A stretch of DNA of 64,000 bases, from the NCBI GenBank assembly GCA_026417735.1, contig JAOACR010000014.1:70829-134828 (forward strand), written 5' to 3'. How positions within the stretch are numbered: position 1 is the first letter of the stretch; each line of letters starts with the position of its first letter. Of this stretch, positions 1 through 64,000 are shown one piece after another. Both the position numbers and the translations under genes were made by a program. The DNA is from Kiritimatiellia bacterium. Its GTDB lineage: Bacteria; Verrucomicrobiota; Kiritimatiellia; PWTM01. The notes below the pieces were generated by a model. The model saw only the letters and a program-made list of their open reading frames with translations, made no database searches and was not told the DNA's origin.

Positions 1-1
1 G

Positions 2-631
2 GTGCTCGACGTCCAGCCGGGGGATGAGGCCGGCATCAAAAGCGCCAGCCTCTTCGTCTCCGGCCCCTACGCCTACGGCTATTTCAAATCCGAACGCGGC
101 GTGCATCGTCTTGTCCGCATCAGCCCCTTCGATGCGAACCGGCGCCGGCATACGTCGTTCGCGGCGCTGGACGTCGTCGCGGAGCTGGACGACGACGTGG
201 AAATTGAAATTCAGGACAAAGATCTGCGCATCGACACCTACCGCTCGGGTGGCGCCGGCGGCCAGCATGTGAACAAGACCGATTCCGCAGTGCGGATTGT
301 GCACCTGCCCACCGGGATTGTCGTCGCCTGCCAGGCGGAACGCTCCCAGCACGCAAATCGCGAACGGGCGATGCGCATGCTGAAGGCGCGCCTCTACGAG
401 ATGGAAATGGACCGCAAGCGGCGGGAAATGGAGCAGTTTTACGGCGAAAAAGGCGAGATCGCCTGGGGCCGTCAGATCCGCTCGTACGTGCTGCAGCCCT
501 ACCAGATGGTGAAAGACCACCGTACCGACGTCGAGGTCGGACGGGTGGACGCGGTGCTCGACGGCGACCTGCGCCCGTTTGTGGACGCGTATCTGCGGAA
601 GTTTCGTCCGCGGGATGGAGACGGCATGTGA
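2..631 (+). CDS. prfB: Peptide chain release factor 2 (RF2), C-terminal part; 5' end lies outside the window
   Basis: GGQ motif ([22 protein letters not shown]), conserved RF2 C-terminal motifs ([26 protein letters not shown]). The ORF runs off the window start. Confidence 0.9.
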
Positions 632-1440
632 GCGTGCTGGAGCGGATCCTCGCGGACAAACGGGCGGAGATCGCGCGACGACGGCGCGGTGGCTCCCCCC
701 CTCCTCCCACGCAGCCTCCGCCGCCTTTCGCCGCCGCGCTGCGCTCGGTGCCGATCGGCCTGATTGCGGAGGTCAAGCGGCGCTCGCCCTCGGCCGGCGT
801 GATCCGCGAGCCCTGGGACCCCGCCGCAATCGCGCTCGCCTACGCCGCGGCGGGCGCGCAGGCGATCTCGGTGCTTGTGGACGAGCCGTACTTCGGCGGT
901 GGCGAAGCGGACTTCCGGGCGGTGCGGTCGAACGTGCCACTGCCGCTCTTGTACAAGGAATTTGTGCTGGACGAGTGGCAGGTCGCGCACGCGGCGTCGC
1001 TGGGCGCCTCCGCGGTGTTGCTGATCGTCGCGGCACTGGACGACGTCGCGCTGAAAGATCTGTCGGCCGCGTCCGCCGCCTACGGCCTCGAAACCCTCGT
1101 GGAGGTGCACAACGAGCGGGAACTGGAGCGGGCGCTCGCGGCCGGCGCCACCCTGATCGGCATCAACAATCGGGACCTACGAACCTTTCGGACGGACCTC
1201 ACCGTGAGTCTGCGGCTGGCGCCGGCAGTGCCGCGGGGAACGACGCTTGTCAGCGAAAGTGGCATCCGCGATGCGGAGGACGTCCGGCGTTTGCAGAGTG
1301 CCGGTGTGCATGCGATTCTCGTCGGCGAAAGCCTGCTGCGACAGTCCGATGTCGCCGCTGCGGTACGGCGCCTGATGGCGCCGGCGCGCGGCGGGGAGGT
1401 GCCAGGCGATGGATCAACCTACGGCCCGAAAATGGATTGA
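628..1440 (+). CDS. trpC: Indole-3-glycerol phosphate synthase
   Basis: IGPS motifs ([48 protein letters not shown]). The ATG overlaps the prfB stop (ATGA). Confidence 0.9.
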
Positions 1441-2632
1441 GCGCGGTCTCGTGATGCCGTTGCCAGAGACGGTCGAGATCGCCCCAGAGGTCCGCCCCGA
1501 GCGAATTGCGCCGGGTGTCGTGATCCACCCCGGCTGCCGCATTCGCGGCGCCGAGACCTCCATCGGCCCGGGCTGTGTGTTGGGCGAGGAAGCCCCCTTG
1601 ACGCTGGACAACTGCCAGTTGGGACATCGCGTTCGGCTGGCCGGCGGCGCCTGTTCCGGCGCGACGTTCCTGGATGGGGCCGCACTCGGCAGCGCCGCGC
1701 ACGTTCGGCCCGGCACATTGCTGGAGGAAGAGGCCTCCTGCGCGCACGCGGCGGGTCTCAAGCAGACCATCCTGCTGCCTTTTGTGACGACGGGTAGCCT
1801 CGTGAACCTGTGCGACCTGCTGATCGCGGGCGGCACGTCGCGACGTCACCACACCGAGGTCGGTTCGTCCTATGTTCACTTCAATTTCACCCCCCACGGC
1901 GACAAGGCCACCGCCTCCCTGGTCGGCGACGTGCCACGAGGGGTGTGGCTCGACCAGCCGCCAATCTTCCTGGGCGGCCAGGGAGGGCTCGTCGGGCCGT
2001 CGCGGGTCGCGTTCGGCGTCGTGATCCCGGCCGGCATCATCTGGCGCGGCGACGCACTGGAGCCGGAAACGGTCGCGGTGCCGCCCCCTTCGGCCTCGCC
2101 CATGGCCCGGCCGTTCGTCGCCGGTGCGTACCGATCGGTGCGGCGGATCGTGCACGCAAACCTGACGTTCGTGGGAAATCTGCTGGCGCTCACCGCGTGG
2201 TACCGCCACATCCGCGCGCGATGGATGCAGTCCGACCCTTGGCGCGCCGAGTGCCATGCGGGGGCGTTGAGGCGCCTCGCCGAGGGAGTGGAGGAGCGGC
2301 TGCGGCGCCTTGACGAGCTGGCCGACCGCATGGAGCGATCGGTCCAGCTGGCCCGCAGCGACCGCCGATGCGCAATTCCGGCGGACTTGATCGCGGAGCA
2401 AGAGCGGTTCCGCCGGCAGTGGCCGGCGATCCGCGAAGCGATCCGGTCCTGTGGTGACTTTGAACCGCCACCGGAACTGGTTGCCGCCGTCGCCGGCGCG
2501 ACCGCCCGCGAGGCGACAGACTGGCCCGCGGTAGTTCGCGCCGTGCCGGACGAGGTTCGTCATGCCGGCCGGGAGTGGCTAGAGCGCTTCGTGGAACGCT
2601 GCCGCTCATTGTGGCCGGCCCGCACGGGCTGA
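1409..2632 (+). CDS. Hexapeptide-repeat (left-handed beta-helix) protein with a helical C-terminal domain; function unknown
   Basis: 407-aa ORF with imperfect hexapeptide repeats in the N-terminal ~230 aa (IHPGCRIRGAETSIGPGCVLG..., VRLAGGACSGATFLDGAALGSAAHVRPGTLL). An alternative start at 1454 would remove the overlap with trpC. Confidence 0.6.
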   Translation: MDQPTARKWIERGLVMPLPETVEIAPEVRPERIAPGVVIHPGCRIRGAETSIGPGCVLGEEAPLTLDNCQLGHRVRLAGGACSGATFLDGAALGSAAHVRPGTLLEEEASCAHAAGLKQTILLPFVTTGSLVNLCDLLIAGGTSRRHHTEVGSSYVHFNFTPHGDKATASLVGDVPRGVWLDQPPIFLGGQGGLVGPSRVAFGVVIPAGIIWRGDALEPETVAVPPPSASPMARPFVAGAYRSVRRIVHANLTFVGNLLALTAWYRHIRARWMQSDPWRAECHAGALRRLAEGVEERLRRLDELADRMERSVQLARSDRRCAIPADLIAEQERFRRQWPAIREAIRSCGDFEPPPELVAAVAGATAREATDWPAVVRAVPDEVRHAGREWLERFVERCRSLWPARTG

Positions 2633-2637
2633 CCGCG

Positions 2638-4080
2638 ATGTCGCGTCGCCTGCCGACCGTATTCTTCGCCGGGGCAGCGATCCGCGCCGCGGCGATGTCC
2701 GACAGTGTGGTGGATTGGGGACCGTTGTACTACCGCGTGCAGTTGTCCGGCAGCGGCACCATCGAACGGGCGGTCGGGCCATTGTGGGAACGGCGAATCT
2801 CCGCGGACGGTCGGCTTTGGGCTCTTCGGCCGTTCATCGCTCGCGCAGCCAGCGCGACAAACCGTGTCGAAGGGGATCTGCTTTGGCCGCTGGGCGAATT
2901 CTCTGCGCTGCCCCCCGAGCGAGGGTGGCGGGTGCTCACCGCGTGGTACCACTGCTTCGATACGACCGCGGCTCGTCCGCGCTGGCGCCTCTGGATTTTG
3001 CCCGTCTATATCCAGGGCCGCAGCGCGGCCGGCAGGGACTATCTCGGCGTGGTCCCGCTCGGCGGACGCATCGAGGAATTCTTCGGCCTGGACGAATGCA
3101 CCTTCGTGCTGTGGCCGGTGTGGTCACGACAACGCGATGGCCATCTGCTGACCACCGCGTGGCTCTACCCGATCTGGAGCCGGACGCAGGGCCCGACGGA
3201 GGAACGGTTGCGGGTTTTCCCGTTCTACGGCCGCGCCCGGCGGCACGGCCAATACGAAAAGCAGTTCATCCTGTGGCCGATCTGGACCTGGGCCCGCTAC
3301 CACTATCCCACTTCGCACGGCACCGGTTGGATCCTGTTTCCGTTCTACGGCCGTCTGGACCTCAGCGACCAGACTTCCCGCCTGATCCTGCCCCCCTTCA
3401 TTCGGATCACGCACGGCCAGGAGGTCCGGGGCATGGATGCACCCTGGCCGTTCGTGCGGTACCAAACGGGGCGCCGCAATCGTCTGCACATCTGGCCGTT
3501 TTACGGGCGCACGACGGACCCGGCGATCGACCGGGCCTACTTTGTGTGGCCGCTGGTGTGGCGGCTGCGCGTCACCCGGCACGACGAGATCCATCGCTCT
3601 TGGCACATCGTGCCCTTCGCGCACTGGCGCAGCTCCACGCCGCCGCAGGCGTCGCCGTCGCGGCGAGAGGGGCGCATCTGGCCACTGCTCTCCTGGTCGT
3701 GCGAGGGCGAGGCGTGGCACTGGCGGGCACCCGAGCTGTGGCCCACCTGGCCGCTGGCGCCGGTGGAACGGTCGTGGTCGCCGCTCTGGACGCTGATCCG
3801 CTACAGTCGCAGCGCCGGCGAAACGGAGTGGGAACTGCTCTGGGGCCTCGTGCGCCACCGCCGCGACGCGCAGCTCCGCCACACATCCGTGTTTCCCCTA
3901 TGGGAGGCCAGCACCGCGACGTCGGCCCACCGCACATCGTGGTCGGTCCTGAAGGGACTGGTGGGCGTCCGTTGCGACGGGGCGAACGTCCACCTGCGAC
4001 TGCTCTACGCACTTGACGTTCCGATCGGAGGATCCCGGCCATCGTCCTGCACGAACCCGACCACTTCGAGCCGCCGCTGA
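2638..4080 (+). CDS. Secreted Trp/Pro-rich tandem-repeat protein (alternating WP[IL]W / [FW]PFYGR units); function unknown
   Basis: The ORF is open from 2575, but the ATG at 2638 follows the upstream stop and gives a signal-peptide-like N-terminus (MSRRLPTVFFAGAAIRAAA). More than 12 aromatic repeats: LWPLGEF, VLWPVWSR, LYPIWSR, VFPFYGR, ILWPIWTW, LFPFYGR, PWPFVRY, IWPFYGR, VWPLVWR, IWPLLSW, WPTWPL, SPLWTL. Confidence 0.6.
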   Translation: MSRRLPTVFFAGAAIRAAAMSDSVVDWGPLYYRVQLSGSGTIERAVGPLWERRISADGRLWALRPFIARAASATNRVEGDLLWPLGEFSALPPERGWRVLTAWYHCFDTTAARPRWRLWILPVYIQGRSAAGRDYLGVVPLGGRIEEFFGLDECTFVLWPVWSRQRDGHLLTTAWLYPIWSRTQGPTEERLRVFPFYGRARRHGQYEKQFILWPIWTWARYHYPTSHGTGWILFPFYGRLDLSDQTSRLILPPFIRITHGQEVRGMDAPWPFVRYQTGRRNRLHIWPFYGRTTDPAIDRAYFVWPLVWRLRVTRHDEIHRSWHIVPFAHWRSSTPPQASPSRREGRIWPLLSWSCEGEAWHWRAPELWPTWPLAPVERSWSPLWTLIRYSRSAGETEWELLWGLVRHRRDAQLRHTSVFPLWEASTATSAHRTSWSVLKGLVGVRCDGANVHLRLLYALDVPIGGSRPSSCTNPTTSSRR

Positions 4081-4094
4081 ACCTGTTCGCGGCG

Positions 4095-4853
4095 GTGGGG
4101 CGTCGGTTGCTACTGAGCTGCCGCAACGCCGGCCGCGGGCTGATCGTGCTCGGCGGGGCGCTGCTGGAGCTGCGTCACATGCTTTCGCGACGCAACCGTC
4201 GCGAAGTGCTCACGCAGCTGTTCATCACCGGCATCAAAAGCCTTGGGGTGCTGACCGTGGTGGCGATGTTCACCGGCATGATCCTCGCGCTGCAAACCGG
4301 CCTGGAACTGCGGCGCTACGGGCAGGAGGTGAACATCGGCACCGCGGTGACGGTGGTGATGGTCCGTGAAATGGGCCCCTTCATGACGGGGCTGGTGATC
4401 GCGGCGAGCGTGGGCTCCGCCATCGCCGCACAGCTGGCGACGATGACCGTATCCGAAGAGGTCGCGGCGCTCGAGGTGATGTCGATCAGCCCTGTCCGCT
4501 TCCTGGTGATGCCGCGGCTCGCCGCGCTCCTCATCATGATGCCGGTGCTCACCGTCTACACCAACGTGCTGGGCGTGATCGGCGGCGCGATCGTGGGCCG
4601 CACCCAGCTGGGCGTCTCGCTGCCGGCCTACTTCGATAACGCGATCCAATACGTGCGCAACAAGGACCTCTACGTCGGGCTGCTGAAAGCCACCGTGTTC
4701 GGCGTGGTGATCGCAACGGTCGCCTGCCAGCAGGGCTTCCAGGCGACGGAGGGCGCGGTCGGCGTGGGCCACGCGACCCGCCGGACCGTGATCATTTCCT
4801 TCCTGACCATCCTGATGCTCGGCTACATGATCACCAGGTTGTTCTACCAGTGA
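4095..4853 (+). CDS. mlaE: Mla/Ttg2-type ABC transporter permease (MlaE family)
   Basis: MlaE-like multipass TM protein (REVLTQLFITGIKSLGVLTVV, GPFMTGLVIAASVGSAIAAQL). GTG start at 4095; the frame has a TGA at 4014-4016 and no other start codon between. Confidence 0.85.
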   Translation: MGRRLLLSCRNAGRGLIVLGGALLELRHMLSRRNRREVLTQLFITGIKSLGVLTVVAMFTGMILALQTGLELRRYGQEVNIGTAVTVVMVREMGPFMTGLVIAASVGSAIAAQLATMTVSEEVAALEVMSISPVRFLVMPRLAALLIMMPVLTVYTNVLGVIGGAIVGRTQLGVSLPAYFDNAIQYVRNKDLYVGLLKATVFGVVIATVACQQGFQATEGAVGVGHATRRTVIISFLTILMLGYMITRLFYQ

Positions 4854-5629
4854 GTGCGACGCCGGCGATCCGATTTGAGCGGGTGGTGAAGCGGCTGGGC
4901 GGCCGCCTTGTGCTCGACGAGGTCTCGTTCGAGGTCCAGCGGGGCGAAGTGTTTGTGATCGTCGGCGCGTCGGGCTCGGGCAAAAGCGTCACGCTCAAAC
5001 ACATGGTGCGGCTGCTCACGCCGGACGAGGGCCGCGTCTGGGTCGGCGAGGACTGCATCAGCGAGGCGCGCGGCCGCCGGCTCGCCGAACTCCGCGACCG
5101 CTTCGGTGTGCTGTTCCAGAGTTCCGCGCTGCTGCAGTGGATGACCGTCGAGGAGAACGTCGCGCTGCCGCTGCGCGAGAAGACCGCGCTGAGCGAGCCC
5201 GAAATCGCAGAGCGGGTGCACCGGCAGCTCGCCGCGCTCGGCCTCGAGGACGCGGCCGACAAATTCCCCGCCGATCTCTCCGGCGGCATGCAGAAGCGCG
5301 TCGGCCTTGCCCGCGCAATGGTGCTGAACCCTGAAATCATCCTGTACGACGAGCCCACCTCCGGTCTGGACCCCGTCACCTCGCGCCGCATCGACGACCT
5401 GATCCTGGAGCTGCGCCAGCAACACGGCATCACGAGCGTGGTCGTCACGCACGACCTTCACTCCGCGCTCGCGATCGCGACCCGCATCGCGGTGATCCAC
5501 CAGGGCCGCGTGGTCGAGGTCCGCCGGCCCGCAGAGTTTTTGCGCTCAACCAACGAGATTGTTCGGTCGTTTCTTGACGCGCAGTACATCACGCGCCGCG
5601 GCGCGTGGGAGATGGAGACGATTCAATGA
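4850..5629 (+). CDS. mlaF: Mla-type ABC transporter ATP-binding protein
   Basis: Walker A (GASGSGKS), ABC signature (LSGGMQKRVGLARA), Walker B (ILYDEPTSGLD). Overlaps the mlaE stop by 4 nt. Confidence 0.9.
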   Translation: MSATPAIRFERVVKRLGGRLVLDEVSFEVQRGEVFVIVGASGSGKSVTLKHMVRLLTPDEGRVWVGEDCISEARGRRLAELRDRFGVLFQSSALLQWMTVEENVALPLREKTALSEPEIAERVHRQLAALGLEDAADKFPADLSGGMQKRVGLARAMVLNPEIILYDEPTSGLDPVTSRRIDDLILELRQQHGITSVVVTHDLHSALAIATRIAVIHQGRVVEVRRPAEFLRSTNEIVRSFLDAQYITRRGAWEMETIQ

Positions 5630-6618
5630 GACGGGAACGGATTCGCGAGACTTCAATGGAGGTCACCGTCGGCGCGTTCCTGTTCATGGTGCTGCTCGCG
5701 CTGGCGGTCTTTACGATCATTCTCAGCCGCCAGAGCCTGTTCGAGCGCACCGTCTACTACGAGGTCACGTTCCGCACGGTGCTGGGTGTGCGCGAGGGGG
5801 ACAACGTCTACCTCCGCGGCGTGATCATCGGCAAGGTGGACGACGTGATCGTGGAGCGCCAGGGGGTGCGCGTGCGACTGGCGGTGAACCGCCCTCTCGA
5901 CCTTCGCGAAAATTACCGCATCGAAATCCTTCCCTCCTCGCTGCTGGGCGGCCGCTACCTCGAAATCGAGGAGGGCGACGAGGACCGGCCCGCGATCCCG
6001 CCCGGCACGCCGCTGGTGGGCACCACGCCGAAAGACCTGCTCGACGAAGCGACCCGCGTGGTCGCTTCGATCCGGTCCACGCTGGAGGGCGGCGTGCTCG
6101 ACAATGCGCGCACGATCGTTTCGAACGTGAACGCGATCGTTGCGCGGGTCGAGCGCGGCGAGGGTACGCTCGGGCGGCTCGTTCGCGACGAGACGGTGTA
6201 CAACGACGCTCGCGCGATCGTCGCCAACGTCCGCGAGATCAGCGAGCGGCTGAACCGCGGCGAAGGTTCACTCGGCCGGCTGCTATCGGACGACGGGTCG
6301 ATCTACCGGGACATCGAACAAACCGCCGCGAATCTCCGGCGCGCCTCCGACGATCTCGCGCAGGGCCGCGGACTGCTCGGCAAGCTGATCTCAAGCGATG
6401 ATGCCGTTTACGACGACCTGCGTGCCACGGTCGCGTCGGTCCGGGAGGTGGCGGAGGGGCTGCGGCGGGGTGAGGGCACGCTGGGCCGGCTGCTGAAAGA
6501 AACGGAGGTCTACGAAGACCTGAAACAGGCACTTCGTGAGCTGCGCGCGACCATTGACGACTTCCGCGAAACCGCACCGATCACCACTTTTTCGAGTATT
6601 TTCCTCGGAGCGTTCTGA
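5626..6618 (+). CDS. mlaD: MCE-domain substrate-binding protein (MlaD family)
   Basis: N-terminal TM helix followed by an MCE domain (YYEVTFRTVLGVREGDNVYLRGVIIGKVDDV), then repeated helical segments with GEG(T/S)LGRL motifs. ATG overlaps the mlaF stop (ATGA). Confidence 0.85.
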   Translation: MRRERIRETSMEVTVGAFLFMVLLALAVFTIILSRQSLFERTVYYEVTFRTVLGVREGDNVYLRGVIIGKVDDVIVERQGVRVRLAVNRPLDLRENYRIEILPSSLLGGRYLEIEEGDEDRPAIPPGTPLVGTTPKDLLDEATRVVASIRSTLEGGVLDNARTIVSNVNAIVARVERGEGTLGRLVRDETVYNDARAIVANVREISERLNRGEGSLGRLLSDDGSIYRDIEQTAANLRRASDDLAQGRGLLGKLISSDDAVYDDLRATVASVREVAEGLRRGEGTLGRLLKETEVYEDLKQALRELRATIDDFRETAPITTFSSIFLGAF

Positions 6619-6653
6619 CGTGTGGCTCGGCCGCGAAACCGAAAAAACCTGAC

Positions 6654-8975
6654 ATGCTGACGACAGTGCTGGCGACGCTGCTGTGGATGACCGGCCTGGC
6701 GGAGCTGGTTGCCGCCGCGAGCCTATTCCGGCGCACCCGCCGCCCCGGCATCCGGCCGTTGGCCGTGTTGCTGGCCGCGCTCAGCGTGTACACGGTTGCG
6801 TACGGCTTTGAGATTCTGCGCCCGTCGATCCCCTGGATGCTCGGCTGGCTCCGGGTCGAATATCTGGGGGTACCGTTCATCGGATGGGCATGGTGGTGGC
6901 TCGCCTGGGAAGTCTCCTCCGGGCGCAGTGGCGCGCCCCGGTGGCGTGGCTGGCTCGCGGTGGTGCCGGCGTGCACCGCGGCGGTTGCGCTATTGGGCGG
7001 TGGGAGTCAGTGGATCCATGCCCCCCCACATGAGGTCCGACTTTCCCCGATACCGATCTTTCAGTTCGAGCCCGGTCCGCTCTACAGGGCGATTTGGGCC
7101 TACAACTGGACGCTCGCCGCGCTCGGCACATCGCGGCTGCTGACGCGAGCCGCCATTTATGGCGGTGTCTATCGGCGCCAGCTCCGCGTCTGGTTGGCCG
7201 CGTTTGCGGTGCCCGCGCTCGCCAATCTCGCCTATGCGGCCGGCCTGCAACCGTCGGGCGCGTTCGACATCAACCCGTTCGCCTTCGCCATCGGTGGGGC
7301 GATTGTCGCCCCCGTGGTTCTCCGTAGATCGCTGCTGGATGTGATCCCGATTGCGCGGGCCCGCGCGTTGGACGCGCTCAGCGAGGGTGTCATCGTGATG
7401 GACGCCGACGGTGTGGTGCTCGATGTGAATCCCGCCGCGGCTCGAATGATCGGTGCCGCCCGGATTGGGCGCTCCTGCGAGCTCGCGTTCGAGATGTCGG
7501 CGGAGTTCGGACGCGCAATCTCCGCTGCAGAGGGGAGTGGCCCCAAGATTCTCCATGACGCCGGGCCCTCCCGGCGAGTGATCGAGTGGCGGCAACAACC
7601 GATCGGCGATCCCGCCTCGCCGGAGGGCCGCGTGGTCTGGCTGCGGGACATTACGGAGGAGTACCGAATGCAGGCCGAGCTCCGCGCCCGGGACCGGTTG
7701 CTCGCCGCGCTCGCCCGATCGGCCCGGCTGCTGCTGGGGCCGGCCGGCCTGCCGGAACTGCGCGGCTACATCCACGAGCTCGGCCAATCCTCCGGGGTGG
7801 AGCGTCTGCACCTGATCCTCGGAACGTTGCCGGACGGCACCACGCTGAGCGCACCGGTGGAGGTCGCGCGGTGGGATGCCGCGGAGCCGACGGCGGTCTC
7901 GCCGACGCCACCGCGCTGCCCCGCCGAGAACGCTGCCGATGTGCTCCGCGAGTGGGTGGCCGACCTGCGAGGGGCACAGAGCGTGGCGGGCATGCGGGAG
8001 ACGTTTGCGCCTCCCGCGCGCGCGCTCCTGGAAACCCTGGGCTTGTCGGCAGCGGTCGCCGCACCGATTCTCTGGGGTCGCGATGCCGGCGGTCTGCTGA
8101 TGCTCGGCCTCACGCGCGAGCACCGCGCGCCCACCGCCGCGGAAATCGAGTTTGTGCACGGCGCCGCGCTGCATCTCGCGCTCGCGCTGCGGCGCGACCG
8201 GATGGAGGCCGCGGCGCACGAGGCGCGCCAGACCGAATCCGTCGGCCGGCTGGCGGCCGGTCTCGCGCGCGATTTTAATAATCTCAACCAGGTCGTGCTC
8301 GGCTACACGGAGACGCTGCGCGACGCGTTCTGCGAGGGGGATTCGCGCCGTGCCGACCTCGCAGAGATTGAAGGTGCGGCCCGGCGTGCCGTGCAGATCA
8401 CCCGTCAGCTGCTGGCCGTCGGCGAATCGCTGAACCTCTCCATGGTACCGATGGAGGTGCACGCGCTGCTGCGCCATCTGGCCCCGATGATCGAACGCAT
8501 GCTCGGTCCCTCAATCGTCATGGAGCTGCGACTGGACGCGCCCGACGACCACGTCATCGCCGACGCATCGCTCATCGAGTACGCGTTCCTCGGTCTGGTC
8601 GCGAACGCGCGGGACGCAATGCCGCTGGGGGGACAGCTTCTCATCCGTACCCGCAACATCGAAATTGCCACGGGAGACACTGCGATTGGCGAGCTTGCCG
8701 CCGGCCGCTACCTGGGTGTGGACGTTAGCGACAACGGCATCGGCATGAACGAGACCACGCGCAGCCATCTGTTCGAGCCGTTCTTTTCGAGGAACCCCGG
8801 GGGGCGGAGCATCGGCCTGAACCTCGCGGCAATTCGCGGCACGCTCAAGCAGCATGGAGGGGATGTTCGGGTCGAATCGGTTGAGGGCCGAGGTTCCACC
8901 TTCACCGTGCTGCTGCCGGTTCGCGCGCCTCCTTCCCCCTCGGCTGCGGCGCCGGCCACTGCGCAGGCCGTTTGA
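6654..8975 (+). CDS. Sensor histidine kinase with a Trp-rich multipass membrane N-domain, PAS and GAF segments, and HisKA + HATPase
   Basis: N-terminal ~230 aa hydrophobic; the central region has PAS-like and GAF-like sequence. DHp motif HEARQTESVGRLAAGLARDFNNLNQVV. ATP lid (DNGIGM, GRSIGLNL, GGDVRVESVEGRGSTF). Confidence 0.85.
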   Translation: MLTTVLATLLWMTGLAELVAAASLFRRTRRPGIRPLAVLLAALSVYTVAYGFEILRPSIPWMLGWLRVEYLGVPFIGWAWWWLAWEVSSGRSGAPRWRGWLAVVPACTAAVALLGGGSQWIHAPPHEVRLSPIPIFQFEPGPLYRAIWAYNWTLAALGTSRLLTRAAIYGGVYRRQLRVWLAAFAVPALANLAYAAGLQPSGAFDINPFAFAIGGAIVAPVVLRRSLLDVIPIARARALDALSEGVIVMDADGVVLDVNPAAARMIGAARIGRSCELAFEMSAEFGRAISAAEGSGPKILHDAGPSRRVIEWRQQPIGDPASPEGRVVWLRDITEEYRMQAELRARDRLLAALARSARLLLGPAGLPELRGYIHELGQSSGVERLHLILGTLPDGTTLSAPVEVARWDAAEPTAVSPTPPRCPAENAADVLREWVADLRGAQSVAGMRETFAPPARALLETLGLSAAVAAPILWGRDAGGLLMLGLTREHRAPTAAEIEFVHGAALHLALALRRDRMEAAAHEARQTESVGRLAAGLARDFNNLNQVVLGYTETLRDAFCEGDSRRADLAEIEGAARRAVQITRQLLAVGESLNLSMVPMEVHALLRHLAPMIERMLGPSIVMELRLDAPDDHVIADASLIEYAFLGLVANARDAMPLGGQLLIRTRNIEIATGDTAIGELAAGRYLGVDVSDNGIGMNETTRSHLFEPFFSRNPGGRSIGLNLAAIRGTLKQHGGDVRVESVEGRGSTFTVLLPVRAPPSPSAAAPATAQAV

Positions 8976-9019
8976 GTTTCTGCAGGTCCACGCCCATACT
9001 GGGGGGTTGAGATACGGCG

Positions 9020-10021
9020 ATGAAACCAGCACTGGGCGTGGATTTTGGTGGCACCGCGGTGAAAATCGGCCTGGTCAACGCGCAGGGGCGCGTGCTCGGC
9101 GAGGACGGCTTCGCCACCGCCGGCGTCCGCGGAGTCGAGCGATGGCTGGACGAGGTCGCTGCCGCGGCAGAACGGCTGGGGGTTCCCGCCGGCCGGTGGT
9201 CGCGGGAGCTCTCCGGCATCGGCGTCGGCGTGCCCGGGTTTGTAGATTTCGAACGCGGATTCATTCACAACCTGACGAACGTACCCGGCTGGACCGCAGT
9301 ACACCTCGCGCGGCTGATGCGGGAGCGGTTTGGTGTACCGGTGGTGGTGGACAACGACTGCAACGCAATGGCGTTCGGGGAGTGTCAGTTCGGCGCGGGC
9401 CGCCGCTATCGTCACGCGGTGTTTCTCACGCTCGGCACCGGTGTCGGCGGCGGGATTGTGCTGGATGGCCGCGTCTGGCGGGGCGCATATTCGATGGCCG
9501 GCGAGATCGGCCACGTGCCGATCGATCTGCACGGCGTGCGCACGCCGACCGGCCGCGGAGGACTGGAAGAATATGTCGGCAACCGGCAGATCGTCCGTCG
9601 TGCCCGCCGCCTGCTCCGTCACCGGCGGTCAATTCTGCCGGATCTGGTGGGTGGCAACCTGCGCGAGCTGACCCCGCGGCACCTCGCCGACGCCGCTGCG
9701 AAGGGCGACGCGGTTGCGCTGGAGGTGTTCGACTACATGGCCGACTGTCTGGCCACCGCGCTGGCCGGCATCACCTACCTGCTGCAGCCCGAGGCGTTCA
9801 TCGTCGGTGGCGGCGTCGCAGCCGCCGGCGACGTGCTGTTTGGGCCGTTGCGCCGTCATCTGACAGAACGGCTGAGCCCGTTCTTCGCCAAATACATTCG
9901 CGTGGAACCAGCGGCGCTGGGCAACCGCGGTGGGATGATTGGCGCCGCCGCGCTGGTGTTGAAGTCGAACGAGTCTTCCCCATGCATCGGCCCGCGGTCC
10001 AGACGCGCTCGGCGGTCGTAA
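9020..10021 (+). CDS. ROK-family sugar kinase (glucokinase-like; lacks the Cys zinc motif)
   Basis: MKPALGVDFGGTAVKIGLV, ROK core GTGVGGGIVLDGRVWRGAYSMAGEIGHV. No CxCGxxGC motif. Confidence 0.85.
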   Translation: MKPALGVDFGGTAVKIGLVNAQGRVLGEDGFATAGVRGVERWLDEVAAAAERLGVPAGRWSRELSGIGVGVPGFVDFERGFIHNLTNVPGWTAVHLARLMRERFGVPVVVDNDCNAMAFGECQFGAGRRYRHAVFLTLGTGVGGGIVLDGRVWRGAYSMAGEIGHVPIDLHGVRTPTGRGGLEEYVGNRQIVRRARRLLRHRRSILPDLVGGNLRELTPRHLADAAAKGDAVALEVFDYMADCLATALAGITYLLQPEAFIVGGGVAAAGDVLFGPLRRHLTERLSPFFAKYIRVEPAALGNRGGMIGAAALVLKSNESSPCIGPRSRRARRS

Positions 10022-10839
10022 CCGGCTGTTCAACCGGTATTGGTCGCGCGACCGCGCTGCTGCTTCGAGAGCGCGGCTGGCGGGTGCTGCCCACCGCGCG
10101 CAAGCCGGAGGACCTCGATCGCCTCCGGAGCGAAGGATTCGAGGCGGTGCGGCTCGATCTGGCCGATGAGGCCTCGGTCGAAGCGGCAGCCCGGGAAGTT
10201 CTGGAGCGGCTGCACGACGGCCTCGGCGGCATTGTAAACAATGCCGGCATCGGCGTGGGCGGTGCGGTCGAGGATCTCTCGCGCGAGGCGTTGCGCCGCC
10301 AGTTCGAGGTGAACGTGTTCGGATTGGTGGATTTCACAAACCGGCTTCTGCCCGCGATGCGCGCGCAGGGCTGGGGCCGCATTGTGAACGTCAGCTCCGT
10401 GCTCGGCCGTGTTGCGACGCCGCTGGTCGGCGCCTACTGTGCGAGCAAGTTTGCGCTCGAAGCGCTCTCCGACGCGTGGCGGGTGGAGTTGTGGGCGACT
10501 GGTATCGCCGTGAGTGTGATCGAGCCCGGGCCCATTGAGTCCGAGTTTCGACGCAACGCCGCGGAGACGGCAGCTCGGCTGCTGGATCCGGAGCGCTCGC
10601 GGTTCGGCCGGGAAATTCGCCGCCAGATTGAACGCCGACAGGCCCGCGACGAAGGCCGCCGCAGATGGATGTGGCCGCCGGAGACCGTCGCGCGGGCGAT
10701 CGCGCACGCGCTGGAGTCGCAACGGCCACGCCGGAGGTATCCGGTCACCTGGCCGGCCCGGGCCGGCGCGCTTGCCGCGCGCTTCGCGCCGATGGCCTGG
10801 CTCGACTGGATCAATCGACGGGCCGTGCCGGACGGCTGA
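9982..10839 (+). CDS. Short-chain dehydrogenase/reductase (SDR) family oxidoreductase
   Basis: TGxxxGIG dinucleotide motif (AVVTGCSTGIGRA), NNAG motif (IVNNAGIG), catalytic YCASK (YxxxK). The start lies inside the 3' end of the ROK gene (40-nt overlap). Confidence 0.85.
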   Translation: MHRPAVQTRSAVVTGCSTGIGRATALLLRERGWRVLPTARKPEDLDRLRSEGFEAVRLDLADEASVEAAAREVLERLHDGLGGIVNNAGIGVGGAVEDLSREALRRQFEVNVFGLVDFTNRLLPAMRAQGWGRIVNVSSVLGRVATPLVGAYCASKFALEALSDAWRVELWATGIAVSVIEPGPIESEFRRNAAETAARLLDPERSRFGREIRRQIERRQARDEGRRRWMWPPETVARAIAHALESQRPRRRYPVTWPARAGALAARFAPMAWLDWINRRAVPDG

Positions 10840-11746
10840 GCCGCCCGGCGGGCGCATCTCCTGCCGCGGGCAAGGGATCGAGAACCCAGCGCCGGTTGTA
10901 CCAGAAATACTGTTCCGGCCGCTCGAGGATCACCGGCGTCAGCACATCAAGCACATCCTGCAGGAGGCGACGCCTCCGCTCATGCCGAGATCCCTCCGAT
11001 GGCGGCCGCACCGCCGGCCAGATCCGCACGGTGTGATCGAAAGTGGAGGTTCGCCAGACCGCGCACGGTAGCACCGGCGCATGCCCCAGTTCCGCAAAAA
11101 AGGCGAGCCCGCCAGCGAGATTCGCCTCCCGGCCGAGAAACACCGCACGTACCCCAGGGCGCGGCGAGCGCAGATCGACCGGCATCGCCAGCACCGCCCC
11201 CTCCGCAAGCGCCCGGAGGATCCGTCGCGTCGCGGTTCCGCCCCGCGGCACCACCGTCACCCCCCGCCGCGCGCGCCAGCGAACGAGGTGGCGGTCCACC
11301 AGCGGATTCCGCTGCCGCGCGACGAGGGCGACCAGCCGGTAGCCGAACAGCGGTCCGAGCATGCCCGCCATCTCCCAGCTGCCGAGGTGGGGCACGGCGA
11401 GGACGGCGCCACGGCCCTCCGCCAGGGCTCGGCGAAGGTGATCCTCCCCCTCCACGCGAAAATGTCGCCGCACCCATTCGGGCGAATGTCGTGGGGCGTA
11501 CACCGCATCCACCACCGCCCAGAAAAAATGGCGCAGCCCCTCCCTGGCGATTTTCTCCGCCGCCGCGCCCGCGCCCAACACCCCGGCCACGCGGCGCATC
11601 GCTTCGGACCGCCGCCACCCGAAGTCGAAGAGGATCCGCGCGGCCGCTGCCGCCAGCCGGAGCGCCACCCCGTAGGGGAGCACCCCGGCGACCATCAGCG
11701 CGCCGCGCAGCGCAACATACTCGGCAACATGCCGCGGCCGGGCCAT
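10811..11746 (-). CDS. Lipid A biosynthesis (Kdo2-lipid IVA) acyltransferase family, LpxL/HtrB-like
   Basis: Conserved HLGNWE-type motif (VPHLGSWEMAG); size and topology are typical of LpxL/LpxM. Converges on and overlaps the SDR gene by 29 nt. Confidence 0.75.
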   Translation of the reverse strand: MARPRHVAEYVALRGALMVAGVLPYGVALRLAAAAARILFDFGWRRSEAMRRVAGVLGAGAAAEKIAREGLRHFFWAVVDAVYAPRHSPEWVRRHFRVEGEDHLRRALAEGRGAVLAVPHLGSWEMAGMLGPLFGYRLVALVARQRNPLVDRHLVRWRARRGVTVVPRGGTATRRILRALAEGAVLAMPVDLRSPRPGVRAVFLGREANLAGGLAFFAELGHAPVLPCAVWRTSTFDHTVRIWPAVRPPSEGSRHERRRRLLQDVLDVLTPVILERPEQYFWYNRRWVLDPLPAAGDAPAGRLSRPARPVD

Positions 11747-11783
11747 TCGCCGGCGCCCGCTGCCTGCGGACCGTCGGCCGCCC

Positions 11784-11981
11784 TTACTCGGTCACCTGAA
11801 TCGCCTGCACCGGGCAGTTGGCGGCCGCGTCGCGGACCGCATCCTCCAGCCCGGCCGGCACCTCGTCCACCTTCACCTTCGCGACCGAGCCGTCCATCAC
11901 AAACACGTCCGGCACCGCATCACAGCAAAGCTCGCACCCGGTGCAGGTATTCGCGTCCACCGTCGCTTTCATCTTCGGCAT
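11784..11981 (-). CDS. Small single-cluster ferredoxin (CxxCxxC...CP)
   Basis: 65 aa; cluster ligands CTGCELCC ... CP near the C-terminus, typical of [3Fe-4S]/[4Fe-4S] ferredoxins. Confidence 0.8.
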   Translation of the reverse strand: MPKMKATVDANTCTGCELCCDAVPDVFVMDGSVAKVKVDEVPAGLEDAVRDAAANCPVQAIQVTE

Positions 11982-12017
11982 CCTTTCACATCTCCGCCGG
12001 GCCGGGCGGACCTCGCC

Positions 12018-13051
12018 TCAGGCGATCGCATAGCGGCTCTTGTACTCTTCGAGAATCCGGATGTAGTTGGCGCGCTCGAACGCAGCCGGATTCGCGACCG
12101 CCCGCTGGCTCATCGCGCCGCGCATTTGTGCGACCGACTCGTACTCTTTTTCCGCCATCCAGCTCTCCAGCTCCTGCAACATGGTGCGCAGATGGCCGAT
12201 CCCGTTTTTCAGCAACGCGGAGCAGGTCTGCACCAGGTCCGCGCCGGCCAGCAGAAGCTTTGCGACGTCTAGCCCGCTATGCACACCGGTGGTCGCCGCC
12301 AGCGAGAGGTTTACGCGGCCGTGCAGAATCGCGATCCACCGCAGCGGCAGCCGCATCTCCGCCGGCGTGCTCAGGTGAAGGTCCGAGCGGACGTCCATTT
12401 CGTCGAGGTCAAAGTCGGGCTGATAGAAACGGTTGAAGAGCACCACACCGCGCGCGCCGGCCTGCTCCAGCCGGCGCACCATGTTCGCGATCGAACTGAA
12501 GAACGGCCCGATTTTGACCGCGATCGGCACCTGAACCGATCGCGCGACCGCGCTGACGACATCCACGTACATCTGCTCGACCTCCGCGCCGGACCGATCC
12601 GGGTCGGTCGCCAGGTAGTAGGTGTTCAGCTCGATCGCCCGCGCGCCCGCCTGCTCGATGCGCCGCGCATAGTCAATCCATCCCTCCTTGGAAACGCCAT
12701 TCAAGCTGCCGATCACCGGGATGGACAGCGCCTGCGATGCCTCGTGTACGAGCTCCAGATAGCGCTCCGGTCCCACCAGGTAGTCGCCCACATCCGGGAA
12801 GTAGGAGAGCGCCTCCGCGTAGCTTTCCGCGCCCGCGCTCATGAGGTGATCCAGCGCTTCCGCGTCGTGGTGAATCTGCTCCTCAAAGATCGAGAACATC
12901 ACCACCGCGCCGGCGCCCGCGTCCTCCAAGCGGCGCAGGTCGTCCAGCCGCTGCGAAAGCGGCGAAGCGGCCGCGGCCAGCGGATTTCGAAGCTTCAAGC
13001 CCATGTAGGTGGTCGTCAGGTCCATGGTCGGCTCCTCGTCGTTCTGTCCGC

Positions 13052-13055
<4 letters not shown>
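12018..13055 (-). CDS. Dihydroorotate dehydrogenase-family (class 1 DHOD / DHPD-like TIM-barrel flavoprotein) encoded beside PFOR
   Basis: 345 aa with DHOD-family features (LKLRNPLAAAASPL, IPVIGSLNG, PIAVKIGPF, ATTGVHSGLDVAKLLLAGADLVQTCSALL). Start overlaps the PFOR stop by 4 nt. Confidence 0.75.
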
Positions 13056-16633
<3,578 letters not shown>

Positions 16634-16674
16634 GGTCTGAATGTCTCTCCGCCGGCGAAAAACCGGACGGTCCT

Positions 16675-16702
16675 GTATACACGGTCATCTGCCCGCGGGC
16701 AA
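16675..16702 (-). promoter_or_regulatory. Candidate sigma70-like promoter for PFOR (-35 TTGCCC, 16-nt spacer, -10 TATACA)
   Basis: Read on the minus strand: TTGCCC (16697-16702), 16 nt, TATACA (16675-16680), ~40 nt upstream of the PFOR ATG. GGAGAG lies 10 nt before the ATG. Weak match to consensus. Confidence 0.25.
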
Positions 16703-17086
16703 GCAGTTCCACCGGCCGCCAGAGTGCCGCACAACCCCTGCTGGCTCAGAGCGTCCCGCCTCCCAGCGCTCCCCCCTCTGGCCCACCGCCGGCCACCTCA
16801 CATCGGAACACACCGGAACGGGCGGGCGCCGGTCGGAGGGAGGGGGCCCGAGATCCCCCCTGTACCCGGTCCAAGCGTTGGAGGCCTTGCTCCCGAAGCG
16901 CCCCAACCCTTGGAACACGTATGCCGGGCGGCATGGCCACCTCCCGACAGAACCAGCCCACCGCGTTCTCTCGACCCTCCGGTGAAGGCTTGCGATCTGC
17001 GCGCTCGGACTACCCGCACTGGGTCGCCCATCCGTGGCTCAGTTCGTGCCGACGCGGAGGCTGCGAACACCATCCGGACTCGTCGG

Positions 17087-17115
17087 TTGACGAAAAAGGA
17101 TCGGAGCTGTATGGT
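17087..17115 (+). promoter_or_regulatory. Near-consensus sigma70 promoter (TTGACG-17-TATGGT) facing away from PFOR, with no CDS downstream
   Basis: -35 TTGACG (17087-17092), 17-nt spacer, -10 TATGGT (17110-17115). Predicted transcription start ~17122. Confidence 0.4.
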
Positions 17116-17121
17116 ATCGGA

Positions 17122-17186
17122 GGGTGGCGCGCGTTTTCCCTGGGTTCCCCACCCAACCTCCTTGGCGCGCGCCGCCCTTTTTTTTA
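17122..17186 (+). ncRNA. Candidate ~65-nt small RNA (promoter plus intrinsic terminator, no ORF)
   Basis: Predicted transcript GGAGGGUGGCGCGCGUUUUCCCUGGGUUCCCCACCCAACCUCCUUGGCGCGCGCCGCCCUUUUUUUU. A 5' hairpin pairs GGAGG/GUGG with CCAC/CCUCC. The terminator is the GGCGCGCGCC palindrome plus U8 (17163-17185). It contains an anti-Shine-Dalgarno-like CCUCC segment. Confidence 0.3.
17161..17186 (+). terminator. Intrinsic terminator (GC palindrome GGCGCGCGCC-GCCC followed by T8) oriented on the plus strand
   Basis: CTTGGCGCGCGCCGCCCTTTTTTTT. The orientation fits a plus-strand transcript; it does not form a terminator for minus-strand cysK, which would read A-run then stem. Confidence 0.45.
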
Positions 17187-17248
17187 CCGGCTGCCCTCCG
17201 CCAGCGGCCGCGCGCTCTCCGCCACCCCCTACCTGAGAACGTGACCCC

Positions 17249-18205
17249 TCAGCCAATCCCTTCAAACAGAGCCGTGGAAAGGTAGCGCTCGCCCGCGTCG
17301 GGCAGCACAACGACAATCGTCTTGCCGGCCATCTCCGGTTCCCGCGCGACGCGCACCGCCACCGCCGCGGCCGCCCCGCACGAGATGCCGCTGAGAATTC
17401 CCTCCTCACGCGCGAGGCGGCGGGCCATTTCGATCGCCTCCTGGCTGTCCACCTGCTCCACGCGGTCCACCAGCGAAAGATCGAGCACATCCGGGATGAA
17501 TCCGGCACCGATCCCTTGGATTTTGTGCGGGCCGGGCTTCAGCTCCTGCCCGGCCAGCTTCTGCGAGATCACGGGGCTCTCACGTGGCTCAACCGCGATC
17601 GACAGCAGCGGCCGTCCACGAACGCGCTCAAAATAGCGCGACACGCCAGTGATCGTCCCACCGGTGCCAACGCCGGCCACCAGCACATCCACCTGTCCAT
17701 CCGTATCGTTCCAGATTTCCGGGCCGGTCGTCGCCTCGTGGATCGCCGGATTGGCGGGGGTTTTGAACTGCTGCGGCAGGAAATAGCGTTCCGGGTCCGA
17801 GGCGGCGATCTCCTCCGCGCGGCGGACCGCGCCGCGCATGCCCTCGTTGCCCGGCGTCAACACCAGCCGCGCGCCAAACATCGCCAGCACCCGGCGACGT
17901 TCCAGGCTCATCGTCTCCGGCATCGTCAACGTCAGCGGATAGCCTCGTGCGGCGGCGACGAACGCGAGCGCGATGCCCGTGTTGCCGCTGGTGGGTTCGA
18001 TGATCTCCATCCCTGGCCGCAACACACCGCGCTTCTCCGCGTCCCATACCATCGAGGCGCCGATCCGGCACTTCACGGAATACGCGGGATTGCGTCCCTC
18101 GATCTTCGCCAGCACCGTTGCCTTTGCGTTGCCCACCACGCGATTCAGCTTCACCAGGGGCGTGCGGCCAATGGACTGCGAGTTGTCCGCGTAGATCGTG
18201 CTCAT
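17249..18205 (-). CDS. cysK: Cysteine synthase A (O-acetylserine sulfhydrylase)
   Basis: [14 protein letters not shown] lysine context [33 protein letters not shown]. Confidence 0.9.
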
Positions 18206-18209
18206 GCGT

Positions 18210-19382
18210 TCAGTCTCCTTTCGATGCCGCCGGCGCGCAATCCGGCTGCAGGCCCTGCGCGAGGTCGGCGATCAGATCGTCGGGGTGTTCCAGCCCGACC
18301 GATAGACGCACCAGGTTGTCGCCAATCCCACGCGCGCGCCGTTCGGACGGCGGAATCGAAGCGTGCGTCATCCGCGCGGGGTGGCACACCAGCGATTCGA
18401 CCCCTCCCAAACTTTCGGCGAGCACAAACAGCTTCAGCCGGCTCACCAACCTCTCCACGGCGGCAAAACCGCCGGCCAGTTCGAAACTGACCATGCCCCC
18501 CCCAGCGCCACCCATCTGCCGCCGCACCAGCTCGGCCTGAGGATGGTCCTCCAATCCCGGATACAACACCCGCTCGACCGCGGGTTGGCCGCGCAACCAC
18601 TCCGCGACACGCCGCGCGCCACGACAATGCGCCGCCATCCGAACACTCAGCGTCTTCAGACCGCGCAGCACCAGCCAGCAATCCCACGGTCCCGGCACTG
18701 CACCGAACGCGTTTTGGTATAGACGCAGCCGGCGCCCAAGCTCCGCGTCCGACCAGATCACCGCACCGCCAATCAAATCGCTGTGGCCGCCGATGTACTT
18801 CGTTGTGCTGTGGACCACCAGATCCGCCCCCAGCTCGAGCGGCCGTTGCAGACATGGAGTCGCAAAAGTGCTGTCCACCGCCAGGTGCGCGCCATGCTCG
18901 TGCGCCACCTGTGCGACCGCGGCGATGTCGACCAGCCGCAACAGGGGATTCGTCGGCGTTTCAATCCAGATCAGCCGGGTTTCCGGGCGCATCGCCCGAC
19001 GATAGGCCTCGGGCTCGGTCGCGGTCACATAGTCGAATCTTAAGCCCCACGGCCGAAAGTATCGCTCGAACAGCCGGTACGTGCCGCCGTACAGATCGTC
19101 CGCCGCCACCACATGATCGCCGGGCCGCAACAGGTGAAGCACCGCCGCGGTCGCCGCAACGCCCGAAGCAAACGCCGCGGCGCCACCCCCTCCCTCCACC
19201 GCGGCCAGTGCCGTTTCCAGCGCGGTACGCGTCGGATTGCCCGTCCGGGAGTACTCGTAGCCGCGCGGCCGCCCGATTCCATCCTGCTGGAACGTCGAGG
19301 TCTGATACACCGGTACCGTCACCGCACCGGTCAGCCGGTCCGGATCCTGCCCCGCGTGAATGGCGAGCGTTTCGAACCTCAC
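18210..19382 (-). CDS. Cys/Met-metabolism PLP enzyme, cystathionine gamma-lyase / gamma-synthase family
   Basis: [35 protein letters not shown] lysine in [11 protein letters not shown]. Overlaps the CBS stop; the neighbouring CBS suggests a reverse-transsulfuration lyase role. Confidence 0.85.
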
Positions 19383-20770
19383 AGCCCGGCCCCCGGATCG
19401 CCGTCCTCCGGCTCGTCCTGCCGCATGATGAACAGGTCGATCAGATCCATTTTCGTCACCACGCCGGTCGGCGCCCCGTCTTTCGTCACCAGAATCGCGG
19501 GTGCACCGGCCAGGAAACGCCGATACGCCGCCGCAATGTCCACGCCCTCTTCCAGCTCCGGCAGCGGCCGGCCCATCACCGCGCCGACCTCCTGGTTCGA
19601 TGCGTCGATGCCGTCGAGCAGCAGCTTCATGATCGTCGCTTCCTGCAGACTCCCGACCGCTCGCCCCCCCTCAATCACCGGCAGCTGCGAAATGTTGTAG
19701 ACATGCATCAGCTCGACCGCGCGGCGCAGCCGGTCCCGCGGCGCCACCGCGATCAGCTCTGGCATCATGTATTTGCGACGCAGCACGTCCGCAAGCGTGC
19801 GGCGGCGGCGGTTCTCCCGCTCCCAAAAGCCGTGCTCTCGCATCCAGTCGTCATTGAAACACTTGGTCAAATAGTTCCGCGCGGTATCGGGCAGCAGCAC
19901 CACAACGATCCGCGGCGGCGAGAGCGTCTCCGCGTATTTCAGCGCAGCAGCCACCGCCGTGCCGGACGATCCTCCCGCAAGGATGCCCTCTTCACGGGCC
20001 AAGCGCCGAGCGGTCTGAAAGGACTCGCGGTCGCTCACGCGGATCATCTCGTCCACCACGGGCCGATCAAACGTGCGGGGCACGAAATCCTCGCCGATAC
20101 CCTCCACCAGGTAAGCCCGGGGCTGATCCCCCGAGAGGATCGAGCCTTCCGGATCCGCACCCACGATGCGGATCTCCGGGTTGCGCTCTTTCAGGAACCG
20201 GCCCACGCCGGAGATCGTTCCGCCGGTTCCCATCCCCGCGACAAACACGCCGATCCGCCCTTCCGTCTGCTCCCAGATTTCCGGGCCGGTCGTGCGGTAG
20301 TGCGCCTCCGGGTTCGCCTCGTTCGCAAACTGGTTCGGGCGGAACGCGCCGGGGATCTCACGGGCGAGACGGTCTGCGACACCGTTGTAGCTGTCCGGCG
20401 AATCCGGCGGGACATTCGTCGCAGTGACGACGACCTCCGCACCGAGTGCCCGCAGAAGCCGCATCTTGTCCTCGCTCATCTTATCCGGCATCACGACAAT
20501 GAGCCGGTACCCCTTCACGGCTGCGACCAGCGCAAGCCCCACCCCCGTGTTGCCGGCGGTCGCCTCGATGATCGTGCCACCCGGCCGCAGCTGGCCGGAA
20601 CGCTCCGCCGCCTCGATCATCGCTAGCGCCGGGCGGTCTTTCACACTGCCGCCCGGATTCATGAACTCGGCCTTCACGTAGATGGGCGATGCAAGATGTT
20701 GCGCCAGCCGATTGAGCCGAATCAGCGGCGTGCGGCCGATCGCCTCGAGCACGTTCGCACAGGTCTTCAC
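19379..20770 (-). CDS. Cystathionine beta-synthase (PLP fold-II domain plus C-terminal CBS-domain pair)
   Basis: N-terminal CysK-like PLP domain (IGRTPLIRLNR, SVKDRPA, TAGNTGVGLAL, GTGGTISG). C-terminal ~120 aa CBS pair (MMPELIAVAPRDRLRRAVELMHVYNISQLPVIEGGRAVGSL...). Confidence 0.85.
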   Translation of the reverse strand: MKTCANVLEAIGRTPLIRLNRLAQHLASPIYVKAEFMNPGGSVKDRPALAMIEAAERSGQLRPGGTIIEATAGNTGVGLALVAAVKGYRLIVVMPDKMSEDKMRLLRALGAEVVVTATNVPPDSPDSYNGVADRLAREIPGAFRPNQFANEANPEAHYRTTGPEIWEQTEGRIGVFVAGMGTGGTISGVGRFLKERNPEIRIVGADPEGSILSGDQPRAYLVEGIGEDFVPRTFDRPVVDEMIRVSDRESFQTARRLAREEGILAGGSSGTAVAAALKYAETLSPPRIVVVLLPDTARNYLTKCFNDDWMREHGFWERENRRRRTLADVLRRKYMMPELIAVAPRDRLRRAVELMHVYNISQLPVIEGGRAVGSLQEATIMKLLLDGIDASNQEVGAVMGRPLPELEEGVDIAAAYRRFLAGAPAILVTKDGAPTGVVTKMDLIDLFIMRQDEPEDGDPGAGL

Positions 20771-20790
20771 TCGACCTCACCGCCCTCCGT

Positions 20791-21234
20791 TCAGACCGCC
20801 CGTTCGACCTCGACGCGCACCGGCGTCGTGTTCGCAAGGTTGTCCGACACGGGGCACCGACGCCGCACCGCCTCCAGCCAGCGATCGAGCGCGGCGGCGG
20901 ACGCGTCCGAAACGACGCCCAGCTTCACGCGGATTTCGCGGAACCCGGCACGCGCCTCGGTGGGCTCCCCCAGAAATCGCGCCGGATCCAATACACCGCT
21001 CACCGAAATCCCCAGTGACCGGATGTGGATGCCCATCTCCTTCGCCACCACGTGCGCCACCACGTTCAGGCAGCCCGCCAACCCCGCCAGCACGTGTTCC
21101 ACCGGGTTCGGGCCGCGATCACTGCCGCCGAGTTCGGCAGGTTCGTCCACGAGCAACTCGAATTGGCGCGCACGCACGCGCGTGCGAGTTGGCGATTCCG
21201 ACGCGCCTTGCACCGCAAATGTCAGCTCCGGCAT
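20791..21234 (-). CDS. OsmC/Ohr-family peroxiredoxin-like protein
   Basis: 147 aa; the OsmC signature has two conserved Cys (LAGLAGCLNVV and RRRCPVSDNL). Confidence 0.8.
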   Translation of the reverse strand: MPELTFAVQGASESPTRTRVRARQFELLVDEPAELGGSDRGPNPVEHVLAGLAGCLNVVAHVVAKEMGIHIRSLGISVSGVLDPARFLGEPTEARAGFREIRVKLGVVSDASAAALDRWLEAVRRRCPVSDNLANTTPVRVEVERAV

Positions 21235-21266
21235 CGAGCAGACCCTCCAGCGGGCGGACCGTCCTC

Positions 21267-23074
<1,808 letters not shown>

Positions 23075-23101
23075 CTTCCAGTAATAGAATCGTCAGTGTT
23101 C

Positions 23102-23129
23102 AGAATATCCTGCCTAATGGATTTGTCAA
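23102..23129 (-). promoter_or_regulatory. Sigma70 promoter for the rrf2 operon (-35 TTGACA, 16-nt spacer, -10 TATTCT) in an AT-rich island
   Basis: Minus-strand reading: cTTGACAaatccattaggcaggaTATTCTgaac. Local GC is far below the ~70% window average. TTTGTC is directly repeated across the -35 (TTTGTCAAGTTTGTC on the plus strand). Confidence 0.5.
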
Positions 23130-23591
23130 GTTTGTCGATTCGTTTTTTCCATCAAGGTGTGTTTCGATGAGAAGGACGCGAGGAATTCCTCTTGCTTCGC
23201 TCAAACGGTGCCGAAGATTACCACGCTGCTTGGGTCTCTGTCCCTCTCCTCGCCCGGACCTCTATGGATCGGTTCCGCTCCGGGCCCCACCTCATGGAGA
23301 GCGATCAGATTCTCCCGCCCCGGCCCGCCGTGTTCTCTCTCCCCATCCCCGAACTTTTCGCTGCAATTCTCCGTTCCCCGGGTCGGCCTACCGCTCCATC
23401 TCGCACAGGCGTGCCATCCCTCATCTGCTATGCTGACCAGACCCGCCGCTTGAGCAGATCGCCTGAGAAGGCTCTGTCCCCAGCTCGTTTCGAGGGCCCG
23501 ACGGATTCAATCCCCGCTGGAAACTACCCCCGCCGACCTCTCCAACCAAAGGCCCCTACCCCCCAGTATTCCCCTCCACACTTCACAGCAC

Positions 23592-24355
23592 TCAACCCTT
23601 GCTCGATCTGAACTCCAACTCCGCCACCATCAGCGCCATCATCGCAATCGCCGCGGTCTCGACGCGTAAAATGAAGCCCCCGATTCTCACCGGCCGAAAG
23701 CCAGCTGCGCGGAAACGCGCAAGCTCTTCGGCCGTCCACCCCCCCTCCGGACCGACCGCCGCGCACACATGTTTCCAAGACGAAGAGCACCCCGCCGCGG
23801 CCCGCGCCTCCGCCCATGAGTGCACCCCTTCGCCCGCCTCGCATACGAACGACGCGCCCGCCTCACCGCCCGCTTCAAGGGCCCTCTCAATCTCCCCCGC
23901 CCAAACAATCTCCGGCAGCCAGTTACACCCTGACTGCTTCGCTGCCGCCACCGCGGCCGACCGCCAGCGTTGCCGCCACCGCTCCACCTCTCTTGGAGCG
24001 GGACGGGCCACGGAGCGCTCGGCGGGAAAGAACACGACTCGCTGAACGCCGAGCTCGACCGCCGCGCGAACGATCATCTCTTTCTTGTCACCTTTCGGCG
24101 CGCCTTGAATCAGCGTCGCGCGCCAATCCGGCAACACCTCCGCACGGGCAGGTCCAACCTCGATCCACACCTGCGTTCGCTGCACCTCGGCAATGCGCCC
24201 CAACGCGCGCCGGCCAGCCCCGTCAAACGCCTCCACCGCCGCTCCCGGCCCCAGACGCAACACGACCACCAAATGTCGTGCCTCTTCCGGCTCCAGCAGC
24301 ACCATCCCCCCTTCGGGCGGAAGCAGCGGAGCGAAACAGCGTGGCGGCCGGTGAG
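23592..24355 (-). CDS. rsmE: 16S rRNA (uracil1498-N3)-methyltransferase RsmE
   Basis: RsmE N-terminal PRCFAPLLPPEGGMVLLEPEEARHLVVVLRLGPG (compare PRFYV...ELPEEAAHHL). The C-terminus has a SPOUT knot motif (AAVGPEGGWTAEEL). Start ambiguous: GTG 24355, ATG 24413 or ATG 24437. Confidence 0.75.
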
Positions 24356-24384
24356 TGGGACACACGCGCGCACGACCCCCCGCT

Positions 24385-26176
<1,792 letters not shown>

Positions 26177-26264
26177 AATAACGCTTCAGCATAGCACATT
26201 CGGCCGGGACGCAACGCGAAGTCCCCTCCCGCCCTCGCGGTGCCCCAAAACTCCACAAGGCCGA

Positions 26265-28832
26265 TCAGGTGGGCGCCCGCGGGAGCACGTCGCCCAGCGT
26301 GCGAAGCAGCGTATCGGGCAGGTACGGTTTGCGCAGTATTGCGTCGGCCAGCGCCCAGCGTACCGGGTCCTCTTCCGGCACGATCTCATGCCCGCTGGTC
26401 AGCACAATTCGCATGTCGGGGCAGCAGCGACGAACGGCGGCGGCCAGATCCAATCCATGGCCATCGGGCAACAGCACGTCGGAGAGGAGAACCGCGAAAC
26501 GCTCACAGCCCTGCTCGAGCACCCGTCGCGCCGCGGCGAGGCTGCCGACCGCGGTCACGCGGTAGTTGCCCGCAGTCAGAACCCTCGTCGCAAGAGCCCG
26601 CAGACACTCCTCATCCTCCACCACCAACACCTCGTGGCCCGCTCCTTCTCCGGCGGATTGCCCGCCCTCGGCCACCTCGTCAGCCGCCGGTCGCCCGTTC
26701 CCCGCCGAACTGACCGGCAGATAGATCCGAAACACTGTTCCGCGCCCAACTTCGCTGGCCACATCGATGAAGCCCTCATGCTGGCGCACCAGACCGTATA
26801 CCACTGAAAGCCCCAGCCCGGTGCCGTCCGAAGCCGGTTTCGTTGTGAAGAACGGCTCAAAAATCCGGGCCAGAACAGCCGGCGGCATGCCGTGCCCTTC
26901 ATCCTCGACCTCCAACAGCACAAACCGGCCCGGACGCGCGCCCTCGACGGCCGGCACCTCCTCCGACCTGAGCTGCACCAGAGCCGTCCGAATGTGCAGC
27001 GCACCGCCCCGCGGCATCGCATCGCGCGCATTGACGGCCAGATTGACCAGAATCTGCTCCAGCTGAGCGGCGTTCCCCCGCACGGAGGGCAGATCGCCCG
27101 GAAGGTCCAACACCAGCCGCACGTGCTCCGGCAGCAGCCGCCCCAGCAACCGCGCAGCTCCCCGGATCACCTCGTTCAGATCCAGCGCCACCATCTCCGG
27201 CTTTTGGCGGCGGCTAAAGAGCAGCAGCTGGCGAGTGAGTTCCGCCGCGCGCCGAGCTGCCTTTTCGATTTCCATGACATCGGCTCGTCGCGGGTCGGAT
27301 TCCGACAGATCGGCCCGCAGCAGCGCGCTGAACCCCAAAATCGCCTGCAACAGATTGTTGAAATCGTGCGCGATGCCGCCCGCGAGCCGGCCGATGCTCT
27401 CCAGCTTGTGCGCCTGAATCAGTTGCTCGCGCAGCTGCATGCGCTCGGTCACATCCTGCTTAATCGCGACAAAGTGCGTGACGCGGCCGCCCGCGTCCGT
27501 CACCGGCGTGATCGTCATTTCCTCTACGCAGATGCCGCCATCCTTCCGACGATTGCGAATCTCGCCAGCCCAGACCCGGCCGGCGCAGATCGTCTCCCAC
27601 ATCCGGTGGTAAAACTCCGCGTCGTGTTCACCGGATTTCAGAATCGCTGGCGTGCGGTCAATCAGTTCGTCCGCGGAGTAGCCCGACATGCGGCACATGG
27701 CCGCGTTGACCCAGAGAATACGTCCTCGCGCATCGGTAATCATCACGCCGCTGGCGGCGGTGGCCAGTGCGGTCCGTTGCAGCGCGGATTGCTCCTCCAC
27801 GCGCTGACGATGAATCGCCTGGGCGAGGATCTCCGCGCCCACCCGCAAGGCCATCTGCTCCGCGGGCAGCCAGATCCGCTCGCTCAGACAGTCGTCAAAT
27901 CCCAAAAATCCCCACCATTTGCCCTCCACGTGCACGGGCGTGACATGGATCGACCGGATCCCCTGCCGCTGCAGCAGCGGCCGCTCGCTCGGCGGTAGCA
28001 GCGCGACCGGCCCACTGATCGGCTCACCCGCTTCCAGCCTCTCGACCCACCGCTGGAAACCGGCGGCGCCCATATCCAGCTTCTGTAGTTCGGCGTTGTG
28101 GATCTGCGGCTCAATGCCCTCCGCCACCCACTCGAATAGCTGGCTTGTCAGCAACCGCCCGCGCTCGTCCCGCCAAACGTCAAACAGGTACGTGCGGCTG
28201 GCCTTCGCGGCGCGCCCCATGCGTTCGAGGAACTCGTTCATATGCGGCCGCCAGTCCACGTCGCGCAGAAACACGGCGGCGCACGCCGCAGCCGCCTCGA
28301 GCAGCGCATCGCGGCTGTCGCGTTCTTCCGCCAGCAGATGTGGCAGGATCGCCACGCTGATCGCATCGTTCACCGCGCACAGTCGCGCGCAGTGCACCGG
28401 CTCCAGTGCTGGTTCCCCTTCGTACGATTGCACCACCAGCACACCGTAACACTCGGACTGCCGCCGCAGCGGAATTCCGCACCACACTGCGGGCCGAACC
28501 GCCGGCAGCTCGAAGTGACCGGCGGCCGCCGCCTCCGTCAGCGCACGCGCATCCCCGACCCAGGGACGGCCCGTCCGCAGCACCTGTTCCACAGGACTCC
28601 GGCCGGATGCGGTGACCGCAGGCACAGGACTCCTTGAATCGCACCAATACACCACGCGGATCATCCCGCTCACCGGGCAGCGGATCGCCAGATGCACATT
28701 CGCCGCCGGCAACACCGAGGCCAGCGCCTCATGCACGCGACGGGCGACCTCCTCGAGGGAGGCCGCATCCGCTCCCGCGTTGCACAGTCGCTGGAACAGA
28801 AGGGTGATCTCGTGGTTGTCGGCCGCCATCAC
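26265..28832 (-). CDS. Hybrid sensor histidine kinase / response regulator (GAF-PAS-HisKA-HATPase-REC), cytoplasmic
   Basis: No TM segments. PAS (VMITDARGRILWVNAAMCRMSGYSADE). DHp (HKLESIGRLAGGIAHDFNNLLQAI). HATPase (GHGM, GTGLGLSVVYG). C-terminal receiver with phospho-acceptor Asp (EVLVVEDEE...VLLSDVLLPDGHG). Confidence 0.85.
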   Translation of the reverse strand: MMAADNHEITLLFQRLCNAGADAASLEEVARRVHEALASVLPAANVHLAIRCPVSGMIRVVYWCDSRSPVPAVTASGRSPVEQVLRTGRPWVGDARALTEAAAAGHFELPAVRPAVWCGIPLRRQSECYGVLVVQSYEGEPALEPVHCARLCAVNDAISVAILPHLLAEERDSRDALLEAAAACAAVFLRDVDWRPHMNEFLERMGRAAKASRTYLFDVWRDERGRLLTSQLFEWVAEGIEPQIHNAELQKLDMGAAGFQRWVERLEAGEPISGPVALLPPSERPLLQRQGIRSIHVTPVHVEGKWWGFLGFDDCLSERIWLPAEQMALRVGAEILAQAIHRQRVEEQSALQRTALATAASGVMITDARGRILWVNAAMCRMSGYSADELIDRTPAILKSGEHDAEFYHRMWETICAGRVWAGEIRNRRKDGGICVEEMTITPVTDAGGRVTHFVAIKQDVTERMQLREQLIQAHKLESIGRLAGGIAHDFNNLLQAILGFSALLRADLSESDPRRADVMEIEKAARRAAELTRQLLLFSRRQKPEMVALDLNEVIRGAARLLGRLLPEHVRLVLDLPGDLPSVRGNAAQLEQILVNLAVNARDAMPRGGALHIRTALVQLRSEEVPAVEGARPGRFVLLEVEDEGHGMPPAVLARIFEPFFTTKPASDGTGLGLSVVYGLVRQHEGFIDVASEVGRGTVFRIYLPVSSAGNGRPAADEVAEGGQSAGEGAGHEVLVVEDEECLRALATRVLTAGNYRVTAVGSLAAARRVLEQGCERFAVLLSDVLLPDGHGLDLAAAVRRCCPDMRIVLTSGHEIVPEEDPVRWALADAILRKPYLPDTLLRTLGDVLPRAPT

Positions 28833-28913
28833 GAGACTTTCATTGCAGCTGGCGCCCTGCAGTTGTCGCGCCCCCTTCTCCCTCCCACCGCAGCTACTTC
28901 GGCGGAGCGGACG

Positions 28914-29690
28914 CTACCACCCCATGCTCGGCTGCCGGGGGCCAATGCGCACCTCTGCACCACCCATGCCGAAATTGTACGGCCATGTGGGTGTCCCGGC
29001 CCCCGTCGGGCGGAATGTCTCGACGCGATGGCGGCAATCCGGCCCCGCCAGCGGTGGCACAACGCCCCACGCCGGCACCCAGTAGACCCACGGCTCGACG
29101 TACCACACCGTCGTGTTGCCGCTCACCAGATAGGGTGGCGCAACGCGTCGCCGTTCGCGCCGGGCGCTCTCCTCCCGCTGCGCCTCCAGCTCCTCGGCCA
29201 GTTCGCGCGAGCGCCGCTCGCGGCGTTGTTCTTCTTCGAGCGCGCGTTGCGCCGCCAGCAGCGGTGCGGCGATGGAGACTCCAGGGTGCGCCTGCGCGAA
29301 CCGGGCCAGTTGCTCGATCTGCTCCGCGGGCGTCAACGCGCGGTACTCCTCGCTCTCGATCAGCGCCCGCAGCTCGCGCTCACCTTGCGCCCGCCGGTGT
29401 CTCCGCTCCGCCTCCTCGCGGCGGCGTGCGAGCAGCTCCGCCTCCCGTTCCGCACGCGCCTGCTCCGCGGTGCGCATCTGAAGGGCAACCACCCGTCCCC
29501 CCCGAAGCTGGACGGTGCCAGAAGGATAGTAGAGAAGCTCGAAGTCCGAGCCGCGGATGTGCCCGCTCGGTGGGCCAAGTTCCGCCAGAACCTGCTCCCG
29601 TGGGTCACCGATGCGGACCGCTGCCCCCGCGCAGCCAGCCGCTGCGCAGAGCGCGACAACCATGGACCGCATCGCGCTCATTCGATTCAC
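28914..29690 (-). CDS. Predicted lipoprotein with an E/R-rich coiled-coil region and a Trp-rich C-terminal tail
   Basis: Signal plus lipobox (MVVALCAAAGC). ~90 aa of charged repeats (REAELLARRREEAERRHRRAQGERELRAL...EEEQRRERRSRELAEELEAQREE). C-terminus VWYVEPWVYWVPAWGVVPP. Sits 3 nt downstream of the AGE-family gene. Confidence 0.6.
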   Translation of the reverse strand: MNRMSAMRSMVVALCAAAGCAGAAVRIGDPREQVLAELGPPSGHIRGSDFELLYYPSGTVQLRGGRVVALQMRTAEQARAEREAELLARRREEAERRHRRAQGERELRALIESEEYRALTPAEQIEQLARFAQAHPGVSIAAPLLAAQRALEEEQRRERRSRELAEELEAQREESARRERRRVAPPYLVSGNTTVWYVEPWVYWVPAWGVVPPLAGPDCRHRVETFRPTGAGTPTWPYNFGMGGAEVRIGPRQPSMGW

Positions 29691-29693
29691 AAT

Positions 29694-31019
29694 CTATGCC
29701 TCCGCGGTCCGTGTGCAAGCGCCGCCGGACTGCGCCGACGCGGACCTCATCACCTCGATGAACTTTAGAAACGCCCGCACATCGTGGTAGTTTGCCTTCC
29801 AGCCGTGGGCGCGCGCGGCACGCGCGGGCCGGCCATCCGCCTCCACCGAATCCCACCATACTCCCGTCTCGGGATCGGTCATCCATTGGTCCGCAAACTC
29901 CCACAGCCGGCGCATCGCCGCCGCCCAGCGCGGATCACGGTCCAGCGCCCAGGCTTCCGTAAGCGCCGCCAGCATCTCCGCCTGTACCCACCAGACCTTC
30001 CGTCGGTCCGTGGCGGGCTGTTCGCCCTCGCCGCGATGGTAAAGCCCCCCGCGCTCCGCATCCCAGCCGCACCGCAGCGCGTGGTCCAGATGTGCCCGAA
30101 AGTGCTCCAACGACAGCGGACGGCCCAGCGCCCGTTCCGCCTCGAGCATCAACCAGCCGAACTCGACGTTGTGACCGTAGGAGAGACCCGCACTGCGCGC
30201 ATCGTCCACGGGGGACCAGTCCGGCTGACGGTGGAAGCAGGCCCGGGCGGGATCGCGCGGGTAGAACACTTCGCGATTGATCCGCAGCACTTCCTCCAAC
30301 GCGTCGCGCACGTCCGCCTCACGCGTTTCCGCGTACAACTCGGTGAAGGCCTCCATCAGGTGCAGGTGGGTGTTCGCGCTCTTCAGTCCGGCCACTTCCG
30401 GCACCCCGGCGGGATCGCGCAGCGGCAGCGGCCGCCAGTCGCGCTCAAAGTGTTCCACCCAACCGCCGTGCCGGCGATCGTACGCTCGCTCGCGCAACAG
30501 CCGGAACCAGGCAAGCGCCCGCTCCAGCGGCTCGCGCCCTCCGCCCGCGCGCGCGTGTTCCACCAGCGCATAGATGCCGAACGCCTGGCCGTACATCATT
30601 TTTCTCGGATTGGTCGGCTGTCCGTCGGCGGCCACCGCCCAATACGCGCCGCCGTGCTCGGCGTCCCAGAACCGCCGCATCAGGTAGCGGTAGCCGGCGG
30701 CCGCGATCGCGCCATAGTCGCGGCGCGCGTCGCTGTAGCCAAGCCGGTGCACCCGCGAAAAGGTCCACACCATCCGGCTCTGCGTCACGAGCATCCGCTC
30801 CGGCGGGCCGCCCCGGGGCGGGTCATCCAACACAAACCCTTCCTGCTCGATCTGTTCGATGTTTCGGCCCCGCGCCGCCCAGTACGGCAGAATACGTTCG
30901 CGCAGATCGCGATCGAGACGCTCCGCCCGTGCCCTCAGCCACTCGATGTCATCCGCACCGCCCACGAGCGCCGCCGCCACGAGAGAGCCGGCCACACACC
31001 GCCAATCACAACACTTCAT
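29694..31019 (-). CDS. N-acylglucosamine 2-epimerase (AGE) superfamily protein with an N-terminal signal peptide
   Basis: AGE-family (alpha/alpha)6 barrel motifs (GGWVEHF, HNVEFGWLMLEAE, WWVQAEML). ATG at 31019 (MKCCDWRCVAGSLVAAALVGGA, signal-like) with GGAGG 11 nt upstream. The ORF is open further to 31094. Confidence 0.8.
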   Translation of the reverse strand: MKCCDWRCVAGSLVAAALVGGADDIEWLRARAERLDRDLRERILPYWAARGRNIEQIEQEGFVLDDPPRGGPPERMLVTQSRMVWTFSRVHRLGYSDARRDYGAIAAAGYRYLMRRFWDAEHGGAYWAVAADGQPTNPRKMMYGQAFGIYALVEHARAGGGREPLERALAWFRLLRERAYDRRHGGWVEHFERDWRPLPLRDPAGVPEVAGLKSANTHLHLMEAFTELYAETREADVRDALEEVLRINREVFYPRDPARACFHRQPDWSPVDDARSAGLSYGHNVEFGWLMLEAERALGRPLSLEHFRAHLDHALRCGWDAERGGLYHRGEGEQPATDRRKVWWVQAEMLAALTEAWALDRDPRWAAAMRRLWEFADQWMTDPETGVWWDSVEADGRPARAARAHGWKANYHDVRAFLKFIEVMRSASAQSGGACTRTAEA

Positions 31020-31499
31020 CTCCTCTTCACCTCCGGCACCTCGCTCCGATGAGTCAGTCTGAGCCGGCCGGTCTGCCCGCGCAACTCCCACCACTGCCGA
31101 ACGCTCTCCAGCGGTCGCCGTCCTCCCCGAGAGCCGGCGCCGGCATCGGTTTCACCGATCGACGTCGCACCCCTGAACGCTCGCGACGCTCGCCGCTCAA
31201 TCGCCCACCATTTCACTACCGCCAGCGCGTCTCTCCACGGCCGTTTTTACAACGGCGACTGCTTCGCACACAGATCGCCCAAGGACCTCCGCACAGCCCG
31301 TCCGCTCATCTCGGGCCGCGGCTCGACCGGCGCCGTGCCGAGACGGACGGCCGAAAGCTCTGCACCGAGCCCACGATCCCATCGGAAGTTTGGCCAAAAG
31401 CCGCCGCCCGTGGCCTCCTCGAGCGCGGAGCGCAGCTTCCCGATGCCAGCGCGGGCACGCACACTCGCCCCGGGCGATGCGCCCAAAACTCGAAACCGG

Positions 31500-32030
31500 T
31501 CATTCGGTCACGAAGACGCCGAACCGGTTGGAGTTGTACCGCCCCGTCGGCAGCGCAATGGCGACGGTGTTCGACGGCACCTGCACAATCGCCTGAAATT
31601 TCGTGACGCCCAGCCGCGGAAAATACCGGCTGGACACGATCACCTGCCGGGCCACCGTCTCACCCGGCGGCAGTTCCAACAACGCCTCTCGTCCCAGCGA
31701 TACCTGGGACACCATCGGAGTCATTGTGTTATCTCTCTGCCCGGTCGGATAGGTCCAGACCAGCACCACCGTCGGCTCCTTCGGCAGCCAGATCGTCTGA
31801 GGGGAAACGTTTTGGATCACAACTTCAAAGGGGATCGGCTCGCCCCGGCGAACGCGGACTTGTTTGGAAGACAGCGCCACGGCGAGCGGCGGGTTCGTGA
31901 CCGTCTCCTCCAGCCGCCCAACCGGCGCGGAAGGGCCGCCGGGCACAGTGGTGGTTGTCGCACAACCCGTCAGGCCAATGCACGTGGCCGCCATTGGGAT
32001 CCATCTCCGCCGCCAGTCGCTCGGTTTCAT
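31500..32030 (-). CDS. Predicted lipoprotein, function unknown
   Basis: The ATG at 32030 gives MKPSDWRRRWIPMAATCIGLTGCATT (lipobox LTGC). ~175 aa mature, beta-rich. Downstream of dnaG. Confidence 0.55.
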   Translation of the reverse strand: MKPSDWRRRWIPMAATCIGLTGCATTTTVPGGPSAPVGRLEETVTNPPLAVALSSKQVRVRRGEPIPFEVVIQNVSPQTIWLPKEPTVVLVWTYPTGQRDNTMTPMVSQVSLGREALLELPPGETVARQVIVSSRYFPRLGVTKFQAIVQVPSNTVAIALPTGRYNSNRFGVFVTE

Positions 32031-32252
32031 GGTGGTGGACCTCTCGCCGCCGAACACGATCTCACCCTGCGCGCTCGAAACTCGCTCGCGTGGCCAAGAG
32101 GCGATTGCGGCGGACACCGAAACCATACGCCCGCCGCCGCGCTTCTGCGAATCGCGGCGCCATTACGGACGCAGAGCGAGGCCCGGCGGCCACCTGTTTT
32201 TCTCCGTCGCCCATGCTGGCGTCAATTCGCTGGTGCCAGCCGGCCCCGCTAC

Positions 32253-34157
32253 TCACTCGATCAGCTCGAGCACTGCGACCGCCCGCTCCCACTTCTCGCG
32301 CAGCCGCCGGATCTGCAGCGTAAGCACCTGCGCCTCCCTGCGAAGCTCCTCCGCACGGGTGCCGTCCGCGACGGCTGCCTGCTGCAGCAGCTCCTGGCGG
32401 CGCCGGCTGAGATGGTTCCGCCAAAGCTGCAACACACACCCTCTGGCGGCCTCGAGCCTCATTTCCGGAGATCGGAGCGCCAGCGCGCGGTCCGACATCT
32501 CCAGCCGGGCAACGAGCCGCTCGAAGTCGGCGTCCTCTCCTCCCGGCGGCCACTCCACGGCGCCCTCGCCCGCGGCCAGCACCCGCTCATACACCCGCCG
32601 CAGCACTGGGTGGCTGATCAGTTCCGGTCGCGCGTAGGTCTGTAGCAGCGGTCGGCACTCGGGGTGGTGCAGCGCGATTTCCACCGTTTGCAGTTCGTCG
32701 TCGGGCGGCGGGGCGGCGGGAGCCGCCTCGGTCTCTTCGGAGACGCCGGGCTCCGCCCGGCCCTCATGGCGACGCCGCCATCCGTCAAACTCGTCGCGCA
32801 TCGCCGCCGGCGTCACCCCCAACAGCTGCGCAATTCGCAGCAACATCTGCTCGCGCATCGCGGGAGAGGCAATCGCGCCAACCAGCTCCATCAATTGGCC
32901 CAGCAATCGCCGCCGTCCTGCGTCACTGCGCAGCTGCCCCCGCCCCGCGGCGACACGCACCACGAAGTCCACCACCGGCATCGCCGCCTCGATCGCGCTG
33001 GTCACCGCCTCCGCGCCGGCCCGCACGATCAGGGAATCCGGGTCCTCCCCCGCCGGCAGCACCGCGACGCGGACCGCCAGGTCCTCCTGCAGCAGTGTCT
33101 TCGCAGTGCGCACCGCCGCCGCCTCCCCCGCCAGATCGGCATCGAGCATCACAACGACCTCATCGGCATAGCGACGCAGCGTGCGCGCGTGGTCCGGCGT
33201 CACCGCGGTTCCCTGCGCGGCGACCGCCACCTCGATGCCGGCCAGCTGGCAGCGCAACGCGTCAATCTGCCCCTCGCACAGCACCGCCCGCCGCGTCTCG
33301 AGAATTCGCCGGCGCGCGAAGTGCAGCGCGTACAGCACCCGTCCCTTCTGAAACAGCGGCGTCTCCGGGCTGTTCAGGTATTTCGCGGGCGACTGGTCGT
33401 CGGGCAGGATTCGGCCGCTGAATGCGATCGGCCGGCCCTGCTCGTCGCAGATCGGGAACATCACGCGCCGGCGGAACCGGTCGCGGAGCCCGTCCTCCGT
33501 CCGCACCGCCAAGCCGGCGGCCTCCAGTAGCTCCGCGCTCCAGCCCGAGCGGGCGCCCCAGCGCAGCAGCGCGTCGCCGTCGCCCGGCGCCCAGCCGATC
33601 CGAAAGCGTCGCGCCGCCTCGCCGTCGAGGCGGCGTTCACGCAGATATCGGCGGGCCGCTTCCGCGTCCGCCGCTTCCGCCAGCGCGGCCTGAAAAAACG
33701 CCGTCGCGGCCTCATGCAGCGCCAGCAGCCTCGCGCGCTGGGAGACCGCCACCCGCTCACGCTCGTCCAGCTCGATCGGCACCCCCGCCCGCCCCGCCAG
33801 CATCCGCACCGCAGCGACAAAATCCAGCCGTTCGTATTCCATCACGAACCGGATCACGTCGCCGCCCGCACCGCATCCAAAGCAGTGATAAATCTGCCGC
33901 GCCGGGTTCACGTGAAACGACGGGGTTTTCTCCTTGTGGAACGGGCACAGCGCCCGGAACGAAGATCCCGCACGATGCAAAGGCAGATAACTGCTGACCA
34001 CGTCTACGATGTCGCATCGCGACCGGATCAGCTCGATCGTTTGTCGGGAAATCGTCGCCACGGTGCCCGCCGAACTCTGCTCAAGTCTGTCCCCGACGGC
34101 CGCCGCCCGCAACCCCGCCGGCCGCCGCCGCGTGCTGCGGGCGCATCGGGCGCGCAC
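32253..34157 (-). CDS. dnaG: DNA primase
   Basis: Zinc-binding domain (CPFHKEKTPSFHVNPARQIYHCFGCGAGGDVIRFVMEYE), TOPRIM (EGQIDALRC, VVVMLDADLAGEAAA). The true start is probably internal to the first ~25 codons of the ORF. Confidence 0.85.
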   Translation of the reverse strand: MRARCARSTRRRPAGLRAAAVGDRLEQSSAGTVATISRQTIELIRSRCDIVDVVSSYLPLHRAGSSFRALCPFHKEKTPSFHVNPARQIYHCFGCGAGGDVIRFVMEYERLDFVAAVRMLAGRAGVPIELDERERVAVSQRARLLALHEAATAFFQAALAEAADAEAARRYLRERRLDGEAARRFRIGWAPGDGDALLRWGARSGWSAELLEAAGLAVRTEDGLRDRFRRRVMFPICDEQGRPIAFSGRILPDDQSPAKYLNSPETPLFQKGRVLYALHFARRRILETRRAVLCEGQIDALRCQLAGIEVAVAAQGTAVTPDHARTLRRYADEVVVMLDADLAGEAAAVRTAKTLLQEDLAVRVAVLPAGEDPDSLIVRAGAEAVTSAIEAAMPVVDFVVRVAAGRGQLRSDAGRRRLLGQLMELVGAIASPAMREQMLLRIAQLLGVTPAAMRDEFDGWRRRHEGRAEPGVSEETEAAPAAPPPDDELQTVEIALHHPECRPLLQTYARPELISHPVLRRVYERVLAAGEGAVEWPPGGEDADFERLVARLEMSDRALALRSPEMRLEAARGCVLQLWRNHLSRRRQELLQQAAVADGTRAEELRREAQVLTLQIRRLREKWERAVAVLELIE

Positions 34158-34237
34158 GGTGGTGAGCGCGGCAGCCGCTGGAGACCGTGCGATGGTGGCA
34201 ATGTCCAGTTCACCGGCTCGGTGGAGGGTGATAGGTC

Positions 34238-34266
34238 TTGACAGCGTACCTGTGCGGCGTTATGCT
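34238..34266 (+). promoter_or_regulatory. Sigma70 promoter for pyruvate carboxylase (-35 TTGACA, 17-nt spacer, -10 TATGCT)
   Basis: ggtcTTGACAgcgtacctgtgcggcgtTATGCTgga; leaves a ~90-nt leader before the ATG at 34363. Divergent from dnaG. Confidence 0.45.
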
Positions 34267-34362
34267 GGAGGACTCAAGAAGGTCCGCAGGACGTGAGCAG
34301 GAGCCTGAACAACTGCATGCAGCCCTCCATTCTCGGAGAGGGTCGGTGCTGATCCGCCCGAT

Positions 34363-37300
34363 ATGAGAAAGATCGAAAAACTGCTGGTGGCGAACCGAAG
34401 CGAGATCGCGATCCGCGTGATTCGCGGTGCGGCGGAGCTGGGCCTTCGGACCGTTGCGATCTACAGCCAGGAGGACCGCTTCGCGCTGCATCGGTTCAAG
34501 GCCGACGAGACCTACCTGATCGGCGAAGGCAAGGGGCCGGTCGGCGCCTACCTCGACATACCGGGCATCGTCGCACTGGCGAAAAAGGTTGGCGCGGACG
34601 CGATCCACCCCGGTTACGGGTTCCTTTCCGAGAATGCCGAGTTCGCGCGGGCGTGCCGCGACGCGGGCATTCTGTTCATCGGTCCGACGCCGGAAATGCT
34701 GGCGACGTTCGGCGACAAGATCGCGGCAAAGCAGATCGCGCAGCAGGTGGGGGTGCCGACGGTACCGGGCACCGACAAGCCGGTGCGTCCGGGTCCGGAG
34801 CTGCGACGGGCGGCGGCGCGGATTGGTTACCCCCTCATCCTGAAGGCCAGTTTCGGCGGAGGCGGACGGGGGATGCGGGTGGTCGAGAAGGCCGCCGACC
34901 TGGAGCCCAAGCTGGAGGAAGCGATGCGCGAGGCCGGCGGGGCGTTTGGCAACCCCGCGGTCTTCATTGAGCGCTACATCCGTCGCGCCCGCCACATCGA
35001 GGTGCAGATCCTCGGCGACGGCCGGGGCGGCATTCGGCATCTCTGGGAGCGCGACTGCTCCGTGCAGCGGCGCCACCAGAAGGTTGTGGAGATCGCGCCG
35101 GCGCCGAACCTCGACCCCGAGCTGCGCCGTCGCATCTGCGAGGCGGCCGTTCGGATGACCCGGGCGGTGAACTACCTGTGCGCGGGCACCGTCGAGTTTC
35201 TCGTGGATGCGGACACCGGCGAGTTCTATTTCATCGAAGTGAACCCGCGCATCCAGGTCGAGCACACCGTCACGGAGATGGTGACCGGCATTGACATCGT
35301 GCGGGCGCAGATCCTGCTGGCGCAGGGGCATGACTTTGACTCGCCCGAGCTCGCGATCCCGCCGCAGGAGGAGATCCGCGCCAACGGCTTCGCCATCCAG
35401 TGCCGCATCACCACGGAGGATCCCGAAAACCGGTTCATTCCGGATTACGGACGTATCTCGACCTATCGCTCGCCGGCCGGCTTCGGCATCCGGCTGGACG
35501 GCGGCACCGCCTACACCGGCGCGGTGATCACGCCCTACTACGACTCGCTGTTGGTGAAAGTGACCGCCTGGGCGCCGACCTTCGCGCAAACGATCCAGCG
35601 GATGAACCGCGCGCTGAGCGAGTTCCGGATCGGCGGCGTGCGCACCAACATCGCGTTCCTGAACCACCTGATTCTGCACCCGACGTTCCAGCGCGGCGAG
35701 GCCACCACCACGTTCATCGACGATACGCCCGAACTCTTCCGCTGGCCGAAGCGGCGCGACAGCGCGTCCCGGCTGCTCGCGTTCCTGGGCGAGGTGATCG
35801 TGAACGGCAACCCGGAGGTGAAGGGGCGCAGCGACGGCCGCGCGCTCCCCACCCCCCGCATTCCGCCCGTGCCCGCGGGTGAGCCGCCGGCGGGCCTGCG
35901 CCAGCAACTCCAGGCGCTCGGTCCCAAGAAATTTGCGGACTGGATCCTCACGCAGCGACGGCTGTTCCTCACCGACACCACCTTCCGCGACGCACACCAG
36001 TCGCTGCTGGCGACGCGGGTCCGCACCCGCGACATGGTCAATATCGCACCGTTCGTCGCGCACCGGCTGTCCGGCCTCTTCAGCCTCGAAATGTGGGGCG
36101 GCGCCACCTTCGACGCCGCGATGCGCTTCCTGAAGGAGGACCCCTTCGAGCGTCTCGCGGAGCTGCGCCGCGCGATTCCGAACATCCCGTTCCAGATGCT
36201 GCTGCGCGCGGGCAACGCGGTCGGCTACACCAACTATCCCGACGACGTCGTGCGTCGCTTCGTGCACGGCGCCGCGGAGCGCGGCATCGACATTTTCCGC
36301 ATCTTCGACTGTCTGAACTGGCTGCCGAACCTCCGGCCGGCGATGGACGCGGTGCTCGAGACCGGCGCGGTCTGCGAGCCGGCGATCTGCTACACCGGCG
36401 ACCTGCTCGACCCCCGGCGCGACAAGTACTCGCTGAAATATTACGTCAAGCTCGCGAAGCAGCTCGAGAAGGCCGGCGCCCACATTCTCGGCATCAAGGA
36501 CATGGCGGGTCTCTGCAAGCCCTACGCGGCGGGCAAACTTGTGAAGGCGCTGCGGGAGGAGATCTCGATCCCGATCCACTTCCACACGCACGACACCGCC
36601 GGCGTGCAGGCGGCGGCCATCCTGCAGGCCGCCGAGGCCGGTGCCAGCATCGCGGACTGCGCGGTCGAGTCCATGAGCGGCTTCACCAGCCAAGTGAACC
36701 TGAACTCGATTGTCGCGGCGTTCCGAAATACGCCGCGCGACACCGGCCTGGATGCGGATGCGCTGAGCGAGTATGCGGCCTACTGGGAGGCGGTACGCGC
36801 GCTCTACTACCCCTTTGAAGCGGGGATGAAATCGAGCACCGCGGAGGTCTACCGCCACGAAATTCCAGGCGGCCAGGTCACCAACCTGCAGGAACAGGCC
36901 CGCAGCCTCGGCCTTGCGGACCGCTGGCCGGAAGTGCTGCGCGCCTACGCGCAAGTGAATGAGCTCTTCGGCGACATCGTCAAGGTCACGCCCACCAGCA
37001 AGGTCGTCGGCGACATGGCGCTGTTCATGGTCGCGAACAACTTGAAGCCAGAAGACGTGCTGGACGAAACGCGGCAACTGTCGTTCCCGGAGTCGGTGGT
37101 CGAACTCTTCGAGGGTAAGCTCGGCCAGCCGGTGGGCGGCTGGCCGAAGAAGCTGCAGCAGATCGTGCTGCGCGGCCGCAAGCCCCTCACCCGCCGGCCC
37201 GGTGAACTGCTGCCCCCGACCGACTTTGAGGCGATCCGACGCGAGCTGGCCGCAAAGCTGCACGAGGAGCCAACCGAAACGGACCTGCTGGCCTATCTCA

Positions 37301-37824
37301 TGTACCCGAAGGTGTTCCTCGATTTCGCGCACCACCGGCGCCAGTACGGCGACACGTCGCTGCTGCCGACCGATGTCTTCTTCTACGGCATGACGCCGGG
37401 CCGCGAAATCACCGTCGACCTCGAACCCGGCAAGACGATCATCGTTCGATTGCTCGCGGTCGGTCAGCCGGGCGACGACGGCGCGCGCGATGTATTCTTC
37501 GAACTGAACGGCCAGCCGCAGAACGTCCGCATCGTGGATCGGTCGCACAAGAGCGCGACGGTCCGCCGCAAGAAGGCGGAACCCGACGCGCCGGGCCACA
37601 TCGCCGCGCCGATGCCCGGCAAGATCTCCACGCTGGCGGTGCAGGTTGGCCAGTCGGTGAAACCGGGTGACAAACTGCTCAGCATCGAGGCGATGAAAAT
37701 GGAGACCGCGGTCTATGCGCCGGTCGGCGGCGTGATCCGCGAACTCCACGTACAGCCCGGCACCGCGGTCGAGACGCGCGACCTGCTGCTGGTGATTGAA
37801 CCTGCGGGCAGCAAAGCGGCCTGA
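34363..37824 (+). CDS. pyc: Pyruvate carboxylase (biotin carboxylase + carboxyltransferase + biotinyl domains, single chain)
   Basis: 1153 aa. BC N-terminus (MRKIEKLLVANRSEIAIRVIRGA), central pyruvate carboxyltransferase TIM barrel, C-terminal biotinyl site EAMKME. Confidence 0.95.
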   Translation: MRKIEKLLVANRSEIAIRVIRGAAELGLRTVAIYSQEDRFALHRFKADETYLIGEGKGPVGAYLDIPGIVALAKKVGADAIHPGYGFLSENAEFARACRDAGILFIGPTPEMLATFGDKIAAKQIAQQVGVPTVPGTDKPVRPGPELRRAAARIGYPLILKASFGGGGRGMRVVEKAADLEPKLEEAMREAGGAFGNPAVFIERYIRRARHIEVQILGDGRGGIRHLWERDCSVQRRHQKVVEIAPAPNLDPELRRRICEAAVRMTRAVNYLCAGTVEFLVDADTGEFYFIEVNPRIQVEHTVTEMVTGIDIVRAQILLAQGHDFDSPELAIPPQEEIRANGFAIQCRITTEDPENRFIPDYGRISTYRSPAGFGIRLDGGTAYTGAVITPYYDSLLVKVTAWAPTFAQTIQRMNRALSEFRIGGVRTNIAFLNHLILHPTFQRGEATTTFIDDTPELFRWPKRRDSASRLLAFLGEVIVNGNPEVKGRSDGRALPTPRIPPVPAGEPPAGLRQQLQALGPKKFADWILTQRRLFLTDTTFRDAHQSLLATRVRTRDMVNIAPFVAHRLSGLFSLEMWGGATFDAAMRFLKEDPFERLAELRRAIPNIPFQMLLRAGNAVGYTNYPDDVVRRFVHGAAERGIDIFRIFDCLNWLPNLRPAMDAVLETGAVCEPAICYTGDLLDPRRDKYSLKYYVKLAKQLEKAGAHILGIKDMAGLCKPYAAGKLVKALREEISIPIHFHTHDTAGVQAAAILQAAEAGASIADCAVESMSGFTSQVNLNSIVAAFRNTPRDTGLDADALSEYAAYWEAVRALYYPFEAGMKSSTAEVYRHEIPGGQVTNLQEQARSLGLADRWPEVLRAYAQVNELFGDIVKVTPTSKVVGDMALFMVANNLKPEDVLDETRQLSFPESVVELFEGKLGQPVGGWPKKLQQIVLRGRKPLTRRPGELLPPTDFEAIRRELAAKLHEEPTETDLLAYLMYPKVFLDFAHHRRQYGDTSLLPTDVFFYGMTPGREITVDLEPGKTIIVRLLAVGQPGDDGARDVFFELNGQPQNVRIVDRSHKSATVRRKKAEPDAPGHIAAPMPGKISTLAVQVGQSVKPGDKLLSIEAMKMETAVYAPVGGVIRELHVQPGTAVETRDLLLVIEPAGSKAA

Positions 37825-37826
37825 TC

Positions 37827-38624
37827 GTGCGCGACCCGATCCGTTCCGGTCCCTTGCGTCGCGCGGTCGCTCCGGCGCAGGTGCGAGTGTGGTCGCGGCT
37901 CGGTTCCACTCAGCAGCGCGCGATCGCAATGCTGGAGGCGGGCCGGCTCCGTCCGCCGGCGCTCCTGGTGGCCGCCCACCAGACCGCCGGCATCGGCCGG
38001 GGCACCAATCGATGGTGGGCGGATGAGGGATCCCTCTGCGCAACGCTGGTGCTCCCCGTGGTGCCAGCGATGCCCGTCGGCCAGGTGCCGCTGCGGGCCG
38101 GCCTGGCCGTCGCCGAGACGCTCGCCCGACATCTGCCGCCTCGCACCGTGCAGGTGAAGTGGCCGAACGACGTGTGGATGCGCGGCCGCAAGCTCGCCGG
38201 CATCCTCTCCGCCCGGGTGCGGGAAGCGGACGTGATCGGCATTGGCATCAACGTCACCACCGACCTGCGCCGCGCACCGGCCGACGTGCGCGCGATCGCC
38301 ACCTCGCTGCGCGAGTGGCTCCCCGCTCCTCCTTCGCGCGCTGCGCTACTGGTAGAGATCTGGCAGGCCGTGCTCGCCACACGCGCGGCCACCGACTGGA
38401 TGGAACGCTACCGTAAACGCCACGCGCTCGAAAACCGGCTCGTGCTCGCGGAGCTCAATGGCCGCCTCGTGCGGGGACGGTGCGAGGGCCTGGACAACGA
38501 GGGGCGGCTGCGCCTGGCCGTCGGTGGCGCACACCTGGCCATCACCGAAGCGACGGTGCAGCTCTGTGGCCGCTCCTCGGGCCAGCCGAAGTCCGCCACT
38601 GCAACCGGCCTCGAGATCGCCTGA
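37827..38624 (+). CDS. birA: Biotin--[acetyl-CoA-carboxylase] ligase (catalytic domain, no N-terminal HTH evident)
   Basis: BPL catalytic motif (QTAGIGRGTNRWWADEGSL, KWPNDVWMRGRKLAGIL). Starts 3 nt after the pyc stop. Confidence 0.85.
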   Translation: MRDPIRSGPLRRAVAPAQVRVWSRLGSTQQRAIAMLEAGRLRPPALLVAAHQTAGIGRGTNRWWADEGSLCATLVLPVVPAMPVGQVPLRAGLAVAETLARHLPPRTVQVKWPNDVWMRGRKLAGILSARVREADVIGIGINVTTDLRRAPADVRAIATSLREWLPAPPSRAALLVEIWQAVLATRAATDWMERYRKRHALENRLVLAELNGRLVRGRCEGLDNEGRLRLAVGGAHLAITEATVQLCGRSSGQPKSATATGLEIA

Positions 38625-38903
38625 GCGGCTCTGGCGCCGACTTCGTCGACGTTCGCGACGTGTCTTGCGGGGCGCTCTTCGGACCGCGCCACCCGAAGCC
38701 TGAGCGCCATTCCAAGGCTCGGAACCCGCTGCCTCGGCGGCATCCCACATTTGGAGGGATCTCCGCCGCTACTCTGCCGGCGCCATCCGCAGGCGGGCAT
38801 CCCAACCCACGCGGCCCATCTGCGCGCGACGCGGCGGCCTATTGCACCCTTCCGGCTTTCCCTAGCCGCCCGGTTCGTCTATAGTGGCACTGGAGCTCAT
38901 TCC

Positions 38904-41363
38904 GTGGCTCATCTCGTTGCTGGGCGGCCGATCCCGCCCCTTCGCGGAGGGACGGTAGGGGCCTTTTGTGCGACGATCGTCGCGATGGGACTGACCGGCT
39001 GCGCGACCGTACCCACGAATCCCTACTTTTCCTCCGTGCGCTCCGCCGCAAATGTGTATGTGGCGCCGGTGCGCGCCGACGTTGTGAAGATCGCGGTGTT
39101 GCCGTTCAAAGCGCCCACGGAGCTGATCGGCGCATCCGTCGCGGACATGGTGGTGACGGAAATGCTGAAGCTCGGCCGCTACACGCTGGTGGAGCGCAGC
39201 CAAATGGCCGGCGTGCTGAGCGAAACCGAGCTGGCGATGGCGGGCCTCTCCGAACGCCGAGCGATGGAAGTGGGCCGGATGCTGGGCGCTGATGGCGTCG
39301 TGATCGGCACGGTGGATGAATACTCCACCCAGGCGCGGGGCGGCCGCACCCACGCGGTGGTGGGTCTCTCGATCCGGCTGATCCACTCGCAGACCGGCCA
39401 GATTCTCTGGAGCGCGGACCTCGCGAAAATGGCGGAGGACCCGAACGTGCCGCTGGCCGCGCACGGTCGAGCGGTGGTGCACGAGCTGATCGCAGGCTTG
39501 TATCAGCGTTTGGGCGCGCAGCGCTCCACGCCGGCGCCGGGCACCGCGATGGGCGCGCCCGTGCCGGCTTCCGCCCCCGCGGCACCTGCCCCGCCGCCAC
39601 CACCTCCTCCGCCACCGAGCGACCTGAAGGCTTCGGACCTCGGCCTTCGCGAGGTCACGCTGACCTGGAGCGTGCCGAGAGAAGCGATTTCGGCCTACCG
39701 CATCGAGCGCGCCGAGTCGCTGCAGGGGCCTTTCGTAAAGATTGCGGAAGTCTCACCCCTACGGGGCATGTACACCGATCGGGATGGCCTGAAAGATTCG
39801 TCGACCTACTACTACCGCATCATCGCGGTGGCTGGCCCCGGCCGACTGAGCGAGCCATCCAGGCCCGTCGAAAGCATGACTGCACCACCCCCGGATCCGC
39901 CGCCGACGGTGAGCGCCGTCGCCACGGGATCTCGCGCGGTGACGCTCACGTGGACCGCACCCCGCGCGGAGGGCATTGTGCGCTACCGGATAGAGCGCGC
40001 GTTGGCGGCGGACCTCCAGCGGCAGTGGGTCCCGCGGGGCGAGACCACCGGCACGACATTGGTCGACGGCGGCCGGCCCGGCACGGACCTACTGGATAGC
40101 ACGGAGTACCTCTACCGCGTCGCTTCGATCAACCGGGTCGGCGCAGTGGGGCCGCCCTCCGAGCCGGTCCGAGTCATGACGCTGCCACCGCCGGCACCCA
40201 TTGCGGATCTGCGCGCCGCCTCGGACGAAGTGCGGTGCGTTCCGCTGCGCTGGACGGCCAGCCCGGAAGGGGATGTGACGGGGTACGAAATTGAACGCCG
40301 CGCCCCCGGAGAGGACGCGTTCAGGCTGCTGGTGACCGTTCAGGGCCGACTGAGCACCAACCACCTCGACGGCCTGCGCGATCCCGGCAATCTGAAGGAT
40401 GAGGCCTGCTACATCTACCGCATCCGGCCGTTCAATGCGGTGGGCTCTCGCGGCGCGTGGTCGCCGCCGGTGGAGGCCGTCACTCGGGCACCGCCGCCCG
40501 CTCCCCAAAGCGTCAGCGCACGCTCCGGCCTCCCGCGCGCGGTTGAAGTTGCGTGGGCCGCCTCGCCGGATTTAAAGGTCACCGGCTATCGAATCGAACG
40601 TGGGGAGGGTGAAACTGGCCCCTTCGTGCTCGTCGGCCAGGTGAGCGGCCTGACAACAACGCAGTTTCTGGACCGGGCCGGCGCGTCGAGGTCGTCGCCG
40701 GTCGGCCATTTGAAGGACGGTACGCGGTACCGTTACCGCGTCAGCGCGTTCAACACCGCGAATGCCGCGTCGCCGTGGTCCGAGACGGTGTTGGCGACCA
40801 CGAAACCCGCGCCCTCCGTGCCGACCGGCCTCACCGCGACGACTAACCGCCCCAAGTCCGTTGCCCTCGCCTGGGCTCCCAACCCCGAGCCGGACATCGT
40901 CCGCTACGTGGTGGAATCCCGTGCGGCGGACAGTTCGCGCTGGCGCGAGGTGATCAGCACCAGCGGCACCGTCGCAGTGCACGCGGGGTTGAACGACGGC
41001 GAAGTTCGGTATTACCGCCTCCGCGCGGTGGATCGCGACACCCTGGAGAGCGCCGCCTCCGCAGAGGCCCGCGGCGCGGCGCGGCCGCTGCCGCCGGCGC
41101 CGGAGAGCCTGGCGGCGGAATGGACAGCGGAGGGCGCACGACTGAGCTGGGAGGGGCGGCCGGGCATGAAGGAATACCGCCTCTATCGCAAAGGATTTCT
41201 GTCGTCGGAACGGCTACTGGCGGTTGCCGGGCCGCCGGCATTGCTGCCGGCGGCGGTGGTCGGAAAAGGTTTGACGGTGGTGGTCACGGCGGTGGACGAG
41301 GAAGACCTGGAGAGCCGGCCATCGGCGGCGATTAAGATCCGCCCGCCGGCAGCGCCGCGTTGA
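38904..41363 (+). CDS. Lipoprotein with an N-terminal CsgG/LpoB-like domain, Pro-rich linker and six fibronectin type III repeats
   Basis: The ORF is open from 38751. An in-frame GTG at 38904 gives a 32-aa signal ending in lipobox L-T-G-C; the ATG at 38985 leaves only 5 aa before the Cys. Domain motif VKIAVLPF...GRYTLVERSQ...LGADGVVIGTV. PPPPPPPPP linker. Six ~95-aa FN3 units with tyrosine corners (YYYRIIAV, YLYRVASI, YIYRIRPF, YRYRVSAF, RYYRLRAV). Confidence 0.75.
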   Translation: MAHLVAGRPIPPLRGGTVGAFCATIVAMGLTGCATVPTNPYFSSVRSAANVYVAPVRADVVKIAVLPFKAPTELIGASVADMVVTEMLKLGRYTLVERSQMAGVLSETELAMAGLSERRAMEVGRMLGADGVVIGTVDEYSTQARGGRTHAVVGLSIRLIHSQTGQILWSADLAKMAEDPNVPLAAHGRAVVHELIAGLYQRLGAQRSTPAPGTAMGAPVPASAPAAPAPPPPPPPPPSDLKASDLGLREVTLTWSVPREAISAYRIERAESLQGPFVKIAEVSPLRGMYTDRDGLKDSSTYYYRIIAVAGPGRLSEPSRPVESMTAPPPDPPPTVSAVATGSRAVTLTWTAPRAEGIVRYRIERALAADLQRQWVPRGETTGTTLVDGGRPGTDLLDSTEYLYRVASINRVGAVGPPSEPVRVMTLPPPAPIADLRAASDEVRCVPLRWTASPEGDVTGYEIERRAPGEDAFRLLVTVQGRLSTNHLDGLRDPGNLKDEACYIYRIRPFNAVGSRGAWSPPVEAVTRAPPPAPQSVSARSGLPRAVEVAWAASPDLKVTGYRIERGEGETGPFVLVGQVSGLTTTQFLDRAGASRSSPVGHLKDGTRYRYRVSAFNTANAASPWSETVLATTKPAPSVPTGLTATTNRPKSVALAWAPNPEPDIVRYVVESRAADSSRWREVISTSGTVAVHAGLNDGEVRYYRLRAVDRDTLESAASAEARGAARPLPPAPESLAAEWTAEGARLSWEGRPGMKEYRLYRKGFLSSERLLAVAGPPALLPAAVVGKGLTVVVTAVDEEDLESRPSAAIKIRPPAAPR
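39621..41363 (+). repeat. Six tandem FN3-like coding repeats (protein level) within the lipoprotein gene
   Basis: Each unit begins around (L/V)T(W/L)xW.. and ends ..Y.YR..A.N..G..G..S.PV; the DNA copies are diverged. Confidence 0.6.
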
Positions 41364-41512
41364 GACCTCCGGATTCGGCGGCCCGCGCGGCACGAGGAGC
41401 CGTGCGATGAAGGATCGCCGCAGCATGCGGCATCGGTGCGCGAGGCCGTGCCCCGAGAAGCGGGTGGTGTTGAACGTGTTCGGCGGCAAGCCGTACAGGG
41501 AGGATCAGCATC

Positions 41513-44500
41513 ATGAACGCGGTTGAGTTCCAGGGGGAGTCTGGTCGGCCCGGGACCGGGCACACCGTGTTCGCTACAACGGTTTTCTGCCTGACGATCC
41601 TCTCGGCAACGGTCGGGTCCGCCGCCGGTCCTCCCGGCTCGGACCGCGAGGAGAACGCGGGGGGGTATCGGGCGCCCGTGGGCACGGCCGGACATCGCGC
41701 GGGCGAGAGTGGCGGGGCGGCGGCCGCCCCATCCGCGGCGCGCGATCCCGAGCGCGAAGCCGCTTGGCAACGGGCGCGCGCGGAGGCAAACCGGCGGGTG
41801 CGGGAGTTTGAATCGGCGCTGCAGTCCGGCGATCCCGCGCGGATCCGGCGCAGCGCCCTTGACTTGCAATCGGACCCGCTGGCGATCCACCACATCAACC
41901 GCAACCGCCCGGATCTCGTGGAGGCGAACAATCAAGTGGTGCGCGAGATCCGCACCGAGGCGACCCGGCAGATGCGCGAGGCGGCGGCGCGAGAATGGAA
42001 CCGCGCAAACCCCGACAAGCCGCCCGTCACCGCCGACGATGTCGAAATCTACCAACCCCGCAACTGGCGCAGCCCGGACGCGCCGGCGACCAGCCCCCAG
42101 GACTGGGACGTCACCGTCCGGGTGCGCGGACAGGATCTTCCGCCAAGCCGCGCACGACGCATCGTCGAGGAATCGTTTTACCACGCCGCGGGCGGCGAGC
42201 AGACCTTTGGCAAGGGAGCAACCCCGGAAAGTGTCGCACGACGCCAGCGCGTCGAGACCACCAGCGGCCGAAGCCCGGAAGCCTACAATGAACCGCAGAG
42301 AATTCTCGGTACACCGGACGCACCGCCGCGGCCCGGCGAACCACTCCGTGATCCGGAACAACTGACCCGCGCCATCGAGCACAAGAGCAACGCGGCGCGA
42401 AACGAGTCGGATGCCGCCCGAGGCCGGGGCGACCCCGTTCAGGCAGCGCACCACGAATTCGACCAGATGTACCAGGCCGCCAAACAGTACGAGCGCATCA
42501 CCAGACCCCGCGTTGAAGCGGCGGGCGGGCGGGTGGATCCGCGGGTGGAGGAGGGCATGCGGATTCTGGGACAGGTCGGTCCGGACGGCATTTCGCCGGA
42601 AGAGGCACGGGCCCGGCTCGCGCAAATGGGCGAAACGCCAGAGTCGATCATCCGCAAGGCGTCGGGTCAGGCGGAGGCGGCCCAGGTGCTCGGCAGGGGA
42701 CGCGGCACTCAGGCGGACACGCCGGAGGGGGCCGCACGCGGCGCCACAGATGCGCCCGAAGGCCGGGCTCGCGGCCCCTCGGATGCGCCGGAGGCCCCAC
42801 CTCGAGGCCCCTCCGATACCCCCGACCGCGTGCCGGGCAGAGTCGGCAAAGCGCTGGAAACCGTTGGAAAGGGCATGCAGGCAGTGGACATCCTCGCAGG
42901 TGCGGACGACGCCAAAAAGGCAATCCAGGACGGGGACATGGGGAAACTGCGGGACAGTGTGGTCAACACCGCGGATGGGCTGGCGGGCGGTCCCCTCGCC
43001 ACCGGCCGAATGCTCGAGGAGCGCCTGGGCAAGAACCGCACCGAGAAAAATGAAGCACAAGAACAGGCGCGCCAGGCGGCCGAAGCGGAGCTGGAGCAGC
43101 GTATGCGCGTGGAACTTCGGCAAAGCGGGCTCTCAAAGGCCGAAGTGGAGGCGATCATGGAGGCGCGCGCGCGCGGTGATGACCGGCCGCTGCGCGACGC
43201 CTACGAGAGGGCGGGCCGAACGCCACCGAAAGGTGAGTCGCCGGATCCTGGCTGGCGCGACTCCCTGAACAACTACGGTTCGGAAGTGGTCGCGAACACG
43301 AAGGAGGTCGCGCAGGGAATCGCGGACCGCGCGGAGAAGGCGAAAAACTTCGTCACTCAGACCGGCCGGGACCTCGCGGAGATCGGCGCGGGGCTGACCG
43401 AGAAAGGGGTCGCCCGCGAGCTGATCGAGAAACAGAAAGACAACCTGACGAAGGACAACCTGAAGGCCGGCGTGGAACACCTTGCGGAAAAGGGGAAGGA
43501 ACTGATCGGGGTGAAAGAGACCGATCGCGAACGCGAGGGCCGCGCTGCACAGGATCTCGCCGAGAAGCTGATCGAAAAGGGTGTCGATCCGGAGACCGCC
43601 CGGCGGGTGGCCGGCGACTACATCACCCATGCGGGCGGCAAGGGGACACGGGGACAGCTGCGCGACGTGCTCGAGAGCGCGCGTTCCTCTTCCAAGGGTG
43701 GCATCTCCGCTGCCGGGACGGCGACCGAAGGAGGAAGTCGTGAAAAGGACGCGCGCACGACCTCCGCCCGGAGCGGCCCGCAGAAAGAACGCACCGAGTC
43801 AGCCCGCGAACGTCCCCCGGATCGTGAGGTCGCACCGTCCCCCTCGCCGCCGACGACCGCGGGCCGCGAACGCGGCCCTTCGAAGGAAGACAGGGAGGCA
43901 CCGCGCAACGACGCCGGCGAGCGGGTGGATGCCGGACAGTACCGCGACGGTGACACGATCGTCGTGCGCGACGGCACTGAATACGTGAAGCAGGGCGACC
44001 GGTGGGAGAAAACAGGTCGCAACTATGGTTCCTACACCGCCGAACGCGGTGCGCGCGGCGGTCTGGCTGGCGCGGAGCCGGCGGCGGGCGCGACGGCCAG
44101 CCGCGGCGATGCGAGCTCACGGGCCGGCGGTCTCGGGGGCCTGATCGACGGCCGGAGCGAGAAAACTTCCGCCCAGACGCAGGGAGCGCTCGGTCTGATG
44201 GGCGGTCAACAGAATCTCGCGCACGCCTCCACCCGCGGTGACGCTGCTGCGCGGGATGCGCGGACGCTGGTGGATGCCGCCGGCCGGGAGGCGCATACGT
44301 CGAGCCAGAAGTCGGCCGCCGACGTCGCCAGCGCCAATCGGGAGGGCGGTTGGGGCAAAGCCGTTGCCGACGGAGTCCAGCAGGCGGTCGAAAAAGGTCT
44401 GACGGCAGCGGGCCAGTCGTTGGGCAAGGCCGCCGCGGACGCCGCCGCCAACTCGATATTCAAGGACGGCCAGAGCGCCGGTGGTGCTCCGGCCACCGGC

Positions 44501-45073
44501 GCCTCCGCCGGAAGCGCGCCGGTGACCGCATCGGCTGGCGGCGCGTCGGCAAGAGGCGCCACGCGGACCGTCTCATCTGCCAGTGGCGGCAGCAGCCGCG
44601 GAGCGCGGTCGCACGGCGGAGGTGGTCGCGGAGAGCACCGCGACAGCAGCCGTCGTGATGATTCCGCCTCCGGCGCGCATGATGGCACGACATTGTCCGG
44701 CGAGGGCACGGGCGGCGTCACCGTGACCTGTCCCGGTTGCGGAAAACCAGTGAAGGCGGCGCCGGGCGAAAGCGTCCAGTGCCCCTACTGCGTGACGATG
44801 AACTGCCCGCGATGTGGATACTCCAAGAACTATCCGCGCGGGCAGGAGCCCGAGAGCTGCCCGATGTGCTATACGACCACCTGCGGGATCTGTGGCCGCA
44901 CGGGCTGGGCGCGGCGCGATCGCCCCGCCCCGCAGTGTCCGCACTGCATCCGTATCCGTTGCTCGCGCTGCGGTAGCCTCCTCTATCAGGGCGATCGCGC
45001 CTCCGCACCCGCATCGTTGCCCTGCGAGACCTGCACCGCACGCGCGAAGGCCGAGGCGGGAAAGGGGAACTAA
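41513..45073 (+). CDS. Giant (1186 aa) low-complexity protein with N-terminal hydrophobic anchor/signal and four C-terminal tandem zinc ribbons; function unknown
   Basis: Strong SD (AGGGAGGA) 8 nt before the ATG. Hydrophobic segment HTVFATTVFCLTILSATVGSAAG. ~1000 aa rich in A/G/R/E/D with short repeats (DAPEGRARGPSDAPEAPPRGPSDTPDR; LAEKGKELI/LAEKLIEKG). The C-terminal 116 aa carry 16 Cys as CxxC-x13-[CxxC-x4-CxxC]-x14-[CxxC-x4-CxxC]-x14-[CxxC-x4-CxxC]-x17-CxxC. Confidence 0.8.
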   Translation: MNAVEFQGESGRPGTGHTVFATTVFCLTILSATVGSAAGPPGSDREENAGGYRAPVGTAGHRAGESGGAAAAPSAARDPEREAAWQRARAEANRRVREFESALQSGDPARIRRSALDLQSDPLAIHHINRNRPDLVEANNQVVREIRTEATRQMREAAAREWNRANPDKPPVTADDVEIYQPRNWRSPDAPATSPQDWDVTVRVRGQDLPPSRARRIVEESFYHAAGGEQTFGKGATPESVARRQRVETTSGRSPEAYNEPQRILGTPDAPPRPGEPLRDPEQLTRAIEHKSNAARNESDAARGRGDPVQAAHHEFDQMYQAAKQYERITRPRVEAAGGRVDPRVEEGMRILGQVGPDGISPEEARARLAQMGETPESIIRKASGQAEAAQVLGRGRGTQADTPEGAARGATDAPEGRARGPSDAPEAPPRGPSDTPDRVPGRVGKALETVGKGMQAVDILAGADDAKKAIQDGDMGKLRDSVVNTADGLAGGPLATGRMLEERLGKNRTEKNEAQEQARQAAEAELEQRMRVELRQSGLSKAEVEAIMEARARGDDRPLRDAYERAGRTPPKGESPDPGWRDSLNNYGSEVVANTKEVAQGIADRAEKAKNFVTQTGRDLAEIGAGLTEKGVARELIEKQKDNLTKDNLKAGVEHLAEKGKELIGVKETDREREGRAAQDLAEKLIEKGVDPETARRVAGDYITHAGGKGTRGQLRDVLESARSSSKGGISAAGTATEGGSREKDARTTSARSGPQKERTESARERPPDREVAPSPSPPTTAGRERGPSKEDREAPRNDAGERVDAGQYRDGDTIVVRDGTEYVKQGDRWEKTGRNYGSYTAERGARGGLAGAEPAAGATASRGDASSRAGGLGGLIDGRSEKTSAQTQGALGLMGGQQNLAHASTRGDAAARDARTLVDAAGREAHTSSQKSAADVASANREGGWGKAVADGVQQAVEKGLTAAGQSLGKAAADAAANSIFKDGQSAGGAPATGASAGSAPVTASAGGASARGATRTVSSASGGSSRGARSHGGGGRGEHRDSSRRDDSASGAHDGTTLSGEGTGGVTVTCPGCGKPVKAAPGESVQCPYCVTMNCPRCGYSKNYPRGQEPESCPMCYTTTCGICGRTGWARRDRPAPQCPHCIRIRCSRCGSLLYQGDRASAPASLPCETCTARAKAEAGKGN
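44723..45070 (+). other. Cysteine-rich module: four consecutive zinc-ribbon-like units (8 CxxC pairs)
   Basis: CPGCGKPV..CPYCVTMNCPRCGY..CPMCYTTTCGICGRT..CPHCIRIRCSRCGS..CETC. Regular spacing suggests four Zn(Cys)4 ribbons. Confidence 0.6.
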
Positions 45074-45076
45074 ACG

Positions 45077-45457
45077 GTGGCGCCGGGCCGATCAGTTGTT
45101 GCCCAGCATTGGGCGGCGCTGCTCGTCGGCGTGGCCGTTGCCGCGACGGCTGCGGAAGACCGCGAGGCGGTCGCGAACGTGTTCCGCTCGGGCGAAGTGG
45201 CCGGCACCGCCTCAAATGACAGCCGCCGAACCGAACACATTGAGCACGCGATCGAGATGCTCGAAAAGAACGTTCGCGCGCTGGAAGTTCGGTTGGGGCG
45301 CGCAACACAGGCCCCCTCGCCATCCCACAACATCGAACGGCGGCTGCAGGAACTGGAACGTAGAATGGAGAGCATCGAACGGGAAGTGAAACGTCTGGAC
45401 GAACGCCTGCGCCGGCTCGAGGGGCGTCGACCGTCCGGAAGCGCGGGAGAGCGATGA
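45077..45457 (+). CDS. Small membrane-anchored coiled-coil protein
   Basis: GTG start 3 nt after the giant-protein stop. Hydrophobic N-terminus (WAALLVGVAVAATAA), then a heptad-like region (IEHAIEMLEKNVRALEVRLG...IERRLQELERRMESIEREVKRLDERLRRLEGR). Confidence 0.6.
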   Translation: MAPGRSVVAQHWAALLVGVAVAATAAEDREAVANVFRSGEVAGTASNDSRRTEHIEHAIEMLEKNVRALEVRLGRATQAPSPSHNIERRLQELERRMESIEREVKRLDERLRRLEGRRPSGSAGER

Positions 45458-46314
45458 GCACGAGACCAACGTCGGTGTGGTGGGCCTGGAGGGTAGCCGC
45501 AGTGATCGGCGCCGTGGCGGCGGGGGGGGACGGCACGCCCCGCGTGATGGTGCTGGTGGACGAGAAGAGTCTCGGGACGATCCCCACCTCGGAGGTCGAA
45601 GCGATCGGCGTACGAATGCTGAGCGAACGACGAGTTGAGTCGGTGGACCAGGACATGGTTCGCGCGAATCTTCAGCGCGTGCAGCAGGCGTTGCGCGGCG
45701 CCGGCGACGACCGTGGCGCCGCGGCGCTCGGGCGGGAATTCGGCGCCGACGTAATCATCGTGGGCGAGGCGGTTGCGAAGCCGTCGGCGCGCCGACTCGC
45801 GGACACGAATCTTCGCACGTATCAGGCCGTGGTCACGCTGCGCGCGGTGCGTACGGACAACTCGGTGAACCTGGCCTCCGCATCGGAGGACGTTTCCGTA
45901 GTGGGGCTGGACGACGTTGCAGGCAGCGCCAAGGCGCTGCGGGAGGCCGGCCGGCAGGCGTTCGAAGCGTTGATCCCGCAGATGCTGGAACAATGGAACG
46001 CCTCCGGCGCGCCCCCGCGGAGGTCACCCAACGTGGCGGCGGGACGACCGCTCGATGTGACGGTCGGCGGCGTGGACCAGGTGTGGAAGCTGAAGGCGAT
46101 CCGCGATGTATTGCGCGGTCGTCCGCAGCACATCGAAGAGGTGACGCAGCGAAGTTACGCGCAGGGTCTTGCGGTGTTCAGAATCTCATGCCGCGTGCCG
46201 GTGGAGGAGCTGGCCGAAGCGCTGGTGCTGCAGCCGCCGGAGGGCCTGAAGCTGCAGGTGGTGGAAATGACACCCGCCGCGCTGACGTTGCGCGCGGTCG
46301 AGGCGAATCCGTGA
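45454..46314 (+). CDS. Secreted CsgG/LpoB/FlgT-N-like domain protein (paralogous to the N-domain of the 38904 lipoprotein)
   Basis: Signal-like N-terminus (SVWWAWRVAAVIGAVAAGG). RVMVLVDEKSLG...VRMLSERRVESVD...GADVIIVGEAV parallels IAVLPF...LGRYTLVERS...GADGVVIGTV in the lipoprotein. Overlaps the previous stop (ATGA). Confidence 0.65.
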   Translation: MSTRPTSVWWAWRVAAVIGAVAAGGDGTPRVMVLVDEKSLGTIPTSEVEAIGVRMLSERRVESVDQDMVRANLQRVQQALRGAGDDRGAAALGREFGADVIIVGEAVAKPSARRLADTNLRTYQAVVTLRAVRTDNSVNLASASEDVSVVGLDDVAGSAKALREAGRQAFEALIPQMLEQWNASGAPPRRSPNVAAGRPLDVTVGGVDQVWKLKAIRDVLRGRPQHIEEVTQRSYAQGLAVFRISCRVPVEELAEALVLQPPEGLKLQVVEMTPAALTLRAVEANP

Positions 46315-46321
46315 GGTCCTC

Positions 46322-47326
46322 ATGATCACAAGTGGACGCCAGATGAGATGGCTTGCGGCAGGGCTGCTCGCCGTTGGGTCCATAGCGGCAGACTCTGACC
46401 GGGCACTGCTGCTTCGGGCGCTGTTCCGCTACCGCATCGCCGCTCAGGCGGCCGCAGATGCGCGGCAGCTGGCCGCCTCGGCACCGTCGGACGTCGCGCG
46501 CGAGGTCGCCACGGGAGCAGAGGCATGGAGTGGCGCGGTGTACGACTCGATCCGAAGCGAGCTGGAAAACGCGCTCGGGGACAGAGCGAAGTCAGAATTT
46601 GGTGGGTTCGCCACCGCATATATCGCCGCCGAGGAGCGCGGCGACGCGACATGGCTGGCCACACTCGCACAGCAGCTGCGGGTCTCCCCGATTCCGCGCG
46701 ACTACGCGGCCCTGCGGCGCGCGATGGTGGAGGAGTGCCTTTCCGCCGAGGTCGCGGAGGCGGCCAGCTTCGTCGGCGAGGTGCAGACCTGGCTCGAGTT
46801 GCGGCAGCGCTCCGAAGATGTGCCGCCGCTACGGTCATGGCTGTCCCGAACCGAACCCGTCGCCGTTCAGCCCGCCAGCGACGCGCCGCCCCGCCTGGTC
46901 CGGCAAACCGCGCGATCCGACAATCCGCTGCGCGAGGCCGAGGCGCCGGCCGGCGCATTCGTCGCGAGTGAGGAACCGGCTGCGGCCGGCTTGGAGGCGC
47001 TGAGTGGCGCCCGCGCCGCACGTCGCGAGAAGGCGCTGGAGGTCGCGCAGGCGGGCATGCAGCAGGTCGCAGAGGAGCGGCGTGCGGCGGAGGAAGAGCT
47101 TGCCGCGAAGAAAACCGCCGCTGCGCAGGCGGAAGCTGAGGCACTCAAGAAACAGGCGGAGAAGCTCGCGGCGTCCGAGCAAGAGGCGTTGGAACAGCGC
47201 AAAAACAGCTGGTCCGGACGCCTGAAGCAGGTCGTCTCGAGCGCGATCGGCGCGGCGGGCGGGGCTTTCCTGGGCGGCATCGGCACTCGGGCGGGCGAAG
47301 CCGCGGCCGAAGCGGTCTTTCGCTGA
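46322..47326 (+). CDS. Secreted alpha-helical protein with C-terminal coiled coil and glycine-zipper segment
   Basis: Signal-like MRWLAAGLLAVGSIAA (alternative start 46343). C-terminal A/E/K-rich coiled coil (AEERRAAEEELAAKKTAAAQAEAEALKKQAEKLAASEQEALEQRK), then GxxxG zipper SAIGAAGGAFLGGIGTRAGEAAAEAV. Confidence 0.6.
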   Translation: MITSGRQMRWLAAGLLAVGSIAADSDRALLLRALFRYRIAAQAAADARQLAASAPSDVAREVATGAEAWSGAVYDSIRSELENALGDRAKSEFGGFATAYIAAEERGDATWLATLAQQLRVSPIPRDYAALRRAMVEECLSAEVAEAASFVGEVQTWLELRQRSEDVPPLRSWLSRTEPVAVQPASDAPPRLVRQTARSDNPLREAEAPAGAFVASEEPAAAGLEALSGARAARREKALEVAQAGMQQVAEERRAAEEELAAKKTAAAQAEAEALKKQAEKLAASEQEALEQRKNSWSGRLKQVVSSAIGAAGGAFLGGIGTRAGEAAAEAVFR

Positions 47327-47572
47327 GCGGTGCCGCCGTCACCGCCCCGTGGGGAGTGGGGGAATGTCGTCGCGTTCGATTCCACCGGGGACACCGCCCG
47401 CGTTGGTCGGCTGGTCCGGTCGGGACCGGAGGTCAGGGCACATTCGATGCTCCAGGGCTGCGCTGGAGCCGAACCGCGAGGGGACCGCGAGTCAGGCGGT
47501 GCATTGCGCGGGCGCGGGCTCTCCGCTGCGGAGCGCCGCGCAAGTCGCCCGGTGGCCGTTCTCACCGCCGCA

Positions 47573-48598
47573 TCAGCGGCGCGGTGCCAGGCGCTCCAGT
47601 TCCTCGCGGGCGCGTTGCATTACCTCCGCCAGTTCCACTTCGTCGCCGCCGCGCTGCCGGCTGAGCTCCGCCGCCTCCATGAAGGCGAGAATTTCGATCG
47701 TTTCCTCCTCCGGCACCGGCGGAACGCCGCTTCTGAAAAACTTCAGAACCTCGCGGAGCATCGGCACGTAGCCGGCCGATTCGCCAATCGGCTGCTCACC
47801 CCGCTCCCCTCTTGCGCGTCCGCCATATCCCCACTGTTCTTTCGACTGCCGGAACGTCCCTTTGCGACCGTCGGTCCACGTCCCGACGACTTCGACGCGG
47901 CCATCCTCGAGCGTTCGGCGCCGGACCGAGCGGCAGCCCGGCCCCATCACGGTGAAGAGCGACTCGACACCGTGGATGCCGTACCAGAAGAGCTCCGGGT
48001 GGGTCGGCTCAATCACCACGGGCGATTCGGTTTCGGCCTCGAGCACGCGCCCGACCGCACCCTTCCGCACGGCCTGGGTGTTGGTCCCATACCGCAACGA
48101 GGAACAACTGAACACCGGCACGCCCTTCTCCCGAGCAAGCTGGAAGATCGCCAGCCCGTCGCGCAACGAGGCGGCCATCGGCTTGTCAATGAACAGCCGC
48201 TTGCCGGCGGCAATCACCGGCCGCGCCTGCTCCAGATGCACGCGCCCGTCCACGCTGGTCAGGATCACCGCGTCGACCTGCCGGCATAGCTCCTCGATGG
48301 TCGGAACCAGCACGACGCCCCATCGGTTGGTGAGTTCTTCAGTGAACTTTTCGATCCGGTCGCGGCTGGCGGAGATGTCGGGGCTGCCGCCCTTGAAGGC
48401 CGCGACGATCCGCGCACCGGGCAGATGATTGGACGCGGTCGGGTCGTTCAGAATCTTCGCAAACGCGACAACGTGGGAAGTGTCGAGCCCGATCAGCCCC
48501 AGCCGCAGCGGCGCTTCCTCCGCCGCCTCCGCGCGAAGGGCAAAACTCGCCAACCCCATCGCCCCCAACGTGCTCTGCAGAATTCGTCTGGCTTTCAT
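47573..48598 (-). CDS. Gfo/Idh/MocA-family NAD(P)-dependent oxidoreductase with N-terminal signal peptide
   Basis: Signal (MKARRILQSTLGAMGLASFALRAEA). Rossmann N-terminus (LRLGLIGLDTSHVVAFA). GFO_IDH_MocA C-domain features. Confidence 0.85.
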   Translation of the reverse strand: MKARRILQSTLGAMGLASFALRAEAAEEAPLRLGLIGLDTSHVVAFAKILNDPTASNHLPGARIVAAFKGGSPDISASRDRIEKFTEELTNRWGVVLVPTIEELCRQVDAVILTSVDGRVHLEQARPVIAAGKRLFIDKPMAASLRDGLAIFQLAREKGVPVFSCSSLRYGTNTQAVRKGAVGRVLEAETESPVVIEPTHPELFWYGIHGVESLFTVMGPGCRSVRRRTLEDGRVEVVGTWTDGRKGTFRQSKEQWGYGGRARGERGEQPIGESAGYVPMLREVLKFFRSGVPPVPEEETIEILAFMEAAELSRQRGGDEVELAEVMQRAREELERLAPRR

Positions 48599-48628
48599 GT
48601 GTCACTCGATCGCGTTATCATTGCAGTT

Positions 48629-49936
48629 ATGAGGACTGCAATCAATCGCCGCAGGTTTCTTCGTACGGGGCTTTCGTTCGGCACCACGGTGTGCACGGTG
48701 GGCCCCGCGTTGCTCTCCCGCGCGGCCCCCTCGAGGCTGCTCCGGGTGGCGATCATGGGCGTAAACGGCAGGGGGATGGACCACATCAAGGGCTGGGCCG
48801 GTCAGCCGGATGTGGAGATCGCCTGGGTTTGCGACGTGGACCGGCGCGCGCTCGAGCGGGCGGCGGCGCAGGTGGAAAAAACAACCGGCCGCGCGCCCAA
48901 AACGAGCGACGACGTCCGGCGGGTGCTCGAAGATCGAGAGCTTGATGTGCTCTCGATTGCGGCGCCGAACCACTGGCATGCACCGGCGACCATTCTTGCG
49001 TGTGCGGCTGGCAAGCACGTGTATGTGGAAAAGCCGGGCAGCCATAATCCGTGGGAGGCGGAGATGATGGTGAAGGCGGCCCGGCACCATCGGCGGCTCG
49101 TGCAGATGGGCAACCAACGGCGGAGCATGCGCAACATCATCGCCGCGATTGAGGCGGTGAAGTCTGGCGCGGTGGGCCGCGTGTTGACCGCCCGGTGTTA
49201 TTACACGCGGTTTCGTCCGCCGATCGGGCGCGGCAAGGAAGCCCCCGTGCCCGAGTGGCTGAACTACGACCTCTGGCAGGGCCCTGCGCCGGAACGGCCG
49301 TACCGCGACAACGTGATTCATTACAACTGGCACTGGTTCTGGCACTGGGGGAACGGCGAGCTGGGCAACAACGGCGTGCACACGCTGGACCTCGCCCGCT
49401 GGGCGCTCGGTGTGGACCGCCCGCTCAAGGTCACCTACTGCGGCGGTCGCTATCTCGCCGACGACGATCAGGAAACCCCCGACACCGGGGTGGCGGCGTT
49501 CGACTTCGGGACTGCGCTGGTCACCTGGGAACAAAGCAGCAGCCATCCGCGAAAGGGAGAAACGCTTCCTCTCGTCGCCTTCTACGGCGAGCAGGGCCGC
49601 CTGGTGCTGAGCGACGCCGGTCACAGGATCTACGACAGTGACGGCAAGGAGGTGGCACAGACCGAAAGTGGCGTCGCCGGCGACGTCGTGCGCGGACCCG
49701 GCGGCGAACTCGAACATTTTGGCAATCTCTGCGCGGCGATTCGCGACGGCGCGAAGTTGAACTCGGAGATTGAAGAGGGGCAAAAAAGCACGATGCTCTG
49801 CCACTACGGCAACATGGCGATTCGGACGGGTTCAATGATTCACGTGGACCCGGTGACCGGCCGGGTGCGGGACAACCCGGCCGCGATGGCGCTCTGGAAA
49901 CGCGACTACCGGCCGGGGTGGGAACCCAAGTTGTGA
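48629..49936 (+). CDS. Gfo/Idh/MocA-family oxidoreductase with twin-arginine (Tat) signal, GH109-like architecture
   Basis: The ATG at 48629 gives MRTAINRRRFLRTGLSFGTTVCTVGPALLSRAA (RRxFLR Tat motif). Rossmann (LRVAIMGVNGRGMDHIKGW), EKP motif (VYVEKPGSHN). The ORF is open from 48425, but upstream codons overlap the divergent gene. Confidence 0.85.
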   Translation: MRTAINRRRFLRTGLSFGTTVCTVGPALLSRAAPSRLLRVAIMGVNGRGMDHIKGWAGQPDVEIAWVCDVDRRALERAAAQVEKTTGRAPKTSDDVRRVLEDRELDVLSIAAPNHWHAPATILACAAGKHVYVEKPGSHNPWEAEMMVKAARHHRRLVQMGNQRRSMRNIIAAIEAVKSGAVGRVLTARCYYTRFRPPIGRGKEAPVPEWLNYDLWQGPAPERPYRDNVIHYNWHWFWHWGNGELGNNGVHTLDLARWALGVDRPLKVTYCGGRYLADDDQETPDTGVAAFDFGTALVTWEQSSSHPRKGETLPLVAFYGEQGRLVLSDAGHRIYDSDGKEVAQTESGVAGDVVRGPGGELEHFGNLCAAIRDGAKLNSEIEEGQKSTMLCHYGNMAIRTGSMIHVDPVTGRVRDNPAAMALWKRDYRPGWEPKL

Positions 49937-49985
49937 AGCTTCCCTCGGCGGGGGCGCGCAGGACGGCCGCACAGAGCGGAGCCCC

Positions 49986-50873
49986 ATGCGAGTGCTGATC
50001 CTTGGTGCCCGAGGGCAGCTGGGTCGCGACTGCGAGGCGCTGCTGCGAGCCACGCACGAGGTGATCGCCACCGATCTGCCGGAAGCGGACGTGACCCGGC
50101 CGGAATCGGTCGGCGGCTGGGTGCAGCGCGTCCGACCGGACGTGATCCTGAACTGCGCCGCGTACACGCACGTGGACCGCGCAGAACAAGAGCGCCAGCT
50201 CGCCCATGCGGTCAACGCGGATGGCGCGCGGATCGTCGCGGAGATCGCCCGATTGCATCGCGCATTTCTGATTCACATCTCGACCGACTACGTCTTCGAC
50301 GGCGCGCGTCCGCCGCCGCTCGCGTACACCGAGCGCGACGTCCCCGCGCCGATCAACTGGTACGGTCGCACGAAGTTGGCCGGTGAGCAGGCGATCCGTG
50401 AGGTCGCGCCGCGTCACGCAATCCTGCGAACCGCTTGGCTGTACGGTCGGCATGGCCGCAATTTTCTGAAGGCGATTCTTGCGCGCGCGCTCGCGGAGCC
50501 GGGCAAGCCGCTGTGGGTGGTGTCGGATCAGTATGGCTGCCCCACCTGGAGCCGTCGCCTCGCGGTGCAGATCGCCGCGATCATCGAACACCAGCCCGAG
50601 GGGCTGTTCCACGCCGCCGGCGAATGCCATGCGACGTGGTACGAGCTCGCAAAGCTGTTCCTCGGCAGAATGGGGGTCGAGGCGATCGTGGAGCACTGCC
50701 TGCTGCGGGACCGCCCCACCCCGGCCCGCCGCCCCGCCAACACCATTTTGCGGAACGTGCGGCTCGCGGAGATCGGCCTGAATCGGATGCGCCCGTGGGC
50801 GGAGGACCTCGAGGAGTTCATTGAACGCCACCGCGCCGATCTCCTTCGGGAAGCACGGGGAGAGGCCGCGTGA
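49986..50873 (+). CDS. rfbD: dTDP-4-dehydrorhamnose reductase
   Basis: MRVLILGARGQLG, YxxxK active site in STDYVFDG...NWYGRTKLAGE, RmlD-fold length (295 aa). Confidence 0.85.
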   Translation: MRVLILGARGQLGRDCEALLRATHEVIATDLPEADVTRPESVGGWVQRVRPDVILNCAAYTHVDRAEQERQLAHAVNADGARIVAEIARLHRAFLIHISTDYVFDGARPPPLAYTERDVPAPINWYGRTKLAGEQAIREVAPRHAILRTAWLYGRHGRNFLKAILARALAEPGKPLWVVSDQYGCPTWSRRLAVQIAAIIEHQPEGLFHAAGECHATWYELAKLFLGRMGVEAIVEHCLLRDRPTPARRPANTILRNVRLAEIGLNRMRPWAEDLEEFIERHRADLLREARGEAA

Positions 50874-51934
50874 CGACCCTGCTGGTCACCGGCGGCGCCG
50901 GATTTATCGGCTCAGATTTCGTCCACTACCTGCTGGAGGAGTCCGGCTTCCCGGGTCGGGTGGTCGTGTTCGACGCGTTCGCGCCGGGCGCGCACGCCGG
51001 CAGCCTCGCTGGCCTGAAGGCACAATGGGGCGGCCGTTTCGAACTGGTGAACGCGGACCTCCGCGACCGCGCCGCCGTAGAATGGGCGCTGGACAAGTTC
51101 GAGGTGGAGATCATCTGCCATTTCGCCGCGGAATCACACGTGGACCGTTCGATCGCAGAGCCGAAGGACTTCATCACCACGAACATTCTCGGCACGTTCC
51201 ACCTCCTTGAGGCGAGCCGTGCCCGTCTCGGGCGAATTCGGCGTTTTCATCACGTCAGCACCGACGAAGTGTTCGGGGAACTCGGCCCGGAGGGTGCGTT
51301 TTCGGAAGCAACGCCCTATCGACCCAGCAGCCCCTACTCCGCCTCGAAGGCGGCTGCCGACCACCTCGTGCGTGCATGGCATCGCACATATGGACTTCCG
51401 ATCACAATCTCCAATTGCTCAAACAACTACGGGCCGCGCCAGTTTCCAGAAAAACTGATCCCGCTGATGATCCTGAACGCTCTCGAGGGCCGTCCACTCC
51501 CAGTGTATGGCGACGGCCAGAACGTCCGCGACTGGCTGTTCGTGCGCGACCACTGCCGTGCGATCCACGCGATTCTGGAACGCGGCGCTGAGGGGGAGAC
51601 CTACTGCATTGGCGGCCGCTGCGAGATGACCAACCTCGAGGTGGTCGGGCGGATCTGTGAGCTGCTCGACCGGCTGGCGCCACCCCTGCCGGGGGGACGC
51701 CCGCGGCGGTCGCTGATCACGTTCGTTCCCGATCGGCCGGGCCATGACCGCCGCTACGCGATGGACTGCTCCAAGATCGAAGCGGAGCTCGGCTGGCGCG
51801 CGCAAACCCCCTTCTCCGCGGGGCTCGAACAGACGGTGCGCTGGTACCTCGAGCATCCCGAGTGGATCGCCGCGATTCGCGCTGGTCGCCACCGTGATCC
51901 GCCGCCCGAGGCGCTGCGCCCCCCGGCGGCCTGA
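50870..51934 (+). CDS. rfbB: dTDP-glucose 4,6-dehydratase
   Basis: TGGAGFIGS, catalytic YSASKAA (YxxxK), NNYGPRQFPEKLIP, conserved RmlB C-terminus. Overlaps the rfbD stop by 4 nt. Confidence 0.9.
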   Translation: MTTLLVTGGAGFIGSDFVHYLLEESGFPGRVVVFDAFAPGAHAGSLAGLKAQWGGRFELVNADLRDRAAVEWALDKFEVEIICHFAAESHVDRSIAEPKDFITTNILGTFHLLEASRARLGRIRRFHHVSTDEVFGELGPEGAFSEATPYRPSSPYSASKAAADHLVRAWHRTYGLPITISNCSNNYGPRQFPEKLIPLMILNALEGRPLPVYGDGQNVRDWLFVRDHCRAIHAILERGAEGETYCIGGRCEMTNLEVVGRICELLDRLAPPLPGGRPRRSLITFVPDRPGHDRRYAMDCSKIEAELGWRAQTPFSAGLEQTVRWYLEHPEWIAAIRAGRHRDPPPEALRPPAA

Positions 51935-52358
51935 CGTCGCGCGCGAAGCGCAAAAGGTAACGCGTCGACCGCATCCCCTCGGTCCGACGATCGCCGTCGT
52001 CGGGAGCCGGCAACCACCGCGGCAATGATCCGCCTGGACTGCCGCGCACTACCCAGCGCCCGAGGGAGGTGACCCCTGCGAGGGCTGCCGCTCGCTGCTC
52101 GAGTAGGGGACCCGCCGGCTCCCTGCCTGCCCATTCGATGCACAGAAGCCGGTGTGTTCGAAGTGCTCTGTCCACTGTTCCGCGCGCCACCGTGAGGCGG
52201 TACTCCGGTCCGCGGATGCTGAACGGGCAGCCGTGGTTGGCGCCGATCACCTGTGGGGGCGGCGTCGGTCGCCGGCCGACGCGTCGCGGCTCTCCCCCAC
52301 GGATGCTACACTGCACGCCGTCCGCATGAACACATGTCCGCGGACGAAGGACCGCCCG

Positions 52359-54887
52359 ATGAGCACTTCCGACCCGTCTGACCGCGGCGTTGAAACTTCC
52401 GGCCGGCCATGGTTCGGCGTGGTGCTGCTCGGCATGTTCGCCTTGCTGGCCGCGATCGCGCTCTCGCCGGTGCTGCTGCGTCCGGACCGAGTGCTCGACT
52501 TCAACGACGGCAACATCGAGTCGGCGCTGAGTCCGGCCTATGCGCTGCCGGGTGCGCTGCTGCGGGTGTGGGACAACCAGTTCTTTTTCGGCCAGGGCGG
52601 CAAGCAGTTTGCGCTCTGCTCCGCCAGCCTCGGCGAGTGGCTGTTCGGCCCGCACCATTACCGACGCGAGGCGGTGCTGCTGATGCTCACGCTGGTGGCC
52701 GGCGCGGTGTACTGGACGCTGCGCCAGTTCGGGATTCGCCGCGCCGCCGCCGCGGTCACTGCCGGCGCGGTGATGTTGAGTGGCGCGGTGTTTAGCTTTG
52801 CGGTGCTGGGATTGACGGTCCGGGGGGGCGCGCTGGGCTTCGCGACGCTGGCGCTGGGATTCCTCGAACGTGGTCGCCGGCGGCGCGGATGGCTGTCGTA
52901 CGCGCTCGGCGGGGGGTGCCTCGGACTGGCGATCGCGGAGACGCCGGACATCGGCGTTTTCTTTGCACTGGCGCTCGCCGCCGCGTTCCTGTGGCTGCAC
53001 TGGCCGGCGACGCCGACCCTGCTGCGGGCGTGGGGGCCGCTGGCTGGACGGTTTGCAGTAGTTGTCGCCTCGAGTGCGGCGCTCGCATTGCAGACGCTGA
53101 GTGTGATGTTCGCAACGCAGATTGAGGGTGTGCAGCAGGGCGCGGCAGAATCGCCCGCGGCGCGTTATGACTGGGCGACACAGTGGAGCCTGCCGCCGAA
53201 CGAAACGTGGGACCTTGTCGCGGGCACCTTTTACGGCGCGAGCGTGCGCTCCAGCGCAGCGCCGTACCGTGGGCGGATCGGCCGCACGCCCGGTTGGTCG
53301 CCCGATCAGCCGAATCGCGGCTTCCGCAACTTTGCGATGACCGGCTACCACCTGGGGGTGGTGCCGGCAGTGCTGCTGCTGGCCGGCTGGCTGGCGATCG
53401 GCGCGTTGGAACCCGCGCGCCGTCGTCTCGCTGTGCTCTCGCTCGGCGGCGCGATCGGCTGCCTTGTGCTGGCCTGGGGGCGGTACACGCCGGTGTACCG
53501 GCTGGTGTTCTCGCTGCCGTACCTCGACACCATCCGCAACCCGGAGAAATGGATGATGCCGTTCATGCTGTTTGCCGCGCTCGGTCTCGGCGTTGCGCTG
53601 GACGCGCTCCTGCAGGCGCTCCGCGCGGAACCCGCCGGCCGCACGAACGCGACGGCATGGCAGCGCGCACTGGCCCGCGCCGCCGGCACGATCACCGGAC
53701 TGGCGCTGGTGTTGCTCGCCGGCACCCTCATCGGCCAGGACGCCTTCCGCAACCAGATGGCGCTCGAGGGCTACACACCGGAGCAGATCCGGGCTGCGTG
53801 GTCCACCGCCGTGGGCTCGTCGATCCGCGTGCTGCTGGTCGCCTCGCTGCTCAGCGTCGCGGCCCGACTCTGGCGACGTCACGGCGCGGGCGCCCGCCGT
53901 GCCGCGCCCGCGGTGCTTGCCACACTGGCGGTGGTTGGTACGGCGGATCTGCTCACCGTGAACCGCTATTTCGTCGCAGGCCGCCCGTGGCGGCACCTGC
54001 TGGAGCCCAACCCGCTCACCGACTTCGTTCGCCAGCAGCACAACACTGGCCGGTTCAAGCTTCTGCCGGAGAGCCATCCGGCGCTCAACCACCTGCGCAT
54101 GACCTACTTGCAGGCGGCCGGCTGCGACCTGTTCGACCCAGTCAGTGTCTCCCGCATGCCCACCGACTACGCCGCGCTCTTCAGCGCGCTGCAGGCACAG
54201 CCACTGCGGCTGTGGACCCTGGGGGCGATTCGCTACGTGGTCACGCTTCCAGGCGGAACACAGCAGCTCAATCAGCTCGACGGCGACCGCGGACGTTTTC
54301 GCGAGATCTGGAGCTGCGGCATGGTGTCGACGCCAGAAGGAGCGCTTCGCCTTGTCACCGGGCTGCCGGTGGAGCAACAGGTCCTTCGCATCGCCGAGTT
54401 CGGCGGCGCGCGGCCGAAATGGTTTTTCCCAGTGCGCGTGCATGCGCTGGAGAACGGCGCGGATGCGGAGCGCCGAGCGCTCGCTGTGCTGAGATCCAAC
54501 GAGTTTGATCCGCTCACCGAATCCGTACTGATCACGTCCGGTTCACCGCCCTCGATCGAAGGCACCGCCCGCGTCGTTCGAGTGCTTCGCGACGAGCCGG
54601 CGGCAGCGGAGATCGAGGTCGAGTGCGCCGCCGATACGCTGCTGGTTCGGGCGACCCGGTACGACCCGGACTGGCGCGTGAGCGTGGATGGAGCTGCCAC
54701 CCCGCTGCTGCGGGTGGATTATCTGCTGCAGGGCGTGCGGATTCCCGCCGGCCGCCATCGGATCGTGTGGGAGTACCGCCCCGACCCCACGCCGCTGCAT
54801 CTGGCGGTCGCCGGCCGAATGGCCTGGCTGCTAGGCTGGGTGATCTGGCTGGTGCAGGAGCGTCGGCGGCACATTCTGTCCGCCTAG
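52359..54887 (+). CDS. YfhO-family polytopic membrane protein (putative glycosyltransferase / glycan-modifying enzyme)
   Basis: ~840 aa; many N-terminal TM helices, large extracytoplasmic region, C-terminal TM (MAWLLGWVIWLV). ATG at 52359 chosen (MSTSDPSDRG...WFGVVLLGMFALLAAIAL); the ORF is open from 52152. Confidence 0.7.
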   Translation: MSTSDPSDRGVETSGRPWFGVVLLGMFALLAAIALSPVLLRPDRVLDFNDGNIESALSPAYALPGALLRVWDNQFFFGQGGKQFALCSASLGEWLFGPHHYRREAVLLMLTLVAGAVYWTLRQFGIRRAAAAVTAGAVMLSGAVFSFAVLGLTVRGGALGFATLALGFLERGRRRRGWLSYALGGGCLGLAIAETPDIGVFFALALAAAFLWLHWPATPTLLRAWGPLAGRFAVVVASSAALALQTLSVMFATQIEGVQQGAAESPAARYDWATQWSLPPNETWDLVAGTFYGASVRSSAAPYRGRIGRTPGWSPDQPNRGFRNFAMTGYHLGVVPAVLLLAGWLAIGALEPARRRLAVLSLGGAIGCLVLAWGRYTPVYRLVFSLPYLDTIRNPEKWMMPFMLFAALGLGVALDALLQALRAEPAGRTNATAWQRALARAAGTITGLALVLLAGTLIGQDAFRNQMALEGYTPEQIRAAWSTAVGSSIRVLLVASLLSVAARLWRRHGAGARRAAPAVLATLAVVGTADLLTVNRYFVAGRPWRHLLEPNPLTDFVRQQHNTGRFKLLPESHPALNHLRMTYLQAAGCDLFDPVSVSRMPTDYAALFSALQAQPLRLWTLGAIRYVVTLPGGTQQLNQLDGDRGRFREIWSCGMVSTPEGALRLVTGLPVEQQVLRIAEFGGARPKWFFPVRVHALENGADAERRALAVLRSNEFDPLTESVLITSGSPPSIEGTARVVRVLRDEPAAAEIEVECAADTLLVRATRYDPDWRVSVDGAATPLLRVDYLLQGVRIPAGRHRIVWEYRPDPTPLHLAVAGRMAWLLGWVIWLVQERRRHILSA

Positions 54888-55033
54888 ACACCCGGATAGA
54901 TGGTCGTACGACGAGCGCGCCGACCGGGCGGGACGGCAAAGGCACGAGCCGTCCGATCGCCGAGAGCCACCTGCCTCTGCACCACGTTGCTTCGCTCCCC
55001 TGCGCTGCGCATACTGAGCACAGGTCAGCTCCG

Positions 55034-56473
55034 ATGCGGATGACCGGCCAAGTTCCCGCTCACGTCTCCCGCGGACCCGCACGCCGGTGGTCCGCGGTGT
55101 GGGTGCTGGTCAGCGCAGCGCTGCCCGCGGCGGGCGCATCCGGCGTCGCTCCGCTCACGCTGGATGAGGCGATTGCGACCGCGCTTGCGCATAACCGCAC
55201 GCTCGCCGTCGGCCAGCTGCAGGTGATGCGCCGCGCGCTCGACGTGGAAGCTGCGCAGCGACAGTTCGATCCGACCGCCTCCCCGATGGCTCAGGGCCTG
55301 GGGCTGGGTTCGGACCGACAGTGGACGCTCGGGTTCCAGATCGTTCAGCCCACCCGGGTCGGTACGCGTCTGAACGCATCCGCAGCCGTCATCGAGCGCG
55401 AGGGAACGGGCGCCAGCGAGCGCACCGTCTCGATCGGTGTCGAACAACCGCTCTTCCGCCGATTCGGTCGGGAGGTGCACGAGGCGGCGCTGGCGGAGGG
55501 CCGTGAACAGTACGCGGCGGAGCGACGGCACTGGGAACAGCAGCGCGCAGATCTGGTGCTCCGACTGATCGAATGCATCGAGGTGCTCGTGCGGCTGGAG
55601 GCACAGATCGGTCTCGAGCGCGAACGTGCCGAGCGGTTGAGCGACCTGGTGCGGCTGGTCCGACTGCGCGAACGGCAGGGACGCTCGACGCTGGCGGACG
55701 TGATCCGGATGGAACAGTCGCTCGAGGAGGCCCGGGCGCGCATCGCCGAACTTGACGAGCGGCGGGAGGCGCGGCGCCGAGAGCTTTCCGATCTGCTCGG
55801 CGTACCGCTGTCCCCAGACCGGCCGTTGGAGCCGCCGCCGAGACTGGACGCACCCCTTCCGACGCCGGAGCTTGCCGTCGCGATCGCGATCTCCAACCGT
55901 CTTGACCTCGCCCAAGCCGAGGCCGACGCCGATGCCGCACGCCGTCGCGGCCGGCTCGCGCAGCGCCGGGTTTGGCCCGATGTTTCGCTGAGCGTTTCGC
56001 TGCGCCGCACGCTTTACGAGCTGGACGCGGGCGCGATCGGCGAGGACGAACGAACCGACTGGTTCGCCGGTTTTGCGGTGGACGGTTTTCCCTGGCGCGC
56101 CGCGGATCGTATCGCGCGCCGTCAGGCCGTGCTGGATGAGATCGCCGCGGACGAGGCGGTGGCAATGCGTCGCGATGCGATTGCGAGGCAGGTGCTGGAC
56201 GCGCTCGCCTTCTGCCGACGCGCGGAGACGGAGGCGGCGATCGCCGCACGCAGTCGGGAACTGGCCGAGGCCCAGTTGAGGCTTGTGCGCCGGCTTTACG
56301 AACTTGGTCGGGGTGATGCGTTCGCACTGTCGGACGGCGAAACGCGCTATGCGGCCGCCACGCAGCGAGCGGTGGAAACGGCGTCCACCGCCCGACTGGC
56401 GGCCTACGCGCTGCGCCACACGCTGGGGACGCTCGTCGAGCACCCCGCCGAACTGAAACCGGAGCGCCGCTGA
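55034..56473 (+). CDS. TolC-family outer membrane efflux protein
   Basis: The ATG at 55034 gives a signal peptide (RWSAVWVLVSAALPAAGASG). TolC hallmarks: LTLDEAIATALAHNRTLAVGQLQV and two coiled-coil/beta repeats. The ORF is open from 54623. Confidence 0.75.
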   Translation: MRMTGQVPAHVSRGPARRWSAVWVLVSAALPAAGASGVAPLTLDEAIATALAHNRTLAVGQLQVMRRALDVEAAQRQFDPTASPMAQGLGLGSDRQWTLGFQIVQPTRVGTRLNASAAVIEREGTGASERTVSIGVEQPLFRRFGREVHEAALAEGREQYAAERRHWEQQRADLVLRLIECIEVLVRLEAQIGLERERAERLSDLVRLVRLRERQGRSTLADVIRMEQSLEEARARIAELDERREARRRELSDLLGVPLSPDRPLEPPPRLDAPLPTPELAVAIAISNRLDLAQAEADADAARRRGRLAQRRVWPDVSLSVSLRRTLYELDAGAIGEDERTDWFAGFAVDGFPWRAADRIARRQAVLDEIAADEAVAMRRDAIARQVLDALAFCRRAETEAAIAARSRELAEAQLRLVRRLYELGRGDAFALSDGETRYAAATQRAVETASTARLAAYALRHTLGTLVEHPAELKPERR

Positions 56474-56476
56474 GCG

Positions 56477-57706
56477 ATGGTGCGTCGCGTCATCTTTGGG
56501 GTGCTCGCGGCGGTGGCGGCCGTCAGCGGGCTGCGCCTGTGGTTGCGCCTGCCTGGCGCGGGCGCCTCCCGGCCGGCGCCCCTGGCGGACACCGCGACCG
56601 TCGCAGAGGAAAGGTTCGAACTCTGGGTGCCGTTGGAGGGGCGGCTGGCCGCCCGGCGCGTGGTTTCCATCGCATCACGTCTGCCCGGAGGTGCGACGAT
56701 CGTCGAGCTGGTGCCGGACGGTGCGCGCGTGCGCGCCGGTGACCTGCTCGTAAAGTTCGACAGTTTTTCGGTCGAGGCCGACCTCGCACGGGCGGAGCGG
56801 GAATGTGCGGCCGCGGAGCGGGAACTGCGATTGTTGGAAACCGTCACGTTGCCGGCGGAGCTGCGCGAGACGGAGCTAGCGGTGGAACAGCTACGCGATG
56901 AGCTGGCGACGGCGACCCGCAACCGCGACGACACCGCCGAACTGGCGCGCGAACAGCTGGCGTCGGCCGGCGAGGTGGAGCGGGAAAACCGGCGGGTGGA
57001 GGCGCTTCGCCGTCAGCTTGTCCACGCGGAGTGGAAGCTGGCGCTGGCGCGCGACCACTCGCACCCACTGCGGCTGGCCGACGCACGCGACAAGCTCCGC
57101 GCACTGGAGTCCGAGCGAAACCGGCTTCGCGATCAGCTCGCGATGTGTACCGTCACCGCACCCTGCGACGGCGAGGTCGTTCACCTGCCGGTCACCGTCG
57201 GCACGGAGCTGCGCACCGTTCGCGTGGGCGACACCGTCTACCGCAACCAAGAATTTCTGTGCATCCCGGATCCCGCCGAATGGGTGGTGCGCTGCGAGGT
57301 GGCCGAGCCGGATCTTCCACGCGTGCGGCCGGGGCGCGCTGTGCGCGCAACGTTTCCCGCGTGGCCGGAGTTGACGCTGACCGGCGAGGTCGAGTCGGTG
57401 TCGGCGATGGCGCAGCCCGCGGCGGGCGCCGCGGGCCGCCGCGTGTTCCCGGCGATCATCCGGCTCGACGGCGGCCGGCCGGAGCTTCGCAGCGGGCTGA
57501 GCGTGCGCGTTGCAGTGCTGGCGGAGCTGCGCGAATGCGCCCGGGTCATCCCGCGCGCAGCGGTCCGCTGGGAACGCGGACAGCCCTACTGCCGGCTGGT
57601 CACCACGGGAGGGACGCGGCGGCAGCCGATCGTGCTGGGGCCGGCCGATGATGAACGCGCGGTGGTGCTGGACGGGCTCTCGCCGGGGGACCGCATCCTG
57701 TGGTGA
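56477..57706 (+). CDS. HlyD-family periplasmic adaptor (membrane fusion protein)
   Basis: N-terminal TM anchor, lipoyl/beta-barrel segments (GATIVELVPDGARVRAGDLLVKFD), long coiled-coil hairpin, C-terminal MP domain. Confidence 0.8.
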   Translation: MVRRVIFGVLAAVAAVSGLRLWLRLPGAGASRPAPLADTATVAEERFELWVPLEGRLAARRVVSIASRLPGGATIVELVPDGARVRAGDLLVKFDSFSVEADLARAERECAAAERELRLLETVTLPAELRETELAVEQLRDELATATRNRDDTAELAREQLASAGEVERENRRVEALRRQLVHAEWKLALARDHSHPLRLADARDKLRALESERNRLRDQLAMCTVTAPCDGEVVHLPVTVGTELRTVRVGDTVYRNQEFLCIPDPAEWVVRCEVAEPDLPRVRPGRAVRATFPAWPELTLTGEVESVSAMAQPAAGAAGRRVFPAIIRLDGGRPELRSGLSVRVAVLAELRECARVIPRAAVRWERGQPYCRLVTTGGTRRQPIVLGPADDERAVVLDGLSPGDRILW

Positions 57707-58385
57707 GCGCCGCGGTGCTTCGCTGTGCGGGCGTCGCGAAATCGTTCGGTGCGGGCGAGCATCGCGTCACGGTGCTGCACGATCTCTCGTTTGAGGTGCA
57801 CCGCGGCGAGATGGTCGCGATCGCGGGCCCGTCGGGCGCGGGTAAGACCACGCTGTTGCATCTGGCCGCGCTGCTCGACGTACCGGACCGTGGCGACATC
57901 GAGATTGAGGGGCGTCCCACGCGCCACTGCGCCGAGCGGGAGCGGGCAGCGCTGCGCGCCGGCCGCATCGGGATCATCTTTCAGCGATTTCATCTGCTCC
58001 CGCACCGCAGCGCCCTCGAGAACGTCGTGTTCCGATTCCGTTACACCGCGACGCCCTTGAGCGAGGCGCGCCGCCGGGCCGCCGAGCTGCTCGAACGCAT
58101 CGGCCTAGCGCCGTCGGCGCGGACGCCCGCCCGGCTGCTGTCCGGAGGAGAAATGCAGCGCGTCGCGATCGCGCGCGCGCTGGTGCTGCGGCCCGCACTG
58201 CTGCTGGCCGACGAGCCGACCGGTAACCTCGACCCCGGCGCGGCCGCCCGCGTGATCGCGCTGCTGGACGAAGCGCGGCGCGACGGCGCCGCCGTGCTGC
58301 TGGCGACCCACAATCCCGGCTGGTTACCTCGTTGCGACCGCGTGATTCGGTTGCCGGAGAGCGCCGCACCGGACCGCGCACCGAC

Positions 58386-58389
<4 letters not shown>
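57700..58389 (+). CDS. ABC transporter ATP-binding protein (MacB/LolD-type, stand-alone)
   Basis: Walker A (GPSGAGKTT), signature (LSGGEMQRVAIARAL), Walker B (LLLADEPTGNLD). Confidence 0.9.
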
Positions 58390-60679
<2,290 letters not shown>

Positions 60680-60755
60680 GCCCGCCTCCTCTCCGCCGCC
60701 CGGCCGCCCGCACCGCCGCGCTGAAAAGCGGTGATGCTCCGCGGTACGAGGCGAC

Positions 60756-61598
60756 ATGGTGCGACGTGGCGGATTTCTGATTTGGATTGTGCTGCTGGCG
60801 GCGCTGCTGGCGATCGTGAACCTTCCGATGCCGGCCGCCCGCGCGGTGAAGGCGGGCGTCCGCGAGTTCCTTGCGCCGCTCCACGCGCTGATCGCCCGCA
60901 CGTCGGTGCACCTGCGGGAATCGCTGAGCGCAATCCGCGGCATCGGCGGCCTTGCGGCGGAAAACCGGGCGCTGCAGGAGGAGATGCTGCGGCTGCGCCT
61001 CGAGATGCGCGCGCTGCAGGCGGCCGCCGCCGAGAACGCGGAGCTGCGCGAACTGGTGGGGTTCCGCCAGCGCGCCGGTCACCGCCTCGTCGCCGCGGAA
61101 GTGATCGCGCGGGAAAGCAGCGGCTGGTGGCAGTCGTTACGGCTCGATCGCGGCCGTCGCGACGGTCTGCGGCCGGATCTGCCGGTCGTCACGCCAGATG
61201 GCATCGTCGGCCGAATCCTGGATGTTTCCGACCACACCGCAGACGTGCTGCTGATCAGCGACCCGAGTTGCCGCGTTTCGGTGCGACTGCCGCGCACCGA
61301 TTCCCACGGCGTTCTGCGCGGCACCGGCATGCGATGGGACGGCCAGATCGTCTGCCGCGTGGACTTCCTTCATCCCCGCCACACGATCCGCCCGGGCGAC
61401 GAGGTGGTGACGTCCGGTCTGGGCGGCGTATTTCCTCCGAACCTGCCCGTGGGCACGGTGCTGTCCGCTCAGCGGGACGCCTCCGGCCTCTATCGCCAAG
61501 CGGAGGTGCTGCCCCGCGCGGACCTCGGGCGAATCCGGCGCGCATTCGTCCTGACCGACGGTTCCTCACCGCCGGCGAAGGAGGGACGACACCCGTGA
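60756..61598 (+). CDS. mreC: Rod-shape-determining protein MreC
   Basis: N-terminal TM, coiled coil (ENRALQEEMLRLRLEMRALQAAAAENAELRE), beta-domain (VVTPDGIVGRILDVSDHTADVLLISD, VVTSGLGGVFPPNLPVGTV). Confidence 0.85.
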   Translation: MVRRGGFLIWIVLLAALLAIVNLPMPAARAVKAGVREFLAPLHALIARTSVHLRESLSAIRGIGGLAAENRALQEEMLRLRLEMRALQAAAAENAELRELVGFRQRAGHRLVAAEVIARESSGWWQSLRLDRGRRDGLRPDLPVVTPDGIVGRILDVSDHTADVLLISDPSCRVSVRLPRTDSHGVLRGTGMRWDGQIVCRVDFLHPRHTIRPGDEVVTSGLGGVFPPNLPVGTVLSAQRDASGLYRQAEVLPRADLGRIRRAFVLTDGSSPPAKEGRHP

Positions 61599-62098
61599 GC
61601 ACGGCCGGCGCCTTGCTCTTGCTGTTTGCGGGCGGTGTGCTGCAGGCGGTGATGCCCGCGCCGGCGATGGCCGGCCAAACGCCCATCCCGCTGCTCGTCG
61701 CGCTCGTCGTGCACTACGCGCTCACTCGACGCCGACCGTTCGCCTTGGCGGTCGCGGTCGCCGCCGGGCTGGTGCAGGACGCGCTCGGCCTCGTCCCGCT
61801 GGGCGTCTCCTCCGCCGCCTTCGCGGTGGTCGCGTTGCTGGCCGGACGCTACCGGGAAGAGGTGTTCGAGTTTCGCACCGCCACGCACGTCGCGATCGGC
61901 GCAATTGCAGCCCCCGCGGCGACGCTGCTGACTGCACTGCTGCTCGCCGCGCTGGGCCAGCTTTCCGTCGGGAGCCTCCAAGTGCTGTTGAAACTGGCCG
62001 GTGCGGCAGTGCTTGGCGCGTTCGTCACGCCGGTCGTCGCGGAATCGGCCGCGCGGTTCGAGCGTCACATCGGCGCATCACCGGAGGGTCGGCGATGA
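61595..62098 (+). CDS. mreD: Rod-shape-determining protein MreD
   Basis: GTG start overlaps the mreC stop. Small polytopic membrane protein (five hydrophobic segments) in the expected mreC-mrdA position. Confidence 0.7.
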   Translation: MSTAGALLLLFAGGVLQAVMPAPAMAGQTPIPLLVALVVHYALTRRRPFALAVAVAAGLVQDALGLVPLGVSSAAFAVVALLAGRYREEVFEFRTATHVAIGAIAAPAATLLTALLLAALGQLSVGSLQVLLKLAGAAVLGAFVTPVVAESAARFERHIGASPEGRR

Positions 62099-63930
62099 CG
62101 CGTGCGCGGCGGCCGCTGGACTGGGAACTGGCGCGGATCCGCGCACTGCTGGTGCTCGCGCTGTTGGCACTCGGCACGATCGAGGTCGCGCTGTGGCGGC
62201 TGCAGGTCAGCCGCGGCCAGAACTATCGGCGCGACCTCGCCCGACAGAGCGTGCGACGAGTCCGCGTCCCCGGCCCCCGCGGCTGCATCTACGACCGTCA
62301 CGGCCGACTGCTCGCCGACAACCGACCCTCCTATGGGTTGGTCTTGTACCTGGAGGAGCTGCGCCCCCGCCGACGCGGTGAGCCGCTCATTCCGCGGATC
62401 CTCGGAACACTGGACGAGGTCGCCGCGGTGATCGGCCTGCCGCCCCAGGTGGACACGAACGATCTGCGCGCCCACATCCGGCGCCGCCTCCCGCTGCCAC
62501 TGCCGGCCTGGCGCGATTTACCCGAGGCCGCGATCGCGCGCTGGGCGGAGATGGGTGGCCGGATCGGCGGTGCGGACTTGAGTGTCGAGCCTGTCCGCGT
62601 CTACCCCGCCGGCACCAACGCCTGCCACGTGATCGGCTACGTCAGCCGCGCCGACCTCAGCACGCTTGAGGAAGAGCCGTACCACTACCACCTTTCTGAC
62701 ATGGCGGGTGCCGCCGGTATCGAAAAGGTATACGACTCGTTGCTGCGCGGCCGCGCAGGCGTTCGACTGGTCCGGGTGGACGCGGCCGGCTACCGCTATC
62801 AGGATCTCGGCGGCACCGAACCGGTGCCCGGCGCTGACCTCCGGCTGACGCTCGACCTCGATCTGCAAGCGGCCGCCGAGTCCGCGTTGGGCGAGCACCA
62901 CGGCGCGCTCGTGGCACTCGATCCGTCCGATGGCGCGATCCTCGCGATGGCCAGCCGGCCGGCTTACGACCCCGGCTCGTTCGTGCCCGCGATTTCCGAG
63001 GCCGATTGGGAGCGGCTGCAACAGGATCCGGCGCGGCCGCTGTTCAACCGCGCGGTCGCCGCTGCCTACGCGCCCGGCAGCACGTTCAAACCCATCGTCG
63101 CGATCGCAGCACTGCAACACGGACGGATCTCCCCCGCCACCGTCTTCCGTTGTTCCGGTGCGCTCACGCTCGGCAATGCGCGGTTCCGTTGTTGGGACAC
63201 GCTCGGCCATGGCGCGCTGGACCTCGCCGGAGCGATCCGCTACTCCTGCAACGTCTATTTCTTTCACGCGGGCCTCGCGACTGGGCCGGATGCGATCGCC
63301 ACCACCGCCCGGGCTGTCGGTCTCGGTCGGCCCACGGAGGTGGACCTCGATCAGGAGGCGGCAGGCCTGGTTCCGGATCCAGCCTGGAAGCGCCGCGCCT
63401 GGCGTGACGCCTGGCGTGACGGCGATACCTGCAACCTTTCCATCGGACAGGGGCCGATCACCGCAACGCCGCTGCAGATGGCGGTCGTTGCGGCTGCGCT
63501 CGCGAACGGTGGTCATCGGGTGACGCCGCATCTGCTGCTCGCGGTGCGACCGGCCGGCACCGACGAGTTCCAGCCCTCGCCGGTGCGCCCGCGGCAATCG
63601 CTGGGCTGGCCGGCGGGCGCGCTGGAGGCGGTGCGGCGCGGCATGCGCGACGTGGTGATGGCGGAGGATGGAACCGGTCGCCGCATGCGCGTCGCGGGCA
63701 TGGAGCTGGCGGGAAAAACGGGCACCGCGGAGTACGGTCCCAAACGCGAGGGTCGTAAGCGCGGGTGGATGATTGCGTTCGGGCCGCTGCCCCGGCCGTC
63801 CCTGGCGGTGGCGATGGTGGTGGAGGACGCCGTCAGTGGCGGCACGACGGTGGCCCCGCGTCTGCAGCAGTTCTTTGCCGCGGCGCTCGCGCGTTCGGCG
63901 CCCCCAAACCGGAACGGAGGGCCGCAGTGA
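62095..63930 (+). CDS. mrdA: Penicillin-binding protein 2 (peptidoglycan D,D-transpeptidase)
   Basis: N-terminal anchor, PBP dimerisation domain (RGCIYDRHGRLLADN), SxxK (STFKP), SCN (SCN), KTG (KTGTAE). Overlaps the mreD stop. Confidence 0.9.
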   Translation: MTRARRPLDWELARIRALLVLALLALGTIEVALWRLQVSRGQNYRRDLARQSVRRVRVPGPRGCIYDRHGRLLADNRPSYGLVLYLEELRPRRRGEPLIPRILGTLDEVAAVIGLPPQVDTNDLRAHIRRRLPLPLPAWRDLPEAAIARWAEMGGRIGGADLSVEPVRVYPAGTNACHVIGYVSRADLSTLEEEPYHYHLSDMAGAAGIEKVYDSLLRGRAGVRLVRVDAAGYRYQDLGGTEPVPGADLRLTLDLDLQAAAESALGEHHGALVALDPSDGAILAMASRPAYDPGSFVPAISEADWERLQQDPARPLFNRAVAAAYAPGSTFKPIVAIAALQHGRISPATVFRCSGALTLGNARFRCWDTLGHGALDLAGAIRYSCNVYFFHAGLATGPDAIATTARAVGLGRPTEVDLDQEAAGLVPDPAWKRRAWRDAWRDGDTCNLSIGQGPITATPLQMAVVAAALANGGHRVTPHLLLAVRPAGTDEFQPSPVRPRQSLGWPAGALEAVRRGMRDVVMAEDGTGRRMRVAGMELAGKTGTAEYGPKREGRKRGWMIAFGPLPRPSLAVAMVVEDAVSGGTTVAPRLQQFFAAALARSAPPNRNGGPQ

Positions 63931-64000
63931 GATCGCTGCCGCTCCAACGCGCCCTTCGCCGTTGCGATCCGCTGCTGGCCGGCGCCGCACTCGGCCTGGT
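63927..64000 (+). CDS. rodA: Probable RodA/FtsW-family SEDS protein; only the first ~24 codons are in the window
   Basis: GTG overlaps the mrdA stop (GTGA). N-terminus VRSLPLQRALRRCDPLLAGAALGL in the canonical position after mrdA. Confidence 0.45.
   Translation, partial: MRSLPLQRALRRCDPLLAGAALGL

Follow-up and report, generated by a model that had tools for sequence, protein, structure and literature searches.

A putative envelope cassette of Kiritimatiellia-type MAGs combines a CsgG/PelC-fold protein with a glycine-zipper module common to its large, exchangeable exported proteins

Gene layout of the locus

The window, i.e., the whole 64-kb stretch of DNA analyzed here, comes from a Kiritimatiellia MAG and hosts five co-directional genes on the plus strand, all of whose products are annotated in that source as "hypothetical protein". 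These genes are g1 (38904-41363, 819 aa), g2 (41513-45073, 1186 aa), g3 (45077-45457, 126 aa), g4 (45454-46314, 286 aa), and g5 (46322-47326, 334 aa), each supported by an ORF and by third-position GC (GC3). The intergenic gaps from g1 to g5 are 149, 3, -4, and 7 nt. The original prediction of five co-directional genes with 3/-4/7-nt spacing stands, except that its first value, 150, is a coordinate difference and the true gap is 149 nt. This g1/g2 spacer (41364-41512, + strand) carries GGGAGGA 8 nt 5' of the g2 ATG, and Shine-Dalgarno-like purine-rich stretches precede g2, g3, g4, and g5. It had also been proposed that g2 through g5 are translationally coupled. Only g3 and g4 overlap, sharing ATGA, and we infer the coupling of g2 through g5 from the spacing.

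A scan of the g1/g2 spacer for consensus promoters and terminators found none and performed no better than on shuffled sequence, and an Rfam search of the whole window returned no match. The operon ends at 47326. A candidate sixth gene at 47330-48289 (+) was rejected because the opposite-strand ORF at 47573-48598 has normal GC3 and a GFO_IDH_MocA (GFO/IDH/MocA) match; the plus-strand frame, with its atypical codon-position GC, is a shadow of that minus-strand ORF. A replication origin at the 34-kb strand switch was likewise rejected, as no DnaA-box cluster was found there. In the window, the cassette is surrounded by housekeeping genes.

Exactly one hydrophobic segment, in every case N-terminal, was identified in each of the five products. 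All five carry a single N-terminal export segment, in agreement with the earlier claim of export signals throughout.

Domain composition of the five products

The g1 product contains a signal peptide with a lipobox (L-T-G-C33, i.e., LTGC ending at Cys33), an alpha/beta domain of the CsgG/PelC/LpoB type at ~aa 55-215, a Pro/Ala-rich linker, and FN3 domains. Pfam matched CsgG (7e-13, aa 74-180), LpoB (1.8e-6), and fn3 (2.2e-36), the last in five stretches that represent five FN3 domains; a sixth is probable. In a PDB sequence search, PelC was the top match (E 0.0076), and the best matches were PelC and LpoB, not CsgG. The LpoB model TIGR02722 scored 27.8 bits against a cutoff of 110.55, which leaves g1 outside that family. 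Hence, g1 carries, by profile, the alpha/beta fold of the LptE/PelC/CsgG/PqiC/TolB-N group, and a PelC-type lipoprotein domain is present in the cassette. As had been proposed, g1 is a lipoprotein with FN3 domains, and it is predicted to reside in the outer membrane.

A CsgG/LpoB-type fold had been assigned to two products, and neither domain call failed. The second is g4, in which a signal peptide is followed by a domain of the CsgG/PelC/TolB-N fold (aa 29-183) and by a small beta-alpha-beta-beta-alpha-beta-beta domain (aa 198-283). With 54-81% identity across genomes, g4 exceeds all other cassette genes in conservation. The g4 of the window lacks a lipobox, which is seen in some homologues only. 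Its membership in the same fold group is drawn from a structure model, since the sequence-level comparisons were empty or weak: a profile search against the PDB gave no match, and hhalign of g4 with the g1 domain gave E 0.009 and a probability of 4%. As to LpoB, g4 had no NCBIfam match and reached 14.7 bits against a Pfam cutoff of 22.3.

The g3 product combines an N-terminal signal or anchor segment with a coiled coil of ~70 residues, as anticipated by its description as a coiled-coil anchor; g3 was detected 5' of g4 in 24 of 55 loci. The g5 product comprises a signal peptide, a conserved helical N-domain (aa ~25-185), a linker, and a C-terminal module, which we named C1 (aa 224-334; 46991-47323, +), whose glycine-zipper end bears out its designation as a glycine-zipper protein. 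Identity among g5 homologues is 38-66%, and a profile search of g5 against the PDB returned nothing significant. Pfam searches with the g4 C-domain and the g5 N-domain (E up to 10) yielded nothing usable.

No Pfam, NCBIfam, PADLOC, or PHROG family matched g2, the largest product. Its sole hydrophobic segment lies at aa 19-37, and clear Sec signal peptides were found in its homologues. The original prediction described g2 as low-complexity, which we do not uphold for the protein as a whole: conservation extends over residues 70-400 and 440-710, part of which is confidently folded in the structure model. The first of these regions is a helical head domain with a small sheet (g2N; 41720-42712, +; ~330 aa) that contains the conserved motif QDWDVT and had no significant match in a profile search against the PDB. 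It is followed by a tandem repeat (42737-42825, +; 33-nt unit, 2.7 copies), which is translated into a Pro-rich linker of 11-aa repeats, and g2 homologues have different repeats at the corresponding place. The conserved, helical middle region (g2M; 42830-43642, +; aa 440-710) is modeled in part at low confidence, and a Pfam search at E up to 10 revealed nothing usable for it. One relative, P0144, shares 40% identity with g2 across aa 95-704. One g2N relative contains three PASTA domains, and a Pfam scan of 40 relatives revealed a PT-TG pre-toxin domain in one g2N relative.

Farther downstream, g2 carries its own C1 module (44135-44482, +; aa 875-990), with helices and then a glycine zipper with a ...SIF end, and a Cys-rich, zinc-ribbon-like tail (44717-45070, +; aa 1069-1186) with four CxxC...CPxC pairs. 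The tail holds 16 of the 17 cysteines of g2, arranged as four CxxC...CxxC pairs. The four pairs agree with the four zinc ribbons called originally. However, Pfam zinc-ribbon models (E up to 10) gave best scores far below their cutoffs, so "zinc ribbon" is here a motif-level call. Zinc ribbons outside the cytoplasm are unusual. At least two CxxC motifs within the last 220 aa were present in 39 of 59 proteins of the g2 slot. In sequence terms, g2 is an exported, multi-domain protein with disordered linkers that occupies the variable "cargo" slot of the cassette.

The C1 module and the conserved order of the cassette

The C1 modules of g2 and g5 are related (hhalign probability 97%, E 1.2e-10). 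A C1 profile matched 104 ORFs of the loci described below and, in a separate comparison, 64 of 70 g5 homologues; neither Pfam (E up to 10) nor a PDB profile search (significant matches) returned a counterpart. Profile comparison defines C1 as a previously undescribed helical glycine-zipper module of ~110 aa that is common to g5 and the large upstream protein or proteins. Its zipper is only moderately hydrophobic (hydropathy 1.39 in g5).

Synteny was assessed in loci from 62 species-level related genomes, in which the presence of g4 is by construction, as the loci were retrieved through g4. The g5 gene follows g4 in all 58 loci with enough downstream sequence to score. A large C1-bearing protein is encoded upstream in 39 of 46 loci, and an extra short CsgG-like gene lies just 5' of g4 in many relatives, where it was counted in 35 of 35 loci. 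Recurrence around g4 is confined to the cassette families; any other neighbor family occurs in at most nine loci, and the flanking genes vary from locus to locus. An antisense gene family among the loci was set aside as an artefact of gene calling. This synteny refutes the notion that unrelated hypothetical genes are adjacent by chance. Co-occurrence elsewhere had been set beforehand as a test, and homologues are indeed found together across many genomes with differing flanks, so the five genes almost certainly form a real functional unit. By gene order, its invariant core is g4 followed by a C1-bearing gene. The cassette, an autonomous unit of the cell envelope, has so far turned up in uncultured Kiritimatiellia-type MAGs only, with dozens of genomes carrying it.

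The large proteins themselves are polymorphic. The g2N head occurs in only ~10 loci, and in two of the 62 (L005 and L033 only) the g2 slot is occupied by Rhs proteins with DUF6531, 8-9 RHS repeats, a YD shell, the motif PxxxxDPxGL, and a hydrophobic glycine-zipper C-terminus. The number of large proteins per locus ranges from 1 to 5; two loci contain tandem C1 paralogues in 4-5 copies, and no immunity-like or interleaved small genes were found between these. In addition, two MAGs each contain two cassettes bearing different large proteins. TPR proteins are present in one variant locus (L069). The heads N-terminal to C1 are exchangeable between genomes and C1 is kept, which makes C1 the constant sequence signature of the cassette's large proteins.

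Contexts retrieved from the g2N side offered an independent view of the association between C1 and g4. The C1-positive relatives P0147 and P0152 adjoin g4, whereas no g4, g5, or CsgG-like gene lies near the C1-negative relatives P0144, P0136, and P0146. Overall, the relatives that lack C1 lie outside the cassette, and all six contexts agree. With six contexts only in this test, we consider it probable that C1 is coupled to g4. The C1 module shared by g2 and g5, the polymorphic g2 slot, and the extra short CsgG-like gene of many relatives go beyond the original prediction.

Possible roles and relation to known systems

Proteins of this fold group form outer-membrane rings; in the PqiC-like case, the partner's helical C-terminus is surrounded by an octamer, which also binds the C-terminal peptide of that partner (PMC13631591). 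By analogy, we tentatively favor, at something short of an even chance, a PelC/PqiC-like ring platform of g1 and g4 that docks C1 proteins or helps to export them. In such an arrangement, g4 and g1, joined in many genomes by the extra short CsgG-like protein, would oligomerize into a ring or platform on the periplasmic side of the outer membrane. In or on this ring, g5 and the large proteins would dock through their bundled C1 modules, much as the helical needle and tail at the C-terminus of PqiB are held by the PqiC ring or as PelC funnels onto PelB, and g3 would add a periplasmic coiled-coil strut. The cassette may thus anchor, display, or help to export variable heads (g2N here, an Rhs cage in two other genomes), likely for cell-cell interaction or antagonism. 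The docking mechanism together with a display or export role is a possibility that we put forward with reserve. Ring formation by g1 or g4 is suggested by analogy only, and LpoB and the TolB N-domain, which share the fold, act as monomers. Several other observations speak against the model, namely the missing lipobox of g4 in the window, the moderate hydrophobicity of C1, the rarity of Rhs heads, the absence of immunity-like genes between tandem C1 genes, the unusual extracytoplasmic setting of the putative zinc ribbons, and the six contexts behind the C1-to-g4 association. Moreover, the cassette encodes no beta-barrel or other outer-membrane channel, so no route for export across the outer membrane is visible.

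A more far-reaching version, which we regard as rather unlikely, is a new Sec-dependent sorting or secretion apparatus of Kiritimatiellia. Its outer-membrane-associated PelC/CsgG-fold ring (g1, g4, and in some genomes the short paralogue) would recognize C1, possibly along with the Cys-knuckle tail, to surface-anchor or export polymorphic giant effectors including Rhs toxins, with g5 as a constant needle or adaptor. If true, polymorphic toxins or adhesins would have a new trafficking route, one that two new domain families (C1 and g2N) define.

Alternatively, the cassette could be an envelope-architecture module that tethers or spaces the outer membrane and the wall, or regulates wall synthesis (cf. 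Lpp, Tol-Pal/CpoB, and LpoB), with g2 and g5 as structural proteins and not cargo. The LpoB/TolB-N-type fold of g1 and g4, the high conservation of g4, an Lpp-like periplasmic coiled coil in g3, six FN3 domains of g1 that could act as a spacer, the g2N relative with three PASTA domains, and the housekeeping surroundings in the window are all consistent with this role. However, OmpA_C, LysM, SPOR, and PASTA are absent from all cassette proteins scanned, PBP, Tol, and Pal genes do not recur beside the cassette, and slot variability, Rhs proteins, a copy number of 1-5, and the two MAGs whose two cassettes differ in their large proteins would be left unexplained. We therefore deem it unlikely; if true, it would show how the outer membrane is connected to the wall in this lineage.

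The Rhs proteins of L005 and L033, with PxxxxDPxGL and a hydrophobic glycine-zipper C-terminus, the PT-TG domain of one g2N relative, and the exchangeable heads could also point to a polymorphic-toxin cassette, in which the large C1 proteins are secreted toxins (by virtue of C1 or the head) and g3, g4, and g5 serve immunity or maturation instead of forming an apparatus. Immunity proteins of such systems are usually far less conserved than g4 and g5, and the g2 of the window contains neither RHS repeats nor a known toxin domain. This reading is improbable, given also that C1 is present on g5 and that no small genes are interleaved among the tandem C1 paralogues.

Finally, we rejected as highly improbable a curli-like type VIII secretion in which g1 or g4 is a CsgG-type beta-barrel channel for g2 and g5. 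The Pfam CsgG match spans only positions 35-155 of 210, only 131 of 206 CsgG residues align with g4, and the three sheet strands of the g4 model lie in conserved charged sequence (K109, P110, N119, and R121), with no lipid-facing hairpins. PelC and LpoB are the best PDB sequence matches of g1, CsgA, CsgB, CsgE, and CsgF families had no Pfam or NCBIfam match in g1-g5, and no such family recurs in the 62 loci.

Kiritimatiellia are abundant, mostly uncultured polysaccharide degraders of guts, digesters, sediments, and lakes, and to our knowledge almost nothing is known of their cell envelope. Among their lineage-specific gene sets, the cassette is one that is well conserved. It contains two new domain families (C1 and g2N) without a Pfam, NCBIfam, or PDB counterpart, and it connects a widespread outer-membrane fold that forms rings (LptE/PelC/CsgG/PqiC) with polymorphic giant exported proteins including Rhs toxins. 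If the docking or export model is true, it would reveal a new means by which double-membraned bacteria display or deliver large effectors, and C1 would be a sequence tag that predicts the cargo repertoire directly from genomes. In the literature, we found no work linking Kiritimatiell* to CsgG, Rhs, or outer-membrane lipoproteins, none linking CsgG-like proteins to polymorphic toxins, and no such cassette.

The original prediction held that no characterized system matches, and we concur, having found no curli, Pel, Tol-Pal, flagellar, defence, or phage family for g2, g4, or g5; PADLOC and PHROGs returned only generic FN3 and coiled-coil matches in the cassette. In contrast to MCE systems with PqiC-like rings (PqiABC; P. 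aeruginosa PA3211-PA3214), the cassette has no MCE domain, PqiA-like protein, or ABC component, nor an MCE partner whose C-terminus forms a helical needle. Unlike PqiC, the g4 of the window is no lipoprotein, it carries a further domain at its C-terminus, and its partners are giant polymorphic proteins. The dodecameric PelC ring serves the Pel exporter, whereas neither a recurrent PelB-like TPR/barrel gene nor PelA or PelD-G was found in the cassette or its recurrent neighbors. With CsgG, only the periplasmic core matched, with no evidence of the two transmembrane beta-hairpins of the 36-strand curli barrel. The TolB N-domain fusion to a beta-propeller and the tolQRA/pal neighbors of Tol-Pal, sequence membership in LpoB (TIGR02722/PF13036) and a recurrent PBP beside the cassette, and the flagellar gene context of FlgT, FlgO, and FlgP are likewise absent.

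Rhs proteins include the Sec-exported WapA and T6SS effectors such as Tse5, whose glycine-zipper C-termini form pores. Of the cassette proteins scanned, none matched PAAR, VgrG, or another T6SS family, and no further gene family recurs next to the cassette. Unlike in Rhs toxins, the constant module is C-terminal and not N-terminal, and the g2 of the window has no RHS_repeat or YD-shell match; the likeness lies in the full Rhs proteins of the L005 and L033 slots and in variable domains joined to a constant module. The T9SS CTD and PEP-CTERM have no sequence relation to C1, their known sorting enzymes and translocons are absent, and C1 of g2 is followed by a linker and the Cys tail. By analogy only, they nonetheless resemble C1 in being a common C-terminal module on unrelated large exported proteins that is tied to a dedicated gene set.

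Gene layout and conservation of the cassette

Based on the ORF listing and codon-position GC, the envelope cassette comprises g1 (38904-41363, +), g2 (41513-45073, +), g3 (45077-45457, +), g4 (45454-46314, +), and g5 (46322-47326, +), with GC3 values of 0.71-0.82 in a window of 66-72% G+C. These data support the five co-directional genes of the original prediction, with a first spacing of 149 nt followed by 3, -4, and 7 nt. Purine runs of Shine-Dalgarno type lie ahead of g2, g3, g4, and g5, and g3 and g4 share an ATGA overlap. The 319-aa ORF starting 3 nt past g5 (47330-48289, +) was considered as a sixth gene and rejected as a shadow ORF. The opposite-strand ORF at 47573-48598 (-) has a normal GC pattern and a GFO_IDH_MocA match; since it is a real gene, the operon stops at 47326, facing a convergent gene. 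The next gene after that is a second GFO/IDH gene (48425-49936).

Both flanks are of a housekeeping nature, with DnaG (-), pyruvate carboxylase, and BirA upstream and two GFO/IDH oxidoreductases, RmlD, and RmlB downstream. Proteins identical to g2, g4, and g5 are deposited as MCX7819066, MCX7819068, and MCX7819069, and the source locus tags (N2652_07670-07685, Kiritimatiellia MAG) annotate every product as "hypothetical protein." Elsewhere in the window, gene orientation switches at ~34158-34362, from minus-strand genes (10.4-34.1 kb) to plus-strand genes, and GC skew shifts there from about -0.15 to near 0; a search at the switch for a DnaA-box cluster that would mark a replication origin was negative. 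The full 64-kb window contains no Rfam family at gathering score.

Relatives of g4 number in the hundreds, with 54-81% identity among the 119 other homologues listed. They carry no protein names; where a source label is given, the MAG is called Kiritimatiellae, Lentisphaerae, or Verrucomicrobia. On their contigs the gene order is constant and the flanks differ, the upstream neighbor being a SurA-like gene, GMP synthase, or, as in the window, pyruvate carboxylase. Scanning one genome per GTDB species yielded 62 loci, every one from a MAG and none from a named isolate, in whose ORFs features were counted by profile searches. The loci were retrieved via g4, whose presence is thus by construction; this does not apply to the genes found beside it. 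This analysis confirmed that the genes co-occur elsewhere amid variable flanks: g5 lies directly 3' of g4 in 58 of 58 loci, and a further CsgG-like gene is found in 35/35. A g1-like CsgG-FN3 lipoprotein occurs in 22/35 loci, and a large protein with C1, the ~110-aa helical glycine-zipper module, is encoded upstream in 39 of 46. A short CsgG-only gene (~190 aa), missing from the window, sits just ahead of g4 in 36 of 55 loci, and at least 24/55 have a g3-like coiled coil, a lower bound for so short and simple a protein. In neighbor clustering only the cassette families recur, any other family occurring in at most nine loci. The cassette is present twice in two MAGs (L036 with L064; L058 with L061).

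Two accessory families, each found in 7-9 loci and missing from the window, were also observed: a signal-peptide protein of ~165-190 aa encoded immediately 5' of the large C1 gene (L024, L026, L032, L037, L038, and L056) and a lipoprotein of ~126 aa downstream of g5 (L019, L020, L023, L025, L034, L041, and L066). Full cassettes occur on L042 and L051, from MAGs labelled Desulfobulbus sp., and the L054 MAG is labelled Victivallis vadensis. These labels probably reflect binning or labelling errors rather than a wider host range, horizontal transfer being a possible alternative.

Architecture of g2 and the polymorphic slot

The original description of g2 as a low-complexity protein does not hold, as it has conserved domains and BLAST gave 40% identity over aa 95-704 to P0144, a homologue labelled Omnitrophota. 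Its head domain, g2N (aa 70-400), is followed by a Pro-rich repeat linker, a second conserved helical region (g2M, aa 440-710), Gly/Ser/Arg-rich linkers, C1 (aa 875-990), and a Cys tail. The first linker arises from a 33-nt tandem repeat of 2.7 copies (42737-42825) encoding an 11-aa Pro-rich repeat; homologue linkers differ in repeat unit and copy number, as in the long (GDxPKxT)n array of P0130. Of the four zinc ribbons proposed at the end of g2, the four CxxC...CPxC pairs are present and hold 16 of the protein's 17 cysteines, but Pfam scores fall far below threshold; because of this, the tail is a putative zinc ribbon at the motif level only. At least two CxxC motifs lie within the last 220 residues in 39 of 59 proteins occupying the slot, the variable large-protein position that g2 fills in the window.

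A g2N profile search of 1.84 billion representatives returned 392 clusters. The relative P0151 has three PASTA domains and 35% identity to g2 aa 71-391. Since g2N is either N- or C-terminal in large proteins and is variously joined to PKD, FecR, CarboxypepD_reg, PASTA, RDD, N-terminal zinc-ribbon, and, once, PT-TG domains, it is a mobile domain whose companions are mostly extracytoplasmic or membrane-anchoring. In an alignment of 40 distant relatives, invariant positions are limited to two Asp (the DxD of QDWDVT) and two Lys, which could mark a site of catalysis or ligand binding.

A C1 profile derived from g2-type proteins also matches the C-terminus of g5 and 64 of 70 g5 homologues, and when the g5 family and C1 were compared profile against profile, the probability was 97% (E = 1.2e-10, 107 columns). 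These matches make g5 a minimal, constant C1 protein. The C1-lacking g2N relatives P0144, P0136, and P0146 have no adjoining g4, g5, or CsgG-like gene; the C1-bearing P0147 lies within a full cassette, and the C1-bearing P0152 directly follows a g4 homologue, in the usual g5 position. With 6/6 contexts in agreement, C1 and g4 occur together, and the cassette has an invariant core of g4 plus a C1 protein.

The slot is polymorphic: only ~10 loci have g2N, and both g2N and g2M are missing from many of the proteins that fill it. In L022 (2-9127) and L036 (1-9174) there are four to five C1 paralogues in tandem; they are ~460-520 aa long, one exceeding 1000 aa, carry C1 mid-protein, and precede the short CsgG gene, g4, and g5 with no small genes interleaved. 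Full Rhs proteins of ~1715 aa with a Sec signal fill the slot of L005 (4411-9567) and L033 (1299-6443). They contain DUF6531, 8-9 RHS repeats, a YD shell, and the PxxxxDPxGL motif, past which come a very hydrophobic glycine zipper (a weak Pfam Gly-zipper_Omp match), C1, and a CxxC knuckle.

A variant order was seen on L069 (45-5236), where a g4 homologue precedes a 1379-aa g2N and C1 protein in the g5 position, with two TPR proteins and three unknowns further downstream; neither g5 nor a CsgG-FN3 gene was seen on this 12.8-kb contig. Outside the cassette, g2N+g2M proteins without C1 (L067 9412-12646 and the P0136 contig; homologues labelled Omnitrophota) are always preceded, after an 8-nt gap, by the gene for a 193-aa multi-pass membrane protein without a Pfam family. 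This pair may be a separate two-gene unit, and on L067 it adjoins AbiEii, IS21, and SLFN-helicase genes.

Export signals and folds of g1, g3, and g4

Each of the five proteins has exactly one strongly hydrophobic segment, always N-terminal, and homologues have textbook signal peptides, in line with the export signals expected on all products. The lipoprotein signal of g1 ends in L-T-G-C33, and g3 (126 aa) has a coiled coil besides its hydrophobic segment. In Pfam, g1 matches CsgG (7e-13, covering only model positions 35-155 of 210), LpoB (1.8e-6), and FN3 in five stretches (2e-36), its best PDB sequence matches being PelC and LpoB. By structure, the g4 fold is closest to CsgG (11.8), followed by PelC (11.1, 11.0, and 10.5), TolB (11.0), FlgT in the LPHT ring (10.1), GNA1162 (9.4), LptE and TraT (9.1 each), LpoB (8.8), and PqiC (8.1). 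The statement that two products share a CsgG/LpoB-type fold is therefore correct. In addition, g4 has a C-terminal beta-alpha-beta-beta-alpha-beta-beta domain (aa 198-283).

Possible role and relation to known systems

The export signals, folds, shared module, genetic coupling, and head polymorphism are established, and a function can be inferred beyond them. Proteins with the LptE/PelC/CsgG/PqiC fold are, as a rule, outer-membrane lipoproteins and serve as plugs or rings; a PqiC-like octameric ring encloses its partner's helical C-terminal needle, and a groove of the ring binds the partner's C-terminal peptide, the tail setting specificity (PMC13631591). By analogy, g4 and g1, together with the short paralogue where present, would assemble into a ring or platform beneath the outer membrane. 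The coiled-coil/glycine-zipper C1 modules, both in g5 and in the large proteins, would bundle and dock there, with g3 as a coiled-coil strut and the FN3 chain of g1 providing extra reach. In this way the variable heads would be anchored or displayed, or aided in crossing the envelope. The Rhs variants in the slot point to a possible part in antagonism between cells or in adhesion.

This docking and display model is tentative and has somewhat less than an even chance. LpoB and TolB-N are monomers, which counts against a ring, and further weak points are that g4 in the window has no lipobox, that the cassette encodes no outer-membrane channel, and that Rhs heads are rare. That the cassette is a novel route by which polymorphic giant proteins are sorted or secreted is a doubtful but sizeable possibility. 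The main rival, a purely structural envelope role like that of Lpp, Tol-Pal, or Lpo proteins, is unlikely. A toxin-plus-immunity reading is improbable, as g4 and g5 are highly conserved. A true curli-like channel is very improbable: the cassette has no relatives of CsgA, B, E, or F, and neither g1 nor g4 resembles a CsgG channel, only the periplasmic core being matched and the g4 strands bearing invariant charged residues.

PADLOC, PHROGs, NCBIfam, and PDB sequence searches gave no match for g2, g4, or g5, and no description of such a cassette was found in the literature. The cassette does not show the sets of features that define curli, Pel, LpoB, Tol-Pal, flagellar rings, or MCE/Pqi, nor does g2 in the window show those of Rhs proteins. 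Collectively, these results support the view of an envelope module unlike any known system. The cassette is well defined and open to testing, and it adds two new domain families from a poorly characterized phylum. With the known systems it has in common only the ring-type fold and, conceptually, a ring paired with a partner's C-terminal helix as in PqiBC; ring-fold outer-membrane-associated proteins with a helical-tailed partner are an already known kind of pairing.
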